Part shown: in pieces, positions 1-64,000 of the stretch
Numbering within the stretch: position 1 is the first letter of the stretch
How the letters are laid out: every line of letters begins with the position of its first letter
From: Oikopleura dioica
Lineage: Eukaryota > Animalia > Chordata
Assembly (NCBI GenBank): GCA_907165135.1
Contig: OU015567.1
Span: 7,068,001-7,132,000 of the forward strand
Direction of reading: 5' to 3'
Length of the DNA: 64,000 nt
Program-made: the position numbers and the translations under genes
Notes under the pieces: model-generated
Told to the model about the DNA's origin: nothing
What the model saw: only the letters and a program-made list of their open reading frames with translations
The model's database searches: none

Positions 1-738
1 CTCTCCCGGGGTGTCATCTCCCACAATTCTCAGTTCTCAAAGACTCCTTCCGTCCGACCAAGTTCATCATTCTCACCTAGGAGGCCGCTTCATCTCTCAA
101 AAGTCTATTAATAGAACTTTGAAAATTAAGGGGCTGGACATCTTTAATCGCGATTTTCGAGATGATATTTTCCAAAAAAAAATTAGACATTGACTCCCTT
201 ATATTTTCGAATTCTGAGTACACAGCTTCAAATAAGGGTCTATCCTTTGTTCACATTTGAATAATCAAAAGTTAAATTAATTGAAAATTGAAAAGCAAAG
301 CACTGATTTTTGAATATTAATCAATCAATCAGACTCTGAACTTTCGAACTCATAGACTGGTAATGAACTCATTTTTTGTAAAAATCGATGAATCAATTTA
401 TTTCAACTGATTTGCATCGCCGAGCGACGAATGAACTAAAGTCGTCAATTTCAACCCCAAGAGAAGAAGAGAAGAAGGGAGACTGTTAAAACTAATCCCC
501 CAGAAACCAAATTTGAAGTAATTACAAAAATGAACTCAAAAACAGCAGAAGAGATCTGAAGAGAAGACAGAGACGTAGACTGAAACGAGAAAAAGGAAAA
601 TGAAGAAAGAAGAGTCTGGAGAATCGAATGCACATAAATTATGTGACATAATTAAATTAAAGAAATGACGTCAATTGTAATCAAAATTAGACAAGTTTGA
701 ACTGGGTCACTTCATTTGAACAATTCGTCATAGACGGT

Positions 739-1005
739 TTTTCTTTGAACTTCTCCCAGGTTCAGAAGATGCATTGAACGAAGATAATCGACGGTTCTTA
801 TTTCAGTTCTGATGCGTCCAGAAACTTATCTGAAGATTAGATAGCTGCGCGCGGTTTTCGAATGAAGACAAAATTTGATCATTTATATATCAATTCGAAA
901 GCCGCGCGCGGCTACCTTATCTTCAGATAAGTTTAAGATCACAGAAGAATTGAAATAAGAATCGTCGATTATCCTCTTTCACTTGTGGAAAAAGTTCAAA
1001 GAAAA
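739..1005. mobile_element. ~270-bp imperfect hairpin (MITE-like)
   Basis: Nested inverted repeats: TTTTCTTTGAACTT (739-752) with AAGTTCAAAGAAAA (992-1005); GATAATCGACGGTTCTTATTTCA with TGAAATAAGAATCGTCGATTATC; AAACTTATCTGAAGAT with ATCTTCAGATAAGTTT. Confidence 0.7.
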
Positions 1006-1225
1006 TTCCAGAGAAGCGTGAATTTATTGCCCTCTGCTCGCGCTCTAATTAGGGTACTCAGAGCGTCGTTCACAAAGTCACAAATTGCGCACATTAAAAC
1101 CGGTCTGAAATTGAGTAGCTCCAGTTTTCTGTTTGAAGTTGGAAGAAATAGACAGCAATTCAAAATGAATACAAATGAGAGCATAGGAGTCCAACTCCAA
1201 TGCTGAAAGTCCATGAATCATCCAA

Positions 1226-1868
1226 GATGATTTCAAAAAACTTTTTGTGGGGCCGGAAATCGTAAAAAACTGCAAGTGCAGTTTTCTTCAGTTCGTCAAG
1301 ACGAGTCGAATGATGGGTCTAACTCCTGATAATTCTAAGGATTTACCGGTTTACCGGCTGGTTACCGGAAAATACGTTGTCACCGGCCGTTTTTGTTCTA
1401 GAAGTGATAGACTAGTGTTTGACACCGGAAATTGTTCTTTATAGTCGGTTCTCCTGCAGCCTAAAAGATGAAGGTTGTATCAATTCTCTGAAGAGAGTTA
1501 TCACTAAAAACAGTAATTTTTACTAAAATTTTGTTGTTGCTGCACGTTCCTAATTTCTAGTCCCATTTTCGCCAAAAATAGTATTTTAGTGATAACTCTC
1601 TTCAGAGAATTGATACAACCTTCATCTTTTAGGCTGCAGGAGAACCGACTATAAAGAACAATTTCCGGTGTCAAACACTAGTCTATCACTTCTAGAACAA
1701 AAACGGCCGGTGACAACGTATTTTCCGGTAACCAGCCGGTAAACCGGTAAATCCTTAGAGTTATCAGGAGTTAGACCCATCATTCGACTCATCTTGACGA
1801 ACTGAAGAAAACTGCACTTGCAGTTTTTTTACGATTTCCGGCCCCACAAAAAGTTTTTTGAAATCATC
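1226..1868. mobile_element. Foldback/long-TIR non-autonomous DNA transposon, copy 1
   Basis: Arms 1226-1509 and 1584-1868 are reverse complements (2 substitutions and 1 homopolymer indel seen in ~284 bp), with a 74-bp loop. Termini GATGATTTC...GAAATCATC are flanked by a 3-bp direct repeat CAA. A related copy lies at 34086-34759. Confidence 0.9.
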
Positions 1869-1908
1869 CAATTCAAATTTCATAATTGTCTTATTCCTTG
1901 AAAAGACG

Positions 1909-2001
1909 GATAACCAGTGGAGAAAACCTGAGTTAGGGTCCGAAAGATCTTTCATGAAAAGCCGCCAAACTCAGATTTTCTACTCAGGTTGTCGAGCCCA
2001 G
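1909..2001. mobile_element. Short MITE, CTGGGCTCGGCAACCTGTGT-TIR family (left end degenerate)
   Basis: Right end ACTCAGGTTGTCGAGCCCAG matches the ends of copies at 5437, 13726 and 14809. Confidence 0.5.
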
Positions 2002-2005
2002 TTAC

Positions 2006-2491
2006 TGTAACTAATTTCCGGCTAAGCAAAGGCAGAATTCAGCACGAAATTAAAATTAGATGAGTCATAATCTCTTTGAAGCTCACTGTGAGTTATCTCC
2101 CTTCGTGTTGAAGGGTTGAAGAGGACCCCTTGAACTTGGAACTTGGTCGTAGTGGATCGAGGCGGCTGGGCGCTGAATCGCGGCGCTGTGAGTGGCGCGA
2201 GCGATCGACCAATCAGCGCGTCGCTTGCGCCCGCGTCCTCCAGCAGAGCCCGCCTACGTGTTTTCTTTCTGGGACGATCCACACTGCGAGTTTTGCCTCT
2301 GGACGAGCTCTCTGTCTCGCCACGGACTCGCCAGTGAGCTCCCTCTTTCTCTCTCTGTTCTCCCAGGCCCGGCACCTCTCTAAGGTGCTCCTGCCCAATT
2401 ACAAGCCCCCCTTTGTTAAAATAAAAAACAGCCATTTTTGGGACAAAAATCTAAAGAACACAAAACAGACTCCGCCGAAAGAGATTATACA
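2006..2491. mobile_element. Candidate solo LTR
   Basis: TGTAA...TATACA ends, internal GC-rich CCAAT region and AATAAA, flanked by GTTAC/GTAAC (5-bp repeat with one mismatch). Confidence 0.4.
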
Positions 2492-4776
2492 GTAACCCAA
2501 TACTGCCCAGAAGATTAACATAAGTGCCACAAACTGAATCTTTGAACGTTCAGCTATTGAGAGATACGCCCTTAAGAAAAGTGAAAATTGAGAAAGAAAA
2601 AAAGAATATAAGAAACAGAAAAATTTAATCAAAGGTATTTCTTTTGAGTTTTATGATTATGTAATACGTTTTTTGGCGAATCCCAGGAGGTGGAAGGCTA
2701 TATTTATGCAATAATAAAAATAATCGTTACGCCCATCACGATAGTTATTATTTTTGTCCTTTTTATTTCGAAAAGGGGCTAATTGTTTTTAACCCCTTTG
2801 AACCCGAATTGTACTGAAAACGTCTATTCGGCGATTTGCAGACTTTCAAAGAATTTTTTTTATTGAAGAAGGAATGTCAATTAGATTTTAATTTTGATTA
2901 AAAATCATTACAGTAAGAAAAATGCGGAAATAGTTGTTCAAATCTAAAGACGCAGATTGAATTCTATGACTAAATGATGAGTTTTCAGAAATAAGATACA
3001 GCCGCTCTTGGGAGCTTGATTTCTTGTTCGGAATTTAATCACCGCTTTTTCTAAATAGCTTAATTTAATTTGCTCGGCAGCTGATTACTGATTGTTATTT
3101 ATTCTTAGCCGTTTTTCTTTCAAGACAACATTCAAGTTCGCTTTTCTTTCGTTTTTTGGTTCCAGTAGTTTGAAATTAGCAAACGCAGCTGTTTCGTTTT
3201 GAGAGTTGCAAATGTGCGCATTTTTGGATTGAAACTTTTGCGCTCATATTTGAAACACTTTACGGCAGAATTCCAAAAACTTGAGAAAACTTTCACCCCG
3301 GGGCGATAGATGCTGAGGGCCTTACCCACCATTGACAGTCTCTCTTTTCCGAGTTCATCGTGGGCCACTTATCTGCAGTCGTATACTTCGGCCATGTAAT
3401 TTTCTGAGAAGGTATCAAAGGAATCCTTTGATGAAGTCACTCTGCTCGGAAACCTGTGTAGAAAACCTGAGTAAAGATTTGAGAGAGCTAAAATAGAAAG
3501 CCGCGTAGCGGCTTTTTTTAAACCGAACCCGCAAATTATTATGGGTTTCTCTGTAGTAATTTTGGCGAAGCCGCTTTGCGGCTTTCATTTTAGCTTTTTC
3601 AATATCCTGACTCAGGATTCCGGGCCTACGAATCAAAGGAGCCATAAAGTGTATTTGGCTCATTGATTTGGCTTCAATTTGGAAAAGTAACTCAGCCGCA
3701 GATCATAATTTAAAGAAAAGGAGTGACATTTTCATTCAAATGAATTTGCGCGCCAAAGAATTTTACGTCTCCCAGGAGCATAAATTCTACGTGATTACGC
3801 TTTTATCCTGAGTAAATGATAGGATCAGAAAGAAGCTCGGCTCAAATATTTATCGATCCCTCCGTGTTCTGAATTGATACAGTCACATTCCTACTGTCTG
3901 AAGCACAGACAGCTGGGGAATTGTTTCAGTATTGCTACAGTCTTTTTTTCGAAGTGTTCTTTGGTTTGGCGATGATTATTTATTGATCATTTTCAGATGT
4001 CTAAAGCTGCAGCAGTTTGAGAGGATCATCAGTCAATCCAGTTTTTTTGCAATCAAGGAGGAGTCAATCAAGACTGTTTTTGTCTGGGTTCTTTTTGTAG
4101 ACAAAAACAATCAGCTGCAGATTGTTCTTTCTAAGGCACAAAAATAACTGATGAAGAACAAGGTCGCTAATTAGTAATAAGCAAATTCGCAGCTTCGTTT
4201 CCTCGAATTCTTTGATGCTCATTTTGAAGGGAATAACTCATTCCGAATGATAAACGATAGTAAATTAAACTTTAATCAAAAACGTCATGGCTTCGAGAAG
4301 AAAGGTAGGATAAGGATATTCTTCTGAGGTTGGAGAACTGTCGCCACATCGGAGACACGCCGTAGGGCGAAAATCCCCGTTGATTGGCCACCAGAGTTTG
4401 ACAAGTGGCGTGTTTCACGATTGAAAAGAACCTTTTTTGAACCGCAGTTCAAATTCAAATTGACACTACTGCGAAAACGTTTTGACACTTATCTTTCCAG
4501 AATCAGAGGAGTTAATGTTATGACAAATCCTAAAGGAAATGGGCGCTTCCGAATCTCAAGATAGCTTCTTTTTTGCCTTTCAGGGAGATTTTTGGATCAT
4601 AGATTTCTCTTGAAAATGGCTGTAAATCGAAAAGCCGCTTGGGGCTTTGAGGGAAACCGAGCTCTTAGCGCGGTTTTTTTTTTTATAACTCTTTCTTCTA
4701 CCCTTTTCTTCTGCGATTCTTTACAGATATGCCTTTGCGTGATCAAACATTTGCGTTAATCTGCGGTTGCTTTCAG

Positions 4777-4929
4777 ATGTCATCGGAGGCAGTCGAATTC
4801 GTGCAGGCAAAGTGGCAGAAACTCATTGATCAGCTGGAGGCGCAATCAACAAGGACAAAGGCAAACTGCCCAAAGAAGCTGGGAAACAACGGGCCCTATG
4901 TATATGTCGATCGGCGTAGATATGTGGAG
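4777..4929 (+). CDS. Candidate orphan coding exon (MSSEAVEFVQAKWQKLIDQLEAQ...YVE)
   Basis: TTTCAG acceptor directly before ATG, 51 open codons, then a GAG|GTAATC donor. Downstream exons not resolved. Confidence 0.3.
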
Positions 4930-5436
4930 GTAATCACATCCTACTAAAGAGAGGGGGTTGAACGACTGTACGGTACAATTAAATTGCAGCAAACCCGATT
5001 TTCTTATTTAAAAAACGAGAGAAGCTGAGAAACGCGGGGAAAACTAAGTAACAAGGTCAAATGCTGTATAATCTGACTGTAGCTCCGAGCCTAACTTCAT
5101 GTCATTCTGAGTTCTCTCTTGGAAGATTAGATTGATTAAACTTGTTTACCAGAACGCAGCGTAATTTTAGCCGAACAGCCGAAACTTTACAAGTTTTTAT
5201 GTCCTTATGATTGTAATGCCCTGTAACAGATTGTGGACCGTTCATTCAATCTTGTTTATAAAATATTTACGATCGGGCCTAACACCTTTTCTTATTTTGG
5301 CCATCTTATATCATCTCTTTCGAATCGGTTCTTCTCGTACAGACATTGCCCTTATTACGACAACCCAAGAGGCTCAATTGAATATTTAAAAGGTAATTGA
5401 CTCGAGGTGATCCTTAATTTTATAAACGGCCCCCTC

Positions 5437-5541
5437 CTGGCTCGGCAATCTGTGTAGAAAACCTGAATCAGGGTCTGAACTCAGAGAATCAGGATCTTTC
5501 AGAATCTTACTCCGGTTTTCAACACAGATCGTCGAACCCAG
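5437..5541. mobile_element. Short MITE, CTGGGCTCGGCAACCTGTGT-TIR family
   Basis: CTGGCTCGGCAATCTGTGTAGAAAACC ... GGTTTTCAACACAGATCGTCGAACCCAG imperfect TIRs. Confidence 0.75.
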
Positions 5542-6597
5542 CGCGCCTTAGCAGGGCCTATTCAACAGATTTACTGAAGAAACACGCCCGAAAACGGACT
5601 TCCTTCCCTCGTTTTGGTTTTGTACTAGATCGGCAGCCAGGAACATTGATTTGATTTTACACAAGTTTGCAGTTTATCGGGCGCCGCTTAGGCTCTCCTT
5701 TTCCCGCGCTCGGGGACATATTTCCGCGTGCATTATTTATCTTAAAATGCTGAAATATTTACCCAAAAACTAATCCCGGTCGGTCTTTCTTTTCTGCTCG
5801 CCAAGATCAGCCAAGACGGACCCTGGCGGATGTCGACCGACCCTCGGGGCGTAATGATCTTGAATGGACAAAAAATATTGATTCAGACTTTTGCCCCCTG
5901 CCAGCATCACCGCTGCTGTACCGTACAGTATTAGCCTTATCAGTTAGAGATAACAAAGTATCCCCAACCTTTTTCCTCGAGAAAATATCGCGATTATCTT
6001 TACACAGCTTCGAAAACCCCTGATCTTTGAATAGGAAGCAATTGATGCAGAATTTAGCTAAAGATAATCGAAGCGAATCTTAGCTGCAGAAGTGAGTAAA
6101 AGCGAAATAGAAATACTTTATAAGCGGCTGACGTACTTCTATCAAAGAATGAGCGAAGCGAGGCTTCGCTACAAATGAAGAAGAAGCGAAAACCAGCTCT
6201 TTTTATTCGCTTCGCTCATGCTCTGTATCGGGGTGATCTCTACAGATCTCTGTAGCGAAGATTCGCTTCGATTCACATCTTCGTAGAAATCCGAAAATTG
6301 CGCGAGTCATTGATTTTTTCAGCCCTTCACTCCCTTCGACATCTCCAAGCTGACTCCACCAAATTTGAAAGCAAATAGCAAAGAATCGTAGATCGAAAAG
6401 AATCTTTATCGAAAACATCAAAATTGAAAATCCCAATTTGCATATCTCAATTTCACCTTTATTTTTCTACTTCTATTTTCCTGTAATAGATTATTATATT
6501 TTCTGTAGCTCTCATTTATTTACCGCTAATCGGATTTATTCAGATTGGGTTATTCTACGAAACAGTGAAATCGTAGAACGCAGAAAAAGAGAGAAAA

Positions 6598-9250
<2,653 letters not shown>

Positions 9251-10206
9251 GAAGGAAATAACGAAGAAGCGAAAGAAGAGTTGTAGATCGTCTTCAATTT
9301 TTATGAAGCAAATGTTTGCGAACTCGGATGTGTATAAACGAAAAAGAACGCTCATTTCAGTCGATTCTCACAGTCGTTAAATTTAAGAAAGCCTCTTCAA
9401 ATTCCAGTTAGGCAATTTTTCACGCAATTCTTAGGACTTTCATATCAAGCGTTTTGATTGGTCCGAATTTCTTTAGAATGCTTTTGATTGGCAGATTTTG
9501 CTTCTTACCTTTTTTTCTTTGTTTTTGATCCGCTGGAATTAAGGAATTGTCTGATTTTAGATTGAAATTGGAATTTCGCTTTGATAGGTCCTAAACTACT
9601 TGCCTCCATCCCCTGGGTCTGACTTGGCTGACCAGTGGGAGACTCACTCGTCTAGAACAAGCCAAGTCCAAGCCCAGAACCAATGCCAGCCCAACCGACA
9701 AATACGCGCAGTCGCAGCCAGCGAAACCCCACAGGAACGGTTTCTAACTACACGGATCTCATTTTTATCGATTAATTCTCTAGAACGTGATAGCACCCGC
9801 CTATTTTTTCCATTTCTACTGGGCCTTATCCCATTACAAGAGAGATCAAGGTCGATATTCAATACATGGGCTACAGTAAAAGTAAGAAAATCAAGCCCAA
9901 CTCACTAGGAACTGCTAGAAAAACTCGTAAAATTGAAGAAAGATTAACTTTAGCTCAAAGCCGCAAGCGGCTTCTCCATTCTGAGCAAATTTATTAGGGT
10001 TTCTTCTTCATCGAGATTTCTAGCTGTATATGAGAAATGTTTTCTGAGCCGCGAGATCTCCTCAGAGCTCAGGCACTCCGAACAGAGGGTCGTAGCCTTT
10101 TGAGTGGCCAGTTAAGGGTCTTCCTATTTTAATCATTCAATGCGTATTGAAAGCGCTTCTGCGCCCTTACGAAAAATTTTGTGCAGACCCATAAAATTAG
10201 CAGCTC

Positions 10207-12418
10207 ATGCTCCATTCACGGACCGCAACTCCGACTTCTGCGGGTGCATCCGTCACCAGTTATAATCTCCCGTCGCCTAGCGGCGGGCGCGGCAAGGGAC
10301 AAGTTAGAAACTCGGAGTCAGATGGCAGCAGAGATCGAAATGTGCTCATGGTCGGGCCGAACTTCCGCGTCGGCAAGAAGATCGGCTGCGGCAATTTCGG
10401 CGAACTGCGACTCGGTAAATCTTTGTCAATGTTAGCTTCTTATTAACGATGACTTTTTAGGTAAAAATTTATACACAAACGAGCATGTGGCGATCAAGCT
10501 GGAGCCGATGAAGAGTCGGGCTCCTCAACTCCATCTAGAGTACAAGTACTACAAGTTAATGAGCAACCCAAGTACGTACTCTCTACCTGTTTCCCCTCGT
10601 AACTAATTTTCTAATTATAGAGGGTATCCCGCAAGTCTACTACTTTGGCCCCTGTGGACGCTTCAATGCGATGGTGCTGGAACTGTTAGGCCCCTCCTTA
10701 GAAGATTTATTCGACTTGTGCAACAGACGATTCACCCTCAAGACAGTTTTATTAATCGCCATTCAACTGGTACGCCCTTAATCATTAACTCTTTGATCAA
10801 CCTCTTTCTTTTCAGATATCACGTGTAGAATATGTGCATAACAAACATTTAATATACAGAGACGTCAAGCCGGAAAACTTTCTCATTGGCCGGGTTAATT
10901 CAGATACACAAAACACAATTCATATTATCGGTAAGCTCTTTCTCGCTACAGCCGCGCTAACCCACGGTTTCTTTAGACTTTGGCCTTGCGAAAGAATACA
11001 TTGACGCAGAGACGAAAAAACACATTCCCTATAGAGAACACAAATCGCTGACTGGTACAGCGAGATATATGAGTATAAATACTCATCTTGGAAAAGGTAG
11101 AATCCACCAAAATCTTGGCTAGACTAACCTGTTCTTAGAGCAAAGCCGCCGAGATGATCTCGAAGCTCTGGGACACATGTTTATGTACTTTTTACGCGGA
11201 TCCCTTCCATGGCAAGGCTTAAAGGTACGCTTTACTCGCTCAGCCCTCTTTCCGTGATCCATGATATACATTTTTTATTCATCGATCTCTTTGATTTAAC
11301 CCGTCAACGCACAATGGCGCAAAACTGAAGGCTCCTGCACGTTTTGTGTCACCACTGCCTTGACGGGTTAAAGATAATAAACGACGCCTAATCTCTTTCG
11401 AAGTACGAAAAGATTACGCGAGTGTAAAGATGCTTTCCTTGACAAAAAATGCACGACAATAGCAAAAATATGCCCTAAAATGTCCGAAAATGCAGTTTGA
11501 CATGTATATCAATTTAGGCTGAGACTTTAAAAGAGAGATATCAGAAAATTGGAGATACAAAGAGGACGACGCCTATCGAATCTCTCTGTGAGAATTCTCC
11601 AGGTACGAAATGAACAGGAAAGAAAGGGCCAAACATGGAATTTTCAGACGAAATGGCAACCTATCTACGATACGTGCGTCATCTAGACTTTTTCGAGCAG
11701 CCGGACTACGACTACCTGCGGAAGCTGTTCACCGATCTCTACGAGAGAATGGGCTACGGCCAAGTGCCCGGCCCCAACGAAATTCCCGAGTTCGACTGGG
11801 CTAACAAGCAGCTGGTAAGTAACAGAGCACCAATCATTGACAAAATAAAAGACATAAACTCAGTCCCCAGATGAGCAGATTTTGGTAAGAAACGCGAGCG
11901 AGAGAAAGAAAAAAGAGAGAGAGGCATTTTTTAAGCCTTTGAAAATTTTGATAAAGGCAGTTTGAAACCATTTTTTAACGAAAAGGGAGAATAATTGGTC
12001 CCTATTTGAATTTTCTCCCCTTATCGAACTTTCGCTTCTCTTAGATTTAATTTCTATTTTCAGCCTCTAACGACGGCAGTGAGCACGCAGCCCAACTCGT
12101 CGAGTACTCAGCCGAATCAGGTAAATTTGAAATAAGCCAAGATCAATTCCAACCATTTGACAGAAGATTAAGGAGCCGACTCAACAGCCATCAGTGAATC
12201 CACCTGTCAATACTACTGTTAATAGAGATACAGTATCGGAAACAAAGTAAGTCTTCAAAAAACACCAGAAATGCACTGAAATCAAGGAAGAGTAAGTACT
12301 CTTAAGAGTTCTTAAATCTTCAAATAAGACCTGAAAATGGCAACTTATTCACCCTTTTTTCAGATGCTTTTGCTGCTGGAAAGGAAAGAGCTCGCGTTCT
12401 GTGCCAAAAAGGAGCTGA
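10207..12418 (+). CDS. CSNK1G: Casein kinase I gamma, multi-exon
   Basis: [88 protein letters not shown], and the gamma-type C-terminal ETKCFCCWK palmitoylation-like motif. The start codon could lie further upstream. Confidence 0.95.
11300..11367. mobile_element. 68-bp piggyBac-like mini-element in a CSNK1G intron
   Basis: TTAA|CCCGTCAA ... TTGACGGG|TTAA: TTAA duplication and CCC termini, as in piggyBac. Confidence 0.55.
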
Positions 12419-13725
12419 AGTTGGCATCGTCGCAAATCCAACCTGCCTTGAATTTTGAATCCAATTTTCAAAAGAAAAAAAAACTTGTTGCTGAAAACGC
12501 CTTCTCTCTTTGACACTGTTCCTGATATTCACCGCCGTTAAAACCGAAAAAGAAAAGACAAAAAAAAGAGAACAAGAACGCAACGAGAAAAACGCGCAAC
12601 TTTCAAATGTCAAGTTTTTTTATTTAAAACTAAATTATTTTCAAAACAAACAAAATAGACTCTATTCTAAAAAAATCTACTCTCTGTCTGTAACTTGCTC
12701 TACTTTATTTTCAACTCAGCCCAAGTCTCAACTCATCCCATGTATCATTTTTATTTTTCTACCGACTTTTCCGGGCCCCTAAGTTGAATTTACAGTCACT
12801 CCACCACTAGTGAGAGCTTTTCAAGTTAACTCTTTTGGTGAGGAAATTTCAAAATTGCGCTGAAATTTCATGAAAACATTATTTAAAAAAAGTGCACAAA
12901 ACAGTTCATTTCGGCGCCGCAATTCTAGTGTCTTACAAATTTGACATTGATTTAAAAAAAAACTCTTATCGGCTCTTTCAATTTCCCCTCAACTAGAAAA
13001 CATAAAAACGGGTTAAAATTGTTTAACCCGTAAAAAGCCAACTTTCAACTCAATTTTTCGAAGTTCACTAGCCTTTTAATGAAGACGACAAAAAATGAAT
13101 AATTAAAAAAAACTCAACACACTGTGCATTTTCTTCAGTCTCCCTCTCATTTTTTTAATTTCCCTGTTTCGAATTTGGCCCGTTTCGAAGTTTTTGAAAA
13201 ACCCGCCGAATTTCCCGCCAATAAAAACTATCAGTAAATTATTTCTCGTTTTCGACCAATCAAATTTCCCGATTTTCATCCTTGGCCAATCAAGTCAGCC
13301 AGTTTCTTTTCAAAAACTTCGAATTGGACCAAGAACCTCCTGTTTTTGCTCTGCATCAAAAAATACTTTTTGAAAGTCAAATATTCCAATTTACACCAAA
13401 ATTCTCGGAGAAAAAAAACCCACTTTCCTATTTGAATTGAACCAAATTCTACTTGCGGGGGAAGACCTTAGGAATAAAATTAAAAGAAAACCTAAATAAA
13501 GCAAAACACTCTATTCTAAAAACCCACTCGTGTCATGTCAACTTTCAAAAAAAAAATTGCAAGAAAGAAAAAATTCACAGAGTTTCAAGAAAAAAATGCA
13601 AAATCCGCCACTCTCTGTAAATTTACTATTGAAGACTTTTTGCCAAATAAAAAACTTATTTTCAATGGACCTAAATTTAAAATTTGCAATTCTAAATGCG
13701 ATTCGCATTTCTCTCCTTCGGCAGA

Positions 13726-13841
13726 CTCGGCTCGGTAACCTGTGTAAAATCCTGAGTCAGGGTCATAAATGAGCTTTAACTTATTTCGGGTCAGCTCTTT
13801 GGGACCCTGACACAGGGTTTAACACAGGTTGCCGAGCCCAG
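13726..13841. mobile_element. Short MITE, CTGGGCTCGGCAACCTGTGT-TIR family
   Basis: CTCGGCTCGGTAACCTGTGTAAAATCCTGAGTCAGGGTC ... GACCCTGACACAGGGTTTAACACAGGTTGCCGAGCCCAG. Confidence 0.75.
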
Positions 13842-14591
13842 TTGGCAGATCCTTGATTCTTTCTTGCAAGAATCTCTAGTACTGTAAAGTCTTTAGTAAA
13901 TCGTCTCTAGAACCCCGGCAACCTGAGAGTTCCTTCTCCGACTTTCACCGATCCAGGAACCAAGAGAAAATGTCAGTCGTGACTTGTAACGTCCCTTAGC
14001 TTCAATTTTATTGTCAGACCTTTTTCAACCAACCAAAAAATAGAAGAAATTCAAAGTGCAAGACCAAAAAAGAAACATTCTAAAAGTCAAATGGTCAAGT
14101 TTTTTCAACCAGTTTTACCTATTTTAAACAGTAATTGTTTCATCATCGGGTAACTTTTTTTGTGTATATTTTTCCCTGTACTCTTACTGTAATTTCCAGT
14201 ATCACACATACATTCATGCATTCAGCCGGTCGAAAAATAAGCAATTAGGTTACCAATTATTCAATTCAATCGGCAATTCTGCCAGATTTTCCCTCGATTT
14301 CGACCAATAAAATCGCGCTGCGACTCTTTTCAACAAATATGAAATCCTCTTAGGCCAAAACATGCTACAACGGTTCCAACTTATGCAGTCCCAGCTTACT
14401 GTAACTGCTGCTTGGGTCTTTTCTACTTTTAAAAACAATCAAGCCTACTTCTTTTAAAAAAATCTAGTGTAACTAAATCCTTGTTCTATTTTTTAAAATG
14501 TTCGACTTTGATTAAAACTTGAAACTTAACATGTTTGAAAAATGATGAGCCCATGTTCTTTTCAGAATTTCGGAAATCTTTATTGAAGAAA

Positions 14592-17500
14592 ATGTCGTTC
14601 AAAAACAATGAATATGATATCGAGGAGCAATTTACTGACAAGGACAACTACAGTAGCAACCGCGAAAGATCACCTATTCGCGGAGCGCGACCAGGAAAAT
14701 TTAGGAAACGGTTCAAGGACGCTGATTATTTTCCTTGGGATTCTTTGCGTCGCGAATTACGATTTGCCATGAAGTAAAATCTGACAATCTGATAGGTCGA
14801 AATCTACCCTGGGTTCGGCAAGCTGTGTAGAAACCTAATTTAGGGTTCCGAATGAGGCTCCCTTTTTTATAAAAGCTCTTTCAGGCCCCTGACTCAGGTA
14901 ACTACATAGGTTGCCGAACCCATTGTAGATTTCGGACAATCAGATCTTGCGATTTTACTTCATGGCCAATAAAAATTCGCAGCGCAGAAGATCTTATTGC
15001 TTGAAACGATGAATCAGTCGTGAACCGCAAGATAAAGCTCTGGCGACAAGTTCAAGATTCTTCTGAAAAACTTGCCTTACTCAGTGAACTGGATGAAATT
15101 GAAAGATATTTGCAAGGAACATTGCGCCGGGACTGTTATCTTTGCCGATATCATCAAAACTCGAGATGGCCGCAGCGCCGGTTTCGGCCATGCTGAATTC
15201 AAAGTAACCAAAATAATAAATTAACTTTTTTTATAAAATAGACAATGACTAGCATTTGGAAAGCTGCTAAAAAGAGAATTTTCTTTAGACGCTGGAAGAA
15301 GCAAAATCCGCAGTTGAGAAGCTCCATGGAATGATGTTAGATGGACGGTTAGTAAGCGGAAAATAGGATAGTCTCATTATCGAGAAGCCGCGTGCGGCTT
15401 CTATGATTGAAAATGAAGCTTCGCGCGGCCTTTTCATTTTATAGTTCGTAGCCGCAAGCGGCTTTTCGATTTTAGACCACATAAATTTTGCAATCGTCAA
15501 TTTAGAATATTGACATTAATTTTCTTCTAACATATTTTCTAGCGATGTCCGCTGCGATCTTGACATAAACGATGACCAGCTCCATAGAATGTGCCGAAAA
15601 CAAGGGCTGGATTTTCGCTCTGAGCGGCAGCAGCAATGGGACGCAGAACGCGCTGAGCGTCGGAATCAGCGAGGCAATGGAGGGTACAGCAGAGATACTG
15701 GCTACGGATCCGGGCATCAGCAGAGCTACGGAGGGGGGCCTGGCCGCTTTCCCGGCGACGACGGACCTTACGGAGGGGAGAATCGATACGGCCCGATGCG
15801 CAGTGTTGCGCCCAGTCACCAAGGTTAGTTCAAAATAGACAGAAGAGCGGTTTTAATTGAACCTCGAATGATGGTCGAAATCGCAAAGAAAAATTAGTTG
15901 GAGACGCAATTGACTGACCGTCGATATTGAGCTGTTTTTTTATTTGCATGACGCAGATTGTCTGAGATGCAGTCTTGTTTTAGACGCGTTTCTCATTATG
16001 AGAGTTCGCAGTAGCTGATACAGGCAGATCAGAAAGATGGTTCTTTCGGACAGAGAGAGGAAATTATGTCATTTTGTTCGTTCTTTTAGGCGACGGACTT
16101 ATGACAATTCAAGTCCACAATCCCTTTTCCGAGGAAGAGTATTGTTTTACAGGTTCCAATTTTCAAGATTTTCTCCACTTATCACACACTGACTTATCCA
16201 CACTTCCGTAAAAATAGGGTTCCTTTGATTTTGATTCCAAGCCCAAAAGTATTAATAATCATCAAATTTAACGGCAAAAGAGTGGAATCAGAGGCGTCCT
16301 AAATTGAAAACTCATATTTTTGTACAGTAAGGTTTTTGTAGAAAAGTTCGCTAAAAATGTCGGGAAAAGGCGACATAAGAAAGACGATAAAGTGTCGCCT
16401 GGTTATAAGATTTACATGGTTTTAGCTAGCTTTACCGATAAAGATATGGGTATTTCGATTTTAAAATAAATGTGTCTCCGTTTCAGCTTGGTTATCAGTC
16501 TATGTTCAGTACCTATGATTAACGGGCGTCCCCTGACCGAATACCCGGGCTTCGATAATCTGAGCCCGTCGGTCATGGATGCCATCGGAGCGGGTCCAGT
16601 TGGGAAGAACATTTTTGTGAGGAATTTGGATTACAAAGTTGACGAGGATAAAATGAAGGAAGTGTTTGGGCTTGCTGGCACGGTTGAAGAGGTTTCGCTG
16701 ACAAAGGATCAGGACGGAAAGTCGAGAGGAATGGGAGTTGTTTCATTCAGTCAGGTTCGTAAAAAGCAATCGATGTTTGTCAGCTTTAAAATAAAGAAAG
16801 AGTTCAAGACTCAATTTCTCAAGACTCCGGGTAATCAAATTAACGCGCAGCTCTGGGAAATGACAGTAATGATAAATCCGCCCGAGCCGGGCTTGAGTGA
16901 AAGATATAGATAGTATTAGAGGCTACAGAAAGCAACCTCAATTTGTTTCAGAATTACGAAAACGTTGCGAAATCGAGCTTTCTCACTAATAGAGATTGAT
17001 ATTTGCCCATCATAATTTTGCGGCGCTATTTTGAGAATTTCGAGTGATTCACTTTTTGAACTTTTGTTTAAATTAAGATCCAGAGATGATTAGGAGAATA
17101 GGTGGCTTGTGACTTTGAGCACCATTTATGAACACTGAATTTAGCCAATGGAGGCTGTCAAGGCCGTCGTTATGTTCCACACTCAGGCACTTTTTGGCCG
17201 CGCTATGTACTGTAAGGTAAGTGCATCTGACAGTTATTCGATCCAGTTATACTTTATCAATGTACTTAGATGGATCGCAAGAACAATGAGGCTCCAAAAC
17301 CAGAGAAGAAGAAGCTGCCCGAGGGATTGGCCGGACTTAATGTTAATCCGGACATTTTGAATCTTCCCACAGGAACGCGGGCTCTTACTTTCAAACAGCG
17401 GATCAGGCGGATGATCTCATACCCGAGATTTCTCGCTCTGAGATCTCGTTTTTCCTGCATTCGATGAATGTCAGTTTCATTCGCTTCAAGCCCGAGAAAT

Positions 17501-18115
17501 AGATTTTAAACCGGCTCCAGCTTCCCAGGTTCCAGTCTACAATCCCCCTCCTATGAGAGATCCCTATGGCGGCTATCAGCAAGCGAACAATGTCAATGCT
17601 CCAATGCTTCATTCTCATGGATCCGGCTGCGTCATCACCGTCGATCGTCTACCTCCCAGTGCCACTCAACAGCGGCTCAGGACAGGATCATAAGCTTACA
17701 GAATTTATGAGCTTTGAAATTGGGATAGTAGTTGTAATCTAAGTTTCAGGTTGATATTATAAGTCGTTAGCTTCGATATTTTATTAGTTTATGCGTTGTA
17801 TAAAGATCGATCTGGTTCGAACTTCAATTTTATAATCCCGGATGGTTTTAATTTTTACGAGATTACATCTGGATTTGCTAGTTTTGATAGAGAAAAAATG
17901 AGAATAAAAATGATCTCCCAAATTATTTTTTCCATGAAATCAATGAAGAGAACCATGATGATTCCTGATAAAGACGGCTTTTTGAAGACACCGGTCGAGT
18001 GGCACAGGTTCACCTGACTGATTTTGGACGAGCAGAGATCAGATTCGAGAGTGCGTTTGATGCGGAGAGAGCAGTCGGTCGATTCAATGGATACATGATT
18101 GAAGGAAAAGTTTGA
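14592..18115 (+). CDS. HNRNPM: hnRNP M / MYEF2-like three-RRM protein (3' end uncertain)
   Basis: RRM1 KILLKNLPYSVNWMKLKD...GRSAGFG; RRM2 IFVRNLDYKVDEDKMKEVFGLAG...DGKSRGMGVVSF...EAVKAVVMF...MYCKMD...LPEGLAGL; RRM3 GCVITVDRL...FESAFDAERAVGRFNGYMIEG. Confidence 0.85.
14752..14980. mobile_element. Palindromic element with the short TIR-family MITE (14809-14922) at its centre, in HNRNPM-like intron 1
   Basis: Concentric inverted repeats GCGAATT/AATTCGC, GCCATGAAGTAAAATC/GATTTTACTTCATGGC, GAAATCTAC/GTAGATTTC and TGGGTTCGGCAA/TTGCCGAACCCA. Confidence 0.75.
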
Positions 18116-18648
18116 ACTTGAAAGCTCATATTGCGCATTTTTCACTCAGAACATTCCAGAGACACGAGTGCTCTTGTGAAACAATACGTTCAATCCTGTT
18201 GAATCAAACAGCAATTTGATATTTAAATAATTTAAAGCAGTCTGTGTCAATACTGATATTGAGTGGCCTCCATTCTAAGAATCAATTAGAGTCAGAGAAT
18301 TTCTCTCTTTGATCGGAGATGGGTAATCAAATTGAAAAACCCTTGTTCAAACTTTAAAAAGGTCACCAACTTTCTGCCAGGATCACCGATTAAGAGCATT
18401 CATATCCATCTCCCCACTGCCCAACGATACACCTTACCCTTTATCTTTCAGAAACTTTCACTTTCTTTTGTTTCACCTGTCCAGAAAATGTTCCTTTATT
18501 TGCGATTTATGAGAATTTGGCGATTCATTTAGGCTCTATTCTGCATTCTGACTTTTTTGACGGTGCTTCATTTTCCATTTAATAATAGATACCATTCTAC
18601 AACTGAATAGAAAAGAGTCTTTTTTTCAGAGAAATACACGAATCGAAT

Positions 18649-21600
18649 ATGGACAACCAGGGAGATGGCCCAGAGATGATCCAGCTGGACAACAACTCAC
18701 GTGAGTCCTCAGAATCGCCACGGCTGTCCCCACGCAATCGTCATGAGTCGGCGAACTTCCAGCGAAAGGCGCTAGAATCGCTCAATCTGGACGGAAATGA
18801 CTCAGGTGAGAAAAGGCTCAGCCAGGCGCTTTTTAACAATTCTAGCTACTACTGGTAGTAGTCCAAAGCGACAAAGAATGTCGTCTGGTATGGGATTACG
18901 GTTTTAGGGATGATGTGTAGGTACGTTCTTTATTTCTGAAAACAATTCATTTGAACCCATTTTTTGATGATCAGATAGATTCGCATGTAACCAGCGCGTT
19001 TTATTTACAGTTATTTCTTACAGCGAAAGAACTCTTTTCAGAATTATTGATTGTAATTATAGATACTTCCGATGGCTACCCAATCGAGAAGAGCGAGCAA
19101 ATGAACCATGATCTCATGGAAAACGGACTCCAGGCGAAGCCCTCGTCCAAGAAAGTCCTTGGTAAGTCGTTCTCGAATACAAAATTAGAAAATCGAAAGA
19201 TTGAGAAGGCATTAAGAGGTTTAAGGGCCCCGGACAAGGAGAATGCTAGAAGGTATACCGTATACGCAATCAGTAGTGCTAACAAAAATATATACTCAAA
19301 AGCGCGGCTAATAATTAAAAAAGAGGTTTTTGAACCATCCGAATGAACTCACTAAAACGCTTCTTCTGGTGCTAAACCTACCTAAACTTGCTCCTGAATT
19401 AACATTTTAGAGTACTACAACAAGTACCAACTTCCGATGCCTCCAGTTTCACGGCTTCGCACTGAGTCGATCACGGATAATGAACAAAATGAGTACCAAA
19501 AGATCAACATTTCCTCTCGAGAATCAACAGGAATGTCACGCGAGTCCTTCCAAAAGATTGCGCATGATATTATGGGGGCCATAGAGATGAGACAGCGTTA
19601 CATGGCAAACAGGTTAGTTTTCCTTGATTCCAACCGTCTTCCTCAGCCTTTCGTAGCCACCAGACTTTCCAACCAACGGCAGATCGTCATTTACGAATTG
19701 CAAGAGGACGCGCCGCGAAGACCCCCACGGACGACTCAAGTTTAGACCTTGATGTACCGTATCATCCGCCGCCAGAGGATACTCACGTAGAAAGCCCATA
19801 CATTGACCTTAAGGTCGATCAACTACCAAAGAACTGGACTCATACTTGGAAAATGCGCCATGGGATTATTGACATTCGGTATCGAGCTCTATTACTTTCT
19901 TCGATTTTAAACTCATCGGTCTTATTCAGGGACGAAGACAACAACCCGCTGCGCTACATCATCCGTCCAGATACTCACGAATTTCTCGACAACCACGCAC
20001 AACTACTCAAATCCATGTCAAACGGACAATTACGAACTTACTGCTGGCGACGACTGCAGTTTCTCTCCCACAAATACAACCTCCACCATTTGCTCAACGA
20101 AACACTAGAAATCAAAGAGATCAAGGAGCTGCCACATCGAGACTTCTACAACTGCAGAAAAGTCGATAATCATATTCATGCCGCTGCGATGATGAATCAA
20201 AAACATCTTTTGCGGTGAATTTTCGCGCTGATCGAATGAAATTTTAATGAGAAATTTAGGTTTATCAAGAAAACGCTAAAAACCGACGCTGATCTGGTCG
20301 TAACAAAAGATGGAAAGAAGCTTTCTGAAGTTTTCAATCAAATTGGCATCTCTGCGTACGATCTTTCCGTTGACTTGCTCGATTGTCACGCCGATACAAA
20401 CGTTTACCATCGATTTGACAAGTTCAACTCGAAATATAATCCTCTTGGACAAAGGTACGTTCTTCTTTTCCTCCCAGTTGGTAACACCCTCCATTCTAGC
20501 GTACTTCGCGAGCTGTACATCAAAACAGACAACCACATCAACGGTCGTTACTTTGCGCAAATCGCCAAGCAAGTGGCCGAAGATTTCGAGGACGCAAAAT
20601 ACCAACACGCAGAGCCGCGTCTTTCAATATACGGCCGAGAATATGACGAGTTCTCCAAATTGGCGAAATGGGCGGTGTCCAACGATGTCTTTTCCAACCA
20701 TATTGTATGGTTGATCCAAGTCCCGCGATTGTACGATATCTATAAAAAGAAGAACCCGAAGCTCGTCTTCCAGACCATATTGAAAAATATATTTGGACCT
20801 GTAATGGATGCTTCTTTGAAGCCACAAGAGAACGGATAAAGAACGAATAGCATTAATATATTCATTTGACCCAAATTTAGCTTATACCTAATCCCTCCTT
20901 GATTGCAGTCATTTCACGAACAGGGTCGATTGAACCATCAGTCCTTCTATGCATTTATCCGCGGAAAAGAACACCCCGAGCTCGCGCGTTTCCTCGAAAA
21001 CGTCGTTGGTTTTGACTCCGTCGACGACGAATCCCGCCACGAAACCTCACAGTTCACCGCCGAGACGCCGACCCCAGATAAATACAATATGCTTGATAAT
21101 CCGGTCTATTCATATTATCTGTGGTATATGTACGCCAACATATCAGGTAAAGTATCTCTAGCGTGTGATAAGCGGGGCTCAAGATAATGCTTTCAGGGGT
21201 AGACTTAGGGCTGATTATTTAGATTCCGAGAGCTGGTTGCAATTTACAGTTAGACTGTAGACTAAAGAGTAGTGGACTCACTTTTGTTGGTTTTATTTGC
21301 AGAAACTTGGTGACAGTTGAATTCACGATATGACAGTTGTAAAGTAGGGTTTATGAAAGATTTGGTGAGGTGACGGATTTTTTCGGGCGGCCTTTCATCG
21401 ACTGTCGGCAGCTCTGGGCTTGAGCCAGTCTGAAATTTTGTATTTACGACTTTTGTAGGATTTCTTTTTATTTTCAAATTAACTTACACAGCAAAGTCGG
21501 GATCAATTTCGAATTCTTCCTCTTTTTCTTTCTTTTTTGTCGATTTGAATTTGGTTATGGCTTTGTTTACCTTGAGTGAAATTCTGACTACTCTATCCAT

Positions 21601-23353
21601 CTTTCCGATTTTCGATTATATTCCCTTGTCTCTTGTGTTCACTTTCAGTCTGAAATAATGCGGGTTGAGATCACTACTGGGCTTGCTACAGACAAGAAGG
21701 GACACTCTGTTGCCCCCTCCTTCTGGGGCGACGGGCGACAGACATGAGTGCGTAAACCGCTTGTAAAGGATTCTCTGAGCTTTTCTGCTCGACATATTCT
21801 GTTAGTTTAATTTGCTGCCGTCAGAGCAAGCGTTCATTGCAAGGTAGAAATGCTTTCAGTCTGGGACACGGTCATTGTCTCTCCGAATTTAATATTTTTA
21901 TATTTTCCATCTCTTTCGACCAGAAATGACATATGGGACTGGGTTTAAACATGGTTTACAACTGTGTTAATTTGACATTCAAAAGTCTACTGATGTAAGA
22001 AAATCACTGTTTGACGTAAAGGTCTACAGTTTTTTTCACACATCGAATACACATCCTTCTCGGGAAAATTTACATTGCTAGATTATCTCCTATTAACCTT
22101 TTGAATCGATGCAAGGTTTTTGCCACGACTTGATCATCCTAGTTATAAAAGCGCAATTAAAAAAGCAAATTGGCTATGCATTTATTGAGAACAGCTGACG
22201 TAGTAAATTCACTCTTGACATTCCGAGTCTATAATGAACTTACGAGCTAAGTGCTGGATATTGGTTCAGTCGAGTTTTATTTTAGTCATTGCCCATGTGA
22301 TTTCGTTCTTATGCACTCGCCAAATGACAGTTGTGACGTTATTTCAAATCATTTAGGAGAAGATATTCAAAGCTCTTAGTCCACTTTCTGGAGATTCTTT
22401 ATATCATGTCGAAAATCTTATAAGCTCGATATTCCTTCCTGTTGTTGAGCTAAGAGTTTAACGTGATGATTTTAAGCTATTTACTGTATCATTTTCTACA
22501 AGAAAGGGAACCTTTGATGATCTGCGTTTTCGTTGAAAGAAATAGAAGTAGCATTAATAATGGAGCGTCCTCATCACCAATATTATCATCATCAACTTGT
22601 TTTTGACCGCTGAAGGCAGCAACTGTCAAATGTCAAATAGCCCAGGTTATTAACAAATGCAATTTTCCTAGTGATCAACCAAATACGAAAAGAACGCGGA
22701 ATGAACACATTTGCCCTACGCCCTCACTGCGGCGAAGCTGGTCACATTTATCACACGGCCACGGCGTTCCTCCTTTCGGAGAATATCAACCACGGCATTA
22801 ACCTACGAAAGTCGCCGGTAATGGAATATTTTTACTACCTCTGTCAGATCGGCATCTCAATGTCGCCAATGTCCAACAATCACCTATTCCTACCCTACTC
22901 AAAGTCCCCCTTCAAAGGTACTAAAAGGTTCTTTCGTCACTTTCTTTACCCAAATTCAGAGTTCTTCGAGCGAGGACAGAACATAGCCCTGTCGACAGAT
23001 GACCCACTTCAATTTCACCTGACAAAAGAGCCGCTGATTGAAGAGTATTCTGTCGCCGCCCAAGTTTGGAAACTAAACTCAGTGGACATGTCGGAAATCG
23101 CGCGAAACTCGGTTTTGATGTCAGGCTTCAAGGATCAACTTAAGGTTCTCCTTTTCTTTCCGATCCCTTTTATTCACTCTTTCTTCAGCAATACTGGCTT
23201 GGTCCGCTTTACCGCCGAGAAGGAATAGAAGGAAACGACAACCGACGAACAAACGTTCCACCAGTTCGATGCCACTTCCGCTTCGAAACACTCGACGGCG
23301 AGCTGTCTCTTATTTCTTCAATTATCAAAGAAACGAAAAATAACAACCCATAA
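18649..23353 (+). CDS. AMPD: AMP deaminase, multi-exon (1.5-kb intron 21147-22671)
   Basis: [113 protein letters not shown]. Confidence 0.95.
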
Positions 23354-24216
23354 CTTTGCACTACCGACAAGTTAAAACAACGAAGTTACCAACCATGACG
23401 AAACTACAAAAAATGACCCCAAAAACGACTTTTTGAAAACTCAACTGCTGTATTTTTCCTTCTTTCTTCAGTGCATCCTTATTCTTCCGTTAATTTTGCA
23501 CGTTTTGAATATTTATGTACACGTTACATTATCGCTCGCGTTATTCACAGTTACAGTTACCGTTGCAGTTATACAGTTAAATACTTTAATAATAATTAAA
23601 CAGCTTTTGTTGACATAATATAATCAAGTTGCGCCGTGTTATCATCCTTCAGTTCAAATTCATTCAACTCATGATTTGTGAAACAGAAAACGAAACAGAT
23701 TCTTATTTAAATATTACAAAATTTAAAAGCTAATGGCAGTTACAAATGAGAAACTGTTGTGTGAATCAGATAGAAATAAATAAAAACAATTTTGCAATTT
23801 ACCTCTCTCGCTCGTTTTGTATGAAAAAATTTCCTTCGTAAAACGTTACATCAGTAGTTACAGTAATTCTAGTAGTTCTTTTAAAAAATCTTCAATTTAC
23901 CTTCTGCTCGTGAACAGTTTAGAGTTTAGCTACATTCCGAATACACTAAAATAGCTAATAAAAGTACTGAAAATTTGCATGTCTAATAAACAAAAAAAAA
24001 CGAATGAAATCAACGAAGAAAACAGATAGCTTTCCTCGATAGTCTCGCGAATTATGAGCAGGCATGGAGAATTCCAGCTTTTCCCGCACTTGTGAAGATC
24101 AAACTTCAAATAAAAACACGCAGGGCATTTTGCAAGATGTAATTTCTTTTCCAACTTTCGCACTAACTATCAATAATAGCCGCTTTTTCTATTTTTGCGA
24201 GCAAAAGTTAAAAATA

Positions 24217-27200
24217 ATGAAGCTATTTGAAGCTTCGCTGCCGATTCTAGCGGCTGGCTGGAGTGACTTGTACGAGAAAGCAGAGAATGGGGTGGATTTG
24301 ATATTCAGAAATGACACTGAATTCTATGCGAAGTACAGAGATCACATTGAGAGAGTTGGAAACTGTCAAAACTCGGTTCCGGTGACGGATGATTCTGGTA
24401 ACAGTGTCACTATTCCACCAGTTTTGTGGCCTACGCAGGGTGCCAATCCAAATGTGGTTGATTATGAAAAGAAAGGGATTAGGCAACATCGATTTATGAG
24501 CGCTTTTCTTCCTTGATTTCAAATTTGACATCTCCTTATCCCTCTCCAGTGCGTCTATATTTTCTCGAATTTCAACATGATGTGGTCGGATGCTGAAAAA
24601 GTGTGCGAAGAAAAGATCTCAAGCTCATGCACTCCCAATTGCAAGGGAAACCTGGTCAGCATCCATACTGACTTTCAGGACCAAGCAATCTTTGACGCTT
24701 TCAAAAACGACGAAGGAACTGGCAAGCCGGCCTGGATTGGTCTTCGACAATACTGTGCGTTCTGCCCGTTAGAGTGGGCCGATCACAGTCCTTTTGACTT
24801 CCGAAACTGGCAACAGGGAGAGCCCAACAACGAAGACGGCGATGAAGACTGCGTCGAGACAAATTTTTTCTCCGAAGGATGGAACGACAACACTTGCGCG
24901 GCGAAGCGCCAGTTTGTCTGTCAGATTTACACAAGCGCTACGAACCAGCATCCAAAACCTGACATGGACAAGACATGGCCAGCCATCGGCGGCTGCAAAG
25001 ACGGCTGGTGGAAGTACGGAAAAGCTTGCTTCAAGATTATTGGCGGACGCGGGAACACTGATGCTCAGAAGGAGGAGCCAGTAAGATCTGCATCGCCAAC
25101 TATTTTTAATGATTTCAGGCAATGAATTGGGACGATTCGAAAACCCAGTGCTCAAATGAATGGGCTGGTGCTTCACTCGCGCAATTCCCAAATATATACT
25201 ACCAATATTTCGCCAACTCACTAGGATCCGGCTGAATGTGGAATTATTTATATATTATAAAAGAAGAATGTTACGACATAGAGGCTTTCATGTGTACGGT
25301 ACACATATCACCATGAATCATGGTCCATGATTCAAATTGAATTTCAATAAGGTCCTCCTTCGGCCTTGATGCTTGAATTTCCATCGACTCTATTCATCAA
25401 TATTGTCGATGACTTGCCCAGCTACTGTATTTTCCATCTCGTCATGGTCTGAGTGGAAATAATTTGACGATTCAAGTGGGCTCAATTTCCATGGATATTT
25501 ATACTAGCGAAATGTGCGGATCTACTTAATTCCGTATCTTTTCCATCGTTCAGTTCATCTTCTGATAACGATAATTTGTTACTTAAAGTTACATCAACAG
25601 GGCACAATCCTGTAATACAGAGAATATTTTTCACGACAGTAGAATTCCATCTCTAGAATTTTACTCGGTTTTCCCAACAAGGACGCGACTTTCCAGTGAG
25701 AAAAATCTCGATACAGTATCGAATAATTTCTTGATAAGATTTTTCCTCGCGAAATCAAGTACCGCAGATACATGTCACATACAGCCAGTTCTAGTAAAGC
25801 TCGCCGGCCGTGATGTCTACATCGGAGCGCTCACGTCAACGACCGACATAACTTTCCACTGGGACGATGGCTCCCGACTAACATATTCTTACTGGGCGGA
25901 CGGAGAACCGAATAATTATGGCGGCGTCGAGGACGTCGCATTGATGGCTTGGCTGAACGAGCCACATTATCACACTCGCGGACCAGGAGAATGGAACGAC
26001 TTCCCGCGGAGCTACGAGCGCGCGGCAATGTGCTATCACAAGCTCGATTCTTCCATGAGCGAGAACACCGGCCGCTGCCCAGAGGGATGGAAACAGCAAC
26101 CGGGCATTTCTAATTTCTGTTACAAACTTGTCACTGACGGCGATGGATTCGACAACGCCGGGAAGAAATGCGCCGATTTGAAGGGAGAAACCGGTCACCC
26201 AACAGCTTTGGCATCTGTAATGGACGTTTATGAAGATGCGTTTTTGGCGTCAATGCCTGTAAGTCAAAGTCCCGGAAAATGATAATTGATGAATAAATTT
26301 GCCTGTAGTATTCTGCTGAGACGAATTTCGACCCAACATTTGATGGAAAAAGAGCTGGAATCTGGATTGGACTCAAGGGAATCAAGGAAAGGTTTTCCGA
26401 AAGAATACTCGAAATTATAATGTTGTGCAAAACTTATATAAATTTATGACTGAAAATAGCGTCTAAATATCAGAAAAATAGACGTCTTTAAAGACCTTCA
26501 TATGAGCCTCAATAAACAAATTAGTTGAACTTTATTTTTCTTTGACGAAACCTCACTAGGACGATTCTAATACCGTCAAATGGAAGTGGGACGACGGCTT
26601 TCCATTCGCATACACAAGATGGGGGACGAACGAACCCAACTTGCAAGCCATTCCAGCCGGTGGAGAGGGATGTGTCTATCTTGGAACAGATCGAAGTTGG
26701 TATGTGGACAAGTGCAACTTGGTGAATCCGTTTATTTGCAAGTCGAACATGGATGATACGAGTGGACAGGTGACCGATGATCGAGGAGAGCTGATGGACT
26801 GTCTGCCCGGCTGGGAGCCCACTGGATCTGAGGACAAAGGTAGAACCCTCAAAAGAGCTTGAGTTGTAAATTATTCTAGCAAACGGACACCATTGCATGA
26901 AATTCTACGATACAGCGGCAAGCTGGTTCCAAGCAAACTACATGTGCGAAGCTGTTGGCGCTCAACTGGTCTCCATCCATTCTGAAAGCTTCAATCTCCG
27001 AGTCAAAAGCTACGTCACTTCTCAAGGAACAGATTTCAAAGAGTATAGTAATAGTTTCTGTCTTGGGTCGATCTTATTAAAATCGGCCAAAATGGATCTC
27101 TCAAATAAGGCACCAATGCTAAGTACTGGGTCGGCATGAAACGAAATGAAGTCGGCGGGCTAGAATGGACTGATGGCTCCCCAGCGAGCTACTTCAATTG

Positions 27201-27939
27201 GGCCCCGGGAGAGCCAAGTGAAGAATGGGTGAGTCTTCCTTGTTTTCAAAACCGTGATTTATACTGCGACTATGTTTCAGGGAGGTGAGAAAGAAGACTG
27301 CGTCAATATCTTTAACAACGGAGCTTGGAATGATGCACCTTGCGGCTATGCAGCTCCCTTCGTTTGTAAAGCTTCTCGACCTACAGTAAGTGACTTAGAC
27401 GACAACGACCATGGTAAAATAATTTTTGAAATGTTACTTGTTCTTATGTCATAATGATTTCAATAAAAAATGTAATTTTGTCTACTAAAAGGGAAGAAAA
27501 TTGGCGTGAAGATACATGTAGATATCGTTTTATTGGACATTAAAATGCGCATAATTAAAAAACAATCACAAGGAATGCGTAATCAGAGTTCCATTAAAAA
27601 TTTCTTCAGAGCAATTGTTTCGACATCGCTGAAGTCGATAAGGAGCAGTGTGGCTACCCGGGCATCACAGCTTACGAGTGCGAACATGTCTTCAAATGTT
27701 GCTACAACACCTTGACCGTTAACGGAAAGTCATGCTACCATCCTAGAGGGAGAAAGTCAGTCTCAGCTACTTGCGCTCTCGTCATCTCATGATCGATTTT
27801 TAGGAACAGTGAAATGACGCCTGGAAAAGCAGCGGGAATCGCCAGTGCTGTTTGGATTGTTCTGATTTTTGCCATTGCTGGGTATTTCTTCTTTTTCCGT
27901 GGAAGTGGTGGAGATGGGTTTGCCAATCCGAACATGTAA
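24217..27939 (+). CDS. Type I transmembrane lectin: signal peptide, 4 C-type lectin domains, trefoil (P-type) domain, TM, short tail
   Basis: Four CTLDs with WIGL/YIGA/WIGL/WVGM and GEPN/GEPN/NEPN/GEPS motifs; CGYPGIT...EC...CC...CYHP trefoil pattern at ~27616-27745; TM GIASAVWIVLIFAIAGYFFFF. Confidence 0.85.
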
Positions 27940-28113
27940 AAATACTGTCTTTTTTCTATCATGACTTCTGTTGAAATAAATTATCAGATATCGTTTTTGT
28001 CAGATGAGATTTTCGACACTTTGATTTTGAATGACTTCGAGATTTACCGAAAAAAGGACTTCTAGATGTTCACCAAGAACATTTAACATGTTCAGTCCAT
28101 CAAACACTAAAAA

Positions 28114-28371
28114 ATGTCTCAAGCGACGTCAAACGAGAGTTACATATTTTACACCCCTCCCACATCTGCCGTTAGTATTGCAGAGGATGCAGGAGCGGAA
28201 CGATCGGCAGAACTTTTGAGCGAAAACGAGAAGCTCAAGAAAAAGAACAAGAAGCTGAAGCTTGCCTTTGTGGTCGCTGGTACGAGCATCGCCACTGCTT
28301 CTGCGATCGGTCTCGGCATGGCTTGCGCCAAGAAGTTCAAGAAGAAAAAGAAGAAGAAAACTGGAAAGTGA
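28114..28371 (+). CDS. 85-aa orphan microprotein: short coiled coil, hydrophobic segment, poly-Lys tail
   Basis: AAAAATG context, GC-rich ORF in AT-rich flanks, AATAAA ~45 bp after the stop. Confidence 0.6.
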   Translation: MSQATSNESYIFYTPPTSAVSIAEDAGAERSAELLSENEKLKKKNKKLKLAFVVAGTSIATASAIGLGMACAKKFKKKKKKKTGK

Positions 28372-28523
28372 TTGTACTCTCCTCTCAATGGATTTTGTCA
28401 AAGAAAATTATTGTTGAAATAAATTTTAAAAAATATTTTTTGAACTTTTATTTCAAGATAGTCTATCATATCGTTTTATACAAGCAATTTTGATGCAGCG
28501 AAAGGTAGGTAAATGAGCAAAGT

Positions 28524-28736
28524 TTAATGATAATGCCGCGCTTGTCGAAAATATCGTCTCAGCGAAGGTTTCATTTGTTTTCTGTTTGAACCAGTGAATC
28601 GATAAAGCACTCCTGTAGACGATCTTGGACCTCGAGTTCCCTGTTTGAATTGGCTGACGTTGTTTCTGAGTCTGTTGAAGCCGATCATATCAGCAGAAGC
28701 AACGAGAATATTGAGTAAAAGAGCGAGAACAAGCAT
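28524..28736 (-). CDS. 70-aa secreted cationic peptide precursor
   Basis: Signal-peptide-like MLVLALLLNILVASA, Arg-rich mature part, AAAACATG context, AATAAA on the minus strand near 28450. Confidence 0.6.
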   Translation of the reverse strand: MLVLALLLNILVASADMIGFNRLRNNVSQFKQGTRGPRSSTGVLYRFTGSNRKQMKPSLRRYFRQARHYH

Positions 28737-31174
28737 GTTTTATTATTTTTATTTGATGTCGTATTCTGATTTTTGGACTGATACTGATGATTCAAGCGCT
28801 GTTTAAATATCCCTTAGATTCAAGCGTTGGCGCCCTCCTCGTTCTTAAGATCAAATCGAGGGCATTGAAAGAGCATTCGCTTTATCACGCCGATATATAA
28901 CTTATGAGCGACCAGGTCGGGAAAAGGTTTTATTTTCATCTAAACTAACAACTATTCATATTAGACTTGCATCAATTGTCCAAATAAAGATAACTAAATG
29001 AGGTATAATCAAATGTTATGTAAGAAAGCATTTATTTTGTTCACAAAAAGAAACTGCTAAAATTAAATTTAATTGCACAGGAAAAATATTATTATATGGA
29101 TGAGTTACAGGAGTCAGAACGGTTTTCGTAATACAGATGTTGCTCGATTTCGTCTTTTTAGGGCTTAGCTTTGAAAGCGTTAAATGTCTGTTTTGGATAT
29201 TTCACATTTGACATTTCATTAAAGAGGAACCTAAAGCTAAGCCGTTCCTTGAAAATTGATCATTTCGCTTTGTCGATATTTGTTGTCGAAGAAATGTGTT
29301 TTCGGTCGCTCTGGACCTTTAATGTAGCTTTGGCGCACCATTGTTTCTTTTTTGGATTCAAAAAAAGTTAAAGAGTATCTTTAAAATCATCAGTTTTGAG
29401 TCCCCTTGGCAAAGTTGTAATTTCCTTTTTTTATCTGTCGTTTTACTTCTATAAAGAAGGATTGTTAGGGTCCGAGGGAATTAGTCCTTACCGTTTCTTG
29501 ATACAGTAAAGTTCATCAGAACTTCGTTTATATGAACTGGTCGGTTGTAGCGGCCTGTTTTTGATCTTCGAACTTGTCTTTTCGTCGGTTTATATCATTC
29601 GCAAGCTTGCTGAAAACGACACTTGTTTTGGAAATCAGGGCGTAAGTATTATGTCATACTTACGATATCCGTTCTAGTTTAGTAAACCAACCAAATAAAG
29701 GGTACATCCCGATTATTTCCGCTCAGTGCAGATGCGTTTCTACTTCCATAGAAAGCTGTATATCGAGGAGGGAAACTACGTCATATCTACTGCTATACAT
29801 AGCCTGTGTATAACTCATACAAGTCCGAATTCTCTCTACTCCAGTGAAATTATGGGGAAACGTTAAATTCATTACCTAATCATGAGCTCTTTCAGAAGCG
29901 CTCTGTAGGCAAATATTTCTTCCGCAGTCGGCTCTCTGTCAAATTTATTACTGTCTCTTCTGACTGAACATGAAGATCCCATCTTCTTCTTCTTCTTCTT
30001 CCAAATAATATGAAAATTATAGTTCAGTAGCTATATCAAATCAAGTCAAGCCTTTGTAAATTTGTCACTAAAAGTATGAAAGTTTTCTTTTCAGAATTAT
30101 GCAAACTGAAAAGAATGAAGTGACCTTGGTCGCGAGGAAAGCGATTAAAGTTAGAGCTTGGTCAATTAACACTCGACGTCCCTTCTGCACCTGATGATTT
30201 TCGCTATCAGAAGGGAACTTAGCAGCATGATTTTATGCTATAGATCTGATGGAAAGCTGTCAACACTGCGTAAACCCTGTCTTTTGAATATTATCGATGG
30301 AATAAGGTATTTTTGGTGATACAAACGAGTTCAAAAATTCAACAATAGAAAAGTAAGTATAAATAATGATTTTGTGATGCATTTTTGATCGAGTTTGCGG
30401 TTGATTATTGCATTATTGAGAAATAATAACTAATACATTAATTAATCGATAGCCTCGGGAAGGCACGAGGACGGAGATAGACTTTGCAGGTACCCAACAC
30501 GTCGAGGAGGATTAGTTATTAATAGCTAGCTTTTTCTCTGCATCCATTGAAAGTAGCAATTCATTCCAAGAAAAAAAAACAGCGAATGTCAATATTTTTC
30601 ACCGGTTGGAGAAAATACGCCCTTTATTGCTGCCTGACAAGTAAAATCAAAAGAAAAGAGATACAGTGGAGGAAAATATTCTTTAGTAATTTGCATCTTT
30701 CATTTTATTGTATGCGCGCAGCTGGAAAATGGACTTGGTGTTTTGATAGCCTTTCCGATGGTCTTTGAGTTGTTGCTGCTTATTGTCGGCATTCAAGGTA
30801 CTTTTGTCGACGTAGCTACTAGCGAATCGAACGGATAGATTTCTTACACAGTTTTTCATAATCTTAATCTGATTGAACATACGAGGAAGATAAGTTGTAC
30901 TGAGTACCATAAGATTATCAGATAAGTGACGCTTAAGAAAGCGGCAGTTTTCTCGTATTTTTGATTGATTAGTTGCGCAAATATCGAGCAATTTCTAAAT
31001 TGGCATTACTATAATGAAATCAAACGTGCAAAAAAATTACTACTGCTGGCCTCATAAGCTGTAATTAGATATTATCTGAGCAGCTGAATTGCGTTTTGGG
31101 CCTCTTTGCTTGAAATATTCGATATAAATTTCTTTCAATTACTTGTTATAAAATTCCGACTTACGTATTCTCAG

Positions 31175-31275
31175 GCTACGAGCGATATCTTGAAAAGAAA
31201 AAGACGGACGTCCATCAAATCGAAGAAATCCAAAAGATGTACCCTGAAAACCTCAACAATCTCAAAAACGAATAA
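31175..31275 (+). CDS. Candidate terminal exon of an unresolved small gene (GYERYLEKKKTDVHQIEE...NE*)
   Basis: TTCTCAG acceptor followed by an open hydrophilic frame to TAA. Upstream exons (~30590-30900) could not be joined unambiguously. Confidence 0.25.
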
Positions 31276-31371
31276 CCTATCCTTTCAAATTTCTAGAGCA
31301 TCTGTTTTCTCCGCAATAAATCGCAGTTCCTATTGAGTTTTTCCTTCAAAGAATCATTGAATTATCTCCAA

Positions 31372-32516
31372 ATGGAGAAGACTTGCGGCCAGACAGCCGC
31401 GAAATTATTCAGCTCGTTTTTCGGCAGTGATTTTGGCGTTGAGACCTGGTGTAAGGACGTTCCGGCTTGGAGCACAGCCGGAGCAGGAACGGATTTTTCT
31501 TATATAAAGTCGAAATCGTCAAATTTATCCTTTGAAAAATTCTCAATGCAGTGTATGACTATATCATGCTCTGGACCCCGTTCGTGGCATTTTTGTCGCA
31601 TATTCTCGTGGCTTACGCTTCTTACGTCCTGGGTCATTCTTGGGGCACCTTTTTCATGTCCAGCGAGACGGAGGAACATGAATTCACAACGGATCAAATT
31701 CAAGAGCGCAGACAGATTCTTCAAGAGCAACTCGCGCTAGTTCTCGATGATTTGAACAATGACAAGAGGAAGATTTTCGATTTGGATGCTGAGTTTGAGT
31801 TTTCAAAGCAAGAAATTCCGTCGTTGCAGAATCAAATCAAGCAACTTCAAGGTTTGAATCTTTCTAGATGGTTGATTGGAGCTTTTAATTGAATTAAAAG
31901 CAATGTTATTACTGTATTAATGATCAGTAATGATGAAGCTTCGAGCTTCTTTCCGTTATTGATAGTTAGGGTTTCGGAGATTCTCCGATTTTAATTCCCG
32001 GTTCTTTAGACAAAATTTGGAACCCTGTATAAGTTTTGTTGATGCTGATTCTTCTGTTTCTTCAACATCTTTTAGAGGAGATCGATTTCCTCCAGGAAAA
32101 ACTCGACAAGTTGAGGGAAGACCGACTGGAGCTTCACAAGCGATTCTACGGAGGAATCAATGACATCGCAAATATGCAGGCACGTGGTTTCGTATTCTTC
32201 TGCTGATTAACAATTCGGAATTGTCAATTCTCTCAATAGCAGTTTAGGGCTCACAATCATCATGACGGAGTTATCGTTGATTGTTTTTCCTCGTTGAATT
32301 CATTCAAACTAAATTAGCATTGACAATGTCTTACACAAAATCTTATGTAAGATTTGTTTCATAACATTCCATTTTAAGAAAATCTTGGAGCCTCAAGCGC
32401 TAGACAACGAAGCAGCTAAAGAGCTCATCCGGCGTATTTCAAATATTGAGGATACAATTTCATCCTTCCACGATGCCATGCGAAACCAAAACCATTCTTT
32501 CAGAAAACGGGATTGA
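31372..32516 (+). CDS. Uncharacterised protein with hydrophobic segment and coiled coil, ~4 exons
   Basis: Exons joined in frame (GA-AG intron 31487-31551, then GT and GC introns); IMLWTPFVAFLSHILVAYASYVLG hydrophobic stretch, then heptad-rich IQERRQILQEQLALVLDDL...LQEKLDKLRE. Confidence 0.6.
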
Positions 32517-32532
32517 TCGATCTTCAGATTAA

Positions 32533-33296
32533 GGCTATAACCTCTCTTTTGGCCTCTCTGGAAAACGGACTTCCCTTGGTCGATTTCAAAAATTTAAAAG
32601 GCAAACATACTTGTTTTCTCCTAAAAAATTCAAAAATGATATCAAAAAATACTTTTCTTCCGTAAATTTTTACTCTAGAATAATTCAAAAATCGCCATTC
32701 GGTTTTCCAAGAAAACTGGAAGCTCTGAGGTAAAATTAATCCGATAATAATATTAAGTTTGGCATATTCTATGATCCCTATGGAAAAAATATCAAGAAAT
32801 TGTCTTAATTATGATTATAGTTCTCTCTTCTTTTAAATCTCTTTTGTTTATAGACGGACGCTTGAGATACACGCGGCCAATCAGAGCGCGATGAATCGCT
32901 TGACTCACACGCTCGCCAACAGCGCTCTCTTTTTGGCCTGGAGGATAGCACTCCGCGCAGCGCGTCCACGCGCATTTTTATCCTCAGGTGCGTCCACTAA
33001 CATGGCGCTAGAATGAAAATTTGAACAGATATCGAAGATTTTTTCCATAGGGATTATAGAGAAGGCTTTAATCTTTTAATTGATCGAAAAAAATCTACCT
33101 CTGTAATGGTAAAATTCTTCGGAAAACCGAATGGCGTTTTTTAAATGATTGTAAAGTCGAAATTTCGAAAGAAAAAATAATTTTTGATGGCATTTCTGAA
33201 ATCTACGATAGATTTTGAGTACATGAGCCTTTTTAATTTTTGAAATCGACCAAGGGAAGTCCGTTTTCCAGAGAGGCCAAAAGAGAGGTTATAGCC
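32533..33296. mobile_element. Non-autonomous TTAA-targeting DNA transposon, Kolobok-like
   Basis: TTAA|GGCTATAACCTCTCTTTTGGCCTCTCTGGAAAACGGACTTCCCTTGGTCGATTTCA... with a ~58-bp perfect TIR, further degenerate inverted repeats, and TTAA on both sides. GG termini fit Kolobok rather than piggyBac (CC). Confidence 0.8.
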
Positions 33297-34085
33297 TTAA
33301 GATTTTACGAACATAAAAATCCCGAAAAAAGACCGTTTGAGATTCAAGATTCCGCTCGATTTTCAGAGTCGTTTTAAAAGAAGTAATTTGTTAATTTTAA
33401 ATTGAAGACGCAATAAATATATATTTTGTTTTCATTTGGAAAGTTTATTGAAGCAATCGAATTAATGAATTATTGAAGCAGGAAAAAGTTGGTTAGTAGT
33501 CGGCGGATAAATCGTCAATGACGTACGCAGGGTTAGATGTTCCGCTCTGAAGCTCAATCTGAGAATGACATGATTTAAATTTCCGGTCCTAAGGACTAGG
33601 GGGATTCTATCACTGTTGGCAGAAGACTTCTCATTTCCATGACCGTCGTTGGCCGACGGAACAAAGGTCCGGTCGCCATTGACGCCCTCACTTGTAAAAC
33701 CTAAGCAGAAAAAGAATGTACCAAATTTTGACTTCAGAAATTTGTGCACACTACTGGTGAAACAAAGTGAGTCTCCCAAATCTTCAAAGATTTAGATTTG
33801 AAATTTTTTCATAAAAAAATGGGAGGATGATTGAATGGTTAGATGAGAAGCGAGTTTAAACTTTATACAACCCGGCAGTTTTGTTTATAAAGTTTCTTTT
33901 CAAGAGATGTTGAAAATGCGGACCAGTAAAGATAAAACTTACGGATTTGCGCCGACGAGCAGAAGATTCGATAAGGCTATCGTCATATTCCTTCGCTGTT
34001 AACGTCATGCTAGAAATATAGAAAATGATCCTTTGATTTTGAGAAAATAAGTCTGAGTTTTAGAATGTCGGTTGGAACTCCTTTT

Positions 34086-34759
34086 GATGATTTCAAAAAA
34101 AATTTCGCGGGCCCGGAAATCGTCAAAAAACGTCTTGACTAGTTTTGTAGAGCTCGTCGAGACGAGTCGAATGATATATCAAAATCCTGAAAATTCTAAG
34201 ATTTTCCGCCAAAAAAAGTGATAAGAAGGTGGCTTATCAAAAAATTTCTGACCAGCGCCGTTTTTGTTCTAGAAAAGTTGAGGTGATGTTTGACCCCGGA
34301 AAATGATCCTTATGATCTGTTCTATTACAGCAAAAAATTTCAGCTCGTAATCACATATCCTGCCGTACTTATCAGCGAAAAATTAGAAATTTAGTGCATT
34401 TTGTTGTCGCTGCTCGTTCCTAATTTCTGGCCCATTTTCAGTCCCATTTCCATTCGAAAATGAAATATACTGATAAACTCGGCTGGGTAGATGATGACTG
34501 GCTGAAATTTTTTGCTGTAGTAAAACAGATCATGAGGAACATTTTCCGGGGTCAAACGTTACCGCAGCTATTCTAGAACAAAAACGGCGCTGGTCAGAAA
34601 ATTTTTGATAGGCCACCTTCTTATCACTTGTTTTGGCGGAAAATCTTAGAATTTTCAGGACTTTGATATATCACTCGACTCGTCTCGACGAGCTCTACAA
34701 AACTAGCCAAGAGGTTTTTTGACGATTTTCGGGCCCGCGAAATTTTTTTTGAAATCATC
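34086..34759. mobile_element. Foldback/long-TIR element, copy 2 (family of 1226-1868)
   Basis: Same GATGATTTCAAAAAA...TTTTTTGAAATCATC termini, 3-bp flank repeat TTT, ~270-bp imperfect arms, loop sharing TTTTGTTGTYGCTGCWCGTTCCTAATTTCT. Confidence 0.85.
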
Positions 34760-34879
34760 TTTTCCACTCTTTGAGTTTTTTTATTATCGGCATTTTTACA
34801 TGTTTACACCGAATTCAATAATTTTCATACCGAGTCTGATTTCATTCAGTATTTAGTACTCCTTGGGAATCTGTATAAT

Positions 34880-35335
34880 CTATCTTGGCATCAAGATAAG
34901 CTCGAAATCAAAAGGATAAAAAAAATAATTCTTTGGGGCTAAAGAAGGAAGAAATTTACCGCTGTATCTTCCTCTAACTCAACGTATTCATAAATATCAT
35001 CAAGTCCGAATCTCGGGCTATATTTTCCATCATAAACAAGACTTTCAATTTCCTTGTACCTGTAATAGACGACGAAAAAGACCCATCCAAAGTTGAGAAA
35101 AACCAAAGCGCCGTATAAAAACAAATCGCCGGGGATGATGTCTTTCTCGTTTTCTTCCCATTCTTTCTTGCCGTTGCTGAACTGGATTCCGAAGCCGATG
35201 AAGAAGGGAATCGATATAACAACTAAAGGAGGTTCTCGGGATATTCCTAGGGCTTGATAATCTACCCATGACAATGGCAAGCCACATAAAAAATCTGCAC
35301 CGTCTCCAGTTTCGTCTGCAATCAGCAAATGTCAT
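34880..35335 (-). CDS. Small two-TM protein (~100 aa), 4 exons
   Basis: MTFADCRRNWRRCRFFMWLAIVM|VVISIPFFIGFG...LFLYGALVFLNFGWVFFVVYY|SPRFGLDDIYEY; canonical 40-55 bp GT-AG introns. Confidence 0.5.
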
Positions 35336-35800
35336 CCTCTCTTTTCCTTCTTCTTTTATTCAAGACGTTTCTTTTCTCTGCTCTGTTCCCACCGTGAATC
35401 AGAGCTTCCAAAAATTGATATATTGTTTGGCTTTTTGTCTTGCGCGTTACTCACAAAAAAAAAAGGTAAAAAATTAACTCGGGAGAATAACGATGCTGGC
35501 GCGAGTTGGTAATCGCGCGTTTCAAAGCTGCTGAGAAGCTCAAACTGAAGCTGACAAGGATTTTTATGATCGGATTGCGATCACAACAAAACAAAAGATC
35601 AACCGACAAGGACGTTACTTGAAAAGGCAGCCAAGCGAGAAGAAAAACGGAATAGCGAATAATATGCGCAAAAGACTGGACTTTTGAGCATATAGAAGAA
35701 ATTAATTTATTAAACATGTATTAGAAACAGAGATTGCGTGGTAGTTCTTGTAGCAGTACAAAAGAATGATAGTTGTACGAACAGAAAAATTGTTGTTTTT

Positions 35801-38800
35801 TTATCCTTTTTGAAGAAATTGAGTTGCTAGAATTGTCTCGTCCAGTTTTGCGCGGTCCTTTTCTTCCGCCAGTTTTTCGCGCAATCTCGATATTGCGGCG
35901 GGGAAAAGCTCTTCGGGAAAAGTGCTTGGTACAGGAAGATACAGTATGTAATGGCGGATGGAGTCACGGTCGTTTTCTACTGCGGAGATAAGGGAACTAG
36001 AAGAGAGTTTTCTTTTGGGAGGGTTTGGAGTGGTTATGTTACCAGATAATGATTTTGGACTGGCCACGGAACTTTTGGCAGATATTTGGAATAGCTAGCA
36101 AAAGCCAGTTGAAGATTTCATCTCGTTGAGGAAAAATACGGAAGCAGTCGCTCAGAAAGAATAAATATGAAGGAACCAGCGCTTCTTTTGCATTCATCAG
36201 TTCGATAAAGAGCTTATTTAAAACCCTAGAAAAAGATAGAATGTATAAAAAGGCAGATTGATTTGTACCTTTCATTGATTGAAATTTCGCTGAATAAGAG
36301 CTTCAAGAGAGCGAGCATTTTCGAAGAATGTTTCTTTGGATTGGTGACGGCGGAGTTCAGGATCACGGAAATTACGGGGTCGCTACCGATATCGCTCGAG
36401 TTCTTGTTTTTGATGAACGACGCGGAACGCTTTTTTGAGGAGAAATAGCAGCTAAAAACATATTAAACTGACCATAATTTGTCATGATCTTACAGAAGGG
36501 AACTCGTAGCAAGAGTAGAGCCAGTTGAAGCAAGATAGGAGTCGTTCGCCATGCTCAGATCAGCTCCTATCTGTGAAAACTGCACCACTTGGTCCGGAAG
36601 CAAATGTCCCAGCCACGCGATTCTGCCCAAACCGAGTAAAAGAGGTTCGACGGCTTCGAGGGAAGCCCCAGTGTAGCCGACTTGGCGATGATTGATATGA
36701 TGTTCGATGTAAAATCGACCTGTGCAGAGTTAGAATGAAAAGTTCAAGATATATTTCATTTTTGATATTAAACTCTTTCCTCGTCTGCGAAATCAGGGTG
36801 TCGCTCAATTATCAAAAGAGCGATGGAGAAGTCGTAGAGCTTGAGTTGCAAGTCGATAGGATTCAAGGACATCAATGATGGATGCGCGCTCAGTGAAGTG
36901 AGAACCTTATTTGCTATCAGCGTCAAGAAGTTACTGTAAGAAACAGTGAGCCCTCTTGGCATGTCTAGCAAATTCAGTACAGAGCTTCGGACACTAGAAG
37001 TTTTGTTACACTTTTGTAGATGTACCGAACTTACGATAAATCGGAGGAAATAGAACAAAAGCCTCGAGAAACAAGGGGCGTAAGAGTTTTTGTCAAAAAC
37101 TCATCGTTGTAGCCTGCGACAGATGCTGCCTTTGTCAAGCATGGCAACAGCGTTTCCCAAAGAAGAGGATCTTCGTTTTCTGGATTTGAAGTTTGAACAA
37201 GTCCAGTTACAGCTTTGAGAGTTTCGTTGAAGTGCTCTCTGGTTGGATAGGCGTTGACGATCATATTTATTGCTCTCGCTGCTTCCAATAGAACTCGTCG
37301 ATGAGGCGCTAAAATTTATGTTGAAATCATGTCAGAGAATACTTTAGTACCTTCGGAATTCTCATGAATAGCAAAATGAAACCACCGTAGAAACAAATCA
37401 AAAAGAAACTGCGTCGAAGAATTCAAATCTGGCGTCCAGGAATCATCTGATTTCTCCGAGGCCTCGAGCTCTATTTCTGCCGAGGAGCTTCTTGCACTTG
37501 TCATTGGCGAAATTCCTTGTTTCCTGAAATGATTTGGAGCGCATGAAGCTCCAACTGAAACTATCGATGGTCCCTGGGACTCGGGATTCGAAGACAGCCA
37601 AGGGGATGAGTTTTGTAACGACGAAGATAGGTCAGATTCAGCTTGCGCATCTAAAACCCGAGGAAGAGGACATCGAGGGTGGTTTATCAAGGGAGAGACA
37701 GCAGGTGAGCCCGCAAATGTCTTTCCATTTTGAAACTGGCGAAATGCGAGCATCGTGAGTACTGTTAATCCTCTAACAGCATCAACCATCGAGTCTATCT
37801 CTTCTTCGCGACCAGATCCAATGTTCAAATCGCTGGAAGTCTTGCTCATGATCACCTGTTGCAAGCCAGTCCACAGTGAGAGAAAGCACGTTCGAGTTCC
37901 ATAGCCAAACGCGCGAAAATTCCGAACTGATTGGGTGATTATTTCTTTATCTTCCAACTCGTTTGGCTCGCCAATTTCAGAAGCGAGAAGAGGCTTCCGG
38001 AAGAGCTCTTCTTTGCCGGGAGTATAGGAAAGAATCGATAGGATCTTCCGAACAAGGACGGAGTCAGGACAGTTCGATAGGAATGAAAAGGAGATTAAGC
38101 TGTCGATCCCGACCATGGAAAAGATTTCTTCAAGATTCTTGATTGTGTTATCGTAAATTTCATCATCCAAACAGTCAGTTTTGCAAAGATCATCAAAAAT
38201 ATTTGCTAGCTTCCTTCGTTTTCTGCTTTCTACAAGAAGCGTGGTATTCGATGAGCTTTTCTGATCGTTTTCTCCGACTTTGATGGAAAACGGACAGTCG
38301 AACATCGTTGAAATCTCGAGTCGTAATCGTCTTGAAGGAATAAGTTGTACGTATTTTCCGACCGTTTCTGCCCAGGCAACCTTGTTCATTGCTAAGAGTT
38401 TGACGAGCTTTCGGATAGCCCCGATTCTATTTCCCTCAAATGTCACTTTAACAAGATCTTCATCGACATTCACATCAGATTCGATGAGAGAAATCATGTG
38501 TCTTCTAACATACGCCGGTGCGCTGGAAAGACTGGACTTAAAGCTCGCTTGTTCTTCTTTCAGAAAATTCTTGAGTTTAGAACGAGTCCTCGTTGATTTC
38601 AATGCGGATTGAATCAAAAGTTCATCGCATGAAAAGGTTTCAAAATCAGAGTTGAAGATTTTAGCAAGTTTGGCACCGGTGTTATTGTAAGTTGAGTCCG
38701 ATGCGATGAAATTATTGTGAAGTCTGATGGCAGGACAAAAAGTGCTTTCAAGAGTCAAATCTGGAATGAGTTGAGATTCTGCGACGAGCTGCTGACGAGA

Positions 38801-41800
38801 AATATGCTGGATAAGAACAAGCGTTTCGAATTTTAAACTTTCATCAGAGTATTTCAGCAGCTCGGAGAAGATGCTTTTCATGTTGATTTTTGAAAGAATC
38901 CCGTGAAGATTTGATTGAGAAATAACTAGATGAAGAATCCCGAATAAAACCTTGCTGATCGCCGACGATTTATGCCTTTTCAAAGCAATCAAGGCATTGT
39001 CTAACATATCTTTGAACGAGTCTTCGTTTGCTTCTAGCACTCCTCCGGTACAGTGCTCGAAAACAACTCTTAGTAGCTCGAGCTCTTTTTTGTCCGAAAA
39101 TTTCAAATTCAGGACGAAATTTTCGATAAATAAATTTCCAGTAAAATTGTGGACGATTCTAGCACTCACACTTCTCCAGAGATTAATATCAGTGAGCCGA
39201 TAGTACTTGAGAATGTGAATCAACAGTGGAAAAGATGAGCAAGTAGTGGACATGTTCAGAATCATCGAAAGAATCACTTCTTTCTGCGCAGACTCGGAGA
39301 CTGTTTCAAGGGAGAAAATATCGTCGACAATCGGAGAAAGCGCTGGAATCGCATGTGTTTCGGGACTGAGCCCGGCTGCGTTGAGACTGTTGCATAGATT
39401 GATAACTTCTGACTTTGTAACAAAAGTCTTTGCGCCTCCCTTTTTCTCCCCGCTTAGAAGAACGAGGAAAAGAAAGATGCTCGGAATGACCATTTTTGCA
39501 TCTCGCCACAGGTTTGCTTCGGCGGTGCTCAATTGATTCAGCAAGATTTTCACGAAGATCCCTTCAGAATCCAGCAAAGAATAATTCACCCGAAGCTGCA
39601 TCAAATTAGTAAGAAGTTTTAGGACTGCTTTTTGAATACGCTCATCAGTAGAAACTGTATATCTTCGCATAGCACAGATGACGATCGGTTCGAATATTCG
39701 AATAAAGTCTTGAACTGATGATGATCCCTTTTTCGCGTTGAAGTTGATTTCTTGGAGCCGCGCGTCTACCATCTGTTTATACGATTTCTGATGGTTGAGT
39801 TCGCTTTCAGAGAGGTGTGAACCTGCCTGTGTTGTTGCTTGAGCATCCGTGAGCCGAAGAGATATCAAGGAAAGCGGAGTGTCCCTTAATTTCTCCACCA
39901 AATCAGCTTCGTACGATGATGGCAGCTGAGATTCATTGGGCGGTTGTTTGACTTGGAAAAGGGCAGAAAGCACGGAAGTCGCAGTGAAGATGCATTTCGA
40001 GGGCAAATCATCATAGGTTGATTGAAGAAGCCCAGTTAAAGACGTCAAGATGATCTCGGCGAATTCGGAAATGACCGAAAACTCGATGTTTTCCAGAAGA
40101 ATCTGCAAACTCTCAAGAACCCCTGATAGTAAATCTGATAGATTTGAAGACTTGGATGTTTGAATTTTTGAAGTTTGGTATGCTTGATTGACTTTTTTGT
40201 AGAACTCATGTTGGGGAACCTCGTCAGAGTTTTTCTCCAAGTCCACAACCGGCGAAGTAGCCTTTGGGACGTGCTCTTTTGGGCGAGAATTATTGAAAGG
40301 AATGGAGTTGCGGAGCTTTCTGGCAAAGCTTGGACTCGAGCCACGGACCTTCTGATCATCTTCTACCACCGGTAAAGTTCTTTTCTCCGATTCAAGGTTC
40401 AATAGTGCATCGATTTTTGCTTCAATCAAAACAATATGTAAAATTTTTAAATAGCGAACGATCAAATTCGCCAGTCGTTTTTGACCATCCAAGACCATTG
40501 CTGGTACAACTGGCTCTTTTAGCTGCAATGTTTGGGTCCACTTAACCATCAGTTTTGACGCTAACTTGAGCATTCTTCCTAAATACTGCCAGTCGACGAT
40601 TTCGCTGTAAATTTCGCAGGTTTGCAGAACGAAGAACAGGAGTGGAGGTGAAGGATGATCGAATTTCCGAACCCAAGTTTTTGCCGAAGGATACTTCTTT
40701 AACAAGATGAAGATTGCTCCACAAATAGAAGCAATTCTAGGTCCATCGACTGATTTTAACAACTCGTTAGTCATGAATGAAATGAACCATTCAGTAGACA
40801 GGTCGAAGGGTTCTTCAGTGGACTCCTCAAAGCAGTGGTTCACATATTTGGCGGTGATCAATTCTAATCTGTTGATTTCTGGCGAGTGGACTTTGTGAAT
40901 AGCTTTTGGCCCGTAGCAATTTTTGCTAAACGCGAAGGTGAACTTGAGACATCCTTCTCGAACCCGCTCGTCTTTTGAAGAGAGACACGCAAGAAAGTAT
41001 TCCAGGGCCCGTTCTTCGTATAGGAAAACATCTGCTTCTGGCGATAAGGCGTGAAAGAATCGCCAGTCTACTTCGGAGAGGCAGGAAACGAGATCGATTT
41101 GCGTTGACCAGTAAGTTACCGTTTTTGTCAGTTTCAAAATGTTTTCCACGGAAGAAATGTAAAGCTCTCCTTTCCGATGCTGGAGAAAGAAAGGGAGGAG
41201 ATTTCGAATTCCTTCAATTGCTTTCGACAAGGATTGGTTCGAAGAAGTCGTCGAAATGAAATTGATAATTTGCTCGAATTTGGATTTGACTCCATTTTCC
41301 TCGTGCTCATTTTTCATCAAGTTGGCAAGGAAGAGAACAGTGTGGCCTTGAAGATTCGGGTCTTCGTGCGAAAGAAGATCTTGAATTTTCGCCATAGAAG
41401 GGAGCGAAGAAATGGAGGGGCTCATTGAAACGCAGAAATTTGAAGCAGAAACGATGAGAGACTTGATTGAAACACGCGAAAGACCTGAAATTTGATCAGT
41501 TTGAAAGAGATCTTAATTTCGAACCTTTGTCAGGCAATAATTCTCCATCTTTGACGAGAAAAGTGGGCAAGAGATAGCTGCAGAGCTCTTCAATCGCATC
41601 TTGATCCAAATTTTTCGCGTTTTTGAGGAGTAAATTGACGAGTTCGAGCGAAATCAAAACTGTAGAATACGCGGGCTCTTCTTTCAAAATGTCCACGAGG
41701 GTTCGAATCAACTCAAAGTTCGAAGCGTAAGATTCTTCAAATTCTAGCAGTTTCTTCAGCGCTAGAATTATGGCGGGAAGAATGTCTCGCATTTCCGGGT

Positions 41801-42554
41801 CTTTGAGTTTTAAAAGAGAGCTTCGACGACTTCATTTTTCGCTGACTGTAATGAACGAGCATTTCGAGCGATTTCGCTGCAGATTCTCGGTTAGACGGAG
41901 AAATAAGTGGCTTGGAAGTGATCTTCGCGATGAGCGTCGTTTCCAGATCTTTGAAATCTGCTTCGGTGAAGACATGACCCAGGGATCGAACTAGATTCAT
42001 TGTCGCATCTGACAGGACTTGTTGGACGCTTTCTTCTTTGCTCGAAATCAGTCGGTTTAAAATTGGAACGATGTGCTGGGCGAATGGCTTGCTTTTTTGC
42101 GGTTTAATCGAGCTGGAAAGATTGGAGAAACGCATGAGAAGCTGCTTGACTCGCTTGAGTGTCTTGTCATCCCAGTTTTCCAACGGAAGATTGACGGTTT
42201 TCTGTAGGTCCTTGAAGAGAATGTAGCGGAAACGAGGGAGAATATTTTCGGGAAGGAATTGGGTCAGTTGATTTAGCGCGTCGCTGGAACCTTGACGAAC
42301 GTCACGTGAGTTGTCTTCGCAGAGAAGAAGCAGAAATTCTAGCACAATAGTTATGAAAAAACCACCGTTAGGGACATACCTATGCATGAATTTAAATTCA
42401 ATGTAAGCTGCTGATCCGGAAGGAGCAAAAGATTCTCGACCATGTTCTTCGCATTCTGGCATTTTTCTTTAGGGCTCATTTGGTGCCGATTAGTGTTTTT
42501 GGAGGCGTCGAAATGCAGCCGAAACTGCGCCAAGTTCTTTTGGACCGACTCCAT
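35801..42554 (-). CDS. HTT: Huntingtin, ~10 exons including a ~4.1-kb exon, ~2,100 aa
   Basis: EFLLLLCEDNSRDVR...IKPQKSKPF...EESVQQVL matches HTT N-HEAT; LLSHEDPNLQG, DFIRIFEPIVICAMRRYTVSTDERIQKAVLKLLTNLMQLRVNYSLLDSEGIFVKILLNQ and the C-terminal VLNKLFIEL...NWLLLAIPN match HTT. Confidence 0.93.
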
Positions 42555-42689
42555 TTTAATTTCATCTCAATTTCGAAGCATCTGAAAAGGTAACAAATAT
42601 GTAAAGGAATTAGTTGATAGATATAATGATAATTTTTCAAGATATTCGTAAAATTTATATCACGAATCATAACAACAAAGTTATTCTAT

Positions 42690-43870
42690 GAGCTTCATTT
42701 TATGCAGAGTTGGAAGGGCCTCATCACGGTGTATGATGCATGCAGTAAGGAACATGGATATAGCTTCATTTTATATTTATACTTTAGTAGAATTATTTTT
42801 CATTAACATTTTTATTTCTGGGGACAAGTTCATCTTCAGGTTGTACGATGCACCATGGGGCTAATATGTATCTTGCTTCATTTTATTCAATTAAATTCAT
42901 ATTTCTCGCGTCGATTTCAATTATCTGAAAACAAATTGTAAGTAAAAGAAGAGTTAAATTAATAGACCTTTATTGAATAAATTTAATTAGACGTTGCCTT
43001 ATGCATTTATGCACTAATTTTGATAAAGCTTCATTTTACGTAGATTTGAATTTAGAAAAGTAACAGTTTACATGCACAATGCACCACGGGAGTATAATTG
43101 AAGAAGATTCATTTTATGTAGAGTAGAAAGAATTCGAGATGTATAATGCATCTGGTAAGCAATATGGATAGAGCTTCATTTTATTAAGTATAATAATAAT
43201 TCAAGTATAATTTAAATTAAAGTTGTTTAATACACCTCGCATCAAACCTAGATATTGATTCATTTCAAAGAAATTATATTATTTTTACTCTAATCTACGG
43301 GCAGTTTGTTGTTCGAATACATTTTAATAATTCTTCATTTTCATTTATTCATTTTTTCGAAACGATTCCAACCATCTGAAAATAAAAGAAGATACACTTA
43401 AGTTTCAAATTCAAACATTTGATATTCATTTGAGCAGTTAACACAGTTGAAATAGCACTGACTTATTTTACAATCTTCCATGCAGTATGCATATTGGAGC
43501 TCTTTTAGCTTCATTTTATTTAGAATTTATTAGTTAAATGAGAATAAATAGTTGCTATATGCATGCAGGGGCGATTTTGGATCTCGTTTCATTTTATAAT
43601 AAAATTTTTATTTCTTATATTTTTGAATAGCAATATTTTCATTTATAAAGAAGTTGTCTGATGCATGCGACATCTAATATGGATAATGATTCATTTTAAA
43701 TTCATCGAGTCGATTTCAACAATCTAAAAGTAGAATACGATATTCATCATTCAATTCTCGACTCAAGAATCTCGAGTCAATTCCATCGAGAATTTGTTTT
43801 CGTAACAAAAATTTATTTCATTTTTTCTCAACATTCAAAAGTACACTCCGAATTTGGCTTCATTTTAAGA
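42690..43870. repeat. Degenerate array of ~13 G(C/A/T)TTCATTTT motifs, most paired with ATGCA 27 bp upstream
   Basis: ATGCA/GnTTCATTTT pairs at 42736/42763, 42848/42875, 43001/43028, 43079/43106, 43146/43173, 43559/43586, 43661/43688 (all 27 bp apart) and 43480/43508 (28 bp). Confidence 0.85.
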
Positions 43871-44303
43871 AATGTATGAAAGTACAGTAATGAGACATTG
43901 TACTTTAATTCATAAATCATTTTAATGACAGAATTGAGTAATATTTCGATGTTCGGTTTCCATTCGCAGGAATGACCCTAATATTCTCTTAGATTCATAT
44001 TATTCATCGTCAACGATCATTCTTCATTCCACTTTTTTCTTTTGAAAAAAAACCATAATCTTTCTTCATTTCTCGCGCAAAATAATAGTGCGGAGAAGGG
44101 CGATTTCCCGTGGCGCCCAATCAAAAACGAGAGATTTTTCGATCAGCTCTTTTTTGCATTTTAACATTTATAGAGAGAAAAAGTAATTAAAAAAATAATA
44201 CTCGAAAGAATCCGAGCAATGTAACAAATTCTCACTAGTAATTACCGATTTCTCCGAAGCCCTCTTTTTAGAAACAAATACAAATTTCCCTTATTATTTC
44301 AGA

Positions 44304-47300
44304 ATGACCGCAATCGACGACGGACCAGAAGCAAAAAAGGCGAAAATGTTCGCCGCCCCGACGGTCGAAGAAGTCGCCGCTCTTCGTGAAGCCGAGGGAA
44401 TCTTCAGTGGCCGCTTGAGTCAGCTCAAAACGGACGAAATTCTCCGCGAAATTACTCCTTCCCAGAGCGAACTAAACGAGCTCTCCGAAATCCTCGGAGC
44501 GATCAGGACTCTCATGAAGAAGTTGCCAAAGCTTGACGACATGAATCTCGAAGACGTCGGAACTTCAGTCAAGGATTCCGTCATTCCGATCGTGATGAGC
44601 CCTCCAAGCGACAAAGGGCTCGTCCGATTTCTCCCACCATCGCGAATTTCACTCATTGATCTGGATTCCAGCGTCAAATACGATGAAAAAATCGAGGCCA
44701 GAATCGAATTCGAAATGCCCAAAGCCTGTTTGCAAGAAAAAGACGTCTGGGACGAGCGATTTTTCAGAAAGAGAGCGATTTACATGGCTTATTTAGCGAC
44801 AGTTTTGACGAAGAAATTCGACGTCAGCTATAGAATCGTCAATGGTTTGAGAATTAAGCCAATGATGATTCTTTCCAACGAGAAATTTCAAATCACGTGC
44901 GAAATAAAAACAGAAGTGGAGTTCGCAAAACGAGTAAGGTTCATCCCTTCTCGCTGCAACATTCATTACAACTGGTGGGCCCAGATTTCCGAGGATGATT
45001 CCATTCCCGCTGAAACGACGCTTTACAACTCCGCCATGCTCGACGATCAAATTTCCTTCGAGCAAGAAGAAAAAGACCTCCTGGAGAAATTCTCATCTCT
45101 GCCCCCTTCGCTGAACAACGCATCCCGATTATTCAAGCTCTGGACGAGGCAGTCATGCATTCATCATTTCGAATCTTCTCCGGATTTTTTCAAAACATAC
45201 GCGCTCACTTTACTCGTCAAAAATCGAATGCCCCGTCTCGCATCCGCTTTTCAAATCTTCCGTCTCGTGTTGGAATCACTCGCTGCGGGCGATTTATCTT
45301 CCCTATCCGGCCTCTCAGATACCGAATGGCCCGCTCCGTGCCTTGGCTCGACTCAGGGGAGAAATCTGTTATCAAATGTTCCGCTGAGCGCTTGCGAATG
45401 GCTCCGTTTTTCGGCAGCCCGAGATAGCAAAATTCTAGCGAAGGATCTTTCCAACGGAGTGATTTCCACTCTCGTCAACAAACGAAGCTTCTTGTCTCTT
45501 TCCCATGCGATTGTTCTTCTACCAGACGATGGTTCCTTACAGTGCGTTCTCAAGCGAAACCGAAACGACACTAGAATCGCCGCTCTTTCAGGAGACACAG
45601 CTACTACAGCGCTGGAGTACTTAATTCTGCTCCTGAAAAACGCCGTGACAGATCGAATCGTCGCAATCTGCCCGAAAGTGCCGGAATTCAAGCCTTGGTC
45701 CACAGTGCAACAGCCGCCAAAGTCTGAGGAAGTCTTTGGCCTCGGCTTTGGCATTTCCTTGTCTGAAAGCGAAACGAACAATTTGGCGAAGGTCTTTAGA
45801 GGACCAGCAGCGGATAACGATTCTGCGAAAAGGTTCAGGAGTCTTTGGGGAGCAAAGGCGGATGAGAGAAGATTTCAGGACGGATCAATTTGCGTCGCAG
45901 CGCATTTCGATTCTGAAGGTTAGTTGAAAATAGAAGATTTATTTTTGGCTAATTTTGGCGTAAAATTTTAGATCCACTGGAAGCAGCTGTTCGTCATTTG
46001 CTCAAATTTCACGGTCAAATTGAAAAAGTCGAGTATTTCGGACGAATGCAAAGCGAGAATAGAGCCGACTTCGCGGAGTATCAAAAGCTATCTGATGGTT
46101 ACGCGGAGCTCGAGCAGATCCTGCGCTCAAATGACCTCGATTTGCCGCTGCGAATTACACACCTCTGGCCGGGCAAGTCTATTTAACAAAGTTCAACTCA
46201 ATAACTGTACTTTTAGTGAGTCCTACTTTCCGCGGGACAAGTTCTATTCCCTTTTCGCCAAAAGCAAGTCACCTGCCGAAAGCCGCTTATCAGTACAACG
46301 TCGACGTTCCAGAAGCAAAATCACTTCCTTCCCATTTCGCTTCCAATCGAATTCTACTTCAGCTTGAAGGATCTTCGAAATGGCCACAGAATATTCAAGC
46401 AATTAGGAAACTGAGACAGGCTTATCATATCAGACTTGCGGAGATTCTCGCCAATAAATTTCAAGTAAATAACAAGCTCAAATTTTCCTTATTATTTATT
46501 AGATGAGAGCAGCGCTTTCGGAAAATGGATTTGCCGTGAACTGCCGATTCAATGGATTCTTATTCACGCTAGAAACGGTTTATCACAGAGAACAGGAGCT
46601 GCTAACAGAATCCTATCATCCTCAAACCAGAGTTCGAAATCCCGCGTTTGCCCGGGGGAAGATACGGGCACGGGCAAGAAAGTGAAGATTCCCGAGGGCA
46701 AAGGCGGTCACGGGCAAAAAAACGAATTTTCCCGCGGGCCAAGCGGGCACGGCTAGGATCGACAAGTCCCACCCGACACCCGATCGAAAACCGACGTTTT
46801 TGTCGGGTTTTTGTTGATTCTGCCTACCCTACAAAAACCCGACGTTGAAATTTTGGCGACCCTAGAAAATCGGGTTTTTGTAGGGTCATTTATCGGGTTT
46901 TTGTAGGGTATTTTTGTCGGGTTTCTCATCGTATCTACTCATCAGTTTCTTTAAAGAGAGCACCAAAACTTCTGTTAGCCAAAAATTATGTCCATTTTCG
47001 CCGATTTGGATTCAATTTATTTGATTTAACTTCCGTGTTGTGAAAACGCGACGAGAACCCGACAAAGACCCGATAAAACCCGAAAAATACCCGACAAAGA
47101 CCCGATAAAACCCGAAAAATACCCGACAAAAAACCGAAAAAAATCCTACAAAAACCCGATAAAAAACCCGACGAAAACCCGACAAAAACCCGATCGGAAA
47201 AATCAGAGCTCAAGAAAATCCGATGAAAACCCGACCCGGATTTCGGGGGCATTTGTCGATCCTAGGGGCACGGGCACAATAAAAAATATTCCCGCGGGCA

Positions 47301-50300
47301 AATTCGGGCACGGGCAAGATTCCCGCGAGCTTTAACGGGCACGGGCAGATTCAATGTACCTTATGAAAAAGTGTTTAAACTATTTAAATAGCGTGGAAAT
47401 AGACACCAAATACTTGAGGGAGTATATTGGGGGGTATATTGAAAACTAATCTGAATACAGAACTGTTATGACGTGCTTTTTTTAAGGTTAACGAAGTTTT
47501 CCAGCCCATTTCCGCCTTATAGACCCCCGAACATTATACCTTTACAAATCAACAGAAAATTTTAAGAACTTTAACGGTTCAAAATTCTAGGAAACTCCAC
47601 TTCCGGTCGGTTCTAGAGCCGGAAGTTGACGTAATTTAGGTGTTATGGTGAAGTGTGACCCAGTGTTAAAAAATGGCCAAAACTCTAATGAGGGAGTGAG
47701 CGCGAGCAGAGGCCCCTAGATTATTAACATGAGTGAGCGAGGGCGAGTAGACCCTTCTGATTTTTTCGTGAGCGAGCGAGCGCGAGCGCAGATACCGGAA
47801 TGTTCTATGAGTGAGCGAGCATGAGCGCTCACTCGCTCGCACGCGCTCACTCGCAGCTTTTCAACAACGTTTTGATTGAGTTCTTTCTTAAAAAATTCTA
47901 GTTCTTTTAAATTTGAATGACTTTTAACTATAATAAGTCAATAATGAGTACTCTAACGGGACTGAAAGATAATATCCAGATAAATTTCATAATTATTTAA
48001 TGACTCAGTGTTGAGGGTGAATTAACTGTGAGCGACCGCGAGTGACCGCAAAAAGGGACCTTTGAATTTTATGGTGAGTGAGCGAGCGCGAGCATTGGGT
48101 TCTCCAAATCACATGAGTGAGTGTGCATGAGCGCTCGCTCACTCGCTCGCGCTCGCTCGTGGCTCGCGCTCACCATTTTTTCAAACACTGGTGTGACCTA
48201 TCAAATTGATGCTCAGACGATTTCCTATCATTTTAGACCAAGAATCAAGACCAACCGCGGTAAAATAAACCGGAAAAAAGTGAAAAAAAAATTCATCACT
48301 TTATGCCTTTTTTACATAATTTTAACGGTCGGTTTGACCAGGTTTGGGACTGTTTCTTCTGAAATATTGATTTTAGGATGACTCGAAATCTTCTGAGCAT
48401 CAATTTGATAGGTCACACTCTACCATTTTAACTAAATTTCGTCAACTTCCGGCTCTAGAATCGACCGGAAGTGGAGTTCTCTAGAATTTTAAACCGTCAA
48501 AGTTTTTGAAATTTTCTGCTGATTCTAAAAAAGTATGGTGTTCGGGGTCTATATTATAGAAAATCGCCGTTTGCCCAACTTGGAGAAACGGAGATCTTGG
48601 GCAAACGGCGATCTGAAAAAAGTTTATATTAATTGATCATTAGACATTATTTGGCTTTTTTAATGTCAACCCTGGCTTCTTCAACGCCAATCCTGGCTTC
48701 ACCAACATCAATCATGTTTTCTATATCAATATCATCGACACTATATCAATTATGGCTTCTCCATCGCCAATTCTCGCTTCACCGACTTCAAATATAGCTT
48801 CTCCAATGTCCATCCCGGGCTCTTCGACGTCAATCCCGATTTCTCCATCGTCGATCCCGACTTCTCCAACGTCGATCCCGGCTTCATCCATCTCCATCTC
48901 GGCTTTTTCAACGCCAATTTTATCTTGAAGAAGCCATGATCGACATTCGAGAAGCGATGATTGACAACTGAGAAGCCGGGAGTGACGTTTGAGAAGCTTG
49001 GATTGAAGTAAGTGACGCCCGGATCAGCATTGAAGAAGCCGGGATTGACGCTGGAGATGCCAGGATTCAAGTTTGAGCCACCAAGATTGACGTCTGAAAA
49101 GCTAGGATCGAAGTTTTTGAAGCCGGGATTGAAATAAGTGACGCCGGGATTGACTGTGAAGAAGACAATAAAAGTTATATGATCAATCAATTTAAACACA
49201 TCGCCGTTTGCCCAAGTCGCCGTTTCCCCAAGTTGGGGAAACGGAGACCATTCGGTCGTAGTTTCTAACTAGCTCCTAAAACTTGCGATTTAAAAATCCG
49301 AATTGATTCAGGGTCGTTTTTATTTTATTTTCTTATTTTGAAAAATAGGCTTGAGATTTAGCAGTAGAAAAAATGTTCCCCGGGCTGCCCTCGGGAATAT
49401 TTCGTGCGGGAACGCGGGCAAACCGCCCGTGCCCGTTTATGCCCGCGGGAATCTTCTCATTCATGCCCGTGCCCGTATCTGCCCGCGGGAAAATTTGTTA
49501 TAGTGCCCGTGCCCGCTTGGCTCGCGGGAAAATTCGTTTTTGTGCCCGTGACCGTTTTTGCCCCCGGGAATCTTAAATATTCTGCCCGTGCCCGCCCGCC
49601 CGCCGCCCCCTTGCCCGGGAGCCGCAAAAATTTCGAACTCTGCCTCAAACTGGCATGCTCATTGTCGAGGTATTTTCAAAATCCAAAACCCTTTTCAACC
49701 CTCTTTTTCCAACACCAGAACACAGCAGCTTCGGAAAAAGAAGAGCTCAGAACTCAGATTCGCCCGAAACTTGCAATGATTCTCTCACGAATGTCTTCCG
49801 TCGAAATGTCAGTTTGCCGCCTCTTCCGAAGATGGATCGGAAGTCATTACTTTTCATTCCAAATTGATCCGCTTCTTTCGGACTTGTTGGTTTATTCGGC
49901 GCTGAGGCACGACGCTGCTGGGCCACCTGGAAGCTTGAGAAATGGATTTTATCGGCTCATGATCTTTTTATCAAGTAAGCTTTTTTATACGATTATCTTG
50001 GTAATCGTTTTAACTAGCATTTGACTTCATTGACGAACCAATTTTCATCACTGGCGGCGTGGGAGAAGCATCAGAAGAAGAAACAGAGAACGAAGAGCTC
50101 AACCAAAACTCTCTCCGCGAGTATTTTATGGAAAACCGCTCGACGATCTTCGCAAAAAACGGAATTATTATCTCAAGCAAGGCGGATCAGAATAGAAGTT
50201 TGATTACACAAGAAGGTCCATCGAATGCGGTCGTCAAAAAATTACAGATGTTGGCGCTTGCTTCAAGAAAAAAGGTAGAATCGGAAGTTTTGTTGAAAAA

Positions 50301-50997
50301 TTTATGCTCTTTTTTAGATGGAATCAGATGTATCCGCAATGAAATGTCAAGATCTCTCCTCCCTCTTCATCGGCTCAACAAAATGGTTCGACGTTTTAGT
50401 AAATTTGAAGCCAATGAAGGAAGCTAAACTCAAGACCGCTGCGGAAACATCAAAGAACAAGCACCGACTGGAAATACCCGACTGGTCGCCAGTAAAACTC
50501 GTCTTTGACACCTATTCTAGGGCACTCGGCCACAGCGCGCTTTTCTTTGCAGACGAACATAATCAGGAAACGAGATCACAAAACTCCCGAATATCCAAAA
50601 TTGCAAGAGTCCTCTTTTGTTATTTCTAGCTGGGGAAATGAGGTGCCAAGTAGACTTTTGACGGCGGAGGAGTTTTAATGATCTTGGGAAACAGAAAGTA
50701 TTAGGTGTCAAGTTCCGAAATGTTGGAGAACTCAAAGGACTGCAAGGAGAATGTTTAGGTTCGGGTCGTTAACAGTTAATTACAGTCAGTTTGCGAAGAA
50801 TACAGTCTTAGAGCAGAGGCTTCTTTCGGCTTCAAAGTTTTAAGAGGCTTTTGGAATTCGTTGAAGACCCATAAAAAGGTGGAATGGCTCGAGATGAGCT
50901 TTCAAAAATGTATTTGAACAAGGTTGGACTCGTGAATGACATGAAGATTCTCGCTGAAAACGCGATTGAGTCAATTTCTGTGCAGAAGGATATTTGA
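44304..50997 (+). CDS. NOL6: Nucleolar protein 6 (Nrap/Utp22), interrupted by a 3-kb transposon at 46628-49642
   Basis: APTVEEVAALREAE...LKTDEIL, MPKACLQEKD...FFRKRAIY, VFRGPAADNDSAKRFRSLWGAKADERRFQDGSIC, ILLQLEGSSKWPQNIQAIRKLRQAY, C-terminal LVNDMKILAENAIESI. Confidence 0.92.
46753..47265. mobile_element. hAT-like MITE B nested in the left arm of element A
   Basis: TIR CTAGGATCGACAA/TTGTCGATCCTAG, 8-bp TSD GGGCACGG, internal AAAACCCGA repeats in both orientations. Confidence 0.85.
47520..48551. mobile_element. Foldback MITE C (TA-flanked) nested in element A
   Basis: Long inverted arms (TAGACCCC...CCACTTCCGGTCG.TTCTAGAGCCGGAAGTTGACG...GTGTGACCTATCAAATTGATGCTCAGA) once D is removed; TA on both sides. 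Confidence 0.8.
47661..48190. mobile_element. hAT MITE D nested in element C
   Basis: CAGTGTT...AACACTG termini, perfect 8-bp TSD GTGTGACC, GAGCGAGCG/CGCTCGCTC subterminal repeats. Confidence 0.9.
48563..49248. mobile_element. Element E: ~50-bp hairpin-containing TIRs around a 21-bp minisatellite that flips orientation
   Basis: ATCGCCGTTTGCCCAACTTGGAGAAACGGAGATCTTGGGCAAACGGCGAT with its inverted counterpart; TCAACGTCAATCCCGGCTTCT-type units on + up to ~48915, then on -. Confidence 0.7.
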
Positions 50998-51131
50998 ATG
51001 AATCTTCGAATTTAATAAATTACCAAGTATGAAAGAACAATCCTGTTTGATGCGTCTTTTCAGATAAATGAGACTTGTCAGTGCAAATATTTGGCTTTTC
51101 AATTGTCGCTTGAAAATCGAGACTAGGGAAA

Positions 51132-52331
51132 ATGGTTAAAATCGCGGAAATTGAAGCAGCGTTGGTAAGTTTTTGGAGTTTATAAATTCAAGAAAAAACT
51201 GGTAATTCCCAGGGGAGAATTAAAACAACTATCCACCGCACTCCGATTTTGACGAACAGCACAGTGGACAGTCTCGCCGGGCGGCAATTGTTTTTCAAAG
51301 CTGAGAATTTACAGAAAACCGGGAGTTTCAAAGCTAGAGGAGCGCTGAATGCAGTTTCCAAGCTGGGAGACGAAAGTTTGAAATCCTTTCCGTCTTGCCC
51401 ATATTTTTTCTTTAGTCAGTGCTGTCTGCTGCGATTCATCTGGAAATCATGGTCAAGCATTGTCTTGGGCGGCAAAAAGTGTCGGAAAGACATGTCACGT
51501 GGCAGTTCCTAAGGGGGCACCAATGGTGAAAGTCGCTGCTATTGAAAATTATGGAGGTCTAGTGCACTTTTGCGAACCGAATGATGCCGGAAGAGAAGCG
51601 AAGGTACCCGCTATTCTTCATTTCGAAATGTCTAAAACTTTTGTAAGAGAAATGAGCTTGTCGAAAAGTATGGCGCAAAGATGATCCACCCAAGCCAGGA
51701 CTTTGACGTCATCGTTGGCCAGGGAACAATCGGCCTCGAACTTATTGAACAATTCGAAGAACAGCCCTTGGACGCGATAATCATCCCCGTCGGTGGCGGC
51801 GGGTTAATTTCCGGAATCGCAACGTAAGAAATCTGTTCCCTCTTTTTACAAGCTGTTAAATCCGATAAATTCATTAGGGCGCTGCGTGCGAGCTGGCCGG
51901 AAGTGAAAATTATCGCTGCTGAACCTGTTGAAGTCGATGATTGTGCTGTTTCGATGGAAAAGGGTGATCTAGTTGTGACAGAAAAGAATGATACCGTTTG
52001 TGATGGAGTCCGGACTAATGTTGGCAAAAACACTTGGCCGATGATCAAGGAACTCGTTGATGAGGTACAATTATTCAATTAACCTATGTACAAATATTCG
52101 AAGGTGATCACCGTTGATGATATTTCCGTCGCAAAAGCTTGGAAACTCATCATGGAGCGAATGAAAACCGTGGCAGAACCAACTGGAGCCCTAGCCCTTG
52201 CTGTAGCGCTTTCGCGATCTTTCAACGAGTCATACCCACGAGATCAGTTCCCGAGAGTCGGGGTGATTCTTTGCGGCGGAAATCTTGATCTGTCTGTTGT
52301 TCCACAAATGCTGAAACTCGCTGATTGTTGA
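51132..52331 (+). CDS. SRR: Serine racemase (PLP fold II)
   Basis: IHRTPILT, FFKAENLQKTGSFKARGALNAV, SSGNHGQALSWAA, VGQGTIGLE, VPVGGGGLISG, ERMKTVAEPTGALALA, VILCGGNLDL. Confidence 0.9.
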
Positions 52332-52376
52332 TTACAGCGATTTATAACATTTTTTGACTTTCAGAAAGTTCGATCG

Positions 52377-52943
52377 ATGTCGGAAAGCTGTTCAATTTGC
52401 CTGGAAGATATTCTTCTTCCCCTGACTCTTCCATGCAACCACACATTTTGCTACTTATGCATCAAAGGGGTTGCGTTATCGCCTTCTGGTCCTACTTGCT
52501 CTCTTTGTAGAGCAGTTTTCAGCAACAGTCTAATTGTTAAACCTCCAGCAATTCCGGATGCAGCGGCGGGAGACGAAAATAAACCAAGATGGTACTATGA
52601 GGGAAGAAATGGTTGGTGGGAGTACGACGAGCGCACTTGCGAGGTGGAATAGATATTTAAACCAAATGAAATCGTATTAATATTCTTTGAAAATATGGAG
52701 GGCTATCAACTAATTTTCAAGATGGTTGAAAAAGCCTTCGTGGACAGAAAAACAAAAGCGACCGTTTTCATCTCTGGCAACACGTATGAAATTGACTTTG
52801 AATCGAAGCGCCAGTATCAGCCAAATAGAGGAACAAGACGGAGAAAAGTCACTAGAGGATCGCGAGCTGAACTGGGAGACCGATTTCTGGGAATTGCGGG
52901 TGTCCCCAAGCCAGACCCTGTTATTGATCTGACGAATAGGTGA
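52377..52943 (+). CDS. RNF146: RNF146/Iduna-like RING+WWE E3 ligase, copy a (2 exons)
   Basis: C3HC4 RING, WYYEGRNGWWEYDERT, YEIDFESKRQY...RRRKV...GIAG. Confidence 0.9.
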
Positions 52944-53191
52944 GGAATCCAGTTGCTAAAGGATTTATTCTGATTCTAGTGATTAATTGTAGAGTCAATC
53001 GACTTCGAACCGGCCGATGAATAACTAAAGTGAACGACTGTAATATTACTACGATTCATTATTTTTAAACTGATAAGACATATTTATACTGTACCTCTTT
53101 CGCTTCAACCAATTTCCTTTCAATGATTCATGGATAATTGACCTAACTCGTGGTTAATGTTTTTTCTATTAGATAAAAAAATATTCTAAAA

Positions 53192-53737
53192 ATGGACAAC
53201 GAAAACTGCCAAATGTGCAAAGAAAATCTAATCTTGCCCCTTCAGCTTCCCTGCAAGCATATGTTCTGTTTTCTATGCGCCAAGGGGCAGGGATCGAGCT
53301 GCTTCATTTGCAAAATGTCCTTTGACAAAAATCTTATCGAAAAGCCACCGTCGATGGATGCTGTTAGAGAAGGAAACAAGGATAAAATTCGATGGTACTA
53401 TGAATCGAATAATAATGGATGGTGGGAGTTTGATCCTAGAACTTCTGATGTAATTCAAAGTTTATATCAACCCGATCATTTAAATATCAGAATTCGTTAG
53501 CTAATACGAATTCCCTAGAAAATCGAAGATGCATTTCGTCAGTCACAAGCTACAGTCGATTTTCCGATCGGTCAAAGAACGTACGAGATCAATTTCGAAG
53601 CCAAACGACAGTATCAGCAAAACGATACTGGCAAGAAACGAAAAGTTACAAGAAGTTCTAGGCGAGATATCCAGAATCTAAGAGGCGTAGCAGGAGTACC
53701 CTTGCAAGATTATCGAAGAAACAATGATGACGAGTAA
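53192..53737 (+). CDS. RNF146: RNF146-like RING+WWE E3 ligase, copy b (2 exons)
   Basis: RING, WYYESNNNGWWEFDPRT, YEINFEAKRQY...KKRKV...GVAG; same intron position as copy a. Confidence 0.85.
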
Positions 53738-54261
53738 GAATTTTTAGATCAAGAACAATTCCATAACTTATTTTTAGCATTGAAGGTCTAAGTGACTCTG
53801 ACGAGGATTAACTCTGATTGATTCTGCTGTAGAATTTTATATATAATCTCACTGCCGTGATTGGCTTTACTCCTGATTGAAACGAAAAAATACTCGCTCC
53901 TGTAAACAAAGTTCCATTGAAAAATTGCCTTCGACTTCAAAATTTCAAATTAATAAAAATGGATAAACACTCCTTGATGATCTAATCGTATTTTTGATAA
54001 AAATCTAAACCGGGCGCGGCGCTAAGTTGCAAGATAGAAAAGAATCCAGCGTTTATTGCTCTCTTTATTGCCCATTGCTGTATCGGAAGTGATCTTCCCA
54101 GGCATGATAGGAGTTTATTGCCCAAAATGCACAGCGATATTGGAGCCTTGAGGTACGAGGTCACCGTCAAGCTCCACCGACTAGTCCTGTTTTTTCGCCA
54201 TTATGTAATTTGAATGTCAATTTTCTCTTCCGGATTTTGATGAAAGCTATTTGAATTCAGA

Positions 54262-55411
54262 ATGAAATCTCTGGAAGTCGACAAGCACGTCAACTTCTTG
54301 GTCAAAGCAGCGACTACGAGAGGCTTCGAATGGGAGATGACAGAGTATCTTAGAATGTCTGGGAGAGGCTCATAAATGTAGCACTTATTTGAAGCTTTTG
54401 ATATCATAGAAGAGTACCCAAATAGCCATGAAAAGCATCTATTGGTCCCTAACTGCTCTTGATCTTCTCGGACAACTAGATAAACTTCCTCGGGAAGAAA
54501 TGATCGCATATGTCTTCTCCTGTCTCCACGAGAACGGTGGATTCTCTCCCGCTCCAAATCACTATCCAACTATTATCTACACATTATCCGCTATCCAAGT
54601 CCTGGTGATTCTCAAAGCGCTAGATCAGCTCGGAGAAAAGAAAGAAAAAGTTATCGAGTTCGTCAAATCTCTTCAAAATACGGACGGCTCATTTATCGGC
54701 AGCCCAGATGACGACGAAGAAGAAACAGACACGCGATTCTCTTTCTGTGCTGTTGCGACATTGAAACTGCTCAATTCATTGAATGCAATTGATCTCGACA
54801 AAACAGTACAGCACATAAAGGCCTGTCAAAACTTTGACGGCGCTTTTGGAGTCCGGGTGGGGAGTGAAAGCCACGCAGGGCAAGTTTTTTGCTGTGTTGG
54901 AACACTCGCGCTCTTGGAAAAACTGGACATCGTTGATCAGGAATTGCTTGGTTGGTGGCTTGCTGATCGTCAGGTAGAGAATAAGAAATGAATGGCAACT
55001 TGGACTTATACGATTCTAGCTACCGTGTGGAGGGCTGAATGGAAGACCGATGAAAAAGGAAGATGTCTGCTACTCTTGGTGGGCACTTTCCAGTCTTGTC
55101 ATGATCAAGAAATCTGCTTGGATTGATCATAAAAAACTCGCTGAATTCATCCTCTCCGCTGCAGTAGCCCGTCCTAAAGCTGCCTCCTTTCATAACGTTT
55201 TTTTATTCAGGACGAGGAAATGGGAGGAATAGCAGACCGACCGGGAGACATTCCAGATCCATTCCACACACTCTTTGGCATCGCTGGATTGTCTTTACTG
55301 CAGTACAATAACAACTTAGAGCTTGATATTTCAAGCTCAAAGGAGAATGTAAAACTGAAACCAATTGACCCAGTACTTTGCCTGCCATCATACCTTCTTC
55401 ATGAAAAATAG
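54262..55411 (+). CDS. RABGGTB: Rab geranylgeranyltransferase beta subunit (4 exons)
   Basis: EYLRMSG|[29 protein letters not shown]...[17 protein letters not shown]...[33 protein letters not shown]. Confidence 0.95.
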
Positions 55412-55588
55412 ATTATGCAATAAAATTGTTCATTGAATGAAAAACTTGTTATTTCAAAGCTCCAAGTCAATGGCAGAAATATAAGTACTGTTAATTCTCG
55501 GAAATGAGCAGGTGTGCAGACTTGTATGAGCCTAAAGTACGCTTATTATGCGCCTTACCATGAAATTGTCGCTTGTAAGCCGCAGCAG

Positions 55589-55895
55589 CTGCAGCGGGGT
55601 GTAGGGCGGCCACGGTACAAATTTGTACCGCCGTTACAAATTTGTACCGCCGGTACAAAAAATTTTGTACCGCCGGTACAAGCCAAAAATAAAATCCGAG
55701 AAAAACTGTGCGCTTCGCGCTAGAATTGAAGGAAACTCCGTACTGGTATAGTAAAGGTGGAATTCTGTCCAAAAATGAGCATTATTTTGGGTAAAAATCG
55801 GTTTTTATTGGCAAAAAAATTATCATTTTTTGTACCGGCGGTACAAAATTTGTACCCGCGGTACAAATTTCACTTTTGTACCGTCCCCCCTGCAG
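55589..55895. mobile_element. MITE-like element with TTTGTACCGCCGGTACAAA subterminal repeats
   Basis: CTGCAG.GGGG termini inverted; clusters of palindromic GTACC/GGTAC repeats at both ends. Confidence 0.7.
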
Positions 55896-56706
55896 CGTTA
55901 GGTGCTTCAAGCGTCGGCATGATAAGATCTCCTAATAGGAATATACATCGAACATCTCCAATCCTCTAAGAGATTTGGCCTCATTTAGCATCAGATAATT
56001 CCTTCCGCATTATAGCTCAAAATTTTCGTAACCTGAAAATTTTTACAAAACAGTGATGCCGCGCATTGATCCGCTCAGTTGAAAATGAGCGACCTACATC
56101 AGGCGGCATCGAGCTCAATTAGCGTGAGGTGGTAAATTCTAGTTGCAATTTAGTTCGTCATCAATTTTTCAATTCAAGCCTAAGAATGACTATAAGCAAT
56201 TCGGTATCTTATCAATTCTTCCCCAAAAACGACACCACCGAATTTGTGGCAGCAATCATTCGCATCGAATGTCTTTCTGCTACTCGATTCTGATGCATTT
56301 AGAAGATTGAGCTTTTTCAGCCTTCATCTTCATCGATGATTTCCACGAGCGAAGCAATCCTAGCTTCTTATAAGTGAGATTGAGTCGATCTTTTTGAATG
56401 TCAAAGCCCCGAGTTTTCCGACAAAATTTTATAGATGTAATGAGTAAACCCACAAAGCATACTTTCTTTGATACTTCCTGCCGAGTTGCTTCCCCTGGCT
56501 TTCCCTACTTTCGCCTATCCCTCCCCCGCTGAGCCCTTCTTCTCGCTATATTTGTTGACCTCGATGATCCCGTGGACAGAGTCTAATCAGCCGCCAGAAT
56601 CGGAATCGTAAATTCCGCCGCTATCATTTTACCCGATCTCCCCATGTCGCATGAAGCGCGCCCCATGGTGCTCCTTACGAACGATGCGCCACCTATCAGC
56701 CTTACA

Positions 56707-56724
56707 GTCGTAAACCCATATAAA
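56707..56724 (+). promoter_or_regulatory. Putative Cdx core promoter: GTCGTAAA site and TATAAA box
   Basis: TATAAA at 56719-56724, ~120 bp upstream of the ATG. GTCGTAAA resembles posterior-Hox/Cdx sites; another TCGTAAA lies near 56605. Confidence 0.4.
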
Positions 56725-56839
56725 CTGTATCCGACTGCAGTTCGACATCACCTCATTCTCAATTCCAAATCAAATCACAACAACCAAACAATCTTTTCAA
56801 CTCCAAAAGATTCAAAAAGAGAACAAAACTCGCTGAAAA

Positions 56840-57786
56840 ATGAACGCTTTCTACCCTTACAGCTACTACCAAGCCTCTTCCCTTCCAGTCGCTTGGGGAA
56901 CCAGCGAAGCTACAGCGACTGGCAATACCCTTCCTTGGGAAACATCCGCTGTCCTAGCTTCTGCTAGCCAGGCTCCTGACCAAGTTCTCAACTCCTCCGT
57001 TGGATCTGGCTCCCCAACTGGTTCTCCACCACCACCAGAGACAAACTCAACCGAAAACAATGGCATCAACCATGCTCAATTTGCTCAGGCTCAGCTTTAC
57101 CAACAAGCCTATCAAAACTGGAACTACGCTGCTCAGGGATATCAACAAGCTGCTGCTACTGGAGCTACTGCCTGGCAACAAAATCCATCTGGTAAGAATT
57201 TGACAATCATCAACCTTCAGATCGAATTCATAATCTTTCTCATTTTCTAAAATATCAATTCAGCCCCAGCTCCAAACCGAACCCGAACTCGAGACAAATA
57301 CCGAGTCGTCTACTCTAACTACCAACGAGTTGAGCTCGAGAAAGAATACAACTTCAACAAGTACATCACGATCCGTCGAAAAGTCGAACTGTCCAAAATG
57401 CTCGATCTCTCTGAACGACAAGTCAAAATCTGGTTCCAAAACAGGTAAATATCTTGAACTTATAGATCTTTCTGAAATTGTATTCCCAAAGAATTTCTCC
57501 TTATAACAAAAATTTTAGACGAGCCAAAGAACGAAAAATGGTCAACAAATCTGGCAACACTTCCACTGACTCTCAGGATCTCTCCGAAGAAGAAAAGTCC
57601 GCCCCTGAAACTCACTCTGGCGTTGAGTTCTCTGACGATCCCTCTCCCCAGCAACCAGAAGATCACATCGACCACATGATCAACATCATCGACGTCAAAG
57701 CTGAGCCACAGACTCAAGCCCCAAAGCCCGAGATCGAGACCATCATGCAATCCCTCGTCGGCTGCACTCAAAAATACCTCATGTAA
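56840..57786 (+). CDS. Cdx: Caudal-type (Cdx) homeobox protein, 3 exons
   Basis: [56 protein letters not shown]|RAKERK; the DKYRVVY and YITIRRK motifs are diagnostic of Cdx. Confidence 0.93.
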
Positions 57787-58069
57787 ATTCATTCTTCCTG
57801 CCATAAGTCGTCTATGATTCCTTTGTATTTATGCTCATTTAACTATTACCGTTATTGCTTCTTTACTGCCAATATGAAAAATAAAATATCATGCCAAACT
57901 CGAATCTCGTTGATTTTCAAATAATTTCAAATCAATATTTCATTTTTGTGTAGTTGCAACTTTATTAAATAAATGGCAGCTAGTTTGATAAATGAAATGT
58001 TTTCGATAAATGGAGGTAAATGAACTGTTGAACTTTAAAAAACGGAGGCTAGTTGTCAGCTTAGAATGT

Positions 58070-61000
58070 TCATAAGTAGTTTCCGCCGGTGAATGGTTGA
58101 ATCACATTGTTTGCCATTGGAGTCCAAGACTTGCCACCACCTCGACTTCTCTGACCGTATGACTGCTCATTCGAGTATCCTTCGTTGTTGTTATACTCAT
58201 TCTGCTGATTTGAGTATCCATCGTTGTTGTCATACCCATTTTGCTGGTCAGAATAACCAGAGTACTTTCCAGTGCCCCCGCCATATGTGACGGTCGACTG
58301 TCCTGCATAGCCAGCATCGTTGTTGTTTGACTGATATCCAGCATGGCTATTGTAGCCCCCATCATTATCATTGCTGTGGGATTGGTAGCCGCCGTGACTA
58401 TTGTAACCGCCCTTGTTGCTATTGACTGGAGCGTGGTTGTTGGACTGATAACCGGAATGGTTGTTGTAGCCACCTCTATTTGACGATCCTCCACGTCCTC
58501 CGCGGTCAGAGTACCCCCCTCGTCCACCACGATCAGAGTAGCCACCTCTTCCGCCACGGTTGCCACCGCGATTGCCACCACGATTGCCACCACGGCCTCC
58601 GCCTCGTCCACCGCGGTCAGAATAACCACCTCGTCCGCGATTTCCACCACCTCGATTGTTGAACCCTCCTCGGCCACCACGACCGCCTCTGTTGTTGAAA
58701 CCGCCGCGGTTGTTGTATCCGCCTCTGTTATTGCCTCCATACCCACGATCATATGTAATCATCTCTTCATCCTCTTCGTCTGGATTGTTGAAAGCCTTAG
58801 AAGTGCTTCCAAAGCTCATAGGAAGATCGAAACCCGCCATTTCATTTTCTTCTTCAGCGGCTTCTTCCTGTCCAGCTTGAGCACCTCCAAAACTTGTTGG
58901 AAGATCGTAGTTCATTATGTCGTCTTGTGTGAACGGATCAGCCGTGTTTTCCGATACAGCGCCGCTATTCCCGCCAACAAGGTGCTCTTGAGAATGTTGA
59001 GCCGAGTTTCGGGCCTGAGGAGCAGCATTGTCCCAACCTGGCGCAGGTGGAGCAGCCCATAAAGCCTTAGGTTTAGGAGCAGACGCATTTTGACGTGAGT
59101 TTGTGAGTTTCGGAGCAGAATGGTATACGATAGGAGAGGTTTCCTCAATATCAGGCCCAGTCAAATCGATTTCTATGCTTGTAAAGCTATCAGCAGGGCC
59201 ATTATTGAACGGATTATACGGACTATTTTGGTTTGGCGTTGCTAGTTGCGGCTTCGAAGGTACAGGCGCTTTCGGTCCGAGCTTTTGAACTGGTTTTGGC
59301 GTGTATGGTTTGTAAGAAGGATGGGGACCAGTGGCAGAAGTAACGCTTTGTACTCTTGGTGCTTTCGCGGGTGGAGGGCCTTGTGTAGGTGTAGTTTGAG
59401 CGGGCTGGAAGTCTTGGTCGTTTGGATCATTCGGTTGTCGTTGCATTTGAACGGGTTTTTGCAGTTGCGGTTGAGATGCTTGACTTGGTTTTGAAGTCCT
59501 AAGTAAAATAAAATGTGGGAACTGGGCATTGGACTTACGGTTGCGAAGTAGGCTGCGCACTTTTCTGATTCTGCAACATCATGCATGTCGCCATGTTCGA
59601 CATAAGCATCATATTCATCGTGTTTTTGGCAGTTTTGACCTCTTCATTTTTCTTTTCCAGCTCTTCCTGCAGCGCCATTTTTTCTTTTTGAGTCTTTTCT
59701 CGTTGGAGTCGTTGTAAAACAGACTAAACGGGAGAATAAGATATTGAGTTGAAAACATCAGGCTTTACCTCTTGTTCAGGCTCTTGCGCCAAATTAAGAT
59801 TGATCTTCGTGCCCTGCTTGAACCCTTCTTGAGGAGGTGGTAGGTTCTCTTCATTTTCCAGCTGAAAAAATGAGATGAAAGGGGACTTTGAAGGGATGAG
59901 TTCACCTCTGGAGCCTCGCGGAGCCTATCCAACGAAGCTTTAATCATACTTCTTCTTTTCGGATCTTTTGTCAGTTGCATTTCCTTGATCAACGCTTGTC
60001 GTACTCGTTTGCACTCTTCTTCCTGTTCTTTTAGCCTTTCCTCACGCTTCGCCAATTCTATGTCTTCTTTCTTTCGTCTTTCTTTAATCGCTTTTCGTCG
60101 ATTGTACTCGTTAGTTTTCAGTTGTTTTCGATGATTCTGGACTTGTTTTTTCATATCTTCGGCTGTAATTGCTTCGGAGGAGATTATAGAGCCGTTCAGT
60201 TGGGCATTCTGAGTGTGGAGGATCGCCCGGTCACGCGTTTGCTAAAAATGGTTGGATCTCTCTAGCTGGAATTGCATGAAAAACCTGATCAACAAACTCA
60301 ATGTAGCAGTCACCCGAGCATAGCCTCTTGCCGTGGGTTTCGATATACAAGCCGTATTTTGCTATCAAACAGTTTTTCAAAGGTCCAGAGACCAGATCAT
60401 CTCTTGTGACGTCTGGTGCGAGACCGGAAATCTTCACGCAGCTCGATTCAATATCAGAAACGCATGCGACCTTGCCAATTTCTTGCGTCTCTTCGTCTGA
60501 GCTCTTGTTGTTTTCGGATTGGTAAATAGGCTTTATAACGTCTCCATCGAGCTTCTCCCAGATTTCACAGTCCAAATGGTTCACTATGGAATGAGTTATG
60601 AATTGGATTTGAATAGTCAGCTTGCCTTTGACAAATTTGGTTCCAAAAAGCTTCTGATCAAAAGACAAAGCGCGATCCTTGTCACCAGGGGAGTTAAACT
60701 TGACCAGAAAGCTTCCACATTCTGTTCTCTTGAACTGAGCAATCTTTATTCCCTTGAAAAATGGAACAATCTCATCGGCCGTAGCACCGTCTGGCAAGTC
60801 GAATAAACGAACGAAAAGATCATTTTCTGGCGGTGGTGTGATTTCGCGTGGCGCTTTTTCGGGATCCAGCCCGGCCGTGATTTCAGCGATGACTTTTTTC
60901 ATCTCCTCTTCGCTGCTCTCTGTAACTTTCACCTTGTACATATGCTCGCCTTCTTCAGGGGAGAGCTTTTTTCCGTCTTTTTCCAAGGCGAGCTGCATAT

Positions 61001-61195
61001 CTAATTAATTCGTAAGAAACATGTTCCTTTCAGTAATTTTCTACCTTCATCATTGTGGAGATTTACATAGACAAGTCCTTTCGGACCGCCTATGATGTGG
61101 ACTCCTCCATCAGGAATTTCGATCTTCTTGAAGAACCGGCGAACATCAACGGATGTAGCTTCCTCTGGGAAGTATTTAATGCGAACGATAGGCAT
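58070..61195 (-). CDS. RBM12: RBM12/RBM12B-like multi-RRM protein with coiled coil and RGG/GY low-complexity tail
   Basis: N-terminus MPIVRIKYFPEEATSVDVRRFFKKIEIPDGGVHIIGG resembles the RBM12 start (IRHFFSGLTIPDGGVHIVGG); two further RRM-like segments; exons joined in frame by canonical introns. Confidence 0.75.
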
Positions 61196-61340
61196 TAAAT
61201 GTCGACTTTCGATTTCTGAACGGCGCAAAAACTAGTTCCTTGTTGAATTTTCGGCAAGTTTAAATAGTAAATGATAATAAATGTACAGAATGAAATAGAT
61301 AAAAGAGCGTCAAAAAATTAAGCACGAGTACAGGCTTCTT

Positions 61341-62955
61341 TTAAGAAAGATGATCTTCGTTTGAAATTGGTTTTTTAGACTTTTCTTTCTTCACTTCTTG
61401 AAGTCTGAAGGCTTTGAAAACCGCCATGGAAGTCACCCTAGCACCCGGCTTGCTCAGTTTTTTGGCGATTTTAATCCAGGACAACTCTTCTTCGCGCATT
61501 TCTTTGATGAGTTTGATCTCTTTGGCAGTGAGTTTCTTTTTGCGAAGATCTGGATGGAGCTTTCTGTCCCATTGAATGTACGCTTGGAAGGGATGGACTC
61601 CGTTGGCGCCGTATTGAAGGCGCTCTCGTGATGTCAAATGCGTGATGCGTTTGCTCGTCATCTTTACGTTGCACTGAAGAGCGAGGGTATTCAATTTACA
61701 GGCGATCAGCATCCAGTCGACTTCCACTTTCTTTCCGACGATATTTTCTCCCTGTTCTTTCATCGTTTCTATTTTCGATTTGAGCTTTTCTTTCGATTGC
61801 TCTCTGATCTTATCCGCTTCAGATTCGACTTCCTCTACTTCTCGATCTTCGCTTTCTTTCTTTTCAAATTTGTTCATAAGCCGTTCCCACCATCGTCTTT
61901 CGTCCGACATAAGAGATTCGTTGATTTCATTTTTCAACTTCGCCTCAACTTCTTGACGGATGAGATTCTTCAACATTTGCTCCTGACGCGGGCTCATTTC
62001 GTAGTCCATTTGGTTCATCACGAAATCCTCGCAGAACTTCATCTTCTCTAAGAACAAGTTGTCACTTGGATTGTCCGGATCATTATAGGGCGAGGCAGTT
62101 TGAATCCTATCGAAGAAATAGGGCTTTTGAAAGGACGAGAGGGTTTCTCCATTTTCTAGGCCTCTCGATCGCCGGTGAAGACGGTCGTGTTTTTCGTCGA
62201 TTTCAGCTCTTATTATCAGTTTTTGCGTTTTCAGATAGGTGATCCGGCGTTTCAAATCATTGACGAATTTCTCTAGAGGTTTTTGTAAAAGCAAATTGTG
62301 CTCCAATAAACTGTCGATTTTCTTTCTGTTGCTTTCTTCGGAGACGGGCGCGAGGTCTAGAGAATTTTTCTCAAGTCGTATTGAGAACTAGAACTTACCG
62401 ATAAGCGTGTTGCTCAGATTATTCTTTGAGGGTCGAATTTTCATTGGAGAAGTGGGAGTGAGTTCTTCATCGTCATCTTCATCTTCCGGAAGTAAAATTT
62501 CGTCCGGATTCGTTGGAAGATCAGGAGGTAGTTCGGGGTAAAAAAATTTGCCTTCTTCATTCGTCGGCATATTCTGGATGAGCTCATCAAGATCTGCCAG
62601 GTCGCCCGCGTTGCTCGTTTGGATGGAGGGCTTCGTTGTCGACTCCATGATCTCAGAGAAGATCGAATCGAAGTCGTTCGTCATTGTGCTTCTTGAATCA
62701 AAGATGGGCGGATTTCGAGGAGGGAGAGGAGCGTTCCAGACTTCAGCTGACCGCGGGTCGAAAAAGTCGAATGGCTCATCACTAGAAAGAAGATGCACTT
62801 TCTGTTTCTTCCAATGTTAACAATCCACACCTGCTCTGGCCAAACTCGACATTGATTTTCGACATTCTAGCATCAGGCCTTCTTCTTTTTGCAGGAGGAT
62901 TAACAAGGGTTTCATGGTCAGAAGCTTTCGAGGTAGAAGGTTTGTCTTTATTCAT
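61341..62955 (-). CDS. SNAPC4: SNAPC4/SNAP190-like protein, C-terminally short (~500 aa, 3 exons)
   Basis: FQKPYFFDRIQTASP matches the SNAPC4 FMKPYFKDKVTGVGPP motif; VDWMLIA...W...HPDL...SWIKIAKKL match the Rh/Ra Myb repeats. Confidence 0.7.
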
Positions 62956-63016
62956 CGATTTCAAGAGTCTAAAAGCAAATAAAGAGTTAGAAGACAAAGA
63001 ACCGATTCCAGGGCAG

Positions 63017-64000
63017 TTAACGGTAACTGGAAGAAACTTGAGGGTCAGCAACTAATAATCAGTTAAATAAGAGGATATTACCAGTCCTCAAGATATTGAG
63101 CGCCTTTTGCCGGTCGCCCTTTTTCAAAAGAATATAAACAGCTAGCAGCACAGTTTTATGTGAAATGAGCTCGGGAGGAACTGCCTCGCGCACTTTAGCC
63201 AACTGGTCGCACGCTCGGTTGTAATCTCCATTTACACAGTAGGCTAAAATACAGTTTCTTTCTTTGACTGAAGACGAGGGAGGTACCTGCTGCAAGATTT
63301 GAACTAGCTAGAACTTTTGCTTGTTGAACTGAGGTTGGGCAAGTCATATTCATTGGATTCTGAGACCAGGAAAGGTCCATATTCATCCATTTCAGAGCGT
63401 CTTGTGCGTGAGAAATTGCTTGTTTGTAAACTTTGCAAGCTTCTGTTATTTCATTTAGTTCCATGAGTGCTTCGCCCTTTAGAAGATATTAAATTTTGAT
63501 TTAGAAGTTCAATTTCACCTTGTACATGTTCGCGAAGTAATTATACCCATGCTCTGGATATTTTTCAAGAGATTTGTTCGTAAAATTGACCGTTTCTGAA
63601 TATTTTCCAAGGCGCAGGCAAACAAAACCGAGTGTTACATAAATCATCGAATTCATTCGTTGCATCGCTTTCACTTCCTCCTGTGACATCCCAGGCGTTT
63701 TCATTGACGGACTGTAACTCAGCGCATTGTGCAAGCATTTGTAAGCGTAACAGTAGGAAAGCCGAGGGTTCGTATCTGGTTGATCGAGCTCGATTGTCTG
63801 TTGTTTGTGGTTTGCAATTGCTAAGCGGGCGCAACCTGAATTTTGAAGTTTTACACTGTAAAATTTACAGGGAAAGTAGAGGATGAACTGTACCTTCACC
63901 AATTTCTGTAATCACTTTTTCCTCTTCTTTAGCACTTTCGTGTTTATAAGCGATACAACATTCTGCCAATCTGTACCAGACTGAGGGTTGATCATACAAT
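63017..64000 (-). CDS. CNOT10: CCR4-NOT subunit 10, 3' part (5' part outside the window)
   Basis: VWYRLAECCIA, YKCLHNAL, EALMEL, CPTSVQQAK, AYCVNGDY, VLLAVYILLKKGDRQKALNILR. Confidence 0.9.

What the first reader, a model, noticed from the sequence alone, without database searches (positions are those of the whole stretch)
35801..42554. Naturally minimal huntingtin: ~2,100 aa, no polyQ/polyP, central disordered loop absent
The N-terminus MESVQKNLAQFRLHF resembles N17 and is followed by DASKNTNRHQ, with no Q run. Sequence equivalent to human ~aa 395 (SLELVNLLLKN) runs within ~20 residues into sequence equivalent to ~aa 665-700 (FLVKDGELLPDKGLSRVSIKS). So the ~aa 400-660 loop carrying S421 and caspase sites 513/552/586 appears deleted. 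The gene is 6.75 kb with ~10 exons, one of 4.1 kb, versus 67 exons in human. It is a natural test of the essential HTT core. The alignment is from memory.
Basis: partly seen in the sequence, partly recalled or inferred. Interest (0 to 1): 0.7.

Follow-up and report, generated by a model that had tools for sequence, protein, structure and literature searches.

The report
Compact huntingtin gene of Oikopleura dioica
This is the single huntingtin gene of the tiny-genomed tunicate Oikopleura dioica: a shrunken (~2,100 aa) but selectively maintained version that lacks the polyglutamine tract and the large disordered loop, and has a much-reduced middle 'bridge' domain.

Summary
Window 42554..35801 (minus strand) is the only huntingtin (HTT) locus of Oikopleura dioica, Okinawa assembly. 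GenBank holds it as an unnamed 2,059-aa CDS (P0001).

- **Family:** Pfam, PDB sequence search, HHalign and AlphaFold/structure comparison all identify HTT.
- **Loop:** about 14 residues, with a predicted 5-residue turn, stand where human ~389-688 lies (150-250 aa in most animals). In two related lineages the DKG|LSRV junction is uninterrupted DNA, so no hidden exon can restore the loop.
- **Start:** The annotated start is 37 codons too short.
- **Selection:** dN/dS is 0.11 between the two relatives.

Caveats:
- Lack of polyQ/polyP is already known for Ciona.
- An unidentified mite-like clade (2,222-aa HTT) has also lost the loop.
- Two annotated introns look like patches over 1-nt assembly gaps.
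- RNA reads gave nothing, and HAP40 presence could not be tested.

The scan had not met this on other DNA. Verdict: a new variant of a known kind, of moderate interest.

The parts
35801..42554 (-). Whole HTT coding region, ATG 42554 to TAA 35803-35801. It is the only HTT locus in the genome.
   Evidence: ORFs and translation. P0001 is 100% identical to it. A PF12372 scan of G000 finds one locus only.
42555..42583 (-). Conserved 5' leader just downstream of a candidate (trans-)splice acceptor AG (42583-42582). It holds a TCGAAATTGA motif and upstream ATGs at 42581 and 42565, the second out of frame and overlapping the main ATG.
   Evidence: Three-lineage DNA alignment: similarity starts here and is lost further 5'. 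The function is inferred only.
42510..42554 (-). N17-like N-terminal peptide MESVQKNLAQFRLHF
   Evidence: It aligns to MAxxEKLxKAFExLKxF of other animals with the Lys invariant. It is conserved as MDSVQKNLAQFRLHF in L001 and L002. The first 37 codons show 9 synonymous against 6 non-synonymous codon differences.
42380..42554 (-). Exon 1 (N17-like peptide, 11-aa linker with no Q or P run, start of the first HEAT helix). The annotated CDS starts only at 42443.
42339..42379 (-). Intron 1 (41 nt, GT..AG), at the same position in L001 and L002
41801..41846 (-). Annotated 46-nt 'intron 2', probably not real. In L001 and L002 this stretch is coding (SQRK..LQALF..L). The Okinawa assembly lacks one base in the A5 run 41839-41835 and one in the T4 run 41815-41812.
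   Evidence: Not verifiable with reads.
41577..41618 (-). Site of the lost disordered loop. P0001 247-260 (AKNLDQDAIEELCS) stands for human ~389-688.
   Evidence: MSA. The AF2 model shows helix 230-246, a 5-residue turn, then helix 252-267, at pLDDT about 80.
41485..41524 (-). Intron 3 (40 nt, GT..AG, 30% GC) between ..LLPDKG and LSRVSIKS... It is specific to the Okinawa lineage.
   Evidence: Exactly these 40 nt are absent from L001 and L002, which read GAT AAA GGA CTC TCx CGT without interruption.
37351..41484 (-). Giant exon 4 (4,134 nt; P0001 279-1655)
38873..39739 (-). Most conserved HTT core (P0001 860-1148 = human 1413-1702, the end of N-HEAT)
   Evidence: phmmer against PDB HTT chains, E 2.5e-37. 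Pfam PF12372, E 1.9e-48. Three-way identity among Oikopleura lineages is 0.86.
38408..38872 (-). Bridge-equivalent segment (P0001 1149-1303, about 155 aa against human 1703-2111, 409 aa). It is fast-evolving and has no detectable homology.
   Evidence: No PF20925 hit. HHalign found nothing. AF2 pLDDT is below 50. Three-way identity is 0.45. The 3' boundary comes from a VIA alignment that lies in the low-confidence part of the model.
35804..38407 (-). C-HEAT domain (P0001 1304-2059), spread over the end of exon 4 and the small 3' exons
   Evidence: HHalign prob 99.2%, E 2.6e-19 for P0001 1452-2050. Foldseek top hit is the human HTT C-HEAT 8sah_A, E 1.9e-11. VIA Z 20.3 against 6x9o_A 2112-3126.
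36571..36632 (-). Annotated 62-nt 'intron' (GC 0.55), probably not real. It is coding in L001 and L002 (..PLEAVEPLLLGSGRLAWLGHLLPDQVVQFSQ..). The Okinawa assembly lacks one base at the C run 36662-36660.
35706..35711 (-). AATAAA polyadenylation signal about 90 nt after the stop, conserved in L001

Best explanation
This is the single-copy huntingtin (HTT) orthologue of Oikopleura dioica (Okinawa lineage), compacted like the rest of this genome.

**Shown:**
- The protein is about 2,096-2,133 aa, against 3,144 aa in human and about 2,950-3,040 aa in Ciona.
- It keeps an N17-like N-terminal peptide.
- It keeps an N-HEAT solenoid that superposes on human residues 108-1705.
- It keeps the ultra-conserved core (human 1413-1702).
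- It keeps a C-HEAT solenoid that superposes on human 2112-3126.
- It has no polyQ or proline-rich tract.
- The disordered loop (human ~389-688, with S421 and the caspase/calpain cleavage cluster) is replaced by about 14 residues that form a short inter-helix turn.
- The bridge plus proximal C-HEAT (human 1703-2441, 739 aa) is reduced to about 305 rapidly evolving residues without recognisable homology.
- The gene has 9-11 exons with 40-60-nt introns, one of them a 4.1-kb exon.
- It is under purifying selection.

**Inferred:**
- It works as other HTTs are thought to: a large HEAT-repeat scaffold whose two solenoid lobes form the interaction platform.
- The regulatory appendages (polyQ/PRD, and the loop's phosphorylation and proteolysis sites) are dispensable in this lineage.
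- Whether it still clamps a HAP40 partner across a reduced bridge is unknown.
For: - **Family:** Pfam PF20926 E 2e-24 and PF12372 E 1.9e-48. phmmer against PDB HTT chains, E 2.5e-37, collinear with human 129-284, 689-730, 825-880, 1413-1702 and 2442-2544.
- **Organism and annotation:** P0001 is 100% identical.
- **Copy number:** one locus in the genome.
- **Loop:** 18 residues lie between the two conserved anchors, against 150-251 in most of the 36 aligned HTTs. The junction is contiguous DNA in L001 and L002. AF2 places a 5-residue turn there at pLDDT about 80.
- **N-HEAT:** VIA Z about 25, with 970 residues aligned to human 108-1704 at 24% identity.
- **C-HEAT:** HHalign 99.2%. Foldseek E 1.9e-11 for HTT against 3.6e-4 for the best non-HTT chain. 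VIA Z 20.3.
- **Start codon:** conservation begins at ATG 42554.
- **Selection:** dN/dS 0.11 for L001 against L002. For Okinawa against the others, pN is 0.17 and pS is saturated at 0.77.
Against: - No transcript evidence was obtained. RNA runs labelled with the species name gave 0-2 partial reads at 90-95% likeness, probably because they come from a different cryptic lineage.
- The Okinawa assembly has three 1-nt gaps relative to the conserved reading frame. If these are real, the gene is either spliced oddly or damaged in this lineage.
- The bridge is not detectable by Pfam or HHalign and is poorly modelled, so a three-domain HTT architecture is not demonstrated.
- HAP40 presence was not tested.
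- The N17 resemblance rests on 15 residues, and a hydrophobic-moment test could not discriminate.
Confidence: 0.88

Rival explanations
1. The 'missing loop' is an artefact of mis-assembly or mis-annotation, with exons skipped by the gene predictor. The real protein would carry an ordinary disordered loop.
For: The annotated model is demonstrably imperfect. The start is 37 codons short, and two introns are doubtful.
Against: Between the two flanking helices there are only 42 nt of coding DNA. The nearest intron is 40 nt long. Two independently assembled metagenome contigs of related lineages (L001, L002) have the same short junction inside one uninterrupted ORF of at least 1,580 codons.
Confidence: 0.02
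2. In the Okinawa lineage the gene is a recent pseudogene or is decaying. The three 1-nt frame breaks are real mutations, and the predictor bridged them with invented introns.
For: There are three single-base gaps relative to the frame kept in L001 and L002, at 41839-41835, 41815-41812 and 36662-36660. No RNA reads were laid.
Against: All three gaps sit in homopolymer runs (A5, T4, C3), the typical residual error of a Nanopore-based assembly. Codon-by-codon similarity to the relatives continues through and beyond each break. The remaining ~6.3 kb has no stop codon. pN to the relatives is only 0.17 while pS is saturated.
Confidence: 0.07
3. The protein is HTT-derived but functionally remodelled. 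With the bridge reduced to a short, fast-evolving linker, it no longer binds HAP40 and acts as two loosely tethered HEAT solenoids, or has a changed role.
For: The bridge domain is undetectable. The bridge-equivalent and proximal C-HEAT segments are the least conserved parts among Oikopleura lineages, at 0.40-0.45 identity against 0.73-0.95 elsewhere. AF2 confidence there is below 50. A SNAP-family scan of the genome turned up no HAP40-like gene, but that test is weak.
Against: N-HEAT and C-HEAT are both retained, collinear and under strong constraint. In the published survey, HTT and HAP40 co-occur across unikonts almost without exception (PMC7725122). Failure to find a very divergent 40-kDa TPR protein without a proper query says little.
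Confidence: 0.2

Closest known systems
Human huntingtin (HTT; PDB 6EZ8, 6X9O, 8SAH)
   Same: The order of N-HEAT, core and C-HEAT is the same. The core, human 1413-1702, aligns at E 2.5e-37. Both solenoids superpose: Z about 25 for human 108-1705 and Z 20.3 for human 2112-3126. An N17-like N-terminus is present.
   Different: It is about 1,000 aa shorter. It has no polyQ or proline-rich region. The disordered loop ~389-688 is absent, so S421 and the caspase sites 513/552/586 have no counterpart. The bridge plus proximal C-HEAT is 739 aa in human and about 305 aa here, with no detectable homology. The gene has 9-11 exons against 67.
Ciona intestinalis / C. savignyi huntingtin (Gissi et al. 2006, PMC1636649; P0162/P0019)
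   Same: It is a tunicate HTT that also lacks polyQ and polyP. The motif ELLPDK..RVS.K after the loop is shared.
   Different: Ciona HTT is 2,946-3,038 aa with 61 exons. It keeps a loop of about 230-250 aa and the Pfam bridge and C-HEAT domains. In the tree, O. dioica sits on a very long branch and does not group with Ciona.
Compact intron-less HTT of an unidentified mite-like clade (P0082 2,222 aa, P0172 2,239 aa, P0173 2,273 aa; L012:2035-8703)
   Same: The size class is similar. The disordered loop is also absent: 13 residues lie between human 392 and 682 equivalents (6EZ8 numbering), and both flanks align significantly.
   Different: It keeps a canonical N17 (MASIEKLVKSLDALKF) and all four Pfam HTT domains, including the bridge (E 4.5e-38) and C-HEAT (E 1e-58). 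It groups with an acariform mite, not with Oikopleura, so the loop loss is convergent.

Membership tests
Huntingtin (HTT) family | N-terminal HEAT block 1 (Pfam PF20926 Htt_N-HEAT_1) | tested here: met
   E 2e-24, 87 bits against a cut-off of 31.2, covering the full HMM 1-151. It aligns to human 129-284.
Huntingtin (HTT) family | N-HEAT domain (Pfam PF12372) including the conserved core (human 1413-1702) | tested here: met
   E 1.9e-48, though only HMM positions 460-830 match. phmmer to human HTT gives E 2.5e-37. The AF2 model superposes on human 108-1705 at Z about 25 with 970 residues aligned.
Huntingtin (HTT) family | Bridge domain (Pfam PF20925; human 1685-2091) | tested here: not met
   No hit at E<=1 on the protein or at E<=10 in the whole genome. 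An HHalign profile of three Oikopleura lineages found nothing. About 155 helical residues at low pLDDT occupy the position.
Huntingtin (HTT) family | C-HEAT domain (Pfam PF20927; human 2092-3098) | tested here: met
   Pfam alone is below threshold (E 0.37). HHalign gives 99.2%, E 2.6e-19 over 572 columns to the C-terminus. Foldseek's top hit is 8sah_A at E 1.9e-11. VIA gives Z 20.3 with 626 residues aligned to human 2112-3126.
Huntingtin (HTT) family | Single-copy orthologue, with HTT proteins as the best matches in other animals | tested here: met
   There is one locus in G000. An exhaustive phmmer returns full-length HTTs of Myxine, Ciona, Branchiostoma and Saccoglossus as the best long hits.
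Huntingtin (HTT) family | N17 amphipathic N-terminal helix | tested here: inconclusive
   It aligns with the N17 consensus and the Lys is invariant. It is conserved in three lineages. It is only 15 aa long, and the hydrophobic-moment test did not discriminate even for bona fide N17s.
Huntingtin (HTT) family | Obligate partner HAP40 (F8A) present in the same genome | not testable with these tools
   No HAP40 sequence could be obtained by reference, and there is no Pfam model for it. A SNAP-family (PF14938) scan gave alpha-SNAP, a SNAP paralogue, gamma-SNAP, a TPR protein and SYF1; of the two ambiguous candidates checked against the PDB, neither matched HAP40.
Vertebrate-type HTT (polyQ-bearing) | PolyQ tract followed by a proline-rich region after N17 | tested here: not met
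   The longest Q run and the longest P run are both 2. The residues after N17 are DASKNTNRHQ. Ciona is the same (PMC1636649).

The most novel reading that the evidence does not exclude
O. dioica HTT may be a natural 'two-lobe' huntingtin. It would work without the disordered loop, without a canonical bridge domain and possibly without HAP40. That would show that only the N-HEAT and C-HEAT solenoids, with the 1413-1702 core, are the indispensable unit of HTT in a chordate that can be reared and genetically manipulated in the laboratory.
Probability: 0.2. Interest if true: 0.7.

Novelty: new variant of a known kind. Interest (0 to 1): 0.45.

Why it matters
HTT's normal function, and which parts of the 3,144-aa protein are needed for it, remain unsettled. 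The disordered loop carries most of the studied phosphorylation and proteolysis sites, and it is thought to communicate with exon 1 (PMC8654980).

A chordate HTT under clear purifying selection lacks polyQ/PRD and the whole loop, and has a much-reduced bridge. This shows that these parts are dispensable for whatever conserved role keeps the gene. It also marks the N-HEAT, core and C-HEAT as the constrained unit.

The independent loss of the loop in a second compact-genome lineage strengthens that inference. In practice this offers a smaller natural template for structural work, and for rescue experiments in HTT-null cells or flies. It also raises a direct question: is HAP40 co-dependence universal?

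The finding is not a great surprise, given Oikopleura's general compaction and the poor conservation of the loop.

Tried and rejected
- **RNA support:** Read laying over 36720-42719 with three oligo-dT RNA-seq runs and one single-cell run labelled with the species gave 0-2 partial reads at 90-95% likeness. The lineages differ by about 27% at the DNA level, so these runs are most likely from another cryptic species. This is no test of expression, introns or the 5' end.
- **HAP40 orthologue:** no HAP40 sequence was available by reference. A PF14938 (SNAP) scan of G000 gave five loci. By reading their exons, I judged them to be alpha-SNAP, a divergent SNAP paralogue (C2:9.58 Mb), gamma-SNAP (C2:12.47 Mb), a TPR protein (C4:2.76 Mb) and SYF1/XAB2 (C1:8.84 Mb). 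The two ambiguous ones were searched against the PDB and neither matched HAP40. Inconclusive.
- **Bridge homology:** Pfam at relaxed E-values, HHalign with a three-lineage profile and the protein-language-model atlas (generic helical-repeat neighbours with low recognition) all failed.
- **Hydrophobic moment of the N17-like peptide:** uninformative, because real N17s are not distinguishable from shuffles either.
- **Independent Okinawa-lineage DNA across the first frame break:** an exact-pattern scan of metagenome contigs gave no match.
- **Word-index search with the conserved core:** it found only nine proteins. The exhaustive search was needed to judge 'minimal'.
- **Joined spliced model:** I did not build or search a self-joined model with the upstream start or corrected frames. 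The database protein P0001 and exon-by-exon references were used instead, so the 37 N-terminal residues and the ~37 residues hidden in the two doubtful introns are absent from the AF2 models.
Full report
**What is there.** The minus strand from 42554 to 35801 carries a chain of open frames. They are joined by 40-60-nt GT..AG introns and include one 1,369-codon ORF.
- Pfam finds Htt_N-HEAT_1 (E 2e-24) in the second exon and Htt_N-HEAT (E 1.9e-48) in the giant exon.
- The word-index protein search returns a 100%-identical GenBank/UniRef entry, P0001. It is 2,059 aa, named only 'Oidioi.mRNA.OKI2018_I69.chr2.g5920.t1', from Oikopleura dioica.
- P0001 maps onto the window as 11 exons.
- Scans of the whole assembly with the HTT Pfam models find this locus and no other.
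- In the searchable literature no paper describes O. dioica HTT. Gissi et al. 2006 only speculate that it might be trans-spliced.

Every quoted peptide is present, and the coordinates of start and stop are exact.
- phmmer against PDB chains aligns the protein collinearly with human HTT: P0001 19-187 to human 129-284, 261-301 to 689-730 (weak on its own), 363-419 to 825-880, 860-1148 to 1413-1702 (E 2.5e-37) and 1454-1558 to 2442-2544.
- To judge the loop and the word 'minimal' I ran the exhaustive representative search. I then named the hits: Myxine, Ciona savignyi, Branchiostoma, Saccoglossus, Helobdella and others.
- In an L-INS-i alignment of 15 full-length HTTs, LISLELVNLLLKNA aligns with the conserved ..ALELLQQLL.. 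helix. IEELCSYLLPTFLVKDGELLPDKGLSRVSIKSL aligns with ..VHCVRLL..FLL.G...L.PD..VRVSVKAL...
- Only about 7 unaligned residues lie between these blocks in Oikopleura, against 218-232 in the four deuterostomes examined.
- Measured between fixed anchors in 36 HTTs, the interval is 18 residues in O. dioica, 150-251 in most animals, about 80-90 in rotifers and 28 in P0082.
- The human segment without a counterpart is about 389-688. It contains the cryo-EM-invisible IDR that follows the first HEAT block, aa 98-406 (PMC8654980).

**Could hidden exons restore the loop?** No.
- The 84 nt of exon 3 from the end of the SLELVNLLLKN helix to the donor site (41608-41525) are all coding. The next intron is 40 nt (41524-41485).
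- Two metagenome contigs carry the same gene from two other Oikopleura-like lineages, at about 72-73% nucleotide identity over the whole gene: L001 (ENA, 11.9 kb) and L002 (JGI, 7.5 kb).
- In both, exons 2-4 form one uninterrupted ORF (P0003 and P0002). The DKG|LSRV junction is contiguous DNA, and exactly the 40 nt of the Okinawa intron are missing.
- This also shows that intron 3 differs between cryptic lineages.

**N-terminus.** Sequence similarity among the three lineages begins a few bases upstream of ATG 42554 and is lost further 5'.
- The 37 codons between this ATG and the annotated start (42443) differ by 9 synonymous and 6 non-synonymous codon changes between Okinawa and L001.
- The peptide reads M(E/D)SVQKNLAQFRLHF in all three.
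- Aligned with other animals, the peptide matches the N17 consensus MAxxEKLxKAFExLKxF, with the Lys invariant and hydrophobic positions mostly conserved.
- Homology is likely from position and pattern, but 15 residues cannot prove it. A hydrophobic-moment test was uninformative.
- DASKNTNRHQ follows the peptide, where amphioxus and Saccoglossus have QQ and mammals have polyQ-polyP.
- The longest Q run and the longest P run in the protein are both 2.
- This absence is already documented for Ciona, whose HTT is 2,946 aa with 61 exons (PMC1636649). It is a tunicate trait, not a novelty.

**Where the other ~700 missing residues went.** Using the phmmer and structural anchors, the budget (human against Oikopleura, full numbering) is as follows.

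| Segment (human numbering) | Human (aa) | Oikopleura (aa) |
|---|---|---|
| N-terminus to first HEAT | 128 | 55 |
| 285-688 | 404 | 73 |
| 689-1412 | 724 | 599 |
| 1413-1702 (core) | 290 | 289 |
| 1703-2111 (bridge) | 409 | ~155 |
| 2112-2441 | 330 | ~150 |
| 2442-3144 | 703 | 606 |

- The loop region is the largest single deletion. The bridge plus proximal C-HEAT together lose even more, about 434 aa.
- Pfam does not detect the bridge or C-HEAT.
- HHalign of P0001 1150-2059 against a 33-species alignment of HTT C-halves gives 99.2% probability (E 2.6e-19) for P0001 1452-2050, reaching the very C-terminus.
- Nothing is detected for 1150-1451, even with a three-lineage profile.
- That segment is also the least conserved among the Oikopleura lineages, at 0.40-0.45 three-way identity against 0.73-0.95 elsewhere.

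**Structure.** Two AF2 models were made from alignments of 36-42 sequences.
- The N-part (P0001 1-1150, mean pLDDT 74) shows helix 230-246, a 5-residue turn and helix 252-267 at the loop site, with pLDDT about 80.
- The N-part superposes on human HTT 108-1705 with Z about 25, 970 aligned residues and 24% identity. The high rmsd of 12 Å reflects solenoid curvature. The next non-HTT chain scores Z 17.9.
- The C-part (P0001 1150-2059, mean pLDDT 66) is confident from about residue 210 onward.
- Its best Foldseek hit is the human C-HEAT domain 8sah_A (E 1.9e-11), against 3.6e-4 for the best non-HTT chain.
- VIA aligns model residues 155-910 with human 2112-3126 (Z 20.3, 626 residues, 5.1 Å).
- The first ~210 residues of this model are helical but below pLDDT 50, so the shape of the bridge equivalent is unknown.
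- Some disordered loops remain (P0001 643-688, 791-866 and about 1552-1622). The protein is compact, not stripped of all disorder.

**Is it functional?** The evidence points to yes.
- Between L001 and L002 the big ORF has dN/dS 0.11. Okinawa against either has pN 0.17 with pS saturated at 0.77.
- All 3' exons are open and conserved in the relatives.
- The Okinawa assembly has three single-base gaps relative to the conserved frame, each in a homopolymer: A5 at 41839-41835, T4 at 41815-41812 and C3 at 36662-36660.
- The annotated 46-nt and 62-nt 'introns' (41846-41801, and 36632-36571 at GC 0.55) skip sequence that is coding in both relatives.
- Residual assembly errors patched by the gene predictor are the simplest reading. 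I could not check this, because the one reads call returned nothing useful and a metagenome pattern scan was blank.

**Is it unique?** No.
- P0082 is a 2,222-aa HTT encoded by one intron-less ORF on a 14.6-kb Logan contig (L012). Its relatives are 2,239 and 2,273 aa.
- P0082 has all four Pfam HTT domains and a canonical N17.
- It aligns to human 231-392 and then directly to 682-874 (6EZ8 numbering) with 13 residues between.
- In a FastTree it groups with an acariform mite, far from Oikopleura.
- Loss of the loop has therefore happened at least twice in compact genomes.
- Among the hits inspected, the other proteins under 2,300 aa whose domain content or hit coordinates I examined are truncated models. 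O. dioica is therefore the shortest apparently complete HTT seen, by about 100 aa.
- Only the best 150 of 228 representatives were listed.

**Not done.**
- HAP40 could not be searched properly, because no query sequence was available by reference. A SNAP-family scan found only SNAP paralogues, a TPR protein and SYF1.
- I did not submit a self-joined spliced model to any tool. P0001 and exon-wise references were used.

**Verdict.** This is a real, correctly read feature: a strongly compacted but constrained HTT orthologue. It is a new variant of a known family. Its value lies in showing which parts of HTT a chordate can do without, and in raising the question of what happened to the bridge and HAP40.

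Noticed in passing
window 41801-41846 and 36571-36632 (frame breaks at 41839-41835, 41815-41812, 36662-36660): Two annotated introns of P0001 skip sequence that is coding and codon-wise conserved in two related lineages. The Okinawa assembly lacks one base in each of three homopolymer runs. These are probably assembly indels patched by the gene predictor. About 37 residues are then missing from the database protein.
   Followed up: partly
window 42443-42554: The database CDS starts at the second in-frame ATG (42443). Conservation in three lineages shows the true start is ATG 42554, which adds the N17-like peptide.
   Followed up: yes
window 42555-42583: The 5' leader is conserved (TCGAAATTGA motif) after a possible trans-splice acceptor AG. 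An out-of-frame upstream ATG overlaps the main start in all three lineages, and a 4-codon uORF is present in two of them. This recalls the translational uORF reported for mammalian HTT (cited in PMC1636649).
   Followed up: no
window 41485-41524 versus L001 and L002: This 40-nt intron is present in the Okinawa lineage and precisely absent in two other Oikopleura-like lineages. It is a clean case of intron gain or loss between cryptic species.
   Followed up: partly
window 36774-36779: The annotated donor of exon 6 is non-canonical (GA). A canonical GT (GC in L002) 6 nt downstream is shared by the relatives and would add the residues ER.
   Followed up: no
L012:2035-8703 (Logan SRR6787386); relatives P0172, P0173: An intron-less 2,222-aa HTT from an unidentified organism groups with an acariform mite. 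It has all four Pfam HTT domains, but the disordered loop is reduced to about 13 residues. This is a convergent compaction.
   Followed up: partly
window 36720-42719 against runs X1, X4-X6: RNA runs labelled with the same species name do not map at >=90% identity. The three gene copies differ by about 27% in DNA, with saturated synonymous sites. This fits deeply diverged cryptic species under one name.
   Followed up: partly
G000:C2:9581128-9581848 (L005): There is a third, divergent SNAP-family gene beside alpha-SNAP (C1:4.586 Mb) and gamma-SNAP (C2:12.47 Mb). It keeps the LLKYSAK and YPAF.D.RE motifs, so I read it as a SNAP paralogue, not HAP40.
   Followed up: partly
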